A DNA stretch of 64,000 bases. Origin: a virus. Lineage: Duplodnaviria; Caudoviricetes. The notes beneath the pieces were generated by a model. It was not told the origin of the DNA, did no database searches, and saw only the letters and a program-made list of their open reading frames with translations. The stretch lies in IMG/VR virus record IMGVR_UViG_3300017909_001210, positions 15,614 to 79,613 of that record; one strand, written 5' to 3'. This document shows, piece after piece, positions 1-64,000 of the stretch; within the stretch, counting starts at the first letter, position 1, and each line of letters starts with the position of its first letter. Both the position numbers and the translations under genes were made by a program.

Positions 1-2574
1 GAGATTCAAACAAGAACAGGTGTCACAACTTCAGTCGTTGAAGATTTTGTAGAAACAAGAAACGATAGAGTTGTATCAGTGACAATTATACCTTTCATGC
101 GTGCAAGGACTATTGAGATAGATGCAACTAACTTAAAACCAAATACAAACCATTACTTCTATTTTGATAATGTGAATGTTAATAAATTCATAAGACCTCA
201 GAGTGGAAGTTATTCACAAGACGGAGGAACAACAGTTTCTTCAAATTGTAAAACAGACGGAAACGGAAGATTACGTGCATTCTTTGAATTACCAAATAAT
301 TCAGTCAATAGATTCCCAACGGGTCAAAGAGAATTAAGAATTACTTCTTCATTCTATAATTTAAGTAATCCTGCTTCAAATGGTAGTGCTGTATATCAAG
401 CACAAGGTTTATTACAATCTTCACAAACTGAGATTGTATCAACAAGAAATGGTAGAGTAGTCACGGAAAGATTACAAGGTTCAAGGTCAATGGACAGAAG
501 GGGTGAAAGATTAAACTCAGCACCTTTTGATACAGAAGCACCTGAGGTAAGACTCAATGAGATTCCTAATGATACAGTAGAATTACCAGTAGTTCCACCT
601 CAAGCTCCTGCTATACCACCTGAACCACCTTTCGTTCCACCTACATTACCACCTCGACCACCAGTTATATTGGAAGATTTGAGAGATAGAACTCCAAGTC
701 AAAGTGCAAGAATGAGAGTTGGAAGAGGTTCAAGATTGGATAGAGGTTGGGGTGACCCACTTGCACAATCATTCTTATGTGAAGCAGATGGTGGTATGAT
801 GTTAACTTCAGTAGACGTGTTCTTTGAAACAAAAGACGCTTCAATGCCTGTTTCTGTAGAAGTCAGAACCATGGTAAATGGATATCCTGGCCAGACAGTA
901 TTACCATTCTCTACAGTGACACATAACCCTTCTGCAGTTAACACTTCTTCAGACGGGTCAGTTGCAACAACATTTACTTTCGATTCACCAGTATACGTAG
1001 AAGAAAACGTAGAGTATGCATTGGTTGTATACTCAAATTCAAATGAATACAATATGTTCATTTCAAGAATGGGTGAGAAAGACCTTGCAACAGGACAAAC
1101 AATCGCAGGACAACCATATGCTGGTTCATTATTCTTATCTCAAAATGCTTCCACATGGACTGCAGAACAAACTGATGATATGAAGATTAAAATCAAAGTT
1201 GCAAGATTTGACACTTCAAAAATATCAGATTTAAGATTTGAGAATGATGCATTACCAGTTTCAACTTTACAAAACAATCCAATTGAAACATATACAAACC
1301 AAACATATGTAAAAGTATATAATTACTTACACGGAATGTATGATACAGTTGGTAATAAAGATAACGTAGTTATTGCTGGTCTAACAGGTGAGAAAGAAAA
1401 CTCATTGTTAACACTTGGTAATGTCACCATTACAAGTGGAACACCAGCAGATACAACTTATACAGATGTGGGTGACGGAAAAGCAAAATTCAATGTCACT
1501 GTTTCAGGTGGTGTTGTGACTAGTATGTTAATCGAAGAGCCTGGACATGGATATACTGTAGGTGAAACTATCACAATAAACAACTTTGATGCAGAACAAG
1601 CTGGAACTTCTACACTTCAATTTCAAGTGTTATCAGTAGGTGATACCATAGGTGGGTGGCCGATTGATTCATTAAACGGAACATTTACAAATATAGATAA
1701 CAGAGGAATCGATTCATTTACAATCACTCCTGATGTTTCTGCATATGACTTTATCTCAGGATATAATGGTGTAGACAATACAGTGGGTGGAGGAAGTGTT
1801 GCAACATGTTCAAGAAACTATTACTTTGACGGATTGCATACAATGATACCTTCAGTTTCAGTTAAGAATACACAAATACTTTGTAGTGTATACACAACTG
1901 CAATGAGTTCACCCGAAGGTTATGTAAATGGAACTTCATATGTTAAAGATAACACTAGTGATTTCATAACACTGAATGATAATACATTCTTTAGTTCACC
2001 AAGTGTAGTTGCCTCTGCAATTAACGAACAAAACGAAATGTCTTCAACTAAGTCATTCGAATGTCAATTACAACTTGCTTCATTCAACCCGAATGTTTCA
2101 CCAGTGATTGACGTAGGAACAATTGGTGTAATTGGTTTTGCAAACAGATTAAATAACATAGATAGTAGTTCAGATGTCCCTACAGGAACCACATATATCC
2201 CTTCTACAGACCCCGAGGGAGATTCTAATGCAATGGTATATGTGACACGTAAAGTGAACCTTAAAACACCTGCTACGAGTCTTAAAGTTATTGCAGACTT
2301 CTTTAGACCACCAACAACCGAGTTGAAAGTCATGTATAAGATTATTAAGAATGACGAAGATACTCCTTTAGATGATGTCGGGTTTGAATTCTTCAATACA
2401 GATGGTTCACCTGATACTGCGATTGAAGCAGACGGAAGAAACTTTAAAGAATATGAATTCACTGCAAATGACTTGCCTGAATTCAGTGCTTTTGCAATTA
2501 AGATTGTTGGTCAAGGAACAAACACTTCAGTGGTTCCATTAGTGACTGCGTTAAGGACAATGGCACTTGCATAA
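1..2574 (+). CDS. Large virion structural protein (DUF4815/VrlC-like of marine T4-like phages), 5'-truncated
   Basis: Frame is open from base 1 (EIQTRTGVTTSVVEDFVETRNDRVVSV...). WGDPLAQSF, SVDVFFETKD and QPYAGSLFLSQNASTW segments and the C-terminal FSAFAIKIV...LRTMALA resemble cyanophage/pelagiphage DUF4815 proteins. Confidence 0.7.
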   Translation, partial: EIQTRTGVTTSVVEDFVETRNDRVVSVTIIPFMRARTIEIDATNLKPNTNHYFYFDNVNVNKFIRPQSGSYSQDGGTTVSSNCKTDGNGRLRAFFELPNNSVNRFPTGQRELRITSSFYNLSNPASNGSAVYQAQGLLQSSQTEIVSTRNGRVVTERLQGSRSMDRRGERLNSAPFDTEAPEVRLNEIPNDTVELPVVPPQAPAIPPEPPFVPPTLPPRPPVILEDLRDRTPSQSARMRVGRGSRLDRGWGDPLAQSFLCEADGGMMLTSVDVFFETKDASMPVSVEVRTMVNGYPGQTVLPFSTVTHNPSAVNTSSDGSVATTFTFDSPVYVEENVEYALVVYSNSNEYNMFISRMGEKDLATGQTIAGQPYAGSLFLSQNASTWTAEQTDDMKIKIKVARFDTSKISDLRFENDALPVSTLQNNPIETYTNQTYVKVYNYLHGMYDTVGNKDNVVIAGLTGEKENSLLTLGNVTITSGTPADTTYTDVGDGKAKFNVTVSGGVVTSMLIEEPGHGYTVGETITINNFDAEQAGTSTLQFQVLSVGDTIGGWPIDSLNGTFTNIDNRGIDSFTITPDVSAYDFISGYNGVDNTVGGGSVATCSRNYYFDGLHTMIPSVSVKNTQILCSVYTTAMSSPEGYVNGTSYVKDNTSDFITLNDNTFFSSPSVVASAINEQNEMSSTKSFECQLQLASFNPNVSPVIDVGTIGVIGFANRLNNIDSSSDVPTGTTYIPSTDPEGDSNAMVYVTRKVNLKTPATSLKVIADFFRPPTTELKVMYKIIKNDEDTPLDDVGFEFFNTDGSPDTAIEADGRNFKEYEFTANDLPEFSAFAIKIVGQGTNTSVVPLVTALRTMALA

Positions 2575-2786
2575 TGAAAGATATTGAGTATGTAAAAGTT
2601 GAAGGTCACTCACACTTAGTGAGGGACGATAGTTCTCAAGGAATTGTTAATACGGATATAGAACAATATAAATTAACAATGAAACGTAGAGAAATCATGA
2701 GGAATACTCGTGAGGAGATAAATAAATTAAAGGGTGACATGGACGAGATTAAATCTATGTTAACACAACTTATAGAGAAAGTATAA
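2574..2786 (+). CDS. Conserved small hypothetical protein with coiled-coil C-terminus
   Basis: 70 aa, stop/start coupled to both neighbours; VKVEGHSHLVRD motif typical of the gene following DUF4815 in marine T4-like phages. Confidence 0.65.
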   Translation: MKDIEYVKVEGHSHLVRDDSSQGIVNTDIEQYKLTMKRREIMRNTREEINKLKGDMDEIKSMLTQLIEKV

Positions 2787-4003
2787 TGGCAAAAACAGTA
2801 GACCAATTTTCAACGATAGAAAATTTTAGAACCAAGTATAACGAACTCGCAGTTGACGTTGGTGATAAGAGTGGCCTTAGAACAGAAGAAACTGGAAACC
2901 TTGTCGATGCACTTAATAGTTTAGAAGATAAATCATTCTTCTTTCAAGAGTTTAAGTATAGTGCAACTAGTGGTCAAACTGTATTCTCAGGTAATGATTC
3001 TGCAAACAATTCACTTGTTTTTAGAAGTGAAAGAATCCAAGTATTTAAAAACTCAGACCATTTACTTTTAGGAACAGATTACTCAATCGGTGGTGTAGAC
3101 GGAAACAAACATACAGAAATTACACTTAACGTAGGTGCAACGACTGGTGACGTTATCACTATCTATGCATATACAGGTTCATACTTAGGAAGTGCAATTG
3201 GTGCTGGTGGTGGAACAGACGGACAGTTTACTGAAACAGCTGCAAATACTATTTACAATAAAAACTCAAATGGTATAATATTAAATGGTTCTTCAACTGG
3301 AAGAACAACTACACTTACAACAAGTGCAAAAATAGAATTTGATTCTAATAATACAGGTATCTATTCACAAGAAGATATTACACTTGCAACTGGTAAGAGT
3401 GTCACTGCAGACTCCTTTGTGGGTGATTTAACTGGAACTGTCACTGGTAATGTCACTGGAAATGTCACTGGAAATATTTCAGGTAGTTCAGGAACAGTCA
3501 CAAGTATATCTTCACATTCTGCAAGTGGATTATCAGACATTAATTATACCACAACACCTACAAATGGTCAAATCCTTACATGGGATAATGCAAACGGATA
3601 TTGGGAACCAGCAGATAATCAATCTCTTTCTACATTAAGTGGTGATACAGATGACCTTACAGAAGGAACAACAAATCTGTTTTCAACTACAGAAAGAATT
3701 CAAGATGCAGCCGCAACAATGATTACAAGTGCAACACATAGTAATATATCAGTATCATATGATGATGCCTTAGGAACACTTTCATTTACTGCTGGTGCAA
3801 CATATACAGACTCAGACGCAAGAAGTGCGATTGCTGGTGGTGACGGACTTGCATATAATTCTTCAACAGGAAATATGAGTGTTAACACTGCAAAAGGAAT
3901 CGAAATAAATAATGATACAGTTGAATTAGACTATGAAACGACTTCTACTGCCCCAAGTTCTGCTTCGGGAACTGTAGAAGGTCATTTATGGTTTGTGATA
4001 TGA
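2786..4003 (+). CDS. Tail fibre/whisker-like protein
   Basis: G/T/S-rich with GNVT repeats; N-terminal FRTKYNEL helix; C-terminal TAPSSASGTVEGHLWFVI. Confidence 0.7.
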   Translation: MAKTVDQFSTIENFRTKYNELAVDVGDKSGLRTEETGNLVDALNSLEDKSFFFQEFKYSATSGQTVFSGNDSANNSLVFRSERIQVFKNSDHLLLGTDYSIGGVDGNKHTEITLNVGATTGDVITIYAYTGSYLGSAIGAGGGTDGQFTETAANTIYNKNSNGIILNGSSTGRTTTLTTSAKIEFDSNNTGIYSQEDITLATGKSVTADSFVGDLTGTVTGNVTGNVTGNISGSSGTVTSISSHSASGLSDINYTTTPTNGQILTWDNANGYWEPADNQSLSTLSGDTDDLTEGTTNLFSTTERIQDAAATMITSATHSNISVSYDDALGTLSFTAGATYTDSDARSAIAGGDGLAYNSSTGNMSVNTAKGIEINNDTVELDYETTSTAPSSASGTVEGHLWFVI

Positions 4004-4004
4004 T

Positions 4005-5345
4005 ATGTCAGACGAAATTTACATTAATATAGGAAGTTCTTTCCAACAACCTTACCAAGGTCAAACACCTACCCAAGCTCAGTCTGCAGAGGTTAAACAG
4101 ATTGTAAAGAGAACACCTGCTAATACTCAAACACTTTATCAGAGTCCAAGTCGGACTCCTTCAACATATAGAAATCCAGTAAATAGACAAACAAATATAG
4201 ATGCACAAGAGAGTAATCCGTTTACTTTTAATGCACAACAACAGATAGATTATCAAAGTCCTTTTAGAAGTCCTTCGATAACACAAGTAATTGCACAACA
4301 ACCAAGTCCTTATATTGCACAAAGTGAATATCAAAATCCTTTTACTTTTCAACAAGACGTTCAGAATACTGTTGAGGTTCAAAGTGGATATCAAGCTCAA
4401 CAACCATATCAAACTCAATTATCTGTTCAACAGGTAGGGCCTGTTTCCGTGCGAACTTTGCAAATGTATAGATACCCTTATGCATATTGGTATCAATGGA
4501 ATGATGCTAAGTTTAAAGAACCCATCGACTCTGAAATTATAATGTATCAAGGGCCTCGAGGTGATTTAGATGATACCATGGGTTATGCCCAAGCAAGAGG
4601 TATTTCACAAAACCCAGTAATTCTGCAAGGTGTAATAACTCGATATCCTCAACCAGTTCCAGTAAGTGGTCAGGTGCCAAGTCCAACCCCTATCTCATAT
4701 CAATATTTGGGACAACCCATTCAGTATCAGTATATCACACAGGTTGCTGGGACACCATATACCATTCAAAGGGAGGTTTATCAGTCAACAAATCCAGTGC
4801 GAACTCAAACCCCAGCTAGAAGTCGGACTCCTGCTCAACAACCTTTGATTGCGCAATCACCTTCTACAACTCCAGTTCCAGCAAGACAACCTTTAAGACA
4901 ACCATTGGAACTTCAACAACAGATAACTATTCAAGCAGACCAAGACGTTCAAAACCAAGTTAGAGCTCCTGCTAGACAACCAAGTCCATATATTGCACAG
5001 GCACAACAACAAAGTCCGTATATTGCACAACAACCTTCTACATATAGAAACCCAGTGAATAAACAGACTAATACTCAGAATGATACAAGACAACCTAATA
5101 TCTATCAGGTTCCTTATCAAGTTCCGTATATACATAGGTCACCTTACATAACTCAAACACCTTATTCTACAAGTAGAACTGTCGGCCCCATTGCAAAGGT
5201 GAAAGCAATTTATCTAAATAAAGACGGACAAAATATTGAAAAAATAGACCAAGTTTACGTAAATAACTCAGGAACAATTGAGAAAATTCACCAAACTGTT
5301 CCTGCCGCAAGATTTAGTAAGAATCCAAGTAATACTCAACAATAA
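4005..5345 (+). CDS. Q/P/Y-rich repeat protein, probable fibre-tip/adhesin
   Basis: 446 aa; internal repeats STYRNPVNxQTN, QPSPYIAQ, QDVQN; C-terminal KVKAIYLNKDG...DQVYVNNSG domain; directly follows a fibre gene. Confidence 0.6.
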   Translation: MSDEIYINIGSSFQQPYQGQTPTQAQSAEVKQIVKRTPANTQTLYQSPSRTPSTYRNPVNRQTNIDAQESNPFTFNAQQQIDYQSPFRSPSITQVIAQQPSPYIAQSEYQNPFTFQQDVQNTVEVQSGYQAQQPYQTQLSVQQVGPVSVRTLQMYRYPYAYWYQWNDAKFKEPIDSEIIMYQGPRGDLDDTMGYAQARGISQNPVILQGVITRYPQPVPVSGQVPSPTPISYQYLGQPIQYQYITQVAGTPYTIQREVYQSTNPVRTQTPARSRTPAQQPLIAQSPSTTPVPARQPLRQPLELQQQITIQADQDVQNQVRAPARQPSPYIAQAQQQSPYIAQQPSTYRNPVNKQTNTQNDTRQPNIYQVPYQVPYIHRSPYITQTPYSTSRTVGPIAKVKAIYLNKDGQNIEKIDQVYVNNSGTIEKIHQTVPAARFSKNPSNTQQ

Positions 5346-5350
5346 TTTCG

Positions 5351-5358
5351 TATAAATA
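5351..5358 (+). promoter_or_regulatory. T4-type late promoter TATAAATA
   Basis: Exact consensus in an intergenic gap, 5 nt before the ATG at 5364. Confidence 0.75.
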
Positions 5359-5363
5359 GTTAT

Positions 5364-5696
5364 ATGGCTATTATTGCAAATATCTTTATCGACCAAGGAA
5401 CAGACTTCAGTATCACTGTAGACGTGACTGATTCAACAGGTGACGCACTCAATATGAGTGGTTATTCTGCAAGTGCTCAGATACGTAAGACCTACAGTTC
5501 TTCTACTGCAAGTGCAACCTTTGGAACTTCAATTGCAGAAGCAACAGGTCAAGTGACATTAACACTTGACGATACACAAACTACTGCATTAGAAGCGGGA
5601 AGATATGTATACGATATGAACATCACCAGTGGTGGTGGTCAAACAACAAGAGTAGTAGAGGGACAAGCAATTGTCACTCCAGGCGTCACGAGGTAA
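5364..5696 (+). CDS. Virion structural protein (BppU-N-like baseplate/fibre-associated domain)
   Basis: IDQGTDFS...GYSASAQIRK...GRYVYDM...RVVEGQAIVTPGVTR pattern typical of this family. Confidence 0.65.
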   Translation: MAIIANIFIDQGTDFSITVDVTDSTGDALNMSGYSASAQIRKTYSSSTASATFGTSIAEATGQVTLTLDDTQTTALEAGRYVYDMNITSGGGQTTRVVEGQAIVTPGVTR

Positions 5697-5699
5697 ATT

Positions 5700-5945
5700 A
5701 TGTCAGGAATAAAAGGAACAATATCAAGAGTAGCAACCATAGGTGGTCGAGTAGCTGGACAAGGAAATATCCGTGCTAAACAGGTCGCTATTGGTAATTC
5801 GTCTTCTAATGTAAACCTTTCTGCAAAATCTATCAATGAACTTGCAGATGTAAATGCTTCAGAAACAGATGACGGACTACTTTCATACGATGCTGAAACA
5901 GATAAGTGGACAACTACTACTGTTTTAGATGGTGGAACGTTTTAA
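5700..5945 (+). CDS. Small structural protein ending in LDGGTF
   Basis: 81 aa; INELADVN...DGLLSYD repeat typical of fibre proteins. Confidence 0.55.
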   Translation: MSGIKGTISRVATIGGRVAGQGNIRAKQVAIGNSSSNVNLSAKSINELADVNASETDDGLLSYDAETDKWTTTTVLDGGTF

Positions 5946-5948
5946 TCG

Positions 5949-5956
5949 TATAAATA
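5949..5956 (+). promoter_or_regulatory. T4-type late promoter TATAAATA
   Basis: Exact consensus upstream of the ~135-nt leader of the fibre gene at 6093. Confidence 0.75.
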
Positions 5957-6092
5957 AATATACAAATCAAGGATACCGACCAGTGAAGGTATCGACCCAC
6001 ATTGTGAGTGGACTAGTTATATATTATGTTTCTCTCGGGATAGTGAACGAGAATTAATTAATTAATTTTACATAAACTATAGGAATAGAAAA

Positions 6093-7682
6093 ATGGCAAC
6101 AGTTATTCAAATCAAAAGAAGCACAGGCTCTGCCGCTCCAGCTGTATCAGACTTAGCTGAGGGTGAATTAGCGTATGTGCAAGATAGGAGTAATTCAGGT
6201 GCTAGTGCAAAACTTTTTATTGAATCAGTAGATTCTGATAACAGCACTCCTTTAATACAAGCTATTGGTGGTAAGTATTATACGGATATGTTAGCAGGTT
6301 CAACTGCAACACCTGCCGACTTTTTAGTTGGTAATGGTTCAACCTCAGGTGGTTCAATCAAGTTAATGGAAGATTCAGACAACGGAAGTAATTCAGTTGC
6401 ATTGAAAGCTCCCGATACACTAGCTTCGAATGTATCCTTTGTTCTACCTTCTTCAGATGGTAGTGCAAACCAAGTATTAGGAACAGACGGGTCAGGAAAC
6501 TTATCTTTCTTATCTACTACTTCAACACTAGCTGGTGCTTCAGACTCAGACATTTCAAACCCTGCTTCAGGACACATTCTTGTCCATGACGGGACGGATT
6601 CGTTTGACAACGTAGCAATCAGTGGTGACATTTCACTTGCATCAAGTGGTGCGGTGACAATTTCTGCTGGTGCAGTAGAATTCTCAATGTTAGATGGTGC
6701 AATGGTTCAAACTGCATCAGAGTTCGCTTTAAATGGTTTAGGTGATAATGACACCTCAGTCATGACAGCTGCTGCGGTTAATGATTTAATTGAATCAAAA
6801 GTGACTGCAGAAGACCTAGACGTAGCTGGTGACAGTGGAACAGGTTCAGTCGACTTAGATTCACAATCATTAACAATCGCAGGAACAACTAACGAGATTG
6901 AAACTTCTGCTTCAGGACAAACTATAACAGTAGGTTTACCAAATGACGTGACAGTCGGAAACGACTTAACAGTCACAAATAACTTAGTTGTTTCAGGTCA
7001 ATTACAATCAGACGATATTACTGCAGCGACAATGACTGCTTCAGGAAACGTTGTTGTGACAGGAGACTTAACAGTTAACGGAACTACTACAACTGTAAAC
7101 TCAACAACTACATCAGTTGCTGACCCAGTATTTGAAATCGGTGATGATGCATCAGATGACAACTTAGATAGAGGTATTAAATTTAAGTATAACTCAGGTG
7201 GTGCCGCAGGTGGTGCAAAAGTTGGTTTCTTCGGTTATGATGATACAGACGCTACATTTACTTTCATTAGTGATGCAACAGATTCATCTTCAACCTTCTC
7301 AGGTTCAGCTGGTAATGTTAAGTTCGGTGGTTTAGCACTTTCAGGTTCAATTACTTCATATGACGGGTCAGCACCAACTGCTGGTCAAGTTCTAATCGGT
7401 AATGGAACTAATGGTGATTTACAACTTGGAACTCTAACTGCTGGTGAAGGGATTGATGTCACAAATGCAGACGGAAGTATAACCCTTTCAGCTGAAGATG
7501 CAACTGACTCTAACAAGGGTATTGCTTCATTCTCCGCTTCTTACTTTACAGTGACTAGTGGTGATGTTGCGATTGCAGATGCAACAACTTCAAGTAAAGG
7601 TATAGCTTCATTCGACTCAAGTAATTTCACACTCACTTCAGGTGACGTTGCAATTACAGCTATTGATGGTGGAACATTTTAA
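6093..7682 (+). CDS. Tail fibre protein
   Basis: MATVIQIKRS...LAEGELAY N-terminal fibre motif; GDLTVNGTTTTVNSTT module; ends IDGGTF. Confidence 0.75.
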   Translation: MATVIQIKRSTGSAAPAVSDLAEGELAYVQDRSNSGASAKLFIESVDSDNSTPLIQAIGGKYYTDMLAGSTATPADFLVGNGSTSGGSIKLMEDSDNGSNSVALKAPDTLASNVSFVLPSSDGSANQVLGTDGSGNLSFLSTTSTLAGASDSDISNPASGHILVHDGTDSFDNVAISGDISLASSGAVTISAGAVEFSMLDGAMVQTASEFALNGLGDNDTSVMTAAAVNDLIESKVTAEDLDVAGDSGTGSVDLDSQSLTIAGTTNEIETSASGQTITVGLPNDVTVGNDLTVTNNLVVSGQLQSDDITAATMTASGNVVVTGDLTVNGTTTTVNSTTTSVADPVFEIGDDASDDNLDRGIKFKYNSGGAAGGAKVGFFGYDDTDATFTFISDATDSSSTFSGSAGNVKFGGLALSGSITSYDGSAPTAGQVLIGNGTNGDLQLGTLTAGEGIDVTNADGSITLSAEDATDSNKGIASFSASYFTVTSGDVAIADATTSSKGIASFDSSNFTLTSGDVAITAIDGGTF

Positions 7683-7711
7683 TAATAGTTAATCAATAAT
7701 AGGAGAGTCAA

Positions 7712-8833
7712 ATGGCAACTGTAATTACATTTAAAAAGAGTTCTACTCAGAATGCAACTCCAGGCGTAAGTGACCTAGTTCTTGGTGAATTAGCAGTCAA
7801 TACTTACCACGGAAGATTTTATACTGAGAAGAACGATGGAACGGCTGCCGTTGTCGAGGTCGGGTCAAACCCTGCCTCTTTGACAGTTAATGATGCTATT
7901 ACATTTCCAACTTCAGATGGAACATCAGGACAAGTATTACAAACAGACGGAAGTGGAACACTTTCTTTTGCAGATTCTTCATCTGCGTCAGATAACGTAT
8001 TCACTTATACTGTCACTTCTAACCAAACAATTTTCTCAGGAAACGATGATGACGGACAAACATTGTCCTATTCAATTGGTGAAGAACAAGTATACTTAAA
8101 TGGTGTTTTATTAGTAGACGGAGGTGCTGACTATACAACAACTAATACTTCTACAATCACTTTACAAGCAAATGCAGTAAGTGGTGACGTAGTTGTAATT
8201 AGAACGCCTGGTTCTGCGTCAACAAGTGCTTCAACAGGAAGTTCTGACTTGACAACAACAGATTCAGACCAAGCATTATTGTCAGTTCCCGTTGCAAACA
8301 AAGCGATTAAAGTCAACTTGGTTGCAACCCACTCTACAGCAGGAGCTCATTTTGCAGAAGTCGTAGTAGTAAATGACGGAAGTAATTCTTATATCTCACA
8401 ATTTGCAGACACTTTTACAGGTTCAAGTCTATTCAGTCTTGCAACTGATATCAGTGGTTCAGATATGAGATTGTTAATTACCCCAACAAATACTAATACA
8501 AGTGTATCTTCTTCATATATTAAACTTCCAACTGCTGGAACTTCAACAACATTTTCTGCTACAACTGCAGACCAAGTGTTGTCAAGTGTTTCAACAGGAA
8601 TTAAAGGTATTAAATATGAATTGGTAGCAACACATGCTACTGCGGGAACACACTTTGCAGAAGTGACATTGACAAACGATGGTTCAGATGCATACTTCGT
8701 CCAATTTGGAGACGTATTCACAAATGCATCATTGTTTACATTGGACGCAGACGTGTCAGGAAGTAATCAACGACTTCTAATCACACCTGCGAATACTAAC
8801 ACAACTGTTTCAGTTAAGAAAACAACATTATAG
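7712..8833 (+). CDS. Tail fibre-associated protein with two copies of a ~95-aa domain
   Basis: MATVITFKKS...LVLGELAVN N-terminus; duplicated HFAEVxxxNDGS...FTLDADxSGSxxRLLITPxNTNT domain. Confidence 0.65.
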   Translation: MATVITFKKSSTQNATPGVSDLVLGELAVNTYHGRFYTEKNDGTAAVVEVGSNPASLTVNDAITFPTSDGTSGQVLQTDGSGTLSFADSSSASDNVFTYTVTSNQTIFSGNDDDGQTLSYSIGEEQVYLNGVLLVDGGADYTTTNTSTITLQANAVSGDVVVIRTPGSASTSASTGSSDLTTTDSDQALLSVPVANKAIKVNLVATHSTAGAHFAEVVVVNDGSNSYISQFADTFTGSSLFSLATDISGSDMRLLITPTNTNTSVSSSYIKLPTAGTSTTFSATTADQVLSSVSTGIKGIKYELVATHATAGTHFAEVTLTNDGSDAYFVQFGDVFTNASLFTLDADVSGSNQRLLITPANTNTTVSVKKTTL

Positions 8834-8843
8834 GGGATAAGAA

Positions 8844-9254
8844 ATGGCTAAAACAAATGCTTTTAAGATTGCTGAGTTAATCCGTGCTATCACTTTTGAT
8901 GTTGATAATGACGAAATAGTCACAAGTAAAGCAATACAGTCTAAGAATAAAAAGACTGGTGGTGATACATATACTGCAACAACAGAAGTTGCACTCGATA
9001 CTTTTGCACATGCAAGTTTCAGAGCTGCAAGATACGTTATTGCAATGGACGAGGGAACAAACTTCCACTCAACCGAAGTTATGTTGGTTCACGATGGTTC
9101 TACAGTGACTATGACTCAATATGGAACATTGAAAGATACTAATCTCGCAACATTCGATGCAGATATTAGTGGTGACAATGTAAGGTTGTTAATAACACCT
9201 GCTAGTGCTAATAGCACAATCGTCAAATTTGATAGAACAGTGGTAGACGCTTAA
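8844..9254 (+). CDS. Structural protein with one copy of the same ~95-aa domain
   Basis: HSTEVMLVHDGS...TQYG...TFDADISGDNVRLLITP. Confidence 0.6.
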   Translation: MAKTNAFKIAELIRAITFDVDNDEIVTSKAIQSKNKKTGGDTYTATTEVALDTFAHASFRAARYVIAMDEGTNFHSTEVMLVHDGSTVTMTQYGTLKDTNLATFDADISGDNVRLLITPASANSTIVKFDRTVVDA

Positions 9255-9273
9255 CATCTAATTTAAAAAACTA

Positions 9274-9302
9274 AGGGGGTTCTTCGGAACCCTCTTTTTT
9301 TG
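9274..9302 (+). terminator. Rho-independent terminator with cUUCGg tetraloop
   Basis: AGGGGGTTC-TTCG-GAACCCTCT followed by a T-run. Confidence 0.85.
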
Positions 9303-9350
9303 GCTTGAAAAAAACCATAAATAGATTTAGACAATTTAAACGAGTATTTT

Positions 9351-10184
9351 ATGGCAACCAATTCGAAATTCATTGCAGATTTAGGTTTAAAGACTGATGC
9401 AGATTTACAAGTAGACGGAAATATAACTGTATCAGGTAATCTAACTGTAAATGGCACAACTACAACAGTTAATTCCACTACAACTTCAGTGGAAGACTCG
9501 ATGCTGGAACTTGCAAACCAAAATACTAGTTCAGATACACTTGATATAGGTATTTACGGAAATTATGATGACGGATTGGGTGACGGAGCTTCAGAATACA
9601 CTGGATTATTCAGAGATGCAACCGATTCAACTTGGAAATTATTTGACGGACTAGAAGTAGAACCAACAACTACAGTTAACACAAGTGGTTCAGGTTATTC
9701 ACTTGCAGATATACAGGTGGGTGACTTAACAGCAACTACTTTAACTGCAACCAACAGTCTTACAGGGTCTTCTATCACCTATCCTACCTCAGACGGAACT
9801 AACGGACAAGTTCTTACAACAAATGGTAGTGGAACATTATCTTTTGCAGATGCAAGTAGTGGATTGGAAGAAGGAACAGTCACAACAACTTCAACAAGTA
9901 TAACAAATTTAGATAGTATTGCAGTTGCATCATATAGAGGTGCAAAATATTCAATAACAATATCAGATTCTACTAGTGGTGTGTATCAAATAACAGAATG
10001 TCATGTAATTCATGACGGAACCAGTGCTAGTATAACACAATTTGGAACAGTATTGCAAGGTGGTTCAAGTGAATTGGGAACATTTACAGTAGATATTAAT
10101 AGTGGAAACTTGAGATTGAGAGTTGCAAGTGCAACAACCAATTCAACAGTATACAAGTTTAAAAGAATCGACCATTCTGTATAA
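9351..10184 (+). CDS. Tail fibre-like structural protein
   Basis: GNLTVNGTTTTVNSTT module, PTSDGTNGQVL module and the C-terminal ~95-aa repeated domain. Confidence 0.65.
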   Translation: MATNSKFIADLGLKTDADLQVDGNITVSGNLTVNGTTTTVNSTTTSVEDSMLELANQNTSSDTLDIGIYGNYDDGLGDGASEYTGLFRDATDSTWKLFDGLEVEPTTTVNTSGSGYSLADIQVGDLTATTLTATNSLTGSSITYPTSDGTNGQVLTTNGSGTLSFADASSGLEEGTVTTTSTSITNLDSIAVASYRGAKYSITISDSTSGVYQITECHVIHDGTSASITQFGTVLQGGSSELGTFTVDINSGNLRLRVASATTNSTVYKFKRIDHSV

Positions 10185-10233
10185 TTTTTTTAATCTTTTT
10201 TTAAAATAACCTTCTGCTTAAACGACTCGACTT

Positions 10234-10241
10234 TATAAATA
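10234..10241 (+). promoter_or_regulatory. T4-type late promoter TATAAATA
   Basis: Exact consensus in the intergenic gap before 10278. Confidence 0.7.
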
Positions 10242-10277
10242 TTAGGGTAAAATCAAAGTAAAAGGGGACTTTTCTAA

Positions 10278-10538
10278 ATGGCAACACAAAATACCTTTGT
10301 AATTGAATATGGATTGACTGTAGGAACTACCGAAGTCATATCAAGTGCGGGTAAACTCGCTGCAAGTGCATTATCATTATTAAATACTGATTCACTTGCT
10401 GAAGGGTCAACCAATCAATACTTTTCAAACAGTCTTGCAAGAGGTGCTATATCACTTGCAAGTGGAGAATCAAATTTAAGTTATAATTCAACTTCGGGTG
10501 AATTATCATTACCACAAGTAGATGGGGGAACATTTTAA
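10278..10538 (+). CDS. Small structural protein ending in VDGGTF
   Basis: N-terminus resembles that of the next gene (FVIEYGLTVGTTEVI vs FIIKNGLTVGTTEVI); LAEGSTNQYF fibre repeat. Confidence 0.6.
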   Translation: MATQNTFVIEYGLTVGTTEVISSAGKLAASALSLLNTDSLAEGSTNQYFSNSLARGAISLASGESNLSYNSTSGELSLPQVDGGTF

Positions 10539-12124
10539 TGACAGCTAAGAACTTTATAATCAAGAATGGTCTTACAGTCGGGACAACAGAGGTTATAGAC
10601 AGTTCAGGTAGACTTACGGGTTCTGCCATAACTGATTCGATTGACGATAGAGTCAATACCCTCTTGACTGCGGGAACAGGTATAACATTAACATATGACG
10701 ATAGTGCAAACACACTAACAATTGACGGACAAACTGGTGATGTGACTGGAGTCACTGCTGGAACAGGTCTATCAGGTGGTGGTTCATCAGGTGACGTTTC
10801 ACTTGCTATCGACTACAGTGCAACTTGGGGAGGTAATTTAATCCCTGATGGAAACGAAACAAGGGACTTAGGTTCTACAAGTGCAAGGTGGAATGACTTA
10901 TACCTTGCTGGTTCAACTATTAACTTAGGTGGAACAGAACTTTCAAAAGACTCAGACGGAAATATTGAGATGTCTGCAAGTGGAACATTGAAATCACTTA
11001 AAGTTGCAGAAATCGAAATTGGAACAGGAGATGACGTTCTTGTTCTTAAAAGAGATAGTAATGGTAAACTTCAATCAAGAAGTAAGAACAAAACTTCAAG
11101 AACAGAAACAGCTGCAGATGTAGATTTATCTAATAACGATTCAGATGACCTTTCAGAAGGGTCAAGCAACCTCTATTACACTGATGCACGTGTTCAAACA
11201 TTCTTAGGTGGTGGTTCACTTGCTGGTAATGTCATACCAGCTGCTGATAACACATATGACTTAGGTTCATCTTCAAGAATGTGGAAGGACGTATATATCG
11301 GGCCAGGTTCATTATATGTTAATGGTCAGAAAGTGGTTGAAGATAACTCAGGAACAATCGTTGTTTCTGCAGACGATAACCAAAACGTTTCTGTTCAAAC
11401 AGGTGGTTCAGGTGACGTAGAACTTGACCCAACAGGAACAGGTGTTATCCAAATTAAAGGAACACTTCAAATCGAAGACGGACAAAACATTACTAACAGT
11501 GCTGGAAATGAAATATCTTTCGGAAACAATATAACAGTTGACCAAATTGCATCTAAATCAACAGACACTAACTTAGTATTAAGTGGTAATGGAACAGGTA
11601 ATGTCACATTAAATGACAATGTTGCAATTACAGGTGACTTAACAGTTTCAGGAACTACAACGACTGTAAACTCAGAAACTATTTCACTTGCAGATAACGT
11701 AATTGCATTAAACAGTAATTTCACTTCAGGTTCACCAACAGAAGATTCAGGTATTAGTATCACTAGAGGTGGTTCTTCTGCTAAGACACTTCTTTGGGAC
11801 GAAACAAATGACAAATGGACTGTAGGTTCAGAAACTTTTGTTGCTGGAACTTTCGAAGGAAACCTAACTGGAAATGTCACTGGAAATGTCATTGGAGATG
11901 TCACTGGAGACTTAACAGGAACAGCTTCAAGTGCAACCCTTGCTACAAATGCTCAAGGATTGACTGGAACTCCAAATATTTCAGTTGGAACAATTGCCTC
12001 AGGTGCTATTACTATCACCAATGCAACAAACAGTGGTGGAACTGCTAGAAACGTTTACCAATCAACATCAGCTCCTGCTTCAGGTGATGGTGCGGTTGGT
12101 GATTTGTGGATTCTTTACTCCTAA
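10538..12124 (+). CDS. Tail fibre protein
   Basis: G/T/S-rich; DLGSTSARWNDLYL and DLGSSSRMWKDVYI repeats; GNVT repeats; C-terminal SAPASGDGAVGDLWILYS. Confidence 0.75.
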   Translation: MTAKNFIIKNGLTVGTTEVIDSSGRLTGSAITDSIDDRVNTLLTAGTGITLTYDDSANTLTIDGQTGDVTGVTAGTGLSGGGSSGDVSLAIDYSATWGGNLIPDGNETRDLGSTSARWNDLYLAGSTINLGGTELSKDSDGNIEMSASGTLKSLKVAEIEIGTGDDVLVLKRDSNGKLQSRSKNKTSRTETAADVDLSNNDSDDLSEGSSNLYYTDARVQTFLGGGSLAGNVIPAADNTYDLGSSSRMWKDVYIGPGSLYVNGQKVVEDNSGTIVVSADDNQNVSVQTGGSGDVELDPTGTGVIQIKGTLQIEDGQNITNSAGNEISFGNNITVDQIASKSTDTNLVLSGNGTGNVTLNDNVAITGDLTVSGTTTTVNSETISLADNVIALNSNFTSGSPTEDSGISITRGGSSAKTLLWDETNDKWTVGSETFVAGTFEGNLTGNVTGNVIGDVTGDLTGTASSATLATNAQGLTGTPNISVGTIASGAITITNATNSGGTARNVYQSTSAPASGDGAVGDLWILYS

Positions 12125-12143
12125 TCTAGGGGTTTAGAATCTT

Positions 12144-12151
12144 TATAAATA
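12144..12151 (+). promoter_or_regulatory. T4-type late promoter TATAAATA
   Basis: Exact consensus upstream of the repeat-protein cluster. Confidence 0.7.
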
Positions 12152-12178
12152 TGAGAACTTTTAACGGGAAATAACTAA

Positions 12179-12751
12179 ATGGCAATCGGAATTACACAAC
12201 AACCTTACATTGCAAGTGCTCAGCAGCCTTTTTCATTCCAAAGTCCGTTTACGTATAGTGCAAGGTATCCTGCTAACGCACAACAACCCGTGTCGTATCA
12301 GTCACCTTTTACGTATAATGCAAGGTATCCAGCGAATGCTCAACAACCAGTGACATATAGGTCACCATTTACCTATAGAGTTCCATATCGTGCAAATGCA
12401 AGACAACCATTTACTTACAGAAACCCATTTACATATAGGGTTCCATACCAAGCAAATGCAAGACAACCTTTTACATATAACTTTAGGTCACCATTCACTT
12501 ACAGAAACCCAAGTAATGCTAGACAACCTTCTGAGTATCAACATAGAAGTCCGTTTACTTACCAAAATCCAGTGAATGCACAAGAACCTAATATAAGAAA
12601 TGCTCAGACACCATTTACATATAGTAATAGACAACCATTTACATATAGTAATAGACAACCAGCAACATATGCGACTCAAGGAAGAACTCCTGAAGCAAGG
12701 TGGGACGGAGTAGTATCACAACAGTGGCCTGGGTCACCAATAACAGGATAA
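12179..12751 (+). CDS. PFTY/ANAxQP repeat protein
   Basis: 190 aa made almost entirely of (S/N/T/Q)PFTY and (Y)PANA(Q/R)QP repeats. Confidence 0.7.
   Translation: MAIGITQQPYIASAQQPFSFQSPFTYSARYPANAQQPVSYQSPFTYNARYPANAQQPVTYRSPFTYRVPYRANARQPFTYRNPFTYRVPYQANARQPFTYNFRSPFTYRNPSNARQPSEYQHRSPFTYQNPVNAQEPNIRNAQTPFTYSNRQPFTYSNRQPATYATQGRTPEARWDGVVSQQWPGSPITG
12611..12660 (+). repeat. Perfect 24-nt tandem duplication (PFTYSNRQ x2)
   Basis: CCATTTACATATAGTAATAGACAA repeated twice. Confidence 0.85.
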
Positions 12752-12759
12752 TATAAGAC

Positions 12760-13980
12760 ATGGCATCAGGAAATCAATCAGTCAAGACACCTACAGGTTG
12801 GAATGCGACCCAAGGTGCATGGGTTAAAACTGGTTCTTCTACGTGGAGTGCAGTTGACCAAATCTATATCAAAACACCTTCAGGGTGGAATAATGCTTCG
12901 GGTCAAGAACTTACACAAGTTCCATACCCTTATATTGCAAACAGTCAAACACCATATATTGCAAATGGTCAACAACCTTATATTGCAGATGCAAGACAAC
13001 CTTCTGAGTATCAACATAGGTCACCATTTACATATAGAAATCCAGTAAATGCTCAAGAACCTAACATTAGGAATGCACAAACACCATTTACATATCAGAA
13101 TCCAGTAAATGCACAACAACCTAATATTAGAGATGCACAAAACCCATTTACATACGAAAACAGATATCCTGCGAATGCTCAGTCACCAAGTAATGCACAA
13201 AACCCATTCACTTATGACGCAAGGTATCCTGCGAATATTCAACAACCAGTAGCATTTAGGTCACCTTTCACATATCGTGTGCCTTATATTGCTAATGCTA
13301 GACAACCAGTAGCATTTAGGTCACCTTTCACATATCGTGTGCCTTATATTGCTAATGCTAGACAACCTGTTAGTGGAAGGAATCCATTTACATATAACAA
13401 TAGGGCTGCGGTGTCTTACTTCTATCCTGACCCATCGCCTGGTGGTGGTGGTGGTGGCGGTTGCTTCGTCGCTGGGACACCTATTCTTATGCATGACGGA
13501 ACAACAAAACCAATTGAGTCAATCGTATTGGGTGACCAAATTAAAGTTTGGAGTGAGGAAGGTCAAATTGTTAAAGAAGTTGAAAAACTTATGTCACCAA
13601 GACCTACTAAAGTTGTTAACCTCGTTATTGCAAATGAAAACGGAGATACAGTTGCAGAATTAGGAACAACAAAAGACCACCCATTCAAACTAGTAGACGG
13701 AACATGGGGTGTTGTAGATACTGAATATTGGAAAGAATCTCACCCTCAGTTTGAAAATACTGAACAATTGTATGGTGAAGAATTAAATGAAGTCAATCTA
13801 AAAGTTGGTGATAAACTTCAATCAGTTTGGGGTTCTGCAGTTCTAAAAGATATTATTGATACTGGTGAAGAAAAAGAAGTATACCATATATTAGAAGTAG
13901 GTAATTTCTATACAGACGGAGTTGTCGCACATAACATGGTGAAACAAATCTTCGATCCCATCGACAATGAGAGATTCTAG
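12760..13980 (+). CDS. PFTY-repeat protein with N-terminal W-rich docking-like domain and C-terminal Hint (intein-like) domain
   Basis: GWNATQGAWVKTGSSTWSAVDQIYIKTPSGW N-terminus; the same repeats as 12179; Gly7 linker then CFVAGT...TTKDHPF...VYHILEVGNFYTDGVVAHN. Confidence 0.8.
   Translation: MASGNQSVKTPTGWNATQGAWVKTGSSTWSAVDQIYIKTPSGWNNASGQELTQVPYPYIANSQTPYIANGQQPYIADARQPSEYQHRSPFTYRNPVNAQEPNIRNAQTPFTYQNPVNAQQPNIRDAQNPFTYENRYPANAQSPSNAQNPFTYDARYPANIQQPVAFRSPFTYRVPYIANARQPVAFRSPFTYRVPYIANARQPVSGRNPFTYNNRAAVSYFYPDPSPGGGGGGGCFVAGTPILMHDGTTKPIESIVLGDQIKVWSEEGQIVKEVEKLMSPRPTKVVNLVIANENGDTVAELGTTKDHPFKLVDGTWGVVDTEYWKESHPQFENTEQLYGEELNEVNLKVGDKLQSVWGSAVLKDIIDTGEEKEVYHILEVGNFYTDGVVAHNMVKQIFDPIDNERF
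13242..13367 (+). repeat. Perfect 60-nt tandem duplication (QPVAFRSPFTYRVPYIANAR x2)
   Basis: 13242-13301 is identical to 13302-13361, with 6 further matching nt. Confidence 0.9.
13462..13935 (+). other. Hint domain (bacterial intein-like), 158 aa
   Basis: Block A CFVAGT at 13462, block B TxxH (TKDH), terminal His-Asn at 13930-13935; the next residue is Met; no homing endonuclease. Confidence 0.85.
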
Positions 13981-14022
13981 AGGTTTAATTAAACCTTATT
14001 AGAACTTCCCTAAATATATATT

Positions 14023-15576
14023 ATGAAACAACTGAAAACCTTAGAAGAAGTCCGCTCAACTATTCAACCTATAGACTATAAAACTTTAAGTAGTGCTGAT
14101 TGGTATAACCTAGGTGCATATCATTTAGGAACTATAGACGATATAAGTGACGTTGATAAAGAGTCAGACGTATATAAAAATTTTAAATGGGTGTTTGAAA
14201 ATATTGCACCACCTACTAAAGTAATTAAATGGGGTGATATTTTAGAACTTCGTAAACAGAAGAAATTTGTTCCCTTCTTTGGTGCCTCAAACGAATCAGT
14301 TCATTATCAAAAATTCTTACCACACGTATGGACTTGTAAAGAAAGACCAAATAAAATTACAGGTCAGATGGATTGTGCAAGGATAGTTGACGGAGAACCC
14401 GAATATGCACAAATCAAAGATTATGTAGAGTTTGAACCTAATACAGAAATCACACCTCAGACTGAAACCTCTCTAAATTCAATGTATTATCATAGTGCAA
14501 AAGCACATTGGTTAATTCAAAGTATACAAGAAGAAGGTTTGAGACACCCAATTCAAGGAACAACATTTAAAATTGACGATAGATTTGGTTTTAGAATTCA
14601 CCCAGGCTCTATAAGGTCAAAAGTATACGAAGAATTAGAAGACCCTACTTTTGAAATTTTTGCAACAGACCCTTGGGACGTATTAGATACAGAACCCTTA
14701 ACGTGTGACGAAGCACTGGAATATTGGACTAAAAAGTTAAACGAGAGAAAAAAAAAAAAAAAAAATACGTCCATAACTTTCGTTAATGGTGTTATAGAAT
14801 ATCAACATGATTTAATGGATTTAAGTTTCAGAAAAGAAGTGTATGCATTTAACAAAAGAGTTCACTTACAATCAAAAGGAAAACCTTTAAACATTTACAT
14901 AGGTTATGATTCAAACCATGGTGACTTACACGAAGTAAATAAGAAGACAATTCTAAAAACACTACAACCTGGCCGTGGTCACCTTATGAAAGAGTGTCAT
15001 TGGGAACCCGAAATCAAATTCCTTGACATTGCAAAACTTCCCGATTATAATAGAGAGTATGCAAATCAATCAACAGAGTTTACTTACAGTAGATTTTTAA
15101 TCCCCTACTTAGAAAACTATGAAGGGTTTAGTATCTTTATTGATAATGACTTCATATGGAGAAAATCTATTTTATCATTGTTCTATTATCTGAATATGGA
15201 CGATGCAGTTGCATGTATCAAGTATCCACAAATCAAACATGACGAAACTAAATTTGACGGACAAGTAAATATAGATTATCCATGTAAGTTATGGTCATCA
15301 TTAATGATATTTAATAATGGACATGAAGACTGTAAGAAGTTAACACCTGAAGTAGTGAACACTTGGACGGGAGCCCAATTACATCAATTTGAGTGGACTG
15401 ATAAGATAAGTTCAATACCTGAAAAGTATATCTTTACTGAAGGTTATGATAATCCTGATGAGAAGTGGGATTACACTGGAATACACTACACTAGGGGAGG
15501 CCCTTGGATAAAAGGTATGGATTATTCCAACATAAATAATTTAGATATTTGGGTAAAGGCAAAAACCTACTTGTAA
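14023..15576 (+). CDS. Glycosyltransferase (GT-A, GT8-like C-terminal domain) fused to a ParB/Srx-like N-terminal region
   Basis: C-terminal NIYIGYDS...STEFTYSRFLIPYL...IFIDNDF (DxD)...WSSLMIFN...IHYTRGGPW; N-terminal LIQSIQEEGLRHPIQG...RIHPGSIR. Confidence 0.75.
   Translation: MKQLKTLEEVRSTIQPIDYKTLSSADWYNLGAYHLGTIDDISDVDKESDVYKNFKWVFENIAPPTKVIKWGDILELRKQKKFVPFFGASNESVHYQKFLPHVWTCKERPNKITGQMDCARIVDGEPEYAQIKDYVEFEPNTEITPQTETSLNSMYYHSAKAHWLIQSIQEEGLRHPIQGTTFKIDDRFGFRIHPGSIRSKVYEELEDPTFEIFATDPWDVLDTEPLTCDEALEYWTKKLNERKKKKKNTSITFVNGVIEYQHDLMDLSFRKEVYAFNKRVHLQSKGKPLNIYIGYDSNHGDLHEVNKKTILKTLQPGRGHLMKECHWEPEIKFLDIAKLPDYNREYANQSTEFTYSRFLIPYLENYEGFSIFIDNDFIWRKSILSLFYYLNMDDAVACIKYPQIKHDETKFDGQVNIDYPCKLWSSLMIFNNGHEDCKKLTPEVVNTWTGAQLHQFEWTDKISSIPEKYIFTEGYDNPDEKWDYTGIHYTRGGPWIKGMDYSNINNLDIWVKAKTYL
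14748..14765 (+). repeat. A18 homopolymer inside the glycosyltransferase gene
   Basis: 18 consecutive A, read in frame as R-KKKKK-N, upstream of the GT domain. Confidence 0.85.
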
Positions 15577-15606
15577 TTTTTATAACATTGAGGTATAATA
15601 TAAAGT

Positions 15607-16170
15607 ATGAACGCATTAATTTATACAGAAGACAGTAAACTTATAGTCCGAAAGGAAAATGGTTTACAATATGATTTTGAAAACGTAGATAGACCTGAAT
15701 TGGGTTTTGACTTTGACGTATTAGTTTATGACGATGTTGAAGTTAAGATTTTAAAATGGGAAGACGGAAAACAATTTGACGAACAAGAACATACTGCATT
15801 GACAGAAGAAGACAGACTTAGTATTGAAACATATATCAAAAATTCTGAACCACCTTTGGGATATAATTTAAATCAACAATATATCAATCAATTGGAACAA
15901 CTTGTGTTAGATTATCAAACACAATGTTCTGAATTGTATGGAATGTATGATTTATTATATGCAAATGTAGCTGGAAGAGAAGGGTCAAATCACCCTAGAC
16001 GTTCTGATGCAAGAAGAGCATTAGAATATTTTGATAACATATGGTTTTGTTTTGAAAATGTGGTTGCAGAAATTCAACAAACAAGAGAAGATACTTTAAA
16101 GAGTTTTGACCACTATGCTGGTGCAATTCCCGACCCTTTAGTGACTCCCGACTCTAGGTCAAATAGGTAA
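15607..16170 (+). CDS. Hypothetical protein, tail-fibre-assembly/chaperone-like C-terminus
   Basis: YDLLYANVAG...NHPRRSDARRALEYFDNIW resembles the YDxIxxAxxY...HP...EA...WxDxVW pattern of phage fibre-associated proteins. Confidence 0.4.
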   Translation: MNALIYTEDSKLIVRKENGLQYDFENVDRPELGFDFDVLVYDDVEVKILKWEDGKQFDEQEHTALTEEDRLSIETYIKNSEPPLGYNLNQQYINQLEQLVLDYQTQCSELYGMYDLLYANVAGREGSNHPRRSDARRALEYFDNIWFCFENVVAEIQQTREDTLKSFDHYAGAIPDPLVTPDSRSNR

Positions 16171-16173
16171 TGT

Positions 16174-16911
16174 ATGGAACTCATTTATCATAATGAGTCC
16201 TTTAAACTAAAAGACGTAGGATTCCCATTAAAAGATATTCATATTATTGATGATTGGTTGCCTGTGCAATTACACCATTGGGTTAACAGGTCAGTTAGTG
16301 CTAATAATATTTGGTCAAAAAATAACCAAGTCACTGGAGATAGTCCTACAGGTTTACCTCATCACCAATTTTGGGGTGCAACTATGATGAAGGGAACCAA
16401 TTCGAGTTTGATAGACGTAGGAAATTATCCCGATACAGACCTCGATATTAATCAATATCTAGACACTAAGATATGTGCAAAATGGTTAGATAGAAAACTA
16501 CAAACTGATTTTGGTTTTGAATGGGTAAGGTTTCAATACATGGGATTAAATTCACAAACACAAGGTTTACATGGAACAACTCATGCAGATTGTATGCAAG
16601 AAGACGAATGGAATTTATCTTTTTTATATTATACAAATACTATATGGTCAGAACATTGGGGAGGCCCTTTGAGAATCTATGACGAAATGCAACAAGGTTT
16701 ACATGGTCGTGCAAATCATATAAAGAATCACCAAATTGCAGAGATTCCTTTCAAACCAAATAGATTAGTAGTGTTTGACGGAAGAATACCACATGGTGCC
16801 GATGCACCCACTCAAGAAGCACGATATATAGATAGGAAGTCAATCGTAATACGAGGTGACGAAATTAGATTAGTAGAAGACGATTATTGGTTTAGACAAT
16901 GCCCACAATAG
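16174..16911 (+). CDS. 2OG-Fe(II) oxygenase
   Basis: HxD (THADC), distal His (RIPHGAD), 2OG-binding Arg (RKSIV); WGG and FKPNRLVVFDG segments. Confidence 0.8.
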   Translation: MELIYHNESFKLKDVGFPLKDIHIIDDWLPVQLHHWVNRSVSANNIWSKNNQVTGDSPTGLPHHQFWGATMMKGTNSSLIDVGNYPDTDLDINQYLDTKICAKWLDRKLQTDFGFEWVRFQYMGLNSQTQGLHGTTHADCMQEDEWNLSFLYYTNTIWSEHWGGPLRIYDEMQQGLHGRANHIKNHQIAEIPFKPNRLVVFDGRIPHGADAPTQEARYIDRKSIVIRGDEIRLVEDDYWFRQCPQ

Positions 16912-17810
16912 AATTTAGCACATTTAATGAAGATACTCTCAAGGACTCTAAACCAGTTCTTGCAAAATCTGTAAAACCTGAATGGTGGAATAAAATGAAA
17001 TTCCGTGAGTATAATCGTGGAATTAAACAAGCAACAATACGTTCATGTCCTGCTATGGACGATTGGTTAAAGAGTGGTTGGTATTTATTATCTAATAGAG
17101 ATATTATTGTGAAGAATGCTAGACTTGATGGTGATACAGATGACCATTGGGTTGCAACACATGAGTTTGACGGAGGAACAGAAATGCCTTCACCTACACA
17201 CCCTTCTGCACAAATGGGATATGCATTTCAATATTTACATGATGAAGATGCACCAGTTAAGGGTGCATTTAAAATGAGAAATCCATGGAACATAAAAACA
17301 CCGCCTGGTTATTCAACGTTTTACTTAGACCCATTTTTATTTCAAAACAAATATTTTGCAACATGGCAAGGTGTAATAGATACAGATACCTTTAATACAA
17401 ATTACGATAATGCACAAATTATCTTTTATCCACGTGTAAATCATTCCTTCGTTATACCAAAAGGAACTCCTCTAGTTCAAGTCATACCATTTAAAAGAGA
17501 GGAATGGCAGTCAACCTACATAACATATGACCACCAATCTTGGTTAGACAATAGAAGTCATATTACAAATAATTCAGGTAATAAAAGTATGGACGAATTT
17601 AATAGACAAATAGATACCTCTCAAACAGCTAGGGATAAAAATGACAAACTAGGTGGTTATAGAATGGGTAAAATGCACAAACAAAAGGGTAAAAATTTTA
17701 ATGAAGGAAATCCACCACCTGAATGTCCTATGCATAGTGCTGTTGATGACGCTGCAGATGTGATGTCAGGTTATGAAAAACAATTAGAGTTAGATTTAGA
17801 TAATGATTAG
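16899..17810 (+). CDS. DUF6065-like protein often found beside phage 2OG oxygenases
   Basis: IRSCPAMDDWLKSGW...NPWNIKTPPGYS...GVIDTD...IPKGTPLVQVIPFKRE. Confidence 0.55.
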   Translation: MPTIEFSTFNEDTLKDSKPVLAKSVKPEWWNKMKFREYNRGIKQATIRSCPAMDDWLKSGWYLLSNRDIIVKNARLDGDTDDHWVATHEFDGGTEMPSPTHPSAQMGYAFQYLHDEDAPVKGAFKMRNPWNIKTPPGYSTFYLDPFLFQNKYFATWQGVIDTDTFNTNYDNAQIIFYPRVNHSFVIPKGTPLVQVIPFKREEWQSTYITYDHQSWLDNRSHITNNSGNKSMDEFNRQIDTSQTARDKNDKLGGYRMGKMHKQKGKNFNEGNPPPECPMHSAVDDAADVMSGYEKQLELDLDND

Positions 17811-18501
17811 ATTATTATTTCCATATGTCTGTATCGAAGACAACTTATTAGAGACTGGTCAACTAGAACAAGACTATATTGATTTACTTAAAAATGAAAT
17901 AGACTCTATGAGAAAGACAGACCCAGTAGGAAGAAGAATATCCAATCAATACACTGGTTGGCAATCAAATGACGGGTGTGAGTCAAGTCCTATCTTTACT
18001 AAATTGTTGAGAATTATCAATCATAAGTTTAATACAGAATTACTTAATTATACTGGACATAGTTCTAGTGAAGTTCAGTTAAACATTTCAAATTCATGGG
18101 CAAACATAAATGATAAAGGTGCATGGAACGCTCCACACTTACATAATGGTTGTTGGTATAGTGGTGTATTCTATGTCCATTCAGAAGGAGATGAAGGGAA
18201 CTTTGTTGCACTCGATAAAGACCCAAAGGTAGTTTCAGATTTTCCCCATTCACCAAGAGAAAGTCAAACCTTTAGACTTGCACCTAGAACTGGTCACTTA
18301 TTTCTTTTTCCAAGTGCATTAATGCATATGGTAGAACCTAACCAAACTGATAAAGATAGATATAGTATATCATTTAATATGAATACTCGGTATTTAACCA
18401 AACAACTCCCCGTAGGTGGTGACCCTAAAGGTTTTCACCCTGATGAATTGTGTTTTGAAGTAGATAATAACGGAAAACTTATACATAAACTCTCTACATA
18501 G
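17803..18501 (+). CDS. Putative 2OG-Fe(II) oxygenase (TIGR02466-like)
   Basis: SWANIN...NAPHLH...SGVFYV...LFLFPSALMHMVEPN...RYSISFN. Confidence 0.8.
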   Translation: MIRLLFPYVCIEDNLLETGQLEQDYIDLLKNEIDSMRKTDPVGRRISNQYTGWQSNDGCESSPIFTKLLRIINHKFNTELLNYTGHSSSEVQLNISNSWANINDKGAWNAPHLHNGCWYSGVFYVHSEGDEGNFVALDKDPKVVSDFPHSPRESQTFRLAPRTGHLFLFPSALMHMVEPNQTDKDRYSISFNMNTRYLTKQLPVGGDPKGFHPDELCFEVDNNGKLIHKLST

Positions 18502-18526
18502 TCATTACGATTTCATAAATAATCGT

Positions 18527-18787
18527 ATGGAAATTGTAATAGACGCTCATATTATATGGAATGTTATCTTAACATTTATACTAATGCCTGTAGGTTTTTT
18601 AGTTAGAAACATTCTATCAGAACAAAAAAGACTTGATATACTAGTCAACAAAACACGTGAAGAAATTGCACGTGATTACGCAACTAGAGAACAAATCGAA
18701 GCAGATTTCCAAAGAATTATGGATTCAATTGAAAGATTATCAGAAAAATTAGATAGAATCCAATCTAAAACTTATTTCCAAGATTAA
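18527..18787 (+). CDS. Small protein with N-terminal TM helix and coiled coil
   Basis: Hydrophobic WNVILTFILMPVGFLV followed by heptad-like charged sequence. Confidence 0.6.
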   Translation: MEIVIDAHIIWNVILTFILMPVGFLVRNILSEQKRLDILVNKTREEIARDYATREQIEADFQRIMDSIERLSEKLDRIQSKTYFQD

Positions 18788-18793
18788 AATTAC

Positions 18794-18801
18794 TATAAAT
18801 A
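18794..18801 (+). promoter_or_regulatory. T4-type late promoter TATAAATA
   Basis: Exact consensus before gp13. Confidence 0.75.
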
Positions 18802-18823
18802 GTAATAAACAGGATTTATTACT

Positions 18824-19639
18824 ATGTCAGAACCGAATTCAAAAGCAGCCTTAAAAGAATATATCAAGAGAAAACTTGGAGCTCCAGTTCTAGAAATTAA
18901 CGTGGACGATGACCAGTTTGACGATAGAATCGATGAGGCACTACAATATTTCAGAGAATTCCATTACGATGGTTCTATTAAGACATTTTTAAAACACCAA
19001 ATCACTCAAGAAGAGATTGATTCATTCAAAACGAATGAAACTCATAATGCAGCGACAACTGGAACACATGCAATCTCAGGACAAACTTACGGAGAGGGTC
19101 AAAACTACATTACACTACCCGAACACGTGTTAAGTGTAATCAATATTTTCCCTTTCAATTCAGGTCAAACTTCAAGTATGTTTGATATCCAGTATCAATT
19201 AAGATTGAATGATTTATATGATTTAACTTCAACAAGTGTTTTATACTATTCACAAGTTCAATCACACTTGTCACTTTTAAACGATATCCTAGTGGGTCAG
19301 ATACCTATTAGATACAATATGCATTCTAACAGACTTTACATGGACTACAGTGCAAGTAAATTAAGTGCTGGTGAGTATATCATTATTGAATGTTATAGAA
19401 AATTAGACCCAACAGACATGACTGATATCTATAATGATATGTGGTTGAAAAAGTATTCAACTGCATTAGTGAAGTATCAATGGGGAGAGAACCTCTCTAA
19501 ATTCCAAGGAGTTGAGTTGCCTGGTGGTATAACACTAGACGGAGCTCAAATGAAAACAGAAGCACAAGAAGAGATAACTAAATTAGAAGAAGAATCCCGA
19601 CTGAATTTCGAAATGCCAGTCATGGATATGATGGGGTAA
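18824..19639 (+). CDS. gp13: Neck protein gp13
   Basis: LKEYIKRKLGAPVLEINVDDDQ...WLKKYSTALVKYQWGENLSKFQGVELPGG; position in the T4 gene order. Confidence 0.92.
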   Translation: MSEPNSKAALKEYIKRKLGAPVLEINVDDDQFDDRIDEALQYFREFHYDGSIKTFLKHQITQEEIDSFKTNETHNAATTGTHAISGQTYGEGQNYITLPEHVLSVINIFPFNSGQTSSMFDIQYQLRLNDLYDLTSTSVLYYSQVQSHLSLLNDILVGQIPIRYNMHSNRLYMDYSASKLSAGEYIIIECYRKLDPTDMTDIYNDMWLKKYSTALVKYQWGENLSKFQGVELPGGITLDGAQMKTEAQEEITKLEEESRLNFEMPVMDMMG

Positions 19640-19643
19640 TTGA

Positions 19644-20504
19644 ATGCCTACAAATGTATTTTTTAACCATGCAGTCAACACTGAACAACACCTTTACGAA
19701 GATTTAGTTGTTGAGTCGTTAAGATTCTATGGTCATGATGTCTTCTATCTTCCTAGGGAAATAATCGAAGAAGACACAATTTTAACTGAAGACGTTCAAT
19801 CACGTTTCGGTGATGCATATTCTGTAGAAATGTATTTAGAAAATCCAGGCGGTGGATTCGAAGGTGAGGGTGACCTCATGTCTAAATTCGGTGTTCAAAT
19901 CAATGAAGAAGCAACCTTTGTGATATCATTGAGAACTTGGGAAAGATTCATATCACTAGATTCAAACCTTGCAACTTCACTTAGACCAAATGAAGGGGAT
20001 TTAATTTACTTCCCACTTTCAGGTTCTATGTTTGAAATTAGATTCGTAGAAGACCAAAATCCATTCTTCCAGTTAGGAAAACTATTTGTATTCAAAATGC
20101 GTTGCACATTATTCGAGTATGGTGGAGAAGACTTCGATACTGGAACAGATGCAGACTTGGTTGAACAAGATAGAGCATACACAATTTCTATGACTATGTC
20201 AGATACAGATTCAGAAAACACTGGTTCTTATGTTGCAAATGAAAACGTCACATTGAATAGTGTTGTAGTTGGTGAAGTTGTAAACTACAGAGGTTCAAAC
20301 AGAGAACTCATTATTAAAGATAACACTACAACACTTGCACAAGGAGATAGACTTGTCGGTGCAACCTCGGGTGCAACAAGAACGATTGCAAGTATTGTTG
20401 ACGTAATGACTATGGAAGGAAGTGTTGCACAAAATAAAGACTTCGAAGATAAAGATAATAATTATCTAGACTTTAGTGAAACGAATCCGTTTGGAGAACC
20501 CTAA
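19644..20504 (+). CDS. gp14: Neck protein gp14
   Basis: EQHLYEDLVVESLRFYGHDVFYLPR...RPNEGDLIYFPL...NPFGEP. Confidence 0.92.
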   Translation: MPTNVFFNHAVNTEQHLYEDLVVESLRFYGHDVFYLPREIIEEDTILTEDVQSRFGDAYSVEMYLENPGGGFEGEGDLMSKFGVQINEEATFVISLRTWERFISLDSNLATSLRPNEGDLIYFPLSGSMFEIRFVEDQNPFFQLGKLFVFKMRCTLFEYGGEDFDTGTDADLVEQDRAYTISMTMSDTDSENTGSYVANENVTLNSVVVGEVVNYRGSNRELIIKDNTTTLAQGDRLVGATSGATRTIASIVDVMTMEGSVAQNKDFEDKDNNYLDFSETNPFGEP

Positions 20505-21547
20505 TGTTTGGAACTCATTTTTATCACGAAACCATAAAAAGGTCTGTATCGATATTTGGAACACTGTTCAATAATATCTATGTAAAAAAGATTCAAGAAG
20601 ATGGAACAGTTTTATCACAACAACTCGTTCCCATTTCATACGGCCCTAAACAAAAGTTCCTTGCAAGACTTACAGAAGACGCAAAAGAAAGGGATTTAAA
20701 TGTCACCTCAATTAACCTTCCAAGAATGGCATTCGAATTGACGGGGTTTGAGTATGATGCAACTAGACAACAGAATAAATTAATACGTCATTCTAAATCA
20801 AGTTTAGAAACAGACGGAGTAAATCGTGGGTATCAATATAATCCAGCACCATACAATCTAAACTTTACACTAAGTGTTCTTGCAAAGAATATGTCTGATG
20901 CATTACAGATTGTAGAACAAATTTTACCATATTTCCAACCTGAATATACAGTCACAATGAAAATGATTGACGATATGTCAGACGTTAGGGACGTTCCAAT
21001 CACATTAAATTCTGTAGGTTTGGAAGATACATACGAAGGAAGTTTTGAAGAAAGACGTGTAATAGAATATACACTTGAATTTACTATGAAAATTTATTTC
21101 TTCGGCCCTGTTTATACTGGAACAGTTATCAAAAACGTTGTCGAAAGAGAGTATATTAATACTGATATCTCAGGTCAATTCACAACTTCACAAATTAATG
21201 AGAGTGGATTGGTCAAAGAAGTTAAACATTATGAACCTGCCTTTGCAGAAACTAGTTCTACTGCAGTGACTAACACTGCAACAGTTCCTTTTGCAACTGC
21301 AATAAATAGTAAGATAAGTGTAGGAGATGAGGTCTTTGGAACGAATTTAACACCAAATCCAACAGTTTCCTCTATTGCAAGTAATAGATTATCAATAGAT
21401 TTAAGTTCTGCAGTGACACTAGAAGAGAACACTAAACTTAAATTTGTAGGTTCAGTAGAACCAAGTGATACTTTCGTAGTTGCAGAAACAGTGACATTTT
21501 ATGACGATGGTTCTAAAGAATCATTCAGTGAAACCGATGACAGTTAA
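20504..21547 (+). CDS. gp15: Tail sheath stabiliser/completion protein gp15
   Basis: FYHETIKRSVSIFGTLFNNI...VPISYGPKQKF...LPRMAFE...QIVEQILPYFQP. Confidence 0.92.
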   Translation: MFGTHFYHETIKRSVSIFGTLFNNIYVKKIQEDGTVLSQQLVPISYGPKQKFLARLTEDAKERDLNVTSINLPRMAFELTGFEYDATRQQNKLIRHSKSSLETDGVNRGYQYNPAPYNLNFTLSVLAKNMSDALQIVEQILPYFQPEYTVTMKMIDDMSDVRDVPITLNSVGLEDTYEGSFEERRVIEYTLEFTMKIYFFGPVYTGTVIKNVVEREYINTDISGQFTTSQINESGLVKEVKHYEPAFAETSSTAVTNTATVPFATAINSKISVGDEVFGTNLTPNPTVSSIASNRLSIDLSSAVTLEENTKLKFVGSVEPSDTFVVAETVTFYDDGSKESFSETDDS

Positions 21548-21549
21548 TT

Positions 21550-21957
21550 ATGACAAAAGAAACAGTAGATGAAAAGTTAGATTCTTTATTAGATATCAAC
21601 ACTGAAATCAAAAAAGAAACCAAGGTAGTCAAAGTCCCGTCAAGGATAGAGAATATCGATACAGACTACAAATATGCAAGAGAGAACCTCTATAACCTCG
21701 TAGAACGTGGTCAAGATGCAATCGAAGGTATATTAGAACTTTCCAAAGAAACCGAACACCCACGTGCATATGAAGTCGCAGGACAACTTATTAAGACTGT
21801 AGCCGATACTGCAGAAAAACTTATAGACGTTCAAAAGAAATTAAAGGATTTAGAAAAAGAAGATAGTAGTATTAAAACACAACATAATCATTTATATGTT
21901 GGGTCAACTTCTGAATTGCAGAAGTTTTTGAAGAAAGAAAAGAATAAAGATGACTGA
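21550..21957 (+). CDS. gp16: Terminase small subunit gp16
   Basis: DYKYARENLY...HPRAYEVAGQLIK...LYVGSTSELQK. Confidence 0.92.
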   Translation: MTKETVDEKLDSLLDINTEIKKETKVVKVPSRIENIDTDYKYARENLYNLVERGQDAIEGILELSKETEHPRAYEVAGQLIKTVADTAEKLIDVQKKLKDLEKEDSSIKTQHNHLYVGSTSELQKFLKKEKNKDD

Positions 21958-23551
21958 TTCGAAGAATGACGGATATCTTGGTAATAATCTAATCAAGAGA
22001 GCTGGTGTAGAAACAAAATACACTGATAAAGAAATGGCAGAATACTTGAAGTGTTCTGAAAATCCTACACACTTCATTCAAAATTATACACAAATCATAT
22101 CACTAGACGAAGGTATGGTTCCCTTTACTCTTCGTGGATACCAAGAAAATCTAATTAATCACTATGACGAGAATCGATTTAGTGTTGTTCTTGCAAGTAG
22201 ACAGAGTGGTAAATCAATCACTTCTTGTGCATATCTATTGTGGTTTCTATTATTTAAACCCGAAGTCACTGTAGCAGTTCTTGCTAACAAAGGTGCAATT
22301 GCAAGAGAAATGATTGCACGTATCGTGACAATGTTAGAGTCTGTTCCATTCTTTCTACAGCCTGGTGTTAAGATTCTAAACAAAGGGTCAATAGAATTTA
22401 GTAATGATAGTAAAGTTGTCGCAGCTGCAACTTCTTCAAGTTCGATTCGTGGTATGTCAATCAACTTATTGTATCTTGACGAGTTTGCGTTTGTGGACGA
22501 TGCAGAAACGTTCTATACTGCAACATATCCCGTGGTGACCTCAGGTAAAGATTCAAAGGTTATTATTACCTCTACTGCAAATGGTGTGGGTAATATGTTT
22601 CATAAGATATATGAGTCTGCAGTTCATGAACAATCAGAATACAAATCATTTCTTATTAACTGGTTTGACGTGCCTGGCAGAGATGAAGAATGGAAGAAAG
22701 AAACCATTGCAAACACTTCAGAAGCACAATTTGAACAAGAGTATGGTAATTCATTCTTAGGAACTGGTAATACACTTATCAACAGTAATACACTACTTGG
22801 TATGAGAGCAATAGACCCCGATTGGAATAAAGACAATCTGTTTCTATATGAGAAACCAAAAGAAGGACATAGATACGTTTGCACTGTAGACGTATCAAAA
22901 GGAAGAGGTATGGACTACTCTACATTCACGATTATAGACGTGACAACAAGTCCATTTAAACAAGTATGCACATATAGGGACAATATGATAAGTCCTCTCC
23001 TCTTTCCTGATATTATAAATAAATACGTAAGACATTACAATGAACCAGTCGTAATTATAGAAAATAATGCAGAAGGTGGAACAGTTGCAAATCAGTTGCA
23101 CTACGATATCGAATATCCGAATGTTTTTGTCCAAGGACAGTTAAAGGCGGAGGACATAGGAGTGACTATGTCCCGAAAGATTAAACGTATCGGTTGTTCC
23201 ACACTGAAAGAATTATTAGAAGAAAATAGACTTGTTCTGAATGACCGACATACTATTACAGAATTAATGACTTTTGTGCATAAAGGTAATAGTTGGGAAG
23301 CAGATAGAGGATATAATGACGATATGGTCATGAATTTAGTGTTATTCAGTTGGTTTGTGACAACTGAATATTTTGTTCACTTAACGGATACAGCAGTCAA
23401 AGACTTGTTGTATTCAGAACAACAGAAACTAATCGAAGACGACTTACTACCGCCAGGGGTTTTTGACGGAGGAAATCAACAAGAATCCTTTGTAGATAGT
23501 GAGGGAGATAGATGGTATCACAAATCAATGGACGTTCCATTGAAATTATAG
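21950..23551 (+). CDS. gp17: Terminase large subunit gp17
   Basis: Walker A SRQSGKS, Walker B LYLDEFAF, nuclease DVSKGRGMDYS and DDMVM. Confidence 0.96.
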   Translation: MTDSKNDGYLGNNLIKRAGVETKYTDKEMAEYLKCSENPTHFIQNYTQIISLDEGMVPFTLRGYQENLINHYDENRFSVVLASRQSGKSITSCAYLLWFLLFKPEVTVAVLANKGAIAREMIARIVTMLESVPFFLQPGVKILNKGSIEFSNDSKVVAAATSSSSIRGMSINLLYLDEFAFVDDAETFYTATYPVVTSGKDSKVIITSTANGVGNMFHKIYESAVHEQSEYKSFLINWFDVPGRDEEWKKETIANTSEAQFEQEYGNSFLGTGNTLINSNTLLGMRAIDPDWNKDNLFLYEKPKEGHRYVCTVDVSKGRGMDYSTFTIIDVTTSPFKQVCTYRDNMISPLLFPDIINKYVRHYNEPVVIIENNAEGGTVANQLHYDIEYPNVFVQGQLKAEDIGVTMSRKIKRIGCSTLKELLEENRLVLNDRHTITELMTFVHKGNSWEADRGYNDDMVMNLVLFSWFVTTEYFVHLTDTAVKDLLYSEQQKLIEDDLLPPGVFDGGNQQESFVDSEGDRWYHKSMDVPLKL

Positions 23552-23571
23552 TTTGTTGAGTTTTATAAAGT

Positions 23572-23579
23572 TATAAATA
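23572..23579 (+). promoter_or_regulatory. T4-type late promoter TATAAATA
   Basis: Exact consensus before gp18. Confidence 0.75.
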
Positions 23580-23617
23580 AAACAGTAAACAACTTTTAAT
23601 ACAACAGGAGTAAAAGT

Positions 23618-25606
23618 ATGGCATTTCAAGTATCACCAGGCGTTCAGGTAAACGAGATAGACCTGACAAATGTTGTTCCAGCCGTTTCATCGACTACAGG
23701 TGCATTTGCTGGACAATTCCAATGGGGCCCTGTTGATGAAGTTATAACAGTTTCAGATGCAAAGGGTTTAGTCGATAATTTCTATCAACCAGCTAATACT
23801 GATGCTGGAGCAGAAGACTTCTATTCAGCAGAAGCATTCCTAAAATATGGTTCTTCACTAAGAGTCGTAAGAATTAACTCATCTGAGTTAAACAATGCAA
23901 ATGCATCAAGTGGAACTGCATTACTAAAGAATAATGACGAGTATGTATCTACTTACCAAAATGGTTCACAAAACGGAACAGTTGGTAATTGGATTGCAAA
24001 ATACGCAGGTTCATTAGGTAATTCACTAAAAGTTTCAGTATGTGCGTCATCAGATGCATATTTTAACGATGCAGTGACTACACTTTCAGGACAAGAATCA
24101 GTTGGACAAACAACTATCTCAGTAAATGATTCTTCAGGTATGTTTGTAAGAGATATCGTTAAATTCGCAGGTCACAATACAGAATATAGAGTGACTTCAA
24201 TTCCCGATGGAACTTCAATCGTAGTCGAAGCAATCGGACAACCTGCTGGAACAGGTCTAACTGCAGCTGTAGATTCAGGTGCAAACGTAGATAGATATTG
24301 GGAGTTTTATAACTCTTTCGATAAAGCACCTGCTAAGTCAGGAACAGCAACATCTGCTGGAGGTTCAGACGATGAACTTCATATCGTAATATCAGACGAA
24401 GACGGACTTTTCTCAGGAGTTCAGAACACAATTTTAGAAACTTATGGTTTCGTATCTCTTGCTTCAGATAGTAAAGATAGTCAAGGACAATCTAACTACT
24501 ACAAAAATGTAATTGCAAGAGAATCAGAATACGTTTACTGGTCAGGTCACTCAACAGACTTATTGGACAGTGCAAACGAAGAAAGAACACACTTAACATC
24601 TGCAACAACAGCTTTCGGAAGACCTTCTGCAGTAATCAACGTATCACTAGGTGGTGGTGTTGACGGAAGAATCCCAACTGCTGGAGAGAAACATGGTGCA
24701 TATACAGACCATTTCGGTGATGCAGAAACAATAGACGTTTCATTCTTAATCGTAGGTTCTACAAGAACAGATGATGGTTCAGGAAATTCACAAGATATTC
24801 TTGCAGACCATAATTCTATCGTAAATAATATCATTCAAATCGCAGAAAACAGAAAAGATTGTATGGTTATTGCTTCACCAAGACGTGCAAGTGTCGTAGG
24901 TGTTTCAAGTGAATCAACACAATCTTCAAATGTTATTGCTGATTTTGCTTCAGTCACTTCTTCCTCATATGCAGTGTTAGACAGTGGTTGGGTATATCAA
25001 TACGATAGATACAACGACAAATACTGTTATGTTCCTGCTAACGGACATACATCAGGTATAATGGCAAGGTCAGACTTATTAAGAGACCCATGGTTCTCAC
25101 CTGCTGGTTTCTCAAGAGGTCAATACTTAGGTATTACTAAACTTGCATTTAATCCTTCACAATCATCAAGAGATGACTTATATCGTGCAAGAATTAACCC
25201 AGTATGCACATTCGCAGGTCAAGGAACAGTATTATTCGGTGATAAAACAGCTTTATCATCACCTTCAGCATTCGATAGAATCAATGTCAGAAGGTTATTC
25301 ATTGTTCTTGAAAAAGCAATCGCAACTGCTGCTAAATCACAACTCTTTGAATTCAACGATGCATTCACAAGAGCGCAATTTAGAGCTGCAGTAGAACCTT
25401 TCTTAAGAGATGTTAAGAATAGACGTGGATTAGTAGATTTCTCAGTATTATGTGATGAAACAAACAACACTGATACTGTTATAGATAGAAACGAATTCGT
25501 TTGTTCTATCTTTGTGAAACCTGCTAGAAGTATTAACTTTATAACTCTCAACTTTGTCGCAGCCAGAAGTGGTGTAGACTTTGAAGAGATTTACAGTGCA
25601 GTTTAA
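23618..25606 (+). CDS. gp18: Tail sheath protein gp18
   Basis: FQVSPGVQVNEIDLT...PWFSPAG...FDRINVRRLF...KPARSINFITLNFVA. Confidence 0.96.
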   Translation: MAFQVSPGVQVNEIDLTNVVPAVSSTTGAFAGQFQWGPVDEVITVSDAKGLVDNFYQPANTDAGAEDFYSAEAFLKYGSSLRVVRINSSELNNANASSGTALLKNNDEYVSTYQNGSQNGTVGNWIAKYAGSLGNSLKVSVCASSDAYFNDAVTTLSGQESVGQTTISVNDSSGMFVRDIVKFAGHNTEYRVTSIPDGTSIVVEAIGQPAGTGLTAAVDSGANVDRYWEFYNSFDKAPAKSGTATSAGGSDDELHIVISDEDGLFSGVQNTILETYGFVSLASDSKDSQGQSNYYKNVIARESEYVYWSGHSTDLLDSANEERTHLTSATTAFGRPSAVINVSLGGGVDGRIPTAGEKHGAYTDHFGDAETIDVSFLIVGSTRTDDGSGNSQDILADHNSIVNNIIQIAENRKDCMVIASPRRASVVGVSSESTQSSNVIADFASVTSSSYAVLDSGWVYQYDRYNDKYCYVPANGHTSGIMARSDLLRDPWFSPAGFSRGQYLGITKLAFNPSQSSRDDLYRARINPVCTFAGQGTVLFGDKTALSSPSAFDRINVRRLFIVLEKAIATAAKSQLFEFNDAFTRAQFRAAVEPFLRDVKNRRGLVDFSVLCDETNNTDTVIDRNEFVCSIFVKPARSINFITLNFVAARSGVDFEEIYSAV

Positions 25607-25616
25607 GGAGAACTAA

Positions 25617-26114
25617 ATGGCAAGTATAGACCAATTTAAAGCACAACTTATAGGTGGAGGCCCAAGAGCCAACAGATTTAAAGTTTTCATTCCAAGAGCT
25701 GGAAACAAAATTGAATTCTTGTGCAAAGCTGCTAATATCCCAGCAGGAACTTTAGGAGAAGTTATTGTTCCTTTCAGAGGACATAACCTTAAACTTGCTG
25801 GAGAAAGAACATTCGAAGATTGGCAGATTACAGTAATCAACGATGTTGAGTTTTCAGTTAGAAGTGGTCTAGAAGCATGGCAAGAAGAAATTCAAGCATT
25901 AGATAGTGGTGAAGGTTCAACCTCTACAGACTATCTTATTTCTAGAGCGTTCGTAGAACAACTTAACAAAGATGACTCCGTCCTTGCGAGATACGAGTTT
26001 TTCAACATGTTCCCTAAAGCAATAGGTGCAATCGAATTAAATTACGATACAGTAGATGCATTAGAGGAATTTACAGTTGACTTTACTTTTTCTCACTGGG
26101 AAAGAGTCCTTTAA
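25617..26114 (+). CDS. gp19: Tail tube protein gp19
   Basis: GGPRANRF...FLCKAANIP...KLAGERTFEDWQITVINDVEF. Confidence 0.93.
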   Translation: MASIDQFKAQLIGGGPRANRFKVFIPRAGNKIEFLCKAANIPAGTLGEVIVPFRGHNLKLAGERTFEDWQITVINDVEFSVRSGLEAWQEEIQALDSGEGSTSTDYLISRAFVEQLNKDDSVLARYEFFNMFPKAIGAIELNYDTVDALEEFTVDFTFSHWERVL

Positions 26115-26144
26115 ATCAAAGTGACATACCCCCTAAAAAGGGAG

Positions 26145-26152
26145 TATAAATA
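26145..26152 (+). promoter_or_regulatory. T4-type late promoter TATAAATA
   Basis: Exact consensus 5 nt before the portal ATG. Confidence 0.75.
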
Positions 26153-26157
26153 ATAGT

Positions 26158-27693
26158 ATGGAATTATTTGGGTTTGAAATATCCCGTAAAAGGGAAGAAT
26201 TAAGAGCAACGGAGGACAAGAACCAAAAGTCCTTTGTGCCACCCGTTGACGATGACGGAACCCCCGTCATTGAACAACAAAGTGGTTTCATATCAGGTGC
26301 AGCCTATGGGTCGTATGTCGATATGGAAGGTGGTATCAAGAATGAGGCAGAACTCATTCGAAGATACCGCGAAACCTCTTTGGTTCCCGAGTGTGATTCG
26401 GCAATCGAAGATATAGTTAATGAGTGTATCACTTCTGACACTTCAGATAAGATAGTATCACTCGACCTCAGAGATGTAAAGCTCTCTGACAGTATCAAAA
26501 CTAAGATACAAGAAGAGTTTAATCACATCTTATCTATAATGAAGTTCAATCAGAACTCTCATGAATTATTCAGAAAGTGGTATGTAGACGGAAGAATTTA
26601 CTTCCATAAGGTCGTTGATTCGTCACGACCAAAATTAGGTATTGTAGACCTAAGAAATGTTGACCCGATTAAGATTAAGAAGGTCAGAAACGTAGAAAAA
26701 CAGAAAGACCCTAAGACAAAGGTCGACAGAATTAAGAAAATTGAAGAGTTTTATCTTTTCAATGATAAAGGTTTTGACAAGTCTACTGCAACAGAAGGGA
26801 CTACAGTCAAAATTGCACCTGAAGCTGTGACATACACAACTTCGGGTTTATTGGATTACACTAAAAATGTTGTAATCGGATATCTGCATAAAGCATTGAA
26901 GACTGCAAATCAGTTATCAATGATGGAAGATGCACTTGTTATCTATAGGATTTCAAGAGCACCCGAGAGAAGAATTTTCTACATTGACGTAGGAAACCTT
27001 CCAAAAGCAAAGGCAGAACAGTATCTTGCAGACGTTATGAACCGATACAAGAACAAGTTAGTCTACAATGCAGATACAGGTGAAATCAAAGATGATAGAA
27101 AACATATGAGTATGTTAGAAGATTTTTGGTTACCTAGAAGAGAAGGTGGTAGAGGAACAGAGATTACTACCCTGCCTGGTGGACAAAACCTTGCAGATAT
27201 AGACGATATAGAATACTTTAAGAAGAAACTATATCAGTCATTAAATGTTCCTGCGTCTAGAATGGAAGCAGACAATGGATTCAATATGGGTCGTGCTTCA
27301 GAGATTTCTAGAGATGAACTTAAGTTTAATAAGTTCACAAACAGACTTCAGAAGAAGTTTGCAAGAGTTTTTACAGATATTCTTAAGACTCAATTGGTTC
27401 TTAAGGAAATCGTAAGTGGTGAAGAGTTTGATAAAGTCAAAGACTTCATTCAATATGATTATGCAACGGACAACCACTTTACAGAGTTGAAAGATGCAGA
27501 AATCATGAGGGAGAGATTAGATACTCTCTCAAATATTTCTGATTATGTCGGACAATATTACTCAAAAGAATGGGTAAGAAAATATGTGTTAAGACAATCA
27601 GAAGAAGACATTAAATTAATTGATAAACAGATTACCGATGAAGGTGGGTCTGAATCAGATGAAGGAAGTGAAGATGACTTCGGAGGATTTTAA
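26158..27693 (+). CDS. gp20: Portal protein gp20
   Basis: YRISRAPERRIFYIDVGNLPK...MLEDFWLPRREGGRGTEITTLPGG. Confidence 0.97.
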   Translation: MELFGFEISRKREELRATEDKNQKSFVPPVDDDGTPVIEQQSGFISGAAYGSYVDMEGGIKNEAELIRRYRETSLVPECDSAIEDIVNECITSDTSDKIVSLDLRDVKLSDSIKTKIQEEFNHILSIMKFNQNSHELFRKWYVDGRIYFHKVVDSSRPKLGIVDLRNVDPIKIKKVRNVEKQKDPKTKVDRIKKIEEFYLFNDKGFDKSTATEGTTVKIAPEAVTYTTSGLLDYTKNVVIGYLHKALKTANQLSMMEDALVIYRISRAPERRIFYIDVGNLPKAKAEQYLADVMNRYKNKLVYNADTGEIKDDRKHMSMLEDFWLPRREGGRGTEITTLPGGQNLADIDDIEYFKKKLYQSLNVPASRMEADNGFNMGRASEISRDELKFNKFTNRLQKKFARVFTDILKTQLVLKEIVSGEEFDKVKDFIQYDYATDNHFTELKDAEIMRERLDTLSNISDYVGQYYSKEWVRKYVLRQSEEDIKLIDKQITDEGGSESDEGSEDDFGGF

Positions 27694-27696
27694 TAA

Positions 27697-27882
27697 ATGA
27701 GTAGTGAAATAGCAAAAGAGATAGTAAACTCAATTGAAGCAGGTAAGTTAGATACTGCAAAAGACCAAGTCTTTGACGGAATCAAACAGAAAGCTGCAGA
27801 AACAATCGATATGAAAAGAGTTGAAATGCAAGTAGATTGGATAAATAAAACTCAAGAAGAACCAACAGGTGAAGCCGAGTAA
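27697..27882 (+). CDS. Small prohead-associated protein (gp67-position)
   Basis: 61 aa directly after the portal gene; call is by position only. Confidence 0.45.
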   Translation: MSSEIAKEIVNSIEAGKLDTAKDQVFDGIKQKAAETIDMKRVEMQVDWINKTQEEPTGEAE

Positions 27883-28187
27883 TGAAATCCTTTGCAGACA
27901 TTCAGGTCGAATTACGTGAGGCAAAATTTAAGTTGCCACGTGGTCATAAAGACCTGAAAACTGATGTTGTAAAGATTGGTGGTAAGAAGATTAATATCTC
28001 TTACACTGAATACAGAGGTAAGGTTCATGTATATGTAGATGGACAAGACTTCGGTGGTGCAACATATAAAGACTTAAAGACTGCAGAGAAAGAAATGAAA
28101 GGTATGAAAGATGTCATCAAACAAATGTCAGAAGAAGAGAATATAGACATAGAGGAAATTTTCAATGAAATTAATATCAGAGTTTAA
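27882..28187 (+). CDS. Prohead core-like protein (gp68-position)
   Basis: MKSFADIQVELREAK N-terminus with an LxE site; lies between portal and protease. Confidence 0.45.
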   Translation: MKSFADIQVELREAKFKLPRGHKDLKTDVVKIGGKKINISYTEYRGKVHVYVDGQDFGGATYKDLKTAEKEMKGMKDVIKQMSEEENIDIEEIFNEINIRV

Positions 28188-28818
28188 TGACTACAGTGTT
28201 TCTCCAATTATTGTAGAGGAGAACGAAAAAGGACAAAAAGAATACTTTATTGAAGGTATCTTCATGCAGTCTGAAATAAAGAACAGAAATGGACGTGTTT
28301 ACCCTAAAGAAGTAATGCAAAAAGAGGTAAAACGTTATGTAAAAGAATTCGTTGAGAAAGATAGAGCATTTGGTGAGTTAGGACACCCTGACGGCCCAAC
28401 TATCAATCTTGACAAAGTGTCACACTTAATTACCAAATTAGAAGAAGATGGGAACAATTACGTGGGACGTGCAAAGATTTTAAGCACACCCAATGGTCAA
28501 ATCGTAAGAAATTTGATTGATGATGGTGCTAAATTAGGAGTTTCATCTAGAGGTCTAGGTTCACTAGAACAAAAAGGTGGTTCTCAATATGTTAAAGATG
28601 ACTTTCAACTTGCAACAGCAGGTGATATCGTTGCAGACCCTTCTGCTCCTGAAGCTTTCGTTAACGGAATTATGGAAGGAACAGAGTGGGTATATGAAAA
28701 CGGATTATTAACTGCAAGACAAGTAGACGAAATGCAGACTGAAATTAAGAATGCAAAGTCTAATAAGTTGGAAGAAGTCAAATTAAACCAATGGAAGAGG
28801 TTTGTTGAGAACCTCTAA
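28165..28818 (+). CDS. gp21: Prohead protease gp21
   Basis: IEGIFMQSEIKNRNGRVYP...GELGHP...GVSSRGLGSL...DIVADPSAP. Confidence 0.96.
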   Translation: MKLISEFNDYSVSPIIVEENEKGQKEYFIEGIFMQSEIKNRNGRVYPKEVMQKEVKRYVKEFVEKDRAFGELGHPDGPTINLDKVSHLITKLEEDGNNYVGRAKILSTPNGQIVRNLIDDGAKLGVSSRGLGSLEQKGGSQYVKDDFQLATAGDIVADPSAPEAFVNGIMEGTEWVYENGLLTARQVDEMQTEIKNAKSNKLEEVKLNQWKRFVENL

Positions 28819-28820
28819 CA

Positions 28821-28828
28821 TATAAATA
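28821..28828 (+). promoter_or_regulatory. T4-type late promoter TATAAATA
   Basis: Exact consensus before gp22. Confidence 0.75.
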
Positions 28829-28856
28829 AAAAAGTAAACTCAAACAGGAGAAAAAC

Positions 28857-30212
28857 ATGGCAGAGTTAGAAAAAAACCAAGAAACTGTTGAAGAAACAGT
28901 TGAAGCTATAGAGGAAGGTCAACAACCTAACGCTAAAGCTGAAGATGGTGACAAGAAGCCTGTAAAACAAGGGTCATCTGACGCTGAGAAAATCGAAAGC
29001 GGAAAAGGTGATGTCGTCAAACCTGAAGAAAATCCTGTTGACAAAGCTGTTGCATCAGTAAAAGCTGCTGAGAAAGCTCCTTCAAATGAAGGTGACGCTC
29101 AGAAGAAAGGTGCAGACAAACCCGAAAAAATGGAAAAAATTAAGAAAGTTTCCGAGGGTGAAGAAGAATCTAAGAAAGATGTTGCAGAAACATCTAAAAT
29201 GGAGAACATCAAAGCTATCGTCAACAACATGAAGGAAATGACTAAAGAGGAACTTCAAAAAACTTTTGGTGAAGTATCAGAAGAAGAAGAAGTTGACGAA
29301 AGTTTAACAAAAGCAGAAGTCGCTAGAAAAATTGTTGAAACACTCAAGAAACTTGACGCTGAAGAAGTTGCAAAGATTCGTGAGAAGTATGAAGACGAGG
29401 AAGATGATGACGATGATGACGATAACGACATCGAGGAATCAAAATCTGCTGAACTTGAATCTTCATTAGTGGAGATAGAAGTAGAAGACGACCTATCTGC
29501 AATCTCAGAAGCACTAGAACTATCAGAAGAGAATCAAGAAAAAGCAAAAACAATCTTCAAAGCTGCAGTGACTTCAAAAGTTGCTGAAATCAAAGAAGAA
29601 CTTGAGACTCAGTATTCAGAAGAATTAAAAACCTCAGTAGATAAAGTTAAAGGTGACCTTGCGGAAGCTGTAGACAAATATCTAACATATTGTGCAGAAG
29701 AGTGGACGAAAGAAAACGAACTCGCAATTGAGAGAGGTTTGAGGTCAGAAATGACTGAAAACTTTATCGAAGGATTAAAAACATTGTTCGTAGAACACTA
29801 TGTTGATGTCCCTGAAGATAAGTATAATGTTATTGATGAACTCGCAAATAGACTCGATGAGATGGAAGAGAAACTTGACAGTGAAGTGTCTAAAAACATG
29901 GAAATTGTTGAGGAGAACGACTCTCTCAAGAGAGGTAATGTGATTAGAGAAGCCTGCGAAGACTTAACTGAATCACAAAAAGAGAAAATGGAATCACTTG
30001 CTAATGGTGTAGACTTTAAAGATATCGAAGACTTTAGTGATAAAGTTAACGAAATCAAAGAAGCTTACTTCCCAACAGAAGGTGAAACCATCTCTGAAGA
30101 AACAGTAATAGAAGAAGGAACTGGAGAAATCTCAGAAGAGAAAGAACCTGTTCTTGACCCTTCAATTGCAAGATATTCAGAGGCATTAAGTAAACTAAAA
30201 CCATTAGGTTAA
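28857..30212 (+). CDS. gp22: Prohead scaffold protein gp22
   Basis: Highly acidic; KAKTIFKAAV...VDKYLTYCAEEW...ENELAIERGLRSE. Confidence 0.9.
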   Translation: MAELEKNQETVEETVEAIEEGQQPNAKAEDGDKKPVKQGSSDAEKIESGKGDVVKPEENPVDKAVASVKAAEKAPSNEGDAQKKGADKPEKMEKIKKVSEGEEESKKDVAETSKMENIKAIVNNMKEMTKEELQKTFGEVSEEEEVDESLTKAEVARKIVETLKKLDAEEVAKIREKYEDEEDDDDDDDNDIEESKSAELESSLVEIEVEDDLSAISEALELSEENQEKAKTIFKAAVTSKVAEIKEELETQYSEELKTSVDKVKGDLAEAVDKYLTYCAEEWTKENELAIERGLRSEMTENFIEGLKTLFVEHYVDVPEDKYNVIDELANRLDEMEEKLDSEVSKNMEIVEENDSLKRGNVIREACEDLTESQKEKMESLANGVDFKDIEDFSDKVNEIKEAYFPTEGETISEETVIEEGTGEISEEKEPVLDPSIARYSEALSKLKPLG

Positions 30213-30229
30213 ATTTAAAGGAATAAAAA

Positions 30230-31531
30230 ATGTTTTTATCAGAAAACTTACAGGAGAAGTGGGAGCCGATTCTAGAACATTCAGATTTACCAAAAATCGA
30301 AGACAACTACAAACGTGCCGTCACAGCTGTTATCCTTGAAAACCAAGAGAAAGCTCTTAACGAAGATAGAGATACTCTTGCAGAAGCAGCACCTTTAAAT
30401 TCCACTGGCACAGGTATTTCTAACTGGGATCCGATATTGATTTCATTAGTAAGACGTGCTATGCCAAATCTCGTTGCATACGACATTTGCGGTGTTCAAC
30501 CAATGACAGGCCCAACTGGTCTTATCTTTGCTATGAAAGCAAGATATAATGATGACGTAGACGCAGACAGATTGAACAAATCAGAAGCTCTTCATAACGA
30601 AGCTAGAACTGATTACTCAGCATCTGCTCAAACTTCATCAACATCAGTAGGTAGTGACCACTCAGGTGACCCATTCAATGGTTCATACGCGTCACAAACT
30701 TCAGAGGGTATGTCAACTGCTTCAGCTGAGTCACTAGGTGACGGAAGCGGTTCAGGAAACCATTTTGCTGAAATGGCATTCTCAATTGAGAAAGCTACAG
30801 TGACAGCGAAATCAAGAGCACTTAAAGCGGAATACTCATTAGAACTTGCTCAAGACCTTAAAGCAATCCACGGCCTTGACGCAGAATCAGAACTTGCAAA
30901 CATTCTATCATCAGAAATCCTTGCTGAAATCAACAGGGAAGTTGTAAGAAGTGTTAACAACCAAGCGAAAACTGGTGCAGCTGCTACAGCTTCAGCAGGA
31001 ACTTTCAACTTGGACGTTGATGCAAATGGTAGATGGTCTGTAGAGAAGTTCAAAGGATTATTGTTCCAAATCGAAAGAGAATCAAACGTTATTGCTAAAG
31101 AAACAAGAAGAGGAAAAGGAAACTTTATTCTTTGTTCTTCTGATGTTGCTTCTGCATTATCAATGGCTGGTGTATTAGATTACGCACCTGCTCTTTCAAC
31201 TAACCTTAACGTTGACGATACTGGTAATACTTTTGCTGGTGTATTAAACGGAAGAGTTAAAGTCTATATAGACCCATATGCGTCTGCAGACTACTTAACT
31301 GTAGGTTATAGAGGTTCAAACCCTTATGACGCTGGATTATTCTATTGCCCATACGTTCCATTACAAATGGTTCGTGCAGTTGGTGAGAATACTTTCCAAC
31401 CAAAAATTGGTTTCAAAACAAGATACGGAATGGTATCTAATCCTTTTGTTGGTTCAACACCTTCAGACGGACTTGCTTCAGCAGGAACAAACCAATACTA
31501 CAGAAAATTTGCAGTATCAAACATTCTGTAA
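30230..31531 (+). CDS. gp23: Major capsid protein gp23
   Basis: LVRRAMPNLVAYDICGVQPMTGPTGLIFAM...KSRALKAEYSLELAQDLKAIHGLDAE...FQPKIGFKTRYG. Confidence 0.98.
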   Translation: MFLSENLQEKWEPILEHSDLPKIEDNYKRAVTAVILENQEKALNEDRDTLAEAAPLNSTGTGISNWDPILISLVRRAMPNLVAYDICGVQPMTGPTGLIFAMKARYNDDVDADRLNKSEALHNEARTDYSASAQTSSTSVGSDHSGDPFNGSYASQTSEGMSTASAESLGDGSGSGNHFAEMAFSIEKATVTAKSRALKAEYSLELAQDLKAIHGLDAESELANILSSEILAEINREVVRSVNNQAKTGAAATASAGTFNLDVDANGRWSVEKFKGLLFQIERESNVIAKETRRGKGNFILCSSDVASALSMAGVLDYAPALSTNLNVDDTGNTFAGVLNGRVKVYIDPYASADYLTVGYRGSNPYDAGLFYCPYVPLQMVRAVGENTFQPKIGFKTRYGMVSNPFVGSTPSDGLASAGTNQYYRKFAVSNIL

Positions 31532-31550
31532 TCGAATTAAATTTCGGATT

Positions 31551-31578
31551 AAAACCCCTCTTTCGAGGGGTTTTTTTT
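31551..31578 (+). terminator. Rho-independent terminator after gp23
   Basis: AAAACCCCTC-TTTC-GAGGGGTTTT plus T-run. Confidence 0.9.
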
Positions 31579-31579
31579 G

Positions 31580-31587
31580 TATAAATA
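31580..31587 (+). promoter_or_regulatory. T4-type late promoter TATAAATA driving the riboswitch transcript
   Basis: Exact consensus 5-7 nt before the riboswitch 5' end. Confidence 0.75.
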
Positions 31588-31592
31588 ATTCA

Positions 31593-31652
31593 ATCGTTCA
31601 TTCACTCTAAATGTATCAGTGAACGGAAGTAGGCATGGGGCCGAAGGAACGC
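31593..31652 (+). ncRNA. Glutamine riboswitch (glnA RNA motif-like)
   Basis: P1 CGTTC(31595-99)/GAACG(31647-51); P2 TTCACT/AGTGAA; junction CGGAAGTA; P3 GGC...GCC; GAAG before P1 3' strand, as in the known glnA aptamer; followed by a DUF4278-like ORF. Confidence 0.8.
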
Positions 31653-31684
31653 ATTTTTGTTCAACCTTTAAACGGAGAATGGAA

Positions 31685-31801
31685 ATGACAAAGAAAGCTA
31701 ACCTCAAGTTAGTATATCGTGGTGTTCGTCACAATGGTGAAACCATTAAGTCAAAGCAACAAACCAAAGGTGTATACCGCGGTTCTAAGTGGGTTGCATA
31801 A
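31685..31801 (+). CDS. DUF4278-like 38-aa peptide (two YRG motifs)
   Basis: MTKKANLKLVYRGVRHNGETIKSKQQTKGVYRGSKWVA; SD GGAG at 31674-77 favours ATG 31685 over the ORF-track start at 31619. Confidence 0.7.
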   Translation: MTKKANLKLVYRGVRHNGETIKSKQQTKGVYRGSKWVA

Positions 31802-31879
31802 GACCTATATACTATAGTAGAAGGGGGTTCCTAAAACCCCCGACTACGACATAACACACATACACACAAGGAGGAAATT

Positions 31880-32098
31880 ATGTCAAATACAACTAAATCA
31901 GGTTACGAAATTCGTGCCGACTTACTATCTCTTGCAGAGAGTGTTATTATCAACAACATTGAGAATGAAAGACAAACCATTTATTCGTGGAATGATAATC
32001 ATGCTGATACCAAAAAGGAAATACCTTTGAGGACTTATACTGCTCAAGACGTTATCGAAACTGCAAAACAGTTTAATGACTTCGTAAACGAGAAGTAA
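31880..32098 (+). CDS. Conserved small phage protein
   Basis: Strong SD AAGGAGG; GYEIRADLLSLA...DVIETAKQFNDFV pattern common in large myoviruses. Confidence 0.65.
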   Translation: MSNTTKSGYEIRADLLSLAESVIINNIENERQTIYSWNDNHADTKKEIPLRTYTAQDVIETAKQFNDFVNEK

Positions 32099-32153
32099 TG
32101 CATAAATAGTATAGTGGGGTGGAATTATTCACCCCCTTTAGAAGGAACAAATT

Positions 32154-32369
32154 ATGTCAGAATATGCAAAAACAGTGAAAGTGTTAGAAGGCCCTTGGGA
32201 GAAAAGTGCATTCCCAAATGGTATAGAAACAACAGACGTTATCAGTAGAACAATATCTACACGATATATTAAGGACGGATACCTTTGTGAAGAGGTAGTT
32301 CAAAGAGAATATCGTGGTGACGATTATCAAGACACCACAACGTCTAAAAGGATTATAAAACTTGACTGA
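32154..32369 (+). CDS. Hypothetical protein
   Basis: 71-aa ORF after CATAAATA, coupled to gp3. Confidence 0.55.
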   Translation: MSEYAKTVKVLEGPWEKSAFPNGIETTDVISRTISTRYIKDGYLCEEVVQREYRGDDYQDTTTSKRIIKLD

Positions 32370-32898
32370 AATAAACAAATCAATTCTTAATAAGAATAAT
32401 TTTAGATTACTAATTGACAAAGTTCCAACAGTGGAATACTATGTGCAATCAGTTAATATCCCAGGCTTGTCATTTACAGAAACAATAAGTGCAGCTGGTG
32501 TAGGACTAGACGCGTTTTTCCCAGGCGATAAAGTGTCATTCGAATCACTAAGTGTATCATTCTTAGTGGACGAAGACCTTGCAAACTTTAAAGAAATGTA
32601 TGAATGGATGAATGCAATTGTTCCCGTATCAGACCCAAGTGCATATGAGTCTTACGTAGGGACTAAAAAGACCACTACAGGACTCCTCAGTGACGTTGAG
32701 AACGATTTAAATCAGTATTCCGACATAACTATAGTGGTTAATACCAATAAAAACATACCTAATAAGTTCTTTAGGTTTCACGATGCATTCCCTATATCCC
32801 TCAGTGGTATAGAACTGCAAAGTGGTGCTGAAACAGACGCTGTTGTTGCAACAGTTGAGTTCAGATTCACATATTACGATATCGAATCAACCTCTTAA
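32362..32898 (+). CDS. gp3: Tail tube terminator/completion protein gp3
   Basis: NNFRLLIDKVPTVEYYVQSVNIPG...PGDKVSFESLSVSFLVDEDLANFKEMYEWM...FHDAFPISLSG. Confidence 0.88.
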   Translation: MTEINKSILNKNNFRLLIDKVPTVEYYVQSVNIPGLSFTETISAAGVGLDAFFPGDKVSFESLSVSFLVDEDLANFKEMYEWMNAIVPVSDPSAYESYVGTKKTTTGLLSDVENDLNQYSDITIVVNTNKNIPNKFFRFHDAFPISLSGIELQSGAETDAVVATVEFRFTYYDIESTS

Positions 32899-32941
32899 AA
32901 CACCTATTAATACTACCATAAATATGGTATAATAGTATATT

Positions 32942-33385
32942 ATGACTTTAGATGAAATTAAAAAAGAGTGGGAAAAGGATTGTGAGATAGACGATATCGA
33001 ATTAGATAAATCGTCTTTAGAAGTTCCTAAACTCCATGCAAAATATCAAGACTTATTGTCTAGTAAGATTCTTGTTATGAAACAGTATCAATTCAAATAT
33101 GATACACTTCTAAAGAATAAGTGGTTGTGGTATAACGGAAAAATGTCACAAGAACAAATTAATGAATTGGGTTGGTCAGACGACCCTTTAGACGGATTAA
33201 AGATTATGAAAAATGATTTACAAATTTTCTATAATTCTGATAAAGATATTCAAGAACTCAATGCAAAAATCGAATACTTAAAAGTCACAATAGATTATCT
33301 CAAAGAGTGTATGCAAAATATCACTTGGAGACACCAAACGATTAAGAATACAATCGATTGGAGAAAATTCATGGCGGGGTCATAA
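32942..33385 (+). CDS. uvsY: Recombination mediator UvsY
   Basis: ESLxVPKLHAKY-like SSLEVPKLHAKY; ITWRHQTIKNTIDWRKFMAG. Confidence 0.9.
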   Translation: MTLDEIKKEWEKDCEIDDIELDKSSLEVPKLHAKYQDLLSSKILVMKQYQFKYDTLLKNKWLWYNGKMSQEQINELGWSDDPLDGLKIMKNDLQIFYNSDKDIQELNAKIEYLKVTIDYLKECMQNITWRHQTIKNTIDWRKFMAGS

Positions 33386-34074
33386 TGCCACTACACGAAA
33401 AACATGTTTGGATTGCAGAAGCATTTTTCACACCTTCAGAAGTAGATTCTATACTTGCAGTTGCAAATAAAAAAGATTGGGACGAAGGAAAGGTTGGTTT
33501 TAATGGTGGACAAGACCCTGATGCACAAGAATCTGATAGTGGTGCAGTAAATAGTGAAATCAGACAATCACAAGTTAAATGGTTAATGGTTGACGAAATG
33601 AACGAAGAGTTTCACAAAAAACTCTATTCTGCAGTTCAATATGCCTGTGGAGATAATCATTGGAACTGGGAATTTACTAATTGGGAAAATTATCAATTTA
33701 CAAATTATACTGCAAAACCAAATTTACCTAAAGGTGATTTTTATACTTGGCATACTGATGCAGGCCCACCAACACGTTCATCTTATGAAGACGGAAGTAT
33801 TCGTAAATTAAGTTGCACAATTCAATTATCAGACCCCGATGATTATGAGGGTGGTTTATTTCAATGGTTAGAACCGACTCATACTTTCGATAGAATTCAA
33901 TTGGGTCAGAGAACAGTTGGTTTAGATGATATGACTAAGACAGCACCATTTAGTGCAAAGACACGTGGTTCTATTATTCTATTTCCTTCAGACGTTCACC
34001 ACCAAGTCACACCCGTGACACGTGGTTCTAGAAATTCATTAGTAGGTTGGTTGTTAGGACTACCCTATAAGTAA
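33385..34074 (+). CDS. 2OG-Fe(II) oxygenase (prolyl-hydroxylase-like)
   Basis: YTWHTDAG, RKLSCTIQLSDPDDYEGG, FPSDVHHQVTPVTRGSRNSLVGW; probable start ATG 33385. Confidence 0.88.
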   Translation: MPLHEKHVWIAEAFFTPSEVDSILAVANKKDWDEGKVGFNGGQDPDAQESDSGAVNSEIRQSQVKWLMVDEMNEEFHKKLYSAVQYACGDNHWNWEFTNWENYQFTNYTAKPNLPKGDFYTWHTDAGPPTRSSYEDGSIRKLSCTIQLSDPDDYEGGLFQWLEPTHTFDRIQLGQRTVGLDDMTKTAPFSAKTRGSIILFPSDVHHQVTPVTRGSRNSLVGWLLGLPYK

Positions 34075-34075
34075 A

Positions 34076-35521
34076 ATGGTCAGAGTATCAAAGATTGACG
34101 ATGTCTTCATGAAAGTTCATTGTGACGATGGACTTGCACGTGACCTTTACGATTTCTTTTCTTTTACAGTTCCAAATGCAAAGTTCATGCCGTCTTATAA
34201 AAATAAATTTTGGGACGGAAAGGTTAGACTCTTTTCAATAAAAACAAAAAAGATTTATATTGGTTTACTTCCATATGTAGATGAGTTCTGTAGAGAACGT
34301 GGTTTTGAGTTTGGTGGTATAGAAGAAGTAATTGGAAATAAGACAAAGATTACAGACGAAGACGTGGATTTCTTTATCAATGGTGATGACCTAATCCCAG
34401 GCTTGGGACTTCCTTTTCAACCACGTGATTATCAGATAGACGCATTCAAGACTGCAGTTCAATATGGAAGACAATTACTACTTTCACCAACTGCAAGTGG
34501 TAAGTCATTAATCATTTATTTGTTATGTAGGTGGTATGAGGGAGAAATGTCCTTACCGAATGCAAAAACAGTTATCATAGTTCCTACAACTTCACTTGTA
34601 GAACAAATGACAAAAGATTTTGAGGACTATGGATATAATAAAAAGATTTGTAAGATTTATTCGGGTCAACCTGTTTTTGATTCGGATATCACAATAACCA
34701 CTTGGCAATCATTTGCTAAGGCTCCTAAGAATGTCTTGGAAAGTTTCGACATTGTCATTGGAGACGAAGCACACTTATTTAAAGCACAAACACTAAAAGG
34801 TATTCTAGAAAAAATGAAACACACTAGTGTTCGTTTTGGAACGACTGGAACACTAGACGGGTCAGAAGTTCATAGATTGCAATTAGAAGGTCTTTTCGGC
34901 CCAGTCAAGAAAGTCATATCGTCATACCAACTTATGAAAGAAGGAACCATTGCAGATTTAGAGATAGATTGTGTCATACTTCGTCATACTAAACAGAAAA
35001 AAATGTCATACCAAGAAGAAATGGATTACTTGGTATCGAATGATAGTAGAAACAAATTCATAACAAATTTAGTTGCAAGCCTTAAAGGTAATACATTGGT
35101 ATTGTTTCAATACGTAGAGAAACATGGTGAAGTGTTATATCCTATGTTAGAAGGAAGAGTCAAAGACTTACACTATGTTTATGGTGGAACAGATACCGAA
35201 GATAGAGAAACAGTTAGAGAGGTTGTAGAAAAGTCAGAAGATAGTGTCATACTTGCGTCATACGGAACCTTCTCTACTGGTGTTAACATAAAGAAAATTG
35301 ATAATGTAGTTTTTGCAAGTCCTTCTAAATCAAGAATCAGAAACTTGCAGTCCATTGGTCGTGGTCTAAGAAAGGTTGAAGGTAAAGAAAAAATGAGATT
35401 ATTTGATATTGCAGACGATTTGCAATGTGATAATTTCACACTCGGTCACCTTAAAGAACGTATAAATATTTACAACGAAGAAAATTTTTCATACGAGATA
35501 AAACAATTTGACCTAGTGTAA
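34076..35521 (+). CDS. uvsW: DNA helicase UvsW
   Basis: SPTASGKS, GDEAH, GTTGTL, QSIGRGLR motifs. Confidence 0.95.
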   Translation: MVRVSKIDDVFMKVHCDDGLARDLYDFFSFTVPNAKFMPSYKNKFWDGKVRLFSIKTKKIYIGLLPYVDEFCRERGFEFGGIEEVIGNKTKITDEDVDFFINGDDLIPGLGLPFQPRDYQIDAFKTAVQYGRQLLLSPTASGKSLIIYLLCRWYEGEMSLPNAKTVIIVPTTSLVEQMTKDFEDYGYNKKICKIYSGQPVFDSDITITTWQSFAKAPKNVLESFDIVIGDEAHLFKAQTLKGILEKMKHTSVRFGTTGTLDGSEVHRLQLEGLFGPVKKVISSYQLMKEGTIADLEIDCVILRHTKQKKMSYQEEMDYLVSNDSRNKFITNLVASLKGNTLVLFQYVEKHGEVLYPMLEGRVKDLHYVYGGTDTEDRETVREVVEKSEDSVILASYGTFSTGVNIKKIDNVVFASPSKSRIRNLQSIGRGLRKVEGKEKMRLFDIADDLQCDNFTLGHLKERINIYNEENFSYEIKQFDLV

Positions 35522-36006
35522 TGGCAACTCCAAACGATTTATTAAAACAAAATTACGAAGTAGTAAAACTGAAGACTGGTTCAGAGATTGTTGGTATGGT
35601 CAGAGAAACCAGTGAAGGTATAGACGTGACACTTCCTATGATATGTCACTTGTCTGTTCAACAACCAATCAATCAAACACTTGCAACCTTTTATCCGTAT
35701 GCACCTTTGAGTGAAGACCCAATCATTAAGATTCCTTTTGACCAAGTGTTGCATAGAAGTAATATGAATTCTCAATTTATTCCATTCTATGACGAAGCCT
35801 CTGCAAAGTGGTTGAAAATGGTTGAAGATAAAAACATTCCTTTAACAAATGACATTCATGCATCAAGAGATTACATGAGAAAAGCAGTTGACCAAATTCT
35901 TAAGAATGTCAAAGAAGAAGATTTGTATGACGAGTTATATGAAGAAGCACTCGAAGATGATTTTGCAACTGCACTCCCACCAACCGATAAAAAGAAAATT
36001 CACTAA
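35521..36006 (+). CDS. Conserved hypothetical protein (Sm-like N-terminus) following uvsW
   Basis: VVKLKTGSEIVG motif; conserved position in marine T4-like phages. Confidence 0.55.
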   Translation: MATPNDLLKQNYEVVKLKTGSEIVGMVRETSEGIDVTLPMICHLSVQQPINQTLATFYPYAPLSEDPIIKIPFDQVLHRSNMNSQFIPFYDEASAKWLKMVEDKNIPLTNDIHASRDYMRKAVDQILKNVKEEDLYDELYEEALEDDFATALPPTDKKKIH

Positions 36007-36106
36007 TTCTATTTCTTAGGTTTTCTAATTACCTATATAGTATCGTTATTACGAAAAGTTATAACACATTATTAGTTTTAATTATAATTTGCATAAGGAA
36101 AAAACC

Positions 36107-36274
36107 ATGACCAAAGCTATATTGATAGCGAAGAGCATGGTGAGTGAAATCGAAAACATTAGAGAATCCGAGATTACTTCAAAGGCTATCGACGCAGTAG
36201 AATTCATAACACTGTTGACTCTTCCAATACTATTACCATTAGGTATTATGATAATATCCTCTAACGGGTATTAA
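36107..36274 (+). CDS. Small membrane peptide (55 aa)
   Basis: SD AAGGA then ATG 36107; hydrophobic C-terminal ITLLTLPILLPLGIMII. Confidence 0.55.
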   Translation: MTKAILIAKSMVSEIENIRESEITSKAIDAVEFITLLTLPILLPLGIMIISSNGY

Positions 36275-36296
36275 GCAAGGTTGTGACTAAGGGAAT

Positions 36297-36398
36297 ATGT
36301 CACAAAAAAAGATAGAATATATCAAGGAACGATTAGAGTTAATCACACTCTGTTCTATCTTTGTGCTTTCATTATTGGGAGTTAATCCTCCATCATGA
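36297..36398 (+). CDS. Small membrane peptide (33 aa; below ORF-track cutoff)
   Basis: MSQKKIEYIKERLELITLCSIFVLSLLGVNPPS; ATGA overlap with the next ORF. Confidence 0.45.
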   Translation: MSQKKIEYIKERLELITLCSIFVLSLLGVNPPS

Positions 36399-36499
36399 TT
36401 CAATGGATACAAGACATTATCGAATTTTGTAAACAATTCCCAGGCTGGTCAGTTGCATTTTTCTTATGTGGTTATGTAATAGGGAGTGTATATTTCTAA
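36395..36499 (+). CDS. Small membrane peptide (34 aa; below cutoff)
   Basis: MIQWIQDIIEFCKQFPGWSVAFFLCGYVIGSVYF; coupled start. Confidence 0.5.
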   Translation: MIQWIQDIIEFCKQFPGWSVAFFLCGYVIGSVYF

Positions 36500-36500
36500 T

Positions 36501-36683
36501 ATGGAATTTATAATAATACCAATTTTATCAATTATCGTGTCTGCATTGTATCTTAAGTATGCACCTATGCACGATTTACGTATGGCAATCTATAATGCAG
36601 AAGATTTAAACGCTGCAATGAACGTAAGAAAATTGCAAAAGGAAGAAAATGAGTCTAGAAAAGAAAACATTGCAAGTAGTTAA
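36501..36683 (+). CDS. Small membrane peptide (60 aa)
   Basis: MEFIIIPILSIIVSALYLKYAP...; ATG 1 nt after the previous stop. Confidence 0.5.
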   Translation: MEFIIIPILSIIVSALYLKYAPMHDLRMAIYNAEDLNAAMNVRKLQKEENESRKENIASS

Positions 36684-36822
36684 TCTTTCACCCTCAGAGG
36701 CATGGGTCGAGAAACTACATGACGTTCACCCAATGAAACAAGTTGCAGTTGCATCAGTTATTCAGATTTGTGTTTTCGGATTCATGTTATTGTCGTTTTG
36801 GACAATAGGACAATTTGTATGA
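36649..36822 (+). CDS. Small membrane peptide (57 aa; below cutoff)
   Basis: MSLEKKTLQVVNLSPSEAWVEKLHDVHPMKQVAVASVIQICVFGFMLLSFWTIGQFV; upstream AAGGAAG. Confidence 0.55.
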   Translation: MSLEKKTLQVVNLSPSEAWVEKLHDVHPMKQVAVASVIQICVFGFMLLSFWTIGQFV

Positions 36823-36950
36823 GATATATAATATATACAATGGTTGCAATTACATTCTTTTACATTACAATTGGAGAAAAAGATAGAATGGGAACCCGTG
36901 CAATCATGAGAGAGAATATTGTAGTATCGGGTGCATATATCCCTTCTTAG
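36819..36950 (+). CDS. Small membrane peptide (43 aa)
   Basis: MRYIIYTMVAITFFYITIGEKDRMG...; ATGA overlap with the previous stop. Confidence 0.45.
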   Translation: MRYIIYTMVAITFFYITIGEKDRMGTRAIMRENIVVSGAYIPS

Positions 36951-37011
36951 TATATATCCCCGCTGGGACATAATTATTTTATCATAGATTTCTTATTTGA
37001 CAAGAGGCTTT

Positions 37012-37587
37012 ATGAAAAAAATTTCAAACTTTTTTGCTTTATCAATGACGAAGTTCTTTCGTCTTATAGCAGATACATTTTTTGCACATAGATACGGACA
37101 CAGAGCAGTAGTCCTAGAGACTATCGCAGGTGTGCCAGGCATGGTTGCTGGTATGTGGATTCATTTAAAAAGTCTTCGTAAAATGGAAACAGGATACGGC
37201 CCAATGATAAGAGAACTACTTGCAGAGGCAGAGAATGAGAGAATGCACCTCATGTTCTTTATAGAAATCACCAAACCTAACTTTTTAGAAAGGTGGTTAG
37301 TCTTATTTTCCCAAGGAATCTTTTGGATATTCTATTTTATATTATATGTTTTCTTTCCCAAGACTGCACATAGAATGATTCATTACTTTGAAGAAGAAGC
37401 AGTAAAGTCGTATACAGAATATCTTCACATGGTAGAAACTGGAGAAGTAGAGAATGTTCCAGCACCACAACTTGCAATCGATTACTATAAAATGAAAAAG
37501 ACTGCAAAATTATCCGACTTAATCAAAAAAGTTCGTGCAGACGAACAACACCATAGTAAAATCAACTTAAAATACTCTGAAAAATAA
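37012..37587 (+). CDS. aox: Alternative oxidase (ubiquinol oxidase, di-iron carboxylate)
   Basis: LETIAGVPGM, EAENERMHL, HYFEEEAV and VRADEQHH motifs; SD GAGG then ATG 37012. Confidence 0.92.
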   Translation: MKKISNFFALSMTKFFRLIADTFFAHRYGHRAVVLETIAGVPGMVAGMWIHLKSLRKMETGYGPMIRELLAEAENERMHLMFFIEITKPNFLERWLVLFSQGIFWIFYFILYVFFPKTAHRMIHYFEEEAVKSYTEYLHMVETGEVENVPAPQLAIDYYKMKKTAKLSDLIKKVRADEQHHSKINLKYSEK

Positions 37588-37602
37588 ATACTTAAAAACC
37601 CC

Positions 37603-37631
37603 CTTACAATATAAGGATTTTTGTGTATAAT
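37603..37631 (+). promoter_or_regulatory. Sigma70-like promoter for gp55
   Basis: CTTACA-17nt-TATAAT; ATG at 37638. Confidence 0.55.
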
Positions 37632-37637
37632 AGATAC

Positions 37638-38186
37638 ATGACTACTAAAAAACAGAATGAACACTATGTTAACAACAAAGAGTTCACACTAGCAGTCGCC
37701 GAGTTCAACGAATCAGTTAAACTTGCCGAATCAAAGGGTAAAACACCCCCAAGAATGCCAGAATACATTGGTGAATGTATCTATAAAATTGCGACTCGAT
37801 TATCGACTCGTCCTAATTTTATCAATTACACATATAGAGATGAAATGATATGTGATGCAATTGAGAATTGTATTCAATATATCGGAAATTTCAACAGAGA
37901 GAAATCAGATAATGCATTCGCATATATCACTCAAATCTGTTATTATGCCTTCCTAAGACGAATTCAAAAGGAGAAAAAACAAGTCTTTATCAAACAACAG
38001 GCAACAGACGCAGCTGGTATGATTACTGATGCATTTAATACTATAGACGGAGAACACGACCCAACACTTATCAATACGAATGTTGAGTGGATGCAAGAGA
38101 ATATGAATCGTGTCGACTATGAACCTCGAAAGTCAAGGAAATCAACAAAAAAGAAAACATCAAACTTAGAAAAATTTACTGAATGA
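37638..38186 (+). CDS. gp55: Late-transcription sigma factor gp55
   Basis: HYVNNKEF...YIGECIYKIATRLSTRPNFINYTYRDEMICDAIENC...NAFAYITQICYYAFLRRIQKEKKQ. Confidence 0.95.
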   Translation: MTTKKQNEHYVNNKEFTLAVAEFNESVKLAESKGKTPPRMPEYIGECIYKIATRLSTRPNFINYTYRDEMICDAIENCIQYIGNFNREKSDNAFAYITQICYYAFLRRIQKEKKQVFIKQQATDAAGMITDAFNTIDGEHDPTLINTNVEWMQENMNRVDYEPRKSRKSTKKKTSNLEKFTE

Positions 38187-39250
38187 AGATAGCATTACTG
38201 AATGATACCCATTGTGGTGTTCGTGGTGATATGATAGAAATGTCAAATTACCAAGGTCGATTTTATAATGAAGTGTTCTTCCCTTATTTGGACGAACATG
38301 ACATTAAACACATAATACACTTAGGTGATTATTTTGACCGAAGAAAGTATATAAATTTTGCTTCCATGAAAGCAAATATCAAACACTTTATCGAACCTAT
38401 GAATGAACGTGATATTACTATGGACTTGATTCTTGGTAATCATGATACTTATTATAAGAATACCAACGAAGTCAATTCCCCCGAGTTATTATTATATAAC
38501 CAACCAAATGTGAATGTTATTCAAGAGTGTGAAGTAAAAGAGTATGACGGATTCAATATTGCACTTGTCCCATGGATTAATCCCGAGAACTATGCAGATG
38601 CAGTAGACTTTTTATTGTCTGCAAATGCAAGTTGGTGTATGGGTCACTTTGAGTTTGAAGGTGCATTAATGATGCCAGGCATGACATGTCAACATGGACT
38701 TGACCATTCTTATGTAAAAAGATTTGAGAAAGTATTAAGTGGACATTTTCACCAAAAATCTGAGTTTGCAAATATCAGATATCTTGGTTCTCAAATGCAA
38801 TTTACTTGGTCAGATTATGGAGATAACAAATACTTCCATATCTTTGATACTGATACACAAGAACTTTCACCTATTCTAAATCCAATTACAATGTTTGAAA
38901 AGGCATTCTATAATGACGAGAAAGAAACTTTTGAAACTATTAGTAATGCAGATTATGAAAAATACAGAGGTAAATTTGTAAAAGTTATCGTAGTGAATAA
39001 AGAAAACCCATATTGGTTTGATACATTCTTAGATAAATTACATTCTGCGAATCCACTACACGTTGCAGTTGTAGACGATAACAAACACATGGATTTCTAT
39101 GGGGACGATGATATAGAAGATATCGAAGACACCCTAACTATATTAAATAATTATATTGACGGACTTGAAATACAAGGAAAGAAAAAACCACTTTCTGATT
39201 TAATGACTTCTTTATATAATGAGGCTTTGGACGAACATAACTATCTATGA
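38183..39250 (+). CDS. gp47: Recombination nuclease gp47 (Mre11/SbcD-like)
   Basis: DTHCG, HLGDYFDRR, LGNHD, GHFH motifs. Confidence 0.95.
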   Translation: MKIALLNDTHCGVRGDMIEMSNYQGRFYNEVFFPYLDEHDIKHIIHLGDYFDRRKYINFASMKANIKHFIEPMNERDITMDLILGNHDTYYKNTNEVNSPELLLYNQPNVNVIQECEVKEYDGFNIALVPWINPENYADAVDFLLSANASWCMGHFEFEGALMMPGMTCQHGLDHSYVKRFEKVLSGHFHQKSEFANIRYLGSQMQFTWSDYGDNKYFHIFDTDTQELSPILNPITMFEKAFYNDEKETFETISNADYEKYRGKFVKVIVVNKENPYWFDTFLDKLHSANPLHVAVVDDNKHMDFYGDDDIEDIEDTLTILNNYIDGLEIQGKKKPLSDLMTSLYNEALDEHNYL

Positions 39251-40962
39251 TAAATTTTAAGAAAGTAAGATATAAGAACTTACTATCCAGTGGAAATAAA
39301 TTTACTGAAATACAATTAGACAAACACCAAACAACACTTATCTTAGGTGATAATGGTGCTGGTAAATCTACACTTTTAGATGCATTGTGTTTTGGTTTGT
39401 ATGGTAAAGGATTCAGAAATCTAAAAAAAGAACTTCTAATCAATTCTGTAAATGGTGGAGGACTCATAGTAGTCGTAGAGTTCTCTATTGGTAGGAAACA
39501 ATACAAAGTAATTCGTGGTGCAAAACCAAACAAATTCGAACTATATGTCAATGACGTGTTGGTCAATCAAGATGCAACAGTCAGAGATTATCAAGAACAC
39601 TTAGAAAAGAACATACTCAAAATGAGTTATCGTTCCTTTACTCAAGTTGCAATCCTAGGGTCGGCAAACTTTACACCTTTCATGCAATTAAGAGCAGTTG
39701 AAAGACGTAAACTTGTAGAAGACCTTTTGGATATATCAATCTTTTCCACAATGGGAGATATCCTAAAGAAAAAGATTTCTAACCATACTGTTGAGGTTAG
39801 AGAGAATAATCATGAAATCGAACTTCTTGAAGAAAGAATTAATGGATTGAATGAACAACTTAATGCACTTCGTGAAAATAGAGATGCAAAAATATCAAAA
39901 TATGAGAACACTGTTAATGAAACTCAAGAGAATATTAATAACCTTTTGGGAGAAATAGATGAAAAGACGGAAAATGTGGTGGAGAAAAAATCCACCATCT
40001 CAGATAAAGATACTAAAGAAGATAGACTCAAACAAACAGTTGACATGGAGGCTAGACTCGAGGACGCTCGAAGAAAAGCAATTAAAGACATTGAATTCTA
40101 TGAGAACAATGACGATTGTCCCACATGCAAACAGGGTTTAGATAGTGAACACAAGAAAAAACACATTAAGGAAAAAGAGGATAAGATTGCAGAAATCAAG
40201 GAGGCGGTGTCAAAACTCGAACTCCAAACTGAGGAACTCAATGACAGAATCCAAGAAATCAATGGAATTCAAGACGAGATAACTCAGATTCAAAAAGAAA
40301 TTGGTATTCTTCAAACAGAAGTTGTATCTAACCAAAAGTTTGTTCAAAAGATTCAGAAAGAAATTGCAGAACTAAAAGCAGAAGGAAATGGTAATGGTGA
40401 CGTTTCAGAACGAATCAACGATAGTGAAGACAAACTAGATATTCTACATGCAAAGAAAGAAACACTTACAGAGAATGGACACTACTATGAAATTGCACAA
40501 GTGTTATTACGTGACCAAGGTGTAAGACAAAAGATTATCAAACAGTATGTTCCAATCATGAACAAACTCATAAACAAGTATCTTGCACAATTAGAATTCT
40601 ATGTAGGTTTTGAATTGAATGAAAAGTTTGAAGAAACAATCAAGTCTAGGTTTAGGGACGTATTCAAATATGATAACTTCTCACAAGGAGAAAAAATGAG
40701 AATCGACCTTGCACTTCTATTTACATGGAGAGCCGTTGCAAGAATGAAGAACTCAGTAAATACTAACTTATTAATATTAGACGAAGTTTTCGATTCTTCA
40801 TTAGACTCACAAGGAACAGACGATTTCTTAAAATTACTAAACACCTTGACGGAAAAGACAAATGCATTTATCATATCTCATAAAGGAGAAACATTATATG
40901 ATAAATTTAATGACGTTATTAGGTTTGAGAAATACAAAAACTTCTCAAGAATTGCAGAATAA
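39247..40962 (+). CDS. gp46: Recombination ATPase gp46 (Rad50/SbcC-like)
   Basis: GDNGAGKS, CPTC zinc hook, FSQGEKMRIDLAL, LILDEVFDSSLD. Confidence 0.96.
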   Translation: MINFKKVRYKNLLSSGNKFTEIQLDKHQTTLILGDNGAGKSTLLDALCFGLYGKGFRNLKKELLINSVNGGGLIVVVEFSIGRKQYKVIRGAKPNKFELYVNDVLVNQDATVRDYQEHLEKNILKMSYRSFTQVAILGSANFTPFMQLRAVERRKLVEDLLDISIFSTMGDILKKKISNHTVEVRENNHEIELLEERINGLNEQLNALRENRDAKISKYENTVNETQENINNLLGEIDEKTENVVEKKSTISDKDTKEDRLKQTVDMEARLEDARRKAIKDIEFYENNDDCPTCKQGLDSEHKKKHIKEKEDKIAEIKEAVSKLELQTEELNDRIQEINGIQDEITQIQKEIGILQTEVVSNQKFVQKIQKEIAELKAEGNGNGDVSERINDSEDKLDILHAKKETLTENGHYYEIAQVLLRDQGVRQKIIKQYVPIMNKLINKYLAQLEFYVGFELNEKFEETIKSRFRDVFKYDNFSQGEKMRIDLALLFTWRAVARMKNSVNTNLLILDEVFDSSLDSQGTDDFLKLLNTLTEKTNAFIISHKGETLYDKFNDVIRFEKYKNFSRIAE

Positions 40963-40970
40963 TATAAATA
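40963..40970 (+). promoter_or_regulatory. T4-type late promoter TATAAATA
   Basis: Exact consensus right after the gp46 stop, 5 nt before ATG 40976. Confidence 0.7.
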
Positions 40971-40975
40971 GTAAT

Positions 40976-42478
40976 ATGAAATCATTCTCAGAATTCAATA
41001 ATCCAACATACGAAGGGGTCAAATTAGACTTACCTAAAGTTATATCTGAAGGGTCTAAAATGTCTAAAGGTGATTTATTTAAAAGACAAAATAGACAAGG
41101 ATTCATTAACAAGGCAGAAGACGGAGTATTACTGGATAAAGACGGGAATGAATTAAAGATAAGAGATAAAGACCTTTGGAACGAATTGTCTAGTGAACTT
41201 GCAAGAGCAGGTGACGAAAAAGATTTAACACTATGGACACCTAAGAACTTCAAACAAGTGTTTGGAACTACATTAGGAAATGTTCTAAAAGGTGGTAATG
41301 GTTTCTCACCCGTAAATCAAAAAAATCCAACGGGTGAAGATTGGGAAGCTGGTATTGCAGTAGGACTTCAAAAATTAGGAAAAGGTATAGACTATAACTC
41401 ACCTGAGTGGCAGAGATTCGATAAGTATTGGACTGATTGGGAAGAGTCTGCAATGAAGACTGCGATAGATTTCAAAAACAAATTAGGTATAACAGAACTC
41501 AAACAAACTGGTTCTATGAAAGTGGGTGGACTTACTAAAGAATGGAAAGGAACAAACACTACACCTAAAACCGACCTTATGGATAAGAGTGGTAAGATTA
41601 GAGTATCACTTAAAAAATCGGGTGGTTCTCAGTTAATGTCTGCTGGTAAATCAGAAGCAATATCTACAGTAGAAGCTGCAATGAGAGCATATGGAAATTC
41701 TTCCAGTGGTCAAAAAGAAGCACAAAAGTTAGTCAAAGAACTAGAAAAGAAAATGATTAAGTTATCTCATAAAGGTGCTGTAGGTGATTTAGAACAACTC
41801 AAGGGTAAAGACAGTATATCAAGAGAAGAAGAAGAGAAACTTGCAGAATTAGATATTGGTCATAACTTTGCAAAAGAATTAAATGAAAGAATTGAAAAAA
41901 CCTTTAACAATAATGACGACTTGAAAAAACTTTTTTGTTATGAAGCAGCGACAGGTCATGCAAAGTTTGGTAAAGATACTTGGCCAACTGCTACAATGAT
42001 TGCAACCTTCTATGAAGGTGGTGGTTTATCTCACGTTCAAAAATTAACAGACCCAATCAAACATGGTGGAGCACTTGCCTCAGGAAATGATTTTTATGTA
42101 TCATTTAAATCAAGTGGTAAAAGTTCACCATACTTATCTTTAAGAAGTAAGAAAGCAAAACAAAAACTAAACATGGACACCCTCTCAGACATTGTATATA
42201 ACGAGTGTGGTAATTCGAATCTATTTTTAACAGAAGAGGTTGAAAATCTCACTGAATCTCAGTTAATAAATAAACTTATAAAAATGTCAAAAGACTTTTC
42301 TTCAAAAGTTGCAAGAACAGCTAAGAAGATTCTTGGAGAAATAACTAAGAGAATACAAAGTGCATTTAACTGGATTAAGAAACAAGGTCAAAAAATATGG
42401 AATGCAATATTGTATTTCTTTGGATTCGAAATATCAAACGTGCAAGTCAAAGGAGGAGGGGTTTACCCGTTAGTATAA
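40976..42478 (+). CDS. Late-expressed hypothetical protein (~500 aa) with possible PD-(D/E)xK-like motif
   Basis: MKSFSEF N-terminus; PKTDLMDKSGKIRVSLKK; the ORF-track start at 40862 overlaps gp46 and is unlikely. Confidence 0.55.
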   Translation: MKSFSEFNNPTYEGVKLDLPKVISEGSKMSKGDLFKRQNRQGFINKAEDGVLLDKDGNELKIRDKDLWNELSSELARAGDEKDLTLWTPKNFKQVFGTTLGNVLKGGNGFSPVNQKNPTGEDWEAGIAVGLQKLGKGIDYNSPEWQRFDKYWTDWEESAMKTAIDFKNKLGITELKQTGSMKVGGLTKEWKGTNTTPKTDLMDKSGKIRVSLKKSGGSQLMSAGKSEAISTVEAAMRAYGNSSSGQKEAQKLVKELEKKMIKLSHKGAVGDLEQLKGKDSISREEEEKLAELDIGHNFAKELNERIEKTFNNNDDLKKLFCYEAATGHAKFGKDTWPTATMIATFYEGGGLSHVQKLTDPIKHGGALASGNDFYVSFKSSGKSSPYLSLRSKKAKQKLNMDTLSDIVYNECGNSNLFLTEEVENLTESQLINKLIKMSKDFSSKVARTAKKILGEITKRIQSAFNWIKKQGQKIWNAILYFFGFEISNVQVKGGGVYPLV

Positions 42479-42479
42479 T

Positions 42480-43106
42480 ATGTTAGAATTGATAGACGAG
42501 GCTTCAAGAGTCTTACGAACACCACCACCTGAATTCGACTTCGAGAATCCACCCGAAGACCCAAAAGAAATTGAAAAGAACCTTGCAACTGCAATGGAAC
42601 AATTTGGTGGTATTGGATTATCTGCAAATCAAGTTGGATTAAACTATAGAGTTTTTGTTATGAGAACTGCAGATAAAGGAATCGTTGCATTCTTTAATCC
42701 CGAAATAACTAAAGTATCACAAGAAACAGATTTAATGAAAGAGGGTTGTCTATCCTTTCCCGACCTTTACCTTATGATAAAAAGGTCAAAAGAAATAGAA
42801 TTTAAATATCAAGATGCAGAAGGTGAAGAACATACACTTTATCTTAATGGTTTAGGTGCAAGGTGTGTTCAACATGAGTGTGACCACTTGAATGGTATCC
42901 TATTCTTACAACGTGCATCTAGACTCAAATTAGAACGTGCATTAAAAGTTCGTCCTAAAGAGAAAAGAAAAAGAGAAGATTATGAAAGAAGAATGGCCTA
43001 TGCAAGAGCAATCGCAGAACGTGAATCTAATCAGAATGCCGAATCTAATAACGGAGAAGGAATCGAAGAGTCTGATAGAGTGGTTCAAGAATCACAAACA
43101 TCTTAG
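42480..43106 (+). CDS. def: Peptide deformylase
   Basis: GIGLSANQVG, EGCLS, QHECDHLNG motifs. Confidence 0.93.
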   Translation: MLELIDEASRVLRTPPPEFDFENPPEDPKEIEKNLATAMEQFGGIGLSANQVGLNYRVFVMRTADKGIVAFFNPEITKVSQETDLMKEGCLSFPDLYLMIKRSKEIEFKYQDAEGEEHTLYLNGLGARCVQHECDHLNGILFLQRASRLKLERALKVRPKEKRKREDYERRMAYARAIAERESNQNAESNNGEGIEESDRVVQESQTS

Positions 43107-43638
43107 ACAAGTCGGAGATGGTTCGGACTATAGAGGAATTGACCTCATTCATATACACACGAACTGGGTAAGAGATATTTTCAATAGAGTTGGTCATGAC
43201 GTGACCAGTGAAATATATCATGCAGTGGGAACAAGAGTATATCCCGAAATGACTGCAATCAATGAATGGGAAATCGGTGGTGTTCAAGAACCACACTTAG
43301 ACACTTATTCTTCAGTAGAATTAGAAAACAATGCAATAGAAGAATCACCTAGTAGAGAATGGACTGTTATTCTTTATTTAAATGGTCATGAATCATTTAG
43401 AGGTGGTGAAACCTATTTTCCCGAGATGGGGCCGACTGGAACTATTATTGAACCAGTTGCAAATGAAGGTATTGTATTCAAAGGTTTAGAACTAAAACAT
43501 GGAGTTTATCCAGTTCGTAGAGGTTCTAGATATACCATTTCAATGTGGTTTTCAAACAACAGAGAAAATATCCTTACAGACGAGAGAACAAAAGACTTCT
43601 CGGCAGACCATTACAAATTAAGACAAATTAATCCATAA
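42982..43638 (+). CDS. 2OG-Fe(II) oxygenase (prolyl-4-hydroxylase-like); start uncertain (42982/43000/43036)
   Basis: EPHLD, VILYLN...FRGGETYF, LKHGVYPVRRGSRYTISMWF. Confidence 0.85.
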   Translation: MKEEWPMQEQSQNVNLIRMPNLITEKESKSLIEWFKNHKHLRQVGDGSDYRGIDLIHIHTNWVRDIFNRVGHDVTSEIYHAVGTRVYPEMTAINEWEIGGVQEPHLDTYSSVELENNAIEESPSREWTVILYLNGHESFRGGETYFPEMGPTGTIIEPVANEGIVFKGLELKHGVYPVRRGSRYTISMWFSNNRENILTDERTKDFSADHYKLRQINP

Positions 43639-43642
43639 AAAT

Positions 43643-43672
43643 TTGACAATGACCCTCACTTTTTAGTATACT
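43643..43672 (+). promoter_or_regulatory. Early sigma70-type promoter, copy 1 of a 30-bp repeat
   Basis: TTGACA ATGACCCTCACTTTTTAG TATACT. Confidence 0.85.
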
Positions 43673-43698
43673 AGTATAGTAGAAAAAAAGGAGTAAAT

Positions 43699-43923
43699 AT
43701 GTCAAATATCTATAACGACCAAATAATGGACGGAATCGTGCAAGACGTAGATTCTATGTCCGATATTGATGTGGTTTCTGCACTCAATATATCAAACGTA
43801 TATAAAGTATATAAATTCACTGGAGATGATGTGCATGGTGCAAATATCATAGACTATGCAAGAAGTGTCTTAGTGTCCCAAATGTGGGACGATGTAGTAG
43901 ACATGGGAGGCCCTTGTGGATAA
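43699..43923 (+). CDS. Early hypothetical protein
   Basis: SD AAGGAG; downstream of the early promoter. Confidence 0.6.
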   Translation: MSNIYNDQIMDGIVQDVDSMSDIDVVSALNISNVYKVYKFTGDDVHGANIIDYARSVLVSQMWDDVVDMGGPCG

Positions 43924-44200
43924 TATAGATTTTTTAAGTGAACACGACTTTATTAGATACAAACAAAGTGGTAAAATCTATGAGGGTTATATTACTAAGG
44001 TTGTGAACAATGACTTTCCATTTATTGAATGCAGAGTCCAAGAAACAAATGACTTCAGTGAAAGAATGGGTTCATTTTTCAATGGTATCATTTATGCAGA
44101 ATCATTCAAAGGTTTAGAAGTTGAATGGTGGTTTGACGGACAAGGTTGTGACAATTCTGCAATCGGTGTTTCAGGTTCTTGGGAATTAATTTGTTCCTAG
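43916..44200 (+). CDS. Early hypothetical protein
   Basis: Coupled to the previous ORF; SD GGAGG. Confidence 0.6.
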   Translation: MDNIDFLSEHDFIRYKQSGKIYEGYITKVVNNDFPFIECRVQETNDFSERMGSFFNGIIYAESFKGLEVEWWFDGQGCDNSAIGVSGSWELICS

Positions 44201-44203
44201 GTG

Positions 44204-44233
44204 TTGACAATGACCTTCACTTTTTAGTATACT
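44204..44233 (+). promoter_or_regulatory. Early sigma70-type promoter, copy 2
   Basis: TTGACA ATGACCTTCACTTTTTAG TATACT (one mismatch). Confidence 0.85.
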
Positions 44234-44239
44234 TATATT

Positions 44240-46594
44240 ATGACAAATCAAATTAGAAATCAAAAAGACTCACTTGCCAAGTTAATGGCTACGGAAAACC
44301 TTACTATAGTTCATAAGAAGGTTCCAACTGCATACTTCGATTTAGAGAATAGAATACTTTGTTGTCCTATTCTTAAAGATGAAATATCACCCGAACTTTA
44401 TGACTTGTTTATGGGTCACGAAGTATCTCATGCACTGAATACACCATATGAAGGTGTTCACTCTGCAGTGACAAAAAACAGAACACTTAAAGGATATCTT
44501 AATGTTGTTGAAGACGTTAGGATTGAGAGAATGATTAAGAACAAATATCAAGGTCTTAGAAAATCATTCTACAAAGCTTACAACGAATTAATGGATATGG
44601 ATTTCTTCGGAATCAAAGGAAGAAATCTACAAGAACTTTCATTGATTGACAAAATCAACCTTATCACAAAATGTGGTTCAAGGGTTAATATCACACTTAC
44701 TAAAGAAGAACAATTCTTCCTTGACTGGTCTAACAGATGTCAGACTTGGGAAGAGGTTGAAGAGTGTGCAACTGCTATTTACGAGTGGTCAAAAGAAAAC
44801 GAAACAAGAACTGAGGAAGATGAAAAAATGGTTCCTCAAATGTTTGATATTGGTGATGACGAAGAAGACGAAGATTACGAAGACGAGTCTGAAGAGTTCA
44901 ACAATGACTTTGGTGATTCAGATGAAGAAGACGAAGACGAAGACAACCTTCCCGAGTTAGATTCAGAAGATTCTAATGGTGGTGAAGAAAAAGAAGAAGA
45001 AGAAGGTGAAGAAAAGTCTGAAGAAGAAACCGAAGAAGAAGGTAAATCACAAAGAAAAATGACTGGTGGTAAAGAAGCTTCCAGTGGTGAGTATGATGAC
45101 GAAGATGGTGCAAGGGAATCTATTACAGAACAAAATGCACATAACAACGAAGGTAAATTATACTCTGAAGAAAACATTGTAAAAATCAGTGTTGACCTTG
45201 GTAAAAAATTCAACAAAGAAAATGACATGATGAGAAGTGTCAAAGTGTCTTACAAAGATTTACTAAAAGATATGAGAGGTTCATTCTTTGTTAACGGAAA
45301 AGAAAAAAACAAAGAAGTTGCACTTCACACTATGAACAAACTAGATGCAAAAAACAAAAAGATTGTGAATCATATGGTGAAGGAATTCGAAATGAAACAA
45401 TCTGCAAAAAGAGCTGTTCATGCATTCAGTGGTAAAACTGGTAAACTTGATATGAATAGACTTGCAAAGTATCAGATTGTTGACGACATTTTCAAAAGAG
45501 TGACTTACTTGCCTGAAGGTGAGAATCATGGTGTTAACGTATTGATTGACTGGAGTGGTTCAATTCATAGAGAAGTTCTTGACCTTCTAGAACAAGCACT
45601 TATTCTAACAATGTTCTGTAGAAAAGCAAATATTCCTCATAGAGTGTATCTCTTCTCAGACGTTTACAATAGAGTAGATGAAGAATGGTCTAGAGAAGAC
45701 GGACAATTACTTGAATTATTCTCAGACAAACAAAACACTAGAGAATACAAAGAAATGTTCACGTATGTTTCTCAGATTTGGAATGACTACTTTGCAGATA
45801 GACTTAGTGGTGCTGGAAGAAAATTTGAGAAGTCTTTAGAGATTTGGAATGACTGGTTCGAAGGAACACACTATGTTCAAGAATATGGGGGGTATTACAT
45901 TTACCTACCAAGTCATTCAATTCCACATAGATTCAATCTTGGTGGAACACCTCTTGACCATACACTATTTGCAATGAGAACACTTCTAAGAGATTTCAGA
46001 AAAGACTATGGTATTGAGAAATCAATTCTAACAGTTATCACTGATGGGTATTCTCATGGTTCAAGTATCTTATCTTCATCTGAAGATATGAGAGAACAAG
46101 AAAAAGAACAATTGAATGGTGAAGATTCTTGGGACTTTGAAAGACATATAGAAATCATTGACCCTTATTCAAGAAGAGTCTATCCTATTTCTACAGGAAG
46201 ATACTACAGAGGTGGTGACTTCAAAAGAACTCAGAATATCCTTGACTGGATTGCAAAAGAAACTGGTGTGATTGTCACTGGATACTTCGTTGTTGGTAAG
46301 AAACAAGACTTTGTTCAAATCTACAGTGAAGTGAAAAATGAAAATGATTACTGGAGAGATTACAAATCTGAGTGGTTAGAGTGTAGAAAAACTGGTATGG
46401 TTGTGAATTGTCATGGATATAACAAACTCTTCATTACCGCTGCTAGTGCAATCGGAACCGAAGGAACTGATGAGTTAGACGATGAGTTTATCGATGCGAA
46501 AAAAGTTAGAGTTCTAGCTGCTTTCAAGAAAAACCAAAAGTCTAAAACAACTTCAAGATTTTTAACTAATGAATTTATTAAGGAGATAGCATAA
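44240..46594 (+). CDS. CobT-like protein: HExxH peptidase-like N-domain, acidic linker, VWA domain
   Basis: GHEVSHAL; D/E-rich linker; VLIDWSGSI (MIDAS), GGTPL, VITDG. Confidence 0.8.
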   Translation: MTNQIRNQKDSLAKLMATENLTIVHKKVPTAYFDLENRILCCPILKDEISPELYDLFMGHEVSHALNTPYEGVHSAVTKNRTLKGYLNVVEDVRIERMIKNKYQGLRKSFYKAYNELMDMDFFGIKGRNLQELSLIDKINLITKCGSRVNITLTKEEQFFLDWSNRCQTWEEVEECATAIYEWSKENETRTEEDEKMVPQMFDIGDDEEDEDYEDESEEFNNDFGDSDEEDEDEDNLPELDSEDSNGGEEKEEEEGEEKSEEETEEEGKSQRKMTGGKEASSGEYDDEDGARESITEQNAHNNEGKLYSEENIVKISVDLGKKFNKENDMMRSVKVSYKDLLKDMRGSFFVNGKEKNKEVALHTMNKLDAKNKKIVNHMVKEFEMKQSAKRAVHAFSGKTGKLDMNRLAKYQIVDDIFKRVTYLPEGENHGVNVLIDWSGSIHREVLDLLEQALILTMFCRKANIPHRVYLFSDVYNRVDEEWSREDGQLLELFSDKQNTREYKEMFTYVSQIWNDYFADRLSGAGRKFEKSLEIWNDWFEGTHYVQEYGGYYIYLPSHSIPHRFNLGGTPLDHTLFAMRTLLRDFRKDYGIEKSILTVITDGYSHGSSILSSSEDMREQEKEQLNGEDSWDFERHIEIIDPYSRRVYPISTGRYYRGGDFKRTQNILDWIAKETGVIVTGYFVVGKKQDFVQIYSEVKNENDYWRDYKSEWLECRKTGMVVNCHGYNKLFITAASAIGTEGTDELDDEFIDAKKVRVLAAFKKNQKSKTTSRFLTNEFIKEIA

Positions 46595-46836
46595 TGAAGA
46601 CATATCAAGTAGACCCTGCTTATTATATTTCAAGTGTAAATGATTACAGTAAATTTGCAGATGCAGTTATGGACGTGGGGCCTTCCCCTTGCGTCAGATA
46701 TGATTGTCCACTGGTTAATGAATGTAAATCCGAAAAGAAGGAATGTTTTGCATTTAGAATATGGGTTAATAATGGTGGTGAGTTGAATGAGAAACAACAA
46801 GCTAAAATGGGAACTAGATTTGAAACTATTAAGTAA
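46594..46836 (+). CDS. Small Cys-rich hypothetical protein
   Basis: PCVRYDCP...CKSEKKECFAF; possible metal binder. Confidence 0.5.
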   Translation: MKTYQVDPAYYISSVNDYSKFADAVMDVGPSPCVRYDCPLVNECKSEKKECFAFRIWVNNGGELNEKQQAKMGTRFETIK

Positions 46837-46841
46837 AGGGG

Positions 46842-46871
46842 TTGACAATGACCCTCACTTTTTAGTATACT
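46842..46871 (+). promoter_or_regulatory. Early sigma70-type promoter, copy 3
   Basis: Identical to copy 1. Confidence 0.85.
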
Positions 46872-46915
46872 AATAACTGATGAGAAATTTAACAACTTTT
46901 AAAAGGAGTAAAAAT

Positions 46916-48160
46916 ATGGATAAAAGAAGTTATGACAGAAGTGAATCGATTTCTATAGACGGAAAACCTTTTCACTTCACACCCGATAGGAAGGAATTCT
47001 TGGAAGCACTTTCCAAGACGTATCCCGAACAATCGGTTTTTACGAAGGAAGAAATTGAAACAGTGGGTTCATTCCCATATTGGGTCAAGTCTTCTAGATA
47101 CAATTTTAGAGACAATGGGGTATTTAATTTAACCCAAGTTCTCAGTGGATACAATGGTGGATATTCTGAAAATGAAGTTGTTCCTCCAGTTGCACCTCAA
47201 GTGGTTTCTATTGCACCACCAGTTGCTCCACAAAATATGCCAGTTGCCGCTGCGACTGAGTCTGTTAATCTGAATGACAATGTAAAAATCATTCCCGAGA
47301 AAATGTCTAACTATGTTCCTTTTGGACACTTCAAAGATGTCAAGAACATAATCAAGTCTAAAATCTTCTTCCCAGTATTCATTACTGGTTTGAGTGGTAA
47401 TGGTAAAACTCTTATGATTGAACAAACATGTGCTCAATTGAAGAGAGAACTTTTCAGAGTTAACATCACTATTGAGACTGATGAGGACGACCTAATGGGT
47501 GGTCACACTCTAGTCAATGGTAATGTAGTCTTCAGAGAAGGCCCTGTTATCAAAGCGATGAGAAAAGGTGCTGTCCTTCTCTTAGACGAAGTTGACTTAG
47601 GTTCTAACAAACTTATGTGTCTACAATCAGTTCTTGAAGGTAAAGGATACCTAATCAAGAAAACTGGTGAGTGGGTGACTCCAAAACAAGGTTTCACAAT
47701 TCTTGCAACTGCAAACACTAAAGGACAAGGTTCTGAAGATGGAAAGTTCATTGGAACTCAAATCATGAACGAAGCCATGTTGGAAAGGTTTGCAATCACA
47801 ATGCAACAAGAATATCCTCCAGTGACTACTGAGAGAAAAATTCTTTCAAAAGAAATGGAATTGACTGGTGAAGTTGATTCAGAGTTCGTGACCAAACTAG
47901 TAGATTGGGCAGACATAATCAGAAAAACCTTCTACGAAGGTGCGATTGATGACGTTGTCACTACTAGAAGACTGGTTCACATTGTGAATGCATACAGAAT
48001 GTTTGGTGACAAACTCAAGTCAATCCAAATGTGTATTTCAAGGTTTGACGAAGAAACTAGAAATAGTATCCTCGACCTTTACACTAAGATTGACGCAGGT
48101 GTCGATTTAAATGAGGAAAACCCAGTTGACGAAACTGAAACCTCAGAGTATAATAATTAA
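46916..48160 (+). CDS. MoxR-type AAA+ ATPase (phage CobS-like)
   Basis: GLSGNGKT, LLLDEVD, ATANTKG, AMLERF; SD AAGGAG favours ATG 46916. Confidence 0.88.
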   Translation: MDKRSYDRSESISIDGKPFHFTPDRKEFLEALSKTYPEQSVFTKEEIETVGSFPYWVKSSRYNFRDNGVFNLTQVLSGYNGGYSENEVVPPVAPQVVSIAPPVAPQNMPVAAATESVNLNDNVKIIPEKMSNYVPFGHFKDVKNIIKSKIFFPVFITGLSGNGKTLMIEQTCAQLKRELFRVNITIETDEDDLMGGHTLVNGNVVFREGPVIKAMRKGAVLLLDEVDLGSNKLMCLQSVLEGKGYLIKKTGEWVTPKQGFTILATANTKGQGSEDGKFIGTQIMNEAMLERFAITMQQEYPPVTTERKILSKEMELTGEVDSEFVTKLVDWADIIRKTFYEGAIDDVVTTRRLVHIVNAYRMFGDKLKSIQMCISRFDEETRNSILDLYTKIDAGVDLNEENPVDETETSEYNN

Positions 48161-48161
48161 T

Positions 48162-48461
48162 ATGTTTGGAAAAAACAAGAAGATTGATTACAAATATAAC
48201 GAGGGTGAACTCATTAAAGAGTTCTCCTCGTATATTGATTCGACTTACGACAAACATTACAGTTTAAACAAATACCAGTCCACTGAATTCATTATTGACA
48301 GTGGTCATGGGGAAGGTTTTTGTATCGGAAACATAATGAAATATGCACAAAGATACGGAAAAAAAGATGGTAAGAATAGAGCAGACCTTTTGAAGGTTTT
48401 ACATTATGGTCTATTCATGCTTCATGTTCACGATAAGGCAGAAAAGGAGGCTAAAAAGTGA
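48162..48461 (+). CDS. DUF3310-like protein
   Basis: KHY...GEGFCIGNIMKYAQRYGKKDG...DLLKVLHY; preceded by TTGACG-17-TATAAT. Confidence 0.7.
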   Translation: MFGKNKKIDYKYNEGELIKEFSSYIDSTYDKHYSLNKYQSTEFIIDSGHGEGFCIGNIMKYAQRYGKKDGKNRADLLKVLHYGLFMLHVHDKAEKEAKK

Positions 48462-49126
48462 TGAAAATTAGTAATGAAACAAGAGATGTGTTGAAGAACT
48501 TTTCAACAATCAACCAAGGTATAAAGGTTGGTCAAGGAAATACACTTCAGACAATCTCAAATATGAAAAATATTCTTGCAGTTGCAACTGTAGAAGAATC
48601 ATTCCCAACGGATTTTTCTATCTACAACTTACCCGAGTTTTTGGGTGCAACGTCTTTATTGGAAGACCCCGATTTTCAATTCGGTGATGCAAGTCTAACA
48701 GTTGCAGATAACAATTCAAGTCTTGCGTATTTCTATGCAAGTGAAGGTATGGTGACTGCACCCGAGAAAATGATAACAATGCCTGATGCAGAAATTGGTA
48801 TTGATATCTCATCTACACTATTGAATGAGTTGCAGAAAGCAGCTAGTGTGTTAGGTGTTGGTGATTTGGTTTTAAGTTCAGACGGAACTACAATCAAATT
48901 GGAAGTGACAGATAAGAAGAATACAACTTCAAACACATTCTCAAGAATCGTGGGTGAAGGAAATGGTGTTTCATACACTATGAACTTTAAGATTGAGAAC
49001 CTTAAAGTGTTAGATGGAAACTATGAAGTCTTAGTTTCGTCTAAAGGTATTTCACACTTCAAGAACAAAGATATTGACTTGGAGTATTTTATTGCATTGG
49101 AGCCTGATTCTAAATACAATGTTTAA
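48458..49126 (+). CDS. gp45: Sliding clamp gp45
   Basis: VLKNFSTINQGI...FSIYNLPEFL...YFIALEPDS. Confidence 0.94.
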   Translation: MMKISNETRDVLKNFSTINQGIKVGQGNTLQTISNMKNILAVATVEESFPTDFSIYNLPEFLGATSLLEDPDFQFGDASLTVADNNSSLAYFYASEGMVTAPEKMITMPDAEIGIDISSTLLNELQKAASVLGVGDLVLSSDGTTIKLEVTDKKNTTSNTFSRIVGEGNGVSYTMNFKIENLKVLDGNYEVLVSSKGISHFKNKDIDLEYFIALEPDSKYNV

Positions 49127-49240
49127 CCTATATACTAGTGTAAGTATTGTGCCAGCCTTTTACAATGCATACGGGAGTAGTCCTTCTCATCAATCTTCAA
49201 GGGTGGATTACACTGTAGTTTCGGAGGGGATTCTGCAACC

Positions 49241-50185
49241 ATGAGTGAATTTTTATTCGTAGAAAAGTATCGTCCTCAAACAATTGAGGACACGATACTA
49301 CCTCAGAGTCTTAAAGACACATTCAAAGAATTCGTCAATCAAGGTGAGATACCCAATCTTATGTTATGTGGTTCTGCTGGTGTAGGTAAAACTACAGTTG
49401 CAAAAGCATTATGTAATGAAATGGGTGCAGACTTTATCGTTATCAATGGTTCTGATGAAGGTAGATTGATTGATACACTGAGAACCAAAATCAAAAACTT
49501 TGCATCTACAGTATCCCTAAGTGGTGGTGCAAAGGTTGTGATACTGGACGAAGCAGATTATATTTCTGCAGACTCAGTTCAACCTGCGTTGAGAAACTTT
49601 ATTGAAGAGTTCTCTTCTAACTGTAGATTCATATTCACTTGTAATTACAAGAATAGAATAATCAAACCACTACATTCAAGAACAACTGTAATAGATTTTA
49701 AACTAACACCAAAAGACAAACAAACACTTGCTGGTGTTTTCCTTACAAGACTCAAAGAGATTTGTGATTTGGAAGATATCAAATATGACGAAAAGGTTTT
49801 GGTAGAACTTATTCTAAAGTTCTTCCCCGATTTCAGAAGGTGTATCAATGAAGTGCAACGTTATGGTGTTGGTGGTGTTATTGACACTGGTCTTATTGCA
49901 ACACTAGCCGAAGAGAAACTTACACCTCTCATTGATATGATTGCAGATAAGAACTGGAAAGGAATGAGAACGTGGGTTGGACAGAATAGTGATAATGATT
50001 TTGATACACTATATAGAAAGGTTTTTAATGCATTGGAACAAAGACTAGAACCTTCTAGTGTTCCAGCTGCAGTTCTTTTTATTGCAGACTATCAATATAA
50101 GTCTGCCTTTGCAATGGATTCAGAAATTAATTTCGTTGCATGTTTAACAGAAATTATGTCGGAGTGTAAATTCAAAAATGGATAA
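49241..50185 (+). CDS. gp44: Clamp loader large subunit gp44
   Basis: FVEKYRPQTI, GSAGVGKTT, VILDEADY, PLHSR. Confidence 0.96.
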   Translation: MSEFLFVEKYRPQTIEDTILPQSLKDTFKEFVNQGEIPNLMLCGSAGVGKTTVAKALCNEMGADFIVINGSDEGRLIDTLRTKIKNFASTVSLSGGAKVVILDEADYISADSVQPALRNFIEEFSSNCRFIFTCNYKNRIIKPLHSRTTVIDFKLTPKDKQTLAGVFLTRLKEICDLEDIKYDEKVLVELILKFFPDFRRCINEVQRYGVGGVIDTGLIATLAEEKLTPLIDMIADKNWKGMRTWVGQNSDNDFDTLYRKVFNALEQRLEPSSVPAAVLFIADYQYKSAFAMDSEINFVACLTEIMSECKFKNG

Positions 50186-50312
50186 ACTTAGAAAATGGTT
50201 TGATAAAATAGGAAAATGGTTTGACAAACGAATCGAAAAGTCTTTTCAAAGACAGGAAGATAGAATGTTTGATAAATCGAAAGTTAAATATAATGACGGA
50301 GATAATACATGA
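50178..50312 (+). CDS. Small hypothetical protein (44 aa; below cutoff)
   Basis: MDKLRKWFDKIGKWFDKRIEK...; fills the gap and has an ATGA overlap with the next ORF. Confidence 0.45.
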   Translation: MDKLRKWFDKIGKWFDKRIEKSFQRQEDRMFDKSKVKYNDGDNT

Positions 50313-50491
50313 AAGCTTTATTAAGTAAAGAAGATTACGAAACATTTACTGAGAAGGTGGACACTGCCTCAAGTAAAGGTGTATCAATCCCATATTCAGT
50401 TGAGTATGGTGGAACTGTAGGTGAACCCACTTTTGAAGTGACACTTCTTGACAAAAATCAAGATTTAGATTTATTGGATAAAATAACATGA
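50309..50491 (+). CDS. Hypothetical protein
   Basis: 60 aa, coupled ORF. Confidence 0.55.
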   Translation: MKALLSKEDYETFTEKVDTASSKGVSIPYSVEYGGTVGEPTFEVTLLDKNQDLDLLDKIT

Positions 50492-50757
50492 CACAATATG
50501 ATGATAAAGTTCAACGTCAAAGGGACATACTAAAAGCAGAAGAGTGGTCAAAACAAGTTAAATCAGTTCATGCACACTCAATTAGTTCAATGTTCTATGA
50601 CACTAGACCACAAGACACTGAAGACGGGAAATCTGTATTGGATATTCAATATAACAGTGGACTTGTTGAAAGAAAAACACATGATGGATATACAGTTTAC
50701 TTTGGAGAAGAACTCAAAGGTGATAAACTGTTAGACGAATATCTAAGAAATGTCTAA
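50488..50757 (+). CDS. Hypothetical protein
   Basis: 89 aa, coupled ORF. Confidence 0.55.
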   Translation: MTQYDDKVQRQRDILKAEEWSKQVKSVHAHSISSMFYDTRPQDTEDGKSVLDIQYNSGLVERKTHDGYTVYFGEELKGDKLLDEYLRNV

Positions 50758-51142
50758 ACGAAATCCTTTTGATTTTGTAAAGTCGGTCTCTTACGACAAA
50801 AAAGATATCATGGTTGATGATATCGAAGAGAAAGCATATCAACCATTCTTAACTAACAAAGCATTATCTTATCACCAAGATTCTGTTTTTCTTACTAACG
50901 AAATGAACGTCAGACACGGGGTGGACAATCGTCTTCAATACGTGTTTTTCCTAAATACTCTTAGGAAAAGACAAAGGTTTTCCAAGTGGAGTAAACCCTA
51001 TGTTAGTAAAAAACTCGATACTTTAAAAGAGTATTATCAGATATCAACGAGAGAGGCAAAAGAGTATGTCAACTTGCTATCTGAGAAACAATATCGTGAA
51101 TTGAAAAACAAAATGAAAACTGGTGGTAAAGATGATAGATGA
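50750..51142 (+). CDS. gp62: Clamp loader small subunit gp62
   Basis: NPFDFVKSV...YQPFLTNKALSYHQD...QYVFFLNTLRKRQRFSKW. Confidence 0.92.
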   Translation: MSKRNPFDFVKSVSYDKKDIMVDDIEEKAYQPFLTNKALSYHQDSVFLTNEMNVRHGVDNRLQYVFFLNTLRKRQRFSKWSKPYVSKKLDTLKEYYQISTREAKEYVNLLSEKQYRELKNKMKTGGKDDR

Positions 51143-51545
51143 CCAAGATAATATAGTCAAAGACCTAGTAGAGGTCACATTTCCCGAAAAAGAGGACTTT
51201 TTAAAAATAAGAGAAACACTATCTAGAATTGGTGTGGCTTCTCGTAAAGATAAAGAACTTTTCCAATCATGTCATATACTTCACAAACGTGGTAAGTATT
51301 ATATAACACATTTCAAAGAATTATTTTTGTTAGACGGGAAACCTTCTAACTTAGACGAATCAGATATTGCAAGACGGAACACTATAGTGTCACTTTTGGA
51401 ACAATGGAACCTAGTGTCAGTAGTTCATGCGCACCAAGTATCTGAACCCAAAGCACCCTTAAGTCAGATAAAAATCATTCCATTTAGAGAAAAAAACGAG
51501 TGGAAATTGACAACAAAATACTCAATTGGGTCAAATAATACCTAA
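51123..51545 (+). CDS. regA: Translational repressor RegA
   Basis: EDFLKIRETLSRIGVASRKDKELFQSCHILHKRGKYYITHFKELF. Confidence 0.96.
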   Translation: MVKMIDDQDNIVKDLVEVTFPEKEDFLKIRETLSRIGVASRKDKELFQSCHILHKRGKYYITHFKELFLLDGKPSNLDESDIARRNTIVSLLEQWNLVSVVHAHQVSEPKAPLSQIKIIPFREKNEWKLTTKYSIGSNNT

Positions 51546-51577
51546 ATATAGGGATTATAAATATAACAGGAGGAACT

Positions 51578-51784
51578 ATGTTCTCAGCTATCATAGATTT
51601 CATTATGGGAATTTGGAATTTACTTATGGTAATTCCAGTGGTAATATCAATCTGTAGTGTGATTGTTGCTTTAACACCAACACCAGCAGACGATAAAGTT
51701 TGGGCTAAAGTGTATAAATGGTTAGAAGTCCTTGCACTTGCAATAGGTAAAGCAAAAGACAAAAACCCATTGTTAGATAAATAA
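51578..51784 (+). CDS. Small membrane protein, holin-like (tentative)
   Basis: TM helix then LTPTPADDK motif seen in small phage membrane proteins. Confidence 0.4.
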   Translation: MFSAIIDFIMGIWNLLMVIPVVISICSVIVALTPTPADDKVWAKVYKWLEVLALAIGKAKDKNPLLDK

Positions 51785-51801
51785 ATTAGAGGTATATAAT
51801 T

Positions 51802-52041
51802 ATGGAAATTATAGGAATTATAGTAGCAGTATTAGTAGTTGCTTACTTTATTTCAAACAACAAAAAAGATAAAAAGGTAAATGTTGAAGCACCAGTTTCA
51901 ACACCTAAAAAACCAAGTGTTGCAGAACTAAAGAAGTTAACTAAGAACCAACTGATTGAACTTGCAGAGAAGAAAAATCTAAAAGTTAAGAAGAGTGGTG
52001 CTAAAGCTGCAGTTATTTCAGAAATTCGTGACCAACTTTAA
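51802..52041 (+). CDS. N-terminal TM anchor plus helix-extension-helix (Rho-N/SAP-like) domain
   Basis: MEIIGIIVAVLVVAYFI then ELKKLTKNQLIELAEKKNLKVKKSGAKAAVISEI. Confidence 0.55.
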   Translation: MEIIGIIVAVLVVAYFISNNKKDKKVNVEAPVSTPKKPSVAELKKLTKNQLIELAEKKNLKVKKSGAKAAVISEIRDQL

Positions 52042-52064
52042 TTAGTTGACAAAAAATCATTTTA

Positions 52065-52086
52065 GGGGGACAGTGTCCCCCTTTTT
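52065..52086 (+). terminator. Rho-independent terminator
   Basis: GGGGGAC-AGT-GTCCCCC-TTTTT. Confidence 0.8.
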
Positions 52087-52088
52087 AT

Positions 52089-52096
52089 TATAAATA
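52089..52096 (+). promoter_or_regulatory. T4-type late promoter heading the curli-like operon
   Basis: Exact TATAAATA just after the terminator, 6 nt before ATG 52103. Confidence 0.75.
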
Positions 52097-52102
52097 GAAG
52101 GT

Positions 52103-52399
52103 ATGGAAGAAGTATTTAATTTGATAGGTGACGTTGGAGTTCCCATTGCAATGGCATTAGTAATGGGATTCTTTATATTCATGGTCATCAAACAAATCTT
52201 CGAAGGAATAGTCGATAATATAAAGACACTTACAATGTTTTGTGAATCGTTAGAAAATCGTGCAAGAACAATGTCTAACGAAATGATAAAGATTGATATG
52301 CTAGTGTCAAGTGCATTAGAGTTAAGACCTGATATAGAGAGAGTTGCAAGAGCAGAGAACTTTATAGAAGACGGGAAACTTGATGTAAGAAGGGATTAA
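52103..52399 (+). CDS. Single-TM membrane protein with coiled coil
   Basis: DVGVPIAMALVMGFFIFMVI TM. Confidence 0.6.
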   Translation: MEEVFNLIGDVGVPIAMALVMGFFIFMVIKQIFEGIVDNIKTLTMFCESLENRARTMSNEMIKIDMLVSSALELRPDIERVARAENFIEDGKLDVRRD

Positions 52400-52400
52400 C

Positions 52401-52685
52401 ATGGAAGCCGAAGTCCCCTTAATTGTCGAACTAATAACCGATTACGGATTCCCAGTTGTTATGATGGTAGGACTAGGATATTTCGTATATTATGTATGGT
52501 GGTTTATTGGTGAAAAGATAGACCCCGAAATTGAAAAAATGCATTTTGCACTAATCCGAGTAATTGACCAAACTAGAATGTTAGACCAAGACCTCATACG
52601 TCTTAAAGAAAAAGTTGACGTAGTTCTAGAATATCGTGAAAATGAAAAGAAAAAGATTTCGGCTAAAACCATTAATAATGATTAA
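52401..52685 (+). CDS. Single-TM membrane protein with coiled coil (paralogue-like of the previous gene)
   Basis: DYGFPVVMMVGLGYFVYYVW TM. Confidence 0.6.
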   Translation: MEAEVPLIVELITDYGFPVVMMVGLGYFVYYVWWFIGEKIDPEIEKMHFALIRVIDQTRMLDQDLIRLKEKVDVVLEYRENEKKKISAKTINND

Positions 52686-53175
52686 ATATATTTTACCAAT
52701 TTGTTTTATTTCAATTTTACTATCATTCCAAGTTCACGGAACAGAGATAGTTCACAAGTTTAAAAACCCTTCATTCTCAGGTATCGGAACGGGTGCTCAT
52801 TATCTTACAATTGAGAACCAAGAGTCTAGCCGTAAGAAAGCAATAGAGGACGCATTAGAATCTGCAAGGAAAGCAGCTGAGAGAGAAGCAGAGAATACAA
52901 CCCTAGCAAAATTTATTAGGAACCTCGAAAGCAGAATTTACGCACAATTTGCAAAACAATTAGTTGAATCAATGTTTGCAAATGATAATCCTGCTGGTTT
53001 CGGGTCATTCATATTAGAAGGAAACACTATAACATGGGAAGTAGTCACCGATGAAACGGGTGCTGAGTTTATTAAACTTACAGTTGTTGCAGAGGACGGA
53101 ACTTCTACAGTTATAGAAATCCCAGTCGGAACGGGTAATTTTGCTCAAGACCCTGATGGTGGTTCAGGTGGTTAA
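52678..53175 (+). CDS. csgF: Curli assembly protein CsgF-like
   Basis: Signal peptide, then EIVHKFKNPSFSG...HYLTIENQE matching the CsgF N-terminal (LxFxFxNPxFGG) peptide; probable start ATG 52678. Confidence 0.75.
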   Translation: MIKYILPICFISILLSFQVHGTEIVHKFKNPSFSGIGTGAHYLTIENQESSRKKAIEDALESARKAAEREAENTTLAKFIRNLESRIYAQFAKQLVESMFANDNPAGFGSFILEGNTITWEVVTDETGAEFIKLTVVAEDGTSTVIEIPVGTGNFAQDPDGGSGG

Positions 53176-54070
53176 GTATTTACTTGCACTAACCCTTCTA
53201 ATAAGTGGTTGTGCGTCAGTCCCAAAGTTCACGGAAACACCCCAAGATTGTAGAAACTGGGAACAAGGTGTCCGTAAGGATATGATAACTGGAATTAAGA
53301 AACCAGTCACAAGAGATTATATTTGTGTAGAGTTTCCCGAAGTTGTCAAATTACCTTCGTATGTAGAGTTATTAAACCTTCCACCTGCGGAAGAACGACC
53401 AATTGTTGCAGTATATACTTTTAACGATAAAACTGGTCAAAGAAAAGCAAGAGAGGGAATCGCAGACTTCTCGACTGCAGTCACCCAAGGTGGTGTCGAA
53501 ATGGTTATCGATGCACTTAAGACTGCTGGAGGTGGAACTTGGTTTAGAGTTGTAGAACGAAATGGAATCGATGCGTTGGTTCGAGAAAGACAAATCATTC
53601 GTTCTGCAAGACAAGATTTTGCGAAAATTTCAGGGGAAGACCCCAAAGGAGTTCAACCATTATTATTTGCTGGAATTATAATTGAAGGTGGAATAATAGG
53701 GTATGATACTAATATTCAAACTGGAGGCTCAGGCGCAAGAACCCTCGGTATTGGATTTAGTCAACAATATCGTCAAGATGTTGTGACCATTTCAATGAGA
53801 GCAGTTAGTGTTCTCACTGGAGAGGTATTACTTAATGTTCAAACTCGGAAGTCTATACTATCCGTTGGTGGAGGTGGTGACATATTTAAATTTGTCGAAC
53901 AAGGAACCCAACTAGTAGAGATTGAAGACGGAGTGGGAAATAATGAATCAGTGACTTACGCAGTAAGGACTGCTATTGAAGCAGCCGTGCTGGAATTAGT
54001 ATACCAAGGCCATGAACGTGGTTATTGGAAAATAAAAGAGGTAGAAAACGAAAATGAAGAAACTAATTAG
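53141..54070 (+). CDS. csgG: Curli secretion pore lipoprotein CsgG-like
   Basis: Lipobox LLISGC; VAVYTFNDKTGQRK...STAVTQG...WFRVVERNGIDALVRERQIIR...IIEGGIIGYDTN; true start possibly GTG 53168. Confidence 0.9.
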   Translation: MLKTLMVVQVVKYLLALTLLISGCASVPKFTETPQDCRNWEQGVRKDMITGIKKPVTRDYICVEFPEVVKLPSYVELLNLPPAEERPIVAVYTFNDKTGQRKAREGIADFSTAVTQGGVEMVIDALKTAGGGTWFRVVERNGIDALVRERQIIRSARQDFAKISGEDPKGVQPLLFAGIIIEGGIIGYDTNIQTGGSGARTLGIGFSQQYRQDVVTISMRAVSVLTGEVLLNVQTRKSILSVGGGGDIFKFVEQGTQLVEIEDGVGNNESVTYAVRTAIEAAVLELVYQGHERGYWKIKEVENENEETN

Positions 54071-54794
54071 TTTAGGATTATTATCCTTAATGTCGACAAC
54101 ATTCCTTTTCGCACAAGCCACTGATGACAATGAAATCAAGATTACACAAACTGGTGACACTCTTGATTTATACATAGACCAAATTGGATTCGGTAATAAG
54201 ATAGGGGGAGATAATGGGTCTTCGGGTTCACTATCTGCAATGAGTATTACTGGTTCTACTTTGGACTTTGATTTGGATTTTACAGGAAATAGCAACGTCC
54301 TATTCGGGCCAGTTGTTGCTGATAGTTCTGTTTATAAGTTAGACTTCACTGGAGATTCTAACAGTATAGACTGGAATATTGGATACCTAGGAAGTGCAGA
54401 TTCATCAGACATAAACTTTGACGTGACTGGAAGTAGTAATACTTTCGACCTCGACCAAGGTTATTTCTTTAGTGCAGAAAGGTTAGACGCAGACTTAATA
54501 CTAATCGGTAGTTCAAATGTTTTTGACGTTGATTGGGAAAGTGACGATATAACTTGGAACTTCGATATTACTGGAGGTTCTAACAATGTTAATACATTAC
54601 AAAACGATGGTGAACAGTCTTTAACGTTTACACTTAACGGAGATAGTGCAGACGTAGACATAAACCAAATTTCAGGAACTTGTGCAGCTTCCGTGACTGG
54701 TTGCTCATCACCTGATGCAATTATTACATTGGATATAACAAGTGACAATGCAACAATTCAAATCAATCAAAAAGATTCATCTAGCGATTCTTAA
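54054..54794 (+). CDS. Secreted curlin-repeat-like protein (CsgA/CsgB-like)
   Basis: Signal peptide; NEIKITQTG, DQIGFGN and recurrent TG-x-SN turns about every 23-28 aa. Confidence 0.6.
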   Translation: MKKLISLGLLSLMSTTFLFAQATDDNEIKITQTGDTLDLYIDQIGFGNKIGGDNGSSGSLSAMSITGSTLDFDLDFTGNSNVLFGPVVADSSVYKLDFTGDSNSIDWNIGYLGSADSSDINFDVTGSSNTFDLDQGYFFSAERLDADLILIGSSNVFDVDWESDDITWNFDITGGSNNVNTLQNDGEQSLTFTLNGDSADVDINQISGTCAASVTGCSSPDAIITLDITSDNATIQINQKDSSSDS

Positions 54795-55896
54795 TTTGTT
54801 GTTATTCAGTGGGGTTGCATTCAGTGACCCCATTGGAGATATCGTAGAGTCTATCGGACTCGGAAAAATTACACGTCAAAATACAGATTTCATATCACCT
54901 GAAGTAGGTTATGATATTGAATTGTATGACGTTGCAGAAACAGTAAACGGAAGAATGAAGATTGAGTTCTTGGACGAAGAAGAACTTGATTTAATTGAAC
55001 ACACTATCGTATACATTGACGAAGTGTATTATGACCCCAATCCGTCCAAATCAAAAATGGCTATGAGAATGGTTCAAGGGACGGCACGATTTGCTTCAGG
55101 TCAAGGTAAAAAAATAAAGAAAGCAAATATAGACATATCAACACCGACAGCACAAATTGCAATTAACGGAACAGATTTCACAACTACAGTTGACGAGCTA
55201 GGAAGAACACTCGTTATACTTTTGCCTGACGAAGACGGAATTACACCTTCAGGTGAGATTAGAGTTTATAATGAAGGAGGTGAAACTATACTGAATAAGG
55301 CATATCAAGCAACAATGGTATCAAGTGTTGACCAACCACCAACAGGTTCAGTAGTAATTAATAACCTAACAACTTCAATGATTGACAATATGTTTATCGT
55401 CAATCCACCAACAGAGATTAAAGAACAAATAGAAGAGGAAGCACAAGACGACCAAAATCAAGACCAAGGAATACTAGACGTAGACTTCTTAGAATTCAAT
55501 GAGTTAGAAGGAGATGCACTTGAAGATACACTTGAAGACGACTTCACTGAATTAGATATAGACTTACTAGACGTAGACTTTCTCACCGATTTACTAGACG
55601 TAGTAGAGGAATTAGAAAGGACAACAGTTAAATTAGGAGATGCACAAAAGAAAGGTGGTGCTGGTGACTTTGATTTACAAGGTGCCGTGATAGGATTTAA
55701 CAAAGATTCACAATATAATGTTTTTGTGCAAGACGGAGATTTATATCTTTTCAGAAATGTAAATGGTGTGATTGAAATTATCATTACACAAGGTGGAAGT
55801 GGATTTATTGAAACAAATGTCGAAGGTTATCAGGGTATCATAGAATTCGGAAATGGTGACCCAAGTATACGTATCTTTATCAATCAATCCAACTAA
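54742..55896 (+). CDS. FecR-domain periplasmic protein with acidic C-terminal region
   Basis: Signal peptide; ETVNGRMKIEFLDEEELDLIEHT and ISTPTAQIAINGTDF FecR-type motifs. Confidence 0.75.
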   Translation: MTMQQFKSIKKIHLAILNLLLFSGVAFSDPIGDIVESIGLGKITRQNTDFISPEVGYDIELYDVAETVNGRMKIEFLDEEELDLIEHTIVYIDEVYYDPNPSKSKMAMRMVQGTARFASGQGKKIKKANIDISTPTAQIAINGTDFTTTVDELGRTLVILLPDEDGITPSGEIRVYNEGGETILNKAYQATMVSSVDQPPTGSVVINNLTTSMIDNMFIVNPPTEIKEQIEEEAQDDQNQDQGILDVDFLEFNELEGDALEDTLEDDFTELDIDLLDVDFLTDLLDVVEELERTTVKLGDAQKKGGAGDFDLQGAVIGFNKDSQYNVFVQDGDLYLFRNVNGVIEIIITQGGSGFIETNVEGYQGIIEFGNGDPSIRIFINQSN

Positions 55897-55917
55897 ATAA
55901 TACATAGGAGGCAACTT

Positions 55918-56064
55918 ATGGATATTTTATCAAAAGTCTTTAAGTGGCATGAGAGAAGAACCGAATGGTGGTTAAACGAATTCGGAATTTCTCAATATCA
56001 AGCTATGTGGTTTGCATGGTGTAAAGGTATATTAACAATATTAATATTACAATGGATATTTTAA
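55918..56064 (+). CDS. Small Trp-rich membrane peptide (48 aa; below cutoff)
   Basis: SD AGGAGG; MDILSKVFKWHERRTEWWLNEFGISQYQAMWFAWCKGILTILILQWIF. Confidence 0.6.
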   Translation: MDILSKVFKWHERRTEWWLNEFGISQYQAMWFAWCKGILTILILQWIF

Positions 56065-56855
56065 AGAAAACAATTCTTTTCATAGGGATTTTAACAATCC
56101 CTATGTTTTCATATGCAGACGATAATCACGTTCATGTAGAACAAGTCAATGGTGGTGACAATGCAGACTTATCAATTGACCAAATAGGTTATAACAACCT
56201 CGTAAATTTTTCTTTCGACCACCAAAACAATACAATAGACCTCATACAAAAAGGAAACAATTTGTATTTTGGTTATACTGATACATGGGGTTCGGGTAAA
56301 AGTTGGGGTGGTGACATAGACGGATATAATAATGAAATAGAAGTTAGACAAAGATGTTCTGTCACAAGTTGTAATGATAATGATTTTGGTTTACATGTAT
56401 GGGGTAATTACAACCAAGTTGTTTTTGGTCAAGGATATGAAATCAACAACTCACTTACACCTACTTGGAATTATGACGGAACGGAGCCTGGTGGAAACTA
56501 TGTAAGATTAGATATTCATGGTGACTACAATGACTTTAAAGGAAGTCAGAAACAAGATTCGGATTCAATATATCATTCAATGACTTGGAACATTTATGGT
56601 GATTACAATGACGTATTTTCAAAACAATTGCAGAATGGTGATAAAACACTTACTGGAACAATTAACAACGATTACAATGAAGTTAGTGTAATTCAAAAAA
56701 AGACTGGAGCTCACACTGCAACAATAACATTGGACGGAACATACGGAACAGATTTAACTTTAGTTCAAACTGGAAGTGTTGCACAAACATATACACTATC
56801 TCAAACATGTAATACAATAGGTGGTTGCACTGTAAACGTCACTCAAGGTAATTAA
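56052..56855 (+). CDS. Secreted curlin-repeat protein (CsgA/CsgB-like)
   Basis: Signal peptide; repeats DQIGYNN, DGYNNEIEVRQ, WGNYNQVVFGQ, HGDYNDFKGSQ, YGDYNDVFSKQ, NNDYNEVSVIQ fit the curlin Q-x-G-x-x-N pattern. Confidence 0.7.
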   Translation: MDILKKTILFIGILTIPMFSYADDNHVHVEQVNGGDNADLSIDQIGYNNLVNFSFDHQNNTIDLIQKGNNLYFGYTDTWGSGKSWGGDIDGYNNEIEVRQRCSVTSCNDNDFGLHVWGNYNQVVFGQGYEINNSLTPTWNYDGTEPGGNYVRLDIHGDYNDFKGSQKQDSDSIYHSMTWNIYGDYNDVFSKQLQNGDKTLTGTINNDYNEVSVIQKKTGAHTATITLDGTYGTDLTLVQTGSVAQTYTLSQTCNTIGGCTVNVTQGN

Positions 56856-58705
56856 TGTATTCGTGGAAAACAGTTGTAATAACCATAGGGTTATTATTCG
56901 GTCTTAAGATATGGAATCCCTATTTCATAGAAAATATATCATGGTCTTATTTTGATTATTTACACCAATCTCAGGAAGTAGTTCAGGTAGATAATATTGT
57001 CTTAGTAGATATAGACGAACCTTCACTTGAAGTGTATGGTCAGTATCCATGGCCAAGGTCTATTTACAGGGATTTAATGTTAGACACTTCATACACTAAT
57101 ACACATGTTTTCACTCAACTCTTTAAAGAACCTGATAGATTTCAGGGTGACGAAGCATTTGCAGAAGGTTTAGTAAATCGATTATCAATTCTATCTTCTG
57201 CACCAACAGTTCAAAAAGATACTGGTTCTGCACCTTTTGTAAGAACTAGTGTTTTCGGTGGAGGAAACATAGACGACCATATATGGAGTTTCTCAGGAAT
57301 CTCTTCACCGATTCCAATATTAGAACAAAATTCATATGGTTCAGGTGTGACAATTACTACACCACCAGTCAGTGGAACTGCAAACTTTGACGGGACAGTT
57401 CGTTCTGCACCATTAATTGTTTCTGCAAATGGTGTAGTGTATCCCTCAGTTGCACTAGAAGTTTTACGTGCAATGTATGACCAACCTAATTATCAGACTC
57501 GTGTGACACCCGAAGTTGGAATCGAATGGATTCGTATTGGAAGACAACCCCCAATCGAAACCACTCCAACTGCAGATATCCTTGTAGGATATTGGAATGA
57601 TTTCGAAAGGGTGTCTGCAAAAGATTTACCAAATTCTAACCTAGAGAACAAGATTCTAATTTGGGGTCTGACGGCTGAAGGTCTGAATAATCCAGTTTCA
57701 ACCCCAGTGGGTGTAAAGTATCCCCACGAAGTTCAAGCTTCAATCCTCCACTCCGTCTCCACAGGAGTTCAAATACAACAATCCTACTATCTTGAATTCT
57801 TAGAAGTCGTTCTTCTATTGACAGTTCTTTTAGCAATATTGGTATCGGTCTACACACTTCCCACAATTTTTTCGGGGATAGTGAGTCTAGGTATCGTTGG
57901 ATTTCAGGTGGGTTTGGGTTTCTATTTGTGGACTTCAAGTTTCGTTCTTTTCGATATCTTCTACTCATCGATGGCCTCCATAATAGTGTTTGGACATGCT
58001 TCCTTCAACAAATATTATAAAACCTATCAACTCAAAGAACAAATTAAGAAGCAGTTTCAAAAGTATTTATCTCCCGACATGGTTGACCAACTTGCAGAGA
58101 ATCCTGAACTATTAAAGTTAGGTGGTGAGAGAAAAGAAATGACATTCATGTTCATGGACATATGTGGATTCACTCCAATATCAGAAGCATATAAAAATAA
58201 AGACGACCCCGAAGGATTAGTAGACTTGATAAACAAGTTCCTAGATGTCCAAACGAAGATTATCCTAAATAATAAAGGAACCATAGACAAATATATGGGT
58301 GACTGTATCATGAGTTTTTGGAATGCTCCCTTGGATTGTGAAAACCATGCAGAACTCGCCGTTAAATCCGCTCTAGAAGTATTAGAAGCAACTAAAGAAT
58401 TAAATGAAGAACTATCTCCTCTCAATCTGCCTCCTATTAATGTCGGTATCGGTATTAGCACAGGAGAATGTATTGTCGGAAACATGGGGTCAGAAGTTAG
58501 ATTTGACTATTCCGTCATTGGAGACGCCGTCAACCTCGGTGCTAGACTCGAGGGACAAACACGCAATTATGATGGGGTGGACGTGTTGTTATCGGAACGA
58601 ACTTATCAACAGTGTCCGAACAGAGCATTCACTGAAGTCGACAGAATACTTGTTAAAGGTAAATCCGAAAAGGTTCGAATATTCACACCATTGGGAACTG
58701 ACTGA
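56855..58705 (+). CDS. CHASE2-domain transmembrane class III adenylate cyclase
   Basis: VLVDIDEPSL...QYPWPRS (CHASE2), three TM helices, FMDICGFT, IDKYMGDCIM, DYSVIGDAVNLGARLEG with catalytic D/D/K/N/R present. Confidence 0.92.
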   Translation: MYSWKTVVITIGLLFGLKIWNPYFIENISWSYFDYLHQSQEVVQVDNIVLVDIDEPSLEVYGQYPWPRSIYRDLMLDTSYTNTHVFTQLFKEPDRFQGDEAFAEGLVNRLSILSSAPTVQKDTGSAPFVRTSVFGGGNIDDHIWSFSGISSPIPILEQNSYGSGVTITTPPVSGTANFDGTVRSAPLIVSANGVVYPSVALEVLRAMYDQPNYQTRVTPEVGIEWIRIGRQPPIETTPTADILVGYWNDFERVSAKDLPNSNLENKILIWGLTAEGLNNPVSTPVGVKYPHEVQASILHSVSTGVQIQQSYYLEFLEVVLLLTVLLAILVSVYTLPTIFSGIVSLGIVGFQVGLGFYLWTSSFVLFDIFYSSMASIIVFGHASFNKYYKTYQLKEQIKKQFQKYLSPDMVDQLAENPELLKLGGERKEMTFMFMDICGFTPISEAYKNKDDPEGLVDLINKFLDVQTKIILNNKGTIDKYMGDCIMSFWNAPLDCENHAELAVKSALEVLEATKELNEELSPLNLPPINVGIGISTGECIVGNMGSEVRFDYSVIGDAVNLGARLEGQTRNYDGVDVLLSERTYQQCPNRAFTEVDRILVKGKSEKVRIFTPLGTD

Positions 58706-59009
58706 CCCACCTTCAACAGCAGATTGGACATTATTCATTTTTTTACAAGTCGCAGATATCTACACAACTTATCGTGGACTAAAATACGAATGCGTAGAAG
58801 AAGCAAATCCATTGTTTGGTAAAAATCCAACAGTTGAAACTATGGCAATGTATAAGTTTGCATTGTTGACACCAGCAATTCAATACGACAGAAAACATGG
58901 TAATTTAAATAAGGCATCTATGAGAGGAAATAATACATTTATGATGTTTATTATAGGCAATAATCTAAATGTATTGGAAAGGGCAGAAAATAGATGTAAC
59001 AAAAGATAA
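58404..59009 (+). CDS. Secreted/membrane protein (DUF5658-like C-terminus) overlapping the cyclase 3' end
   Basis: Signal-peptide-like MKNYLLSICLLLMSVSVLA; C-terminal LQVADIYTTYRGL...EANPLFG; start uncertain. Confidence 0.55.
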   Translation: MKNYLLSICLLLMSVSVLAQENVLSETWGQKLDLTIPSLETPSTSVLDSRDKHAIMMGWTCCYRNELINSVRTEHSLKSTEYLLKVNPKRFEYSHHWELTDPPSTADWTLFIFLQVADIYTTYRGLKYECVEEANPLFGKNPTVETMAMYKFALLTPAIQYDRKHGNLNKASMRGNNTFMMFIIGNNLNVLERAENRCNKR

Positions 59010-59059
59010 CTTTTTTTCAAAAAACCCCTTGAAAAAACCTAGTTAGACCATATATAATA

Positions 59060-59067
59060 TATAAATA
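59060..59067 (+). promoter_or_regulatory. Late promoter TATAAATA overlapping a sigma70-like TTGAAA-18-TATAAT (59029-59058)
   Basis: Both consensus elements are visible upstream of hsp20. Confidence 0.6.
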
Positions 59068-59070
59068 AGA

Positions 59071-59131
59071 ATGTAATTGCTCAATAGAGGATTACACATA
59101 TATTAACTTGCTATAATAGGAGAAAAATATG
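59071..59131 (+). promoter_or_regulatory. ROSE-like RNA thermometer candidate in the hsp20 leader
   Basis: 5' hairpin TGTAAT/ATTACA; 3' hairpin CTT(G)CTA-TAA-TAGGAG pairs UUGCU with the SD, leaving a bulged G. Confidence 0.55.
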
Positions 59132-59539
59132 ACGCATTTAGATATATTTGGTCAATTCAGACCACTCACAATTGGATTTGATAGATACTTCGAAGACCTC
59201 GAAAGACTAACAAGTCACACTCAAACCAACTACCCACCTTATAACATTGTAAAGGAAGATGCAGAGAACTATTGCATTGAACTTGCAGTCGCAGGGTTCG
59301 GTAAGAAAGATATTGAAATCACTAAAGAAAGAAATGTCTTAACTATCGAAGGTAAAATTGACGAAGACTCAAAAGACTTTGTTCATAAAGGACTTGCTTC
59401 AAGAGCCTTCAAAAGAACTTTTACCCTTGCAGACGATGTTGAGGTTAGTGGTGCCGACATGGTAGACGGAATTCTACATGTCAAACTGGTAAGAATTATT
59501 CCCGAAGAGGATAAACCAGTTTCTATTAAAATTAAATAG
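59129..59539 (+). CDS. hsp20: Small heat-shock protein Hsp20 (IbpA-like)
   Basis: TIGFDRYF, NYPPYNI, IELAVAGF, HKGLASRAFKRTFTLA, DGILHVKL. Confidence 0.95.
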   Translation: MTHLDIFGQFRPLTIGFDRYFEDLERLTSHTQTNYPPYNIVKEDAENYCIELAVAGFGKKDIEITKERNVLTIEGKIDEDSKDFVHKGLASRAFKRTFTLADDVEVSGADMVDGILHVKLVRIIPEEDKPVSIKIK

Positions 59540-59608
59540 AAAACCCCCTTTACGTATACACCCGTTATATAGTATAATGGGTGTATCTTTATATAAAGGA
59601 GATTTATT

Positions 59609-60130
59609 ATGTTAACAGTGGGAGATTTATTCCCGAGTTTCACACTCAAGGGAATTAACGAAAATAATGAGTTTATTGATGTAGAAGTTAATGAAGGATA
59701 TACACCTTTAAAAAAGGATTGGTCTGTAGTTTACTTTTACCCAAAAGACTTTACTTTTATTTGTCCAACAGAGATTGCTGGTTTCGACACTTTAGTTGAC
59801 CATGCAAATGTTGTTGGTATTAGTGGTGATAACGAGTTCTGTAAATTAGCATGGAAAAAAGAGAATGAATTGATAGGTAATATCAGACATTCACTTGCAG
59901 CTGATTGTGGACTTGGATTATCATCTGCACTAGGTATTGTTAATGAAAAAGAAGGTGTATGTTATCGTGCAACCTTTATCTTTGATAAAAACAGAATCAT
60001 TCAACATGCCTCAATCAATGCACTAGACACTGGAAGAAACCATAAAGAAGTTCTTAGAACTCTGCAAGGTTTACAAGCAGGTGGACTAACAGGTTGCGGT
60101 TGGGAAGATGGTGAGGACTTTGTCGGATAA
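59609..60130 (+). CDS. ahpC: 2-Cys peroxiredoxin (AhpC)
   Basis: YFYPKDFTFICPTEI, RATFIFD, GRNHKEVLRTLQGLQ, C-terminal resolving Cys (TGCGW). Confidence 0.92.
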   Translation: MLTVGDLFPSFTLKGINENNEFIDVEVNEGYTPLKKDWSVVYFYPKDFTFICPTEIAGFDTLVDHANVVGISGDNEFCKLAWKKENELIGNIRHSLAADCGLGLSSALGIVNEKEGVCYRATFIFDKNRIIQHASINALDTGRNHKEVLRTLQGLQAGGLTGCGWEDGEDFVG

Positions 60131-61544
60131 ACTATACCAAGTTCTTAAAGACAATGCAAATGAGAAGGGTTTACCTATTATTGAGGGTAAACTCTTCGAT
60201 GCATTAACAGAAGAATACGGAAGGGAAAAGTTCCGTGAGGTTCTTGCAGATTACATAGAAAAAGAAAGACCCGAATTCCCACTCAAACCCATTTCTCACG
60301 AAGATATGAGAAATACCTTTATTAGACTTCTAGAATATGACGTATGGAAGTTTATATATCCACACGAAAATTTAGAACAAGAAGTTGTAGAAAAGTATGA
60401 CGATTACAAATATCCATATTCAGAATGGGGTCATGGAATGGTCAATGCACCTTCTACTTTTAATGATGCAAGTGATTACTTTATGCAACACTTAAGACTT
60501 GCTTGTGATTCATATGGACATAGAGCTCCATTGAATGCATTCAAAGAATCAACTGCTCAACAACTTAAATCACCATTAGGTGCAATATGGAGAGGTGTAA
60601 ACGATATCAAAAAAGAGATATCAACAGACGTAGACGGAAACGAAACAATTAAGTTAGTAGGTGGTTCACTTAAAGAAGACACTTACAGAATGGCATTTAG
60701 ATTGGGTGCCTATATTGCAACACAATTCAAACCAGTTGTTGCAAAATGTTTTTATGAAATGACTGAGGCAAAAACAGTTTTGGATACCAGTTGTGGTTGG
60801 GGAGATAGACTATGTGGATTCTTTGCAACCAAAGGAACAGAAATCTATATTGGTTGTGACCCGAACCCAAATACTTTTGAAGTGTATAAACAACAATGTG
60901 TAGAATATGAAAAGATTCTTACAGGTCATGCACCAAAGATTACAGAAACCAAAGATAAGTTTATGTCAGTTGGTGAGAAGAGAGTTATAATTTATAGAAG
61001 TGGTGCTGAAGATATTCCTTATGGTCAGTTCCCACCAATAGATTGTGCATTCACTTCACCACCTTATTTCTCTACAGAAACATATAACAAAGGTGGAGAA
61101 CATGAAGAAGACCAATCATGGAGTAAGTTTTCAGAATATGATTCTTGGAGAGATGATTTCTTTTTACCAGTTTCTTCAAAATCATTCGAAGTGTTATCAG
61201 AGAACGGACATTTATTGATAAATATAATGAACCCAAAGGTTAAGGGAAAAATGTTTCCTTCGTGTGACGAAGTTGTAGATTTACTTAGACCATATTTCAA
61301 AGGTCAGATTGGAATGAGAATTATGCAACGACCTCAATCTTCTGAATCATTCTTAGAGAAATGGTCAGACGTGAAAGGTGATAGTGACGAGAATCAAGTA
61401 TCAGACAAAGAAGGAATCGATAGAACTGCAATGCAAGATTTCATGAAAAAATTATACATGGAAAATGTATGGTGGTTCTCAAAAGAGGATAAAGATTTAT
61501 TCTTACCTAACAGAAGAAATACATTGGAGAGTTTTTTTGGATAG
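60108..61544 (+). CDS. SAM-dependent amino-DNA methyltransferase-like protein
   Basis: LDTSCGWGDRL (SAM binding), IGCDPN, FTSPPYF (catalytic SPPY). Confidence 0.75.
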   Translation: MVRTLSDKLYQVLKDNANEKGLPIIEGKLFDALTEEYGREKFREVLADYIEKERPEFPLKPISHEDMRNTFIRLLEYDVWKFIYPHENLEQEVVEKYDDYKYPYSEWGHGMVNAPSTFNDASDYFMQHLRLACDSYGHRAPLNAFKESTAQQLKSPLGAIWRGVNDIKKEISTDVDGNETIKLVGGSLKEDTYRMAFRLGAYIATQFKPVVAKCFYEMTEAKTVLDTSCGWGDRLCGFFATKGTEIYIGCDPNPNTFEVYKQQCVEYEKILTGHAPKITETKDKFMSVGEKRVIIYRSGAEDIPYGQFPPIDCAFTSPPYFSTETYNKGGEHEEDQSWSKFSEYDSWRDDFFLPVSSKSFEVLSENGHLLINIMNPKVKGKMFPSCDEVVDLLRPYFKGQIGMRIMQRPQSSESFLEKWSDVKGDSDENQVSDKEGIDRTAMQDFMKKLYMENVWWFSKEDKDLFLPNRRNTLESFFG

Positions 61545-61854
61545 TATAACACCATTATTTGATGAAGGAGTTTATTGTGTCGTAGACAATAACAAGCTTG
61601 ATATGTCGGGTATTCAAATTCTTAAAGGAAAATGGAAAGACGTTATCTACGTTTATGGTAAAGTTGGATTCGAAGAGGGAAAACCAAACATAAATTTTCA
61701 GAGAGATATTGTTGTCGTTCCCGAACACCATGACTTAGACGAACTCCTAAATAATAAGGAATTAAATAACCTTATGGGTGATATACTCGTAGAATTACTA
61801 CAGGAACAAATGAGGAAAGAGAATGAACAAGGAATTACTGAAGGAACAGATTAA
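61537..61854 (+). CDS. Conserved hypothetical protein
   Basis: QILKGKWKDVIYVYGKV...MGDILVELL; SD GGAG then TTG 61537. Confidence 0.55.
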   Translation: MDSITPLFDEGVYCVVDNNKLDMSGIQILKGKWKDVIYVYGKVGFEEGKPNINFQRDIVVVPEHHDLDELLNNKELNNLMGDILVELLQEQMRKENEQGITEGTD

Positions 61855-62287
61855 AAGACACGAAGGTGAAGTTTTAGAAATTTACGAAGACTCACTAGGA
61901 TATTTAACGTTTGGTGTTGGACACTTAGTTAAAGAAGACGACCCCGAATATGGACAACCAGTCGGAACACCAGTTTCACAAGAGAGAGTAGACGAAGTTT
62001 ACGAACATGATTTTGAAAAACACTTAAAAGAAACTATACACTTGTATACAACAAAAGGTGGTTCAGAAGCTGGATTCCAAACACTACCTGAAAACATTCA
62101 ACACGTATTAGTCAATATGACTTTCAATTTAGGTATCACTAGATTTGGTAAGTTTAATAATATGTGGAAAGCAGTTATCCAAGAAGATTGGTTAAAAATG
62201 GGTGAGGAAATGGAAGACTCACGTTGGTTCGGACAAGTAGGTAGAAGGTCAGTAGAACTACAAGAAATGGTGTGGAAACATGCCTAA
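61823..62287 (+). CDS. Lysozyme/endolysin (GH24, T4-lysozyme-like)
   Basis: HEG...YEDSLGYLTFGVGHL; LVNMTFNLG; SRWFGQVGRR. Confidence 0.88.
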   Translation: MNKELLKEQIKRHEGEVLEIYEDSLGYLTFGVGHLVKEDDPEYGQPVGTPVSQERVDEVYEHDFEKHLKETIHLYTTKGGSEAGFQTLPENIQHVLVNMTFNLGITRFGKFNNMWKAVIQEDWLKMGEEMEDSRWFGQVGRRSVELQEMVWKHA

Positions 62288-62561
62288 AGTTAAGTGTATC
62301 AGACTCGATACAGGAGAAGTGATAATCGGGTTCGTAGATAAAACACTATGGGGTGATTACAAAATCCAAGAAGCACAACTTTGTATTACAGACGTGCAAG
62401 ACGGAAAGTTTGAAGTAAAACTTGCACCATGGATTCCATATGCAAAAGAATACAACTTTGTTATTAACAAAGATTTAGTGCAAACAGTCTTTGAACCAAG
62501 ACCACAATTAGAAACAAACTTTAAGGTTGCAACTGGTAATAATAACCAAAGAGGTAGATAA
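62280..62561 (+). CDS. Conserved hypothetical (Sm-like) protein
   Basis: CIRLDTGEVIIG...LAPWIPY. Confidence 0.55.
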   Translation: MPKVKCIRLDTGEVIIGFVDKTLWGDYKIQEAQLCITDVQDGKFEVKLAPWIPYAKEYNFVINKDLVQTVFEPRPQLETNFKVATGNNNQRGR

Positions 62562-62800
62562 TGAAAGATATGACAAATGAAATTCTAAAAGGTGTTGTTG
62601 CTCATGCAGACGGACATATTGCAAAACACAAAGCAAACATTCTAGTTCAATGTAAAAATTCTGTTGGTGTTGGTGAACACTCAGACCACATTGAAACAAT
62701 CGAAAAAGAATTAGAACAGATTGCTCATTACGAAGATTTAAAAGACGTAGTAAGAAAACATTTTTCAGAATATACAGAAAGAACCACATTGACAGAATAG
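62561..62800 (+). CDS. Conserved hypothetical protein
   Basis: NSVGVGEHSDHIETIEKELEQIAHYED motif common in marine myoviruses. Confidence 0.6.
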   Translation: MKDMTNEILKGVVAHADGHIAKHKANILVQCKNSVGVGEHSDHIETIEKELEQIAHYEDLKDVVRKHFSEYTERTTLTE

Positions 62801-62818
62801 ACCCTATTGTAGTATAAT
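62789..62818 (+). promoter_or_regulatory. Sigma70-type promoter for gp43
   Basis: TTGACA-18nt-TATAAT, ATG at 62825. Confidence 0.75.
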
Positions 62819-62824
62819 AACTAC

Positions 62825-64000
62825 ATGGATTTCTATACAAATGTTTGTAGGACTAGGGACAAGATTCTAGTCAAAGGCTATAAGAACGGAAAACAACAAC
62901 AACTTTCTGTTGCATATAGACCCAATCATTTTATTCCTTCAAAGAAAGGAGAAACCCCATTCAAGAGTTTAGACGGAAGGTCACTGGAAGCAGTGAACCT
63001 TAACTCTATGGGTGGTGCAAGAAAGTTCAGAGAGAGATACAGTGGTGTCGAAGGATTCGAAATCCATGGATACGACAGATATATCTACACTTATATTGCA
63101 GATAAATTTCAAGGTGATATCAAGTGGGACTTGAAACACATAAAGATTGCAACACTTGATATTGAGTGTGAATGTGAAGACGGATTCCCCGAACCAATCT
63201 ATGCAAATGAAAAGGTCAATGCAATATCAATTAAACCTATTGGTAAAGATACACAAGTGTTTGGTATCGGCCCTTGGGAACACAACAGAACAGACGTAGT
63301 TTATCACAACTGCAAAAACGAATCAGAACTCTTACTCAAGTTTATAAAATACTGGAGAACAGAAAACTTTGATATCATTACTGGTTGGAATGTAAACAGT
63401 TTCGATATCACATATCTTTGTAATCGTATTGATAGAATTCTTGGTGAGGGAGAACACAAAAAACTTTCACCATGGAATCAATGTGACGTAAGAGAATTCC
63501 ATTCAGGTTTTGGTCAGAAACAAATGATATTCAATCTCTATGGTATCAATGTTCTTGACTATCTTGAACTCTATCGTAAACACACTTTTGTAAATCAAGA
63601 ATCCTACAAACTAGAAAACATTGCACAAGTAGAACTTGGTAAAGGTAAGATTGACTATTCAGAGTATGGTAATTTACATACACTATACAAACAAGACTAT
63701 GGAAAATTCTTAGACTATAATGTCAAAGACGTTGTCCTTGTTGAAGAACTAGAAGAGAAACTAGGACTAATTGAATTGACTTGTGCAATGTCATACAATG
63801 CAAAGTGTAATTACAATGACACTTTCGGAATGGTAAAGTATTGGGAAACCATAATCTATAATCACCTCAAAGAACAAAACATTCAGACACCACCACAAAG
63901 ACTAAAGACTGGTAATGATAAGACACACCAAATCGTTGGTGCATATGTCAAAGACCCAATAGTCGGTGGACATGATTGGGTAGTGTCATTCGACTTGAAC
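62825..64000 (+). CDS. gp43: Family B DNA polymerase gp43, 3'-truncated (absent from the ORF track)
   Basis: MDFYTNV...; ExoI LDIECECEDGFP, ExoII GWNVNSFDITY, ExoIII YNVKDV; the window ends at VVSFDLN (polymerase region II). Confidence 0.96.
   Translation, partial: MDFYTNVCRTRDKILVKGYKNGKQQQLSVAYRPNHFIPSKKGETPFKSLDGRSLEAVNLNSMGGARKFRERYSGVEGFEIHGYDRYIYTYIADKFQGDIKWDLKHIKIATLDIECECEDGFPEPIYANEKVNAISIKPIGKDTQVFGIGPWEHNRTDVVYHNCKNESELLLKFIKYWRTENFDIITGWNVNSFDITYLCNRIDRILGEGEHKKLSPWNQCDVREFHSGFGQKQMIFNLYGINVLDYLELYRKHTFVNQESYKLENIAQVELGKGKIDYSEYGNLHTLYKQDYGKFLDYNVKDVVLVEELEEKLGLIELTCAMSYNAKCNYNDTFGMVKYWETIIYNHLKEQNIQTPPQRLKTGNDKTHQIVGAYVKDPIVGGHDWVVSFDLN

Follow-up and report, generated by a model that had tools for sequence, protein, structure and literature searches.

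Curli secretion genes and a FecR-CHASE2 adenylate cyclase pair share one conserved cluster in an uncultured marine T4-like myovirus

Introduction

What would a phage do with curli secretion genes, a FecR-domain protein and a membrane-bound adenylate cyclase placed side by side? The question arises in a 64,000 nt stretch of viral DNA (the window) from a T4-like marine myovirus, identified by a portal, sheath and terminase all of T4 type, whose relatives, Pelagibacter phage HTVC008M and Methylophilales phage Melnitz, share its gene order. A preliminary description of the locus knew of no account of it as a phage system, and in this it was mistaken: the cyclase is annotated in GenBank for HTVC008M and Melnitz, and the FecR, adenylate cyclase and type VIII secretion system (T8SS) cluster of podo- and myo-pelagiphages has been published with phylogenies and expression data (PMC9599517, mSystems 2022), after partial accounts of the T8SS module (PMC7029224, 2020; PMC9004378, 2022); GenBank records of the known module are KC465899 and MZ577097. 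In the published module the order is identical (CsgF, CsgG, curlin, FecR, curlin, cyclase) and the backbone is likewise that of a T4-like marine myovirus; the sub-clade of the window phage differs in that FecR and the second curlin are separated by one more conserved ORF, which encodes a 48-aa membrane protein. The pelagiphage T8SS papers make no mention of CHASE2, membrane topology, catalytic residues or promoter layout. Added here are the CHASE2 receptor nature of the cyclase, an independent bacterial FecR-CHASE2 module, the apparently phage-specific fusion of that module to curli genes, a layout suggestive of a single late unit, and the recognition of the 48-aa ORF and of two small membrane ORFs upstream as conserved genes.

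A conserved cluster of seven genes

The genes lie on the + strand, with neighbouring ORFs abutting or overlapping, in the following order:

52636..53175, +, CsgF-like protein (Pfam CsgF, E 2.4e-11; likely start ATG 52678)
53141..54070, +, CsgG outer-membrane lipoprotein channel (Pfam CsgG, E 2e-49; lipobox LISGC)
54054..54794, +, curlin-repeat subunit 1, 246 aa, with signal peptide (Pfam Curlin_rpt, E 6.5e-5)
54742..55896, +, exported FecR-domain protein (Pfam FecR, E 7e-8; likely start ATG 54748)
55918..56064, +, 48-aa protein with a C-terminal hydrophobic helix (open frame conserved in relatives)
56052..56855, +, curlin-like subunit 2, 267 aa, with signal peptide (profile match to subunit 1; DQIGYNN-type repeat)
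56855..58705, +, CHASE2 receptor adenylate cyclase, class III (Pfam CHASE2, E 2e-27; Guanylate_cyc, E 7e-19)

Pfam annotation and ORF coordinates bear out the order and the overlaps given in the preliminary description, and 43 of the 80 IMG/VR viral contigs compared carry the complete order. Every contig with at least 5.3 kb upstream does so except one (L119), and the remainder are cut by contig ends. This recurrence is far beyond chance, and in the same survey FecR and cyclase invariably co-occur in myoviruses. The observation is genuine: gene content, order and conservation are all directly established.

A minimal curli kit

The first module is a minimal curli kit consisting of CsgF, the CsgG channel and two curlin-repeat subunits. 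The CsgF-like protein has a signal peptide, followed by the N-terminus TEIVHKFKNPSFSG. Curlin subunit 1 scores 23.2 bits against the Curlin_rpt cutoff of 20.7 and has weak NCBIfam matches to CsgA/CsgB; subunit 2 has no Pfam match and is joined to subunit 1 by profile-profile comparison (hhalign, 99.7% probability, E 1e-25). The curli (type VIII) secretion systems of E. coli and alphaproteobacteria likewise have a CsgG lipoprotein, CsgF and curlin-repeat subunits that bear signal peptides, and the CsgF-CsgG-curlin layout is also that of the nearest bacterial CsgG loci (39-48% identity); unlike those systems, the phage lacks CsgE, CsgC and CsgD. No FecR or CHASE2 cyclase gene was found in the bacterial csg loci examined. 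According to the pelagiphage T8SS papers, curli are missing from the known hosts of related phages.

A candidate sensor pair

The second module is predicted to be a sensor pair: a FecR-domain protein exported by the Sec route, and a receptor cyclase in the inner membrane whose CHASE2 domain lies in the periplasm and whose cyclase domain lies in the cytoplasm. An AF2 model of the FecR-like protein has an N-terminal FecR/PupR-like beta-sandwich, an acidic disordered linker and a small C-terminal beta domain. In Foldseek the model matches the PupR CCSSD (6ovk_R, E 4e-4) and also the anti-sigma structure 4m0h. The PupR/FecR signalling fold docks onto outer-membrane transducers (6ovk). The C-terminal domain is phage-specific and confidently folded by AF2 (pLDDT 83), and no structural relatives of it were found. 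The N-terminal domain thus has the periplasmic signalling fold of the FecA-FecR-FecI and PupB-PupR cell-surface systems (6ovk); unlike FecR, the phage protein has no cytoplasmic anti-sigma domain and has a signal peptide as its only membrane anchor, and neither an ECF sigma factor nor a TonB-dependent transducer accompanies it; it is not a FecR-type anti-sigma factor.

Hydropathy places TM1 of the cyclase at residues ~7-25, followed by the periplasmic CHASE2 domain, a hydrophobic transmembrane block (~310-392) and the cytoplasmic class III cyclase domain (427-605). All seven catalytic residues are present (D435, K479, D483, S553, N560, R564 and K603), as the preliminary description had claimed in citing an intact catalytic set with the ATP-specifying Lys, and they are conserved among 80 viral homologues: D435, K479, D483 and R564 are invariant in 80/80, K603 is kept in 79 and N560 in 78, position 553 is S, T or D, and the two homologues with Ser for the transition-state Asn include Melnitz. 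The sequence aligns over its full length with solved class III cyclases (CyaB 3r5g, Cya2 2w01; E 1e-30 to 1e-35), and shares 40.7% identity with the HTVC008M cyclase and 34.8% with that of Melnitz. On these residues the cytoplasmic domain is predicted to be a catalytically competent class IIIb adenylate cyclase. A case that the domain lacks adenylate cyclase activity in vivo, serving as an inactive scaffold or making a different cyclic nucleotide, could be built on Ser at position 553, where the textbook residue is Thr or Asp, and on the two homologues missing the Asn; we regard this as very improbable, given that both metal aspartates, the adenine-specifying Lys, the Arg and the second Lys are invariant or nearly so, and that the solved structures nearest to it belong to adenylate cyclases having a Lys and Thr pair (CyaB 3r5g).

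FecR and CHASE2 in bacteria

The preliminary description had also held that FecR-domain genes are paired with CHASE2 sensors in bacteria, and this is confirmed. A CHASE2 cyclase adjoins the FecR-like gene in 30 of 75 bacterial FecR-centred loci, and FecR (23/80) and Crp (14/80) recur in cyclase-centred loci. All 30 FecR-CHASE2 loci have a TPR plus outer-membrane-barrel (Slam-like) gene, as do 60 of the 75 FecR-centred loci overall; a Crp-type regulator occurs in 9/30 by clustering and 12/75 by profile. Published cases agree: Campylobacterota clusters hold CHASE2-AC, FecR and TPR genes together (PMC9239204), the S. meliloti locus reads clr-cyaD1-smc02177(FecR)-smc02178 (PMC5498481), and a Burkholderia biofilm operon (BiofilmReg) encodes a response regulator, a LysM-FecR protein, a CHASE2 histidine kinase and a DUF4136 protein (PMC5192318). 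In S. meliloti, CyaD1 turns constitutive on deletion of CHASE2, and the outer-membrane protein NsrA is required for its activation (PMC5498481, PMC13001267, PMC7529298); the bacterial counterpart is a receptor-type cAMP module.

FecR and CHASE2 cyclase are an independent bacterial module, and csg genes adjoin it in none of 163 bacterial loci, for which reason its joining to curli genes appears phage-specific; the linkage of these genes to csg genes in other genomes holds in phages and fails in bacteria. The phage resembles the Campylobacterota and S. meliloti clusters in that the gene for an exported FecR-domain protein adjoins one for a class III CHASE2 cyclase built in the same way, and differs in having csg genes and a phage-specific C-terminal domain on FecR, and in lacking the Crp-type reader, the phosphodiesterase and the TPR/outer-membrane-barrel partner, whose place csg genes occupy at every phage locus. 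The BiofilmReg operon likewise combines a periplasmic FecR-domain protein with a CHASE2 sensor and is tied to biofilm or surface behaviour, whereas its output is a histidine kinase, its FecR protein carries LysM and it holds no curli genes. Of the earlier interpretation, gene order, ATP-type catalytic set and bacterial pairing stand and the claim of novelty falls, while a CsgG or curlin sensor, a relay from FecR to CHASE2 and a CRP-mediated effect of cAMP on metabolism or lysis timing are its hypotheses.

A putative late transcription unit

Further features frame the cluster:

52064..52082, +, intrinsic-terminator-like hairpin (GC-rich 8-bp stem, then a T run) closing the upstream unit
52089..52096, +, T4-type late promoter motif TATAAATA, putative operon start
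52103..52399, +, small membrane protein, 98 aa, first gene of the unit (65 tblastn matches in related viral loci)
52401..52685, +, small membrane protein, 94 aa, one hydrophobic helix (59 tblastn matches)
58404..59009, +, downstream ORF overlapping the cyclase 3' end (weak DUF5658 match, Pfam E 1.6e-5)

The motif occurs 15 times in the window, always on the + strand, where 5.6 occurrences would be expected, and lies within 1.5 kb of CsgF in 23 of 37 relatives, mostly ~530-600 nt upstream, Melnitz included. Because the terminator is followed by the copy at 52089, no further copy precedes 59060 and the position is kept in relatives, the cluster appears to form a single late transcription unit, its late timing being read from the promoter motif alone. 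Contigs from RNA libraries give a weak hint of transcription. Whether the ORF at 58404..59009, which precedes the copy at 59060, belongs to the unit is uncertain. The 98-aa and 94-aa ORFs are paralogues without a Pfam family, and their matches mark them as conserved genes; the "histidine kinase" that the pelagiphage papers place upstream was not confirmed, the site holding these two ORFs without a Pfam domain. The 48-aa ORF is a conserved gene, its frame being kept open in the same place by more than 20 relatives (37-94% identity).

What links the two modules

The sensor might be the curli fibre itself or the CsgG/CsgF channel, replacing the bacterial TPR/outer-membrane barrel, with its state (fibre load, contact or a superinfecting phage) passing through the FecR-like protein and CHASE2 to cAMP. 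Bacterial FecR-like genes nearly always have such an outer-membrane partner, csg genes stand in its stead in the phage loci, and the docking of the FecR fold on outer-membrane transducers suits this reading, as do two features of the phage FecR-like protein, a C-terminal domain specific to phages and a last stretch with the same phi-x-phi-[NT]-Q-x-[ND] ending as both curlins; NsrA and CyaD1 give a genetic precedent for an outer-membrane protein acting on a CHASE2 cyclase (PMC7529298). The similarity of that domain to the two curlins is weak in profile comparison, however (49% and 2% probability), the domain is without a structural relative, and a gene swap in a cluster is no proof of a functional swap, so that we hold a curli sensor to be a doubtful but serious candidate. 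We think it unlikely that the FecR-like protein is instead a T8SS secretion or fibre accessory, for instance an adhesin displayed on the surface or a periplasmic adaptor resembling CsgE, and that the cyclase is an unrelated host-manipulation gene merely sharing the operon. In its favour, podovirus T8SS clusters all have FecR and only some the cyclase (PMC9599517), the phage clusters lack CsgE, the FecR-like protein has an NCBIfam match to the Leptospira surface adhesin Lsa33 (itself a FecR-domain surface protein), and the Slam-like translocon stands beside bacterial FecR-like genes even without a cyclase (60/75 vs. 30/75); the recurrent bacterial adjacency of FecR and CHASE2 with cyclase and kinase outputs (PMC5192318, PMC9239204), and the constant company of the two genes in myoviruses, argue against it.

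Cyclase and FecR could also control expression of the T8SS itself, with cAMP upstream of curli as in enterobacterial CsgD control, a view favoured in PMC9599517, which cites the influence of cAMP-CRP on csgD and curli in model Gammaproteobacteria, and in keeping with the co-location of cyclase, FecR and T8SS genes. The cyclase ends the same putative late operon, however, and would be made alongside its supposed target, and the phages lack CsgD, Crp and cNMP-binding genes. To our knowledge, T4-type late promoters have no CRP dependence, and we consider such control quite improbable.

Proposed role in infection

Both modules are of bacterial ancestry, and we consider it moderately probable that the locus is the published pelagiphage T8SS, FecR and cyclase module on an uncultured marine T4-like myovirus, in which two envelope modules have been fused and a periplasmic FecR-CHASE2 relay leads to cAMP. 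Adjacency that recurs across many bacterial lineages, with cyclase and kinase outputs alike, argues for a functional FecR-CHASE2 pair and makes the relay plausible; as a counterweight by analogy, the S. meliloti FecR-domain gene smc02177, beside cyaD1, is dispensable for perceiving the signal that activates CyaD1/D2/K (PMC5498481), and FecR may have a separate role linked to curli, because some podovirus clusters keep it without the cyclase (PMC9599517). That FecR touches CHASE2, which cue is sensed and what follows downstream are inferred. Late in infection, the phage would put a secretion channel and fibre subunits into a host without them, and the FecR-like protein, in the periplasm or outer envelope, may act as co-sensor or modulator of CHASE2. 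The cyclase would then turn an envelope cue into cAMP inside the infected cell, and host proteins would read the signal, because five related phage records encode no cyclic-nucleotide receptor (cNMP-binding domain or protein).

Gene content and order of the cluster

The window encodes a T4-type portal, sheath and large terminase, as well as CobS-like, Hsp20 and AhpC genes, and the IMG/VR virus record containing it is 79.6 kb long. ORF listing and Pfam searches resolved an abutting or overlapping run of + strand genes, and the order claimed in the preliminary description, CsgF, CsgG, curlin-like, FecR, a peptide, a second curlin-like gene and a CHASE2 cyclase, was borne out.

Genes and motifs of the curli, FecR and cyclase cluster (window coordinates)
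52103-52399, + strand: small membrane ORF, 98 aa, between promoter and CsgF, conserved in relatives
52401-52685, + strand: paralogous small membrane ORF, 94 aa, between promoter and CsgF, conserved in relatives
52636-53175 (probable start 52678), + strand: CsgF (Pfam E 2.4e-11)
53141-54070, + strand: CsgG (Pfam E 2e-49), lipobox LISGC
54054-54794, + strand: curlin 1, a curlin-repeat protein exceeding the Pfam cutoff, signal peptide
54742-55896, + strand: FecR-domain protein (Pfam FecR), signal peptide
55918-56064, + strand: 48-aa ORF, conserved open frame, C-terminal hydrophobic helix
56052-56855, + strand: curlin 2, curlin-like, profile match to curlin 1, signal peptide
56855-58705, + strand: CHASE2 and class III cyclase, 616 aa (Pfam)
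54770-54794 (curlin 1), 55870-55896 (FecR-like protein) and 56829-56855 (curlin 2): shared C-terminal motif

A 201-aa ORF at 58404-59009 begins like a signal peptide and shares the final 300 nt of the cyclase gene in another frame; its match to DUF5658 is weak (Pfam E 1.6e-5).

Pelagibacter phage HTVC008M (KC465899) and Methylophilales phage Melnitz (MZ577097) are the nearest among deposited phages, and both share the gene order; their GenBank records name the last gene adenylate/guanylate cyclase, and that of Melnitz also annotates the FecR-domain protein. Seawater, marine and reef metagenomes of several studies contain near-identical DNA.

A phage 'curli operon' has been described without mention of a cyclase or FecR (PMC7029224, 2020; PMC9004378, 2022). 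The supposition that the combined system had no phage description fails, since a 2022 study of pelagiphage type VIII secretion (T8SS) sets out the full complement of CsgF, CsgG, CsgA/B-like, FecR, a second CsgA/B-like and adenylate cyclase genes in podoviruses and myoviruses, with trees indicating alphaproteobacterial origin and with detection in metatranscriptomes (PMC9599517). The phage curli, FecR and cyclase system is therefore already in the literature, and the window follows the published order; ahead of CsgF, where PMC9599517 places one or more histidine kinase genes, the window has the two small membrane ORFs. CHASE2, membrane topology and catalytic residues are not mentioned in PMC9599517, and what is added here is a sharper anatomy of the cluster.

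Conservation among phages

Among 80 IMG/VR contigs with a homologue of the cyclase (40-96% identity), 43 carry the whole order CsgF, CsgG, curlin, FecR, (curlin), cyclase; it is complete in every contig with at least 5.3 kb of upstream sequence bar one (L119), and the remainder are cut by contig ends. In the window only the 48-aa ORF and curlin 2 lie between the FecR-like and cyclase genes. The full phage cluster also occurs on contigs filed in bacterial MAGs labelled Sphingobacteriales, Synechococcus, Flavobacteriaceae, Pirellulales and Saprospiraceae (L004/L163, which is JAAXIF010000105.1, 121 kb; L005, L006, L007, L164 and L176), the 121-kb contig being 97-98% identical to the window. These appear to be phage contigs binned by mistake with bacterial genomes.

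Curli secretion components

Both the CsgG lipoprotein channel and CsgF of type VIII secretion are present, as judged by Pfam and the lipobox, along with two secreted curlin-repeat subunits, each with a signal peptide; no CsgE-like gating factor was matched by Pfam in the operon. Curlin 2 has no Pfam match of its own, and its family profile aligns to that of curlin 1 with 99.7% probability (hhalign, E 1e-25). More than 20 related contigs, at 37-94% identity, keep the reading frame of the 48-aa ORF intact in the corresponding place and share a conserved pattern in it, which marks it as a real gene. This small membrane protein is confined to the phage sub-clade nearest the window; HTVC008M-like and Melnitz-like clusters lack it. 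A similar C-terminal motif, phi-x-phi-[NT]-Q-x-[ND], closes both curlins and the FecR-like protein; it is conserved in relatives and could be a common signal for secretion or templating.

The CHASE2 cyclase

Over its entire length the catalytic domain aligns with the solved class III cyclases 6fht, 2w01 and 3r5g (E 1e-30 to 1e-35), and the full catalytic set with an ATP-specifying Lys that had been read from the window alone was recovered across viral homologues. The metal aspartates D435 and D483 and the adenine-specifying K479 are invariant (80/80), residue 553, the partner of K479, is Ser in 73, Thr in five and Asp in two of the 80, the transition-state residues N560 and R564 are kept in 78 and 80, and the phosphate-binding K603 in 79. 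Such a combination of a metal Asp pair, Lys with Thr/Ser/Asp, and Asn with Arg is that of an adenylate-specific class IIIb cyclase. Ser takes the place of the transition-state Asn in the Melnitz cyclase (L002, MZ577097; GDSVSTAARIE) and in one further homologue among the 80; the activity of the Melnitz enzyme may differ.

CHASE2 spans residues 14-327 (Pfam, E 2e-27), and hydropathy gives an N-terminal helix at 7-25, a CHASE2 region of ~290 extracytoplasmic residues, a hydrophobic transmembrane stretch at ~310-392, taken as one block, and a cytoplasmic cyclase. In the CHASE2 receptor family the transmembrane block after CHASE2 consists of three helices. Pfam and hydropathy together give the architecture of a CHASE2 transmembrane receptor, and, judged by its sequence, the phage enzyme is a receptor adenylate cyclase that is intact and under purifying selection. 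Two SAR86 single-cell contigs (L192 and L193) carry a CHASE2 cyclase ~35% identical to the phage enzyme, in L193 with no FecR neighbour.

The FecR-domain protein

The AlphaFold model of the FecR-like protein has a confident N-terminal beta-sandwich (~30-215), an acidic disordered linker of ~80 residues and a small C-terminal beta domain. A signal peptide of the cleavable type directly precedes the FecR domain, and a Foldseek search with the model matched the N-domain to the C-terminal cell-surface-signalling domain of PupR (6ovk_R, E 4e-4), with a further resemblance to a Bacteroidales anti-sigma periplasmic domain (4m0h); Pfam and Foldseek thus agree on a periplasmic FecR/CCSSD domain. Pfam gave no second domain, the cytoplasmic anti-sigma domain and membrane anchor being absent from the protein, and neither an ECF sigma factor (FecI) nor a TonB-dependent transducer is encoded in the operon. 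A FecR-type anti-sigma regulator is ruled out on these grounds, and we describe the protein as an exported FecR-domain protein rather than a FecR regulator. Weak Sigma70_r2 matches do occur elsewhere in related phage genomes, distant from the cluster, and possibly represent the phage late sigma factor.

Only the N-domain is common to bacterial relatives. The C-domain folds confidently alone (pLDDT 83), and folded in this way it found no structural relative, the best PDB match having E 0.3; a match of the full model to the 'cell surface anchoring domain' 5ix9 was dropped, as it was not reproduced with the C-domain alone. Against the two curlins the C-terminal domain scored 49% and 2% probability (hhalign). 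A complex predicted for FecR-like residues 29-384 and CHASE2 residues 22-316 scored 0.00 from alignments of only 31 rows, and speaks neither for nor against such a complex.

Bacterial counterparts

Three independent scans of bacterial loci were made, centred on FecR (75 loci), CsgG (the 10 closest) and the cyclase (80 loci, two of them phage-fragment-like). A CHASE2 cyclase flanks FecR in 30 of the 75 loci, at a gap of <450 bp in about two-thirds of the 30 and otherwise with a TPR or Crp gene between, and the cyclase-centred loci include FecR in 23, a Crp-type regulator in 14 and a TPR protein in 13. These counts and the literature support FecR and CHASE2 as a bacterial pairing, as had been claimed. 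CsgG or CsgF was found in 0/75 FecR-centred and 0/80 cyclase-centred loci, and the 10 CsgG-centred loci have CsgF, CsgG and curlin with FecR or CHASE2 in none. The proposed linkage of the cyclase and FecR genes to csg genes thus stands for phages, with no instance among 163 bacterial loci.

All 30 loci with FecR and cyclase encode a protein of ~480-600 aa that has TPR repeats in its N-terminal part, forms an outer-membrane barrel in its C-terminal part (TPR_19 in 24/25 members, SlipAM in six, TPR_Slam in five) and ends in an aromatic beta-signal such as KRWEF in 24/28; by profile it lies beside FecR in 60/75 loci. A Crp-type cNMP-binding regulator is present in 9/30 loci by clustering and in 12/75 by profile. 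In Campylobacterota, genes for CHASE2 cyclases are found in clusters that also encode a FecR-domain protein, a TPR protein and a phosphodiesterase (PMC9239204). In S. meliloti, cyaD1, which codes for a CHASE2 cyclase, has clr and the FecR-domain gene smc02177 as neighbours; CyaD1 is constitutive without CHASE2, and its activation needs the outer-membrane protein NsrA (PMC5498481, PMC13001267, PMC7529298). A LysM-FecR protein and a CHASE2 histidine kinase are encoded together in a Burkholderia biofilm operon (PMC5192318).

The phage and bacterial clusters share a FecR-domain gene near a CHASE2 cyclase; however, the phages have neither the TPR-barrel partner nor the Crp reader, and have csg genes there instead. 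TPR and Crp profiles had no match in the window or in any phage locus compared, and no cNMP-binding domain (PF00027) was found in five related phage records, two of them incomplete. In a class-level scan, not broken down to Pelagibacterales, 309 of 401 alphaproteobacterial genomes have a cNMP-binding match, in a tally that takes in one unpublished genome. Low-GC (31-35%) marine alphaproteobacterial SAG/MAG contigs (L201, L205, L207, L226, L229, L242, L245 and L253) carry the layout Crp, CHASE2 cyclase, (Crp), FecR, and on account of this layout we place a native sensor module and its reader in streamlined marine bacteria.

Transcription

A strong terminator at 52064-52082 is directly followed by the T4-type late promoter motif TATAAATA at 52089, and the next copy, at 59060, lies ahead of hsp20. 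The window holds 15 copies (5351 to 59060), all on the + strand, versus 5.6 expected, most of them immediately in front of structural genes or others that look late, a placement that fits T4-type late promoters. Of 37 relatives, 23 have the motif no more than 1.5 kb ahead of CsgF, in most cases by ~530-600 nt, as in Melnitz. The two small ORFs upstream of CsgF match no family, and Pfam searched up to E 5 shows no kinase domain in either; they may be the 'histidine kinases' of PMC9599517. Four salt-marsh metatranscriptome runs (four study codes, which may be one campaign) contain RNA-library contigs of close relatives that match stretches of the operon at 92-99% identity, and one of 1.2 kb spans the FecR 3' end to the cyclase start. 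With DNA carry-over possible and no transcript ends in the contigs, they give a weak hint of operon transcription, and gaps in their coverage carry no information.

Interpretation

The evidence best supports reading the cluster as a late phage operon in which a minimal curli kit is joined to an alphaproteobacterial-type sensor pair of FecR and CHASE2 cyclase. The pair would make cAMP in the infected cell upon an envelope cue, and the read-out would be left to host proteins. The narrower proposal of the preliminary description, in which the curli channel or fibre would itself do the sensing upstream of FecR, has some comparative support, in that the phage lacks the outer-membrane partner known from bacteria and csg genes stand in its place. 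The FecR-like protein may equally well work for the secretion system itself, since podovirus clusters retain FecR without the cyclase (PMC9599517).

Carried further, the curli-as-sensor explanation becomes a bacterial trans-envelope cAMP sensor rewired by the phage, which we think rather unlikely: the outer-membrane TPR-barrel would have been swapped for the curli channel and fibres, the phage-specific FecR C-terminal domain with its curlin-like ending would be the coupling piece, and the fibre would double as an antenna, turning fibre or contact state into cAMP late in infection. If this were true, hosts without curli would grow a phage-made surface fibre when infected.

What was observed is real and well conserved, and it poses a biological puzzle. 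Three papers have asked why these phages should encode a secretion system together with amyloid-like subunits and a receptor cyclase, none of them present in the known hosts. The host group is among the ocean's most abundant bacteria, and related sequences occur in many marine metagenomes. The identity of the enzyme as a CHASE2 receptor, and of FecR and CHASE2 as an established bacterial pair here without its usual outer-membrane partner, makes the question testable by simple reconstitution, which narrows the hypotheses and reveals no new kind of system.
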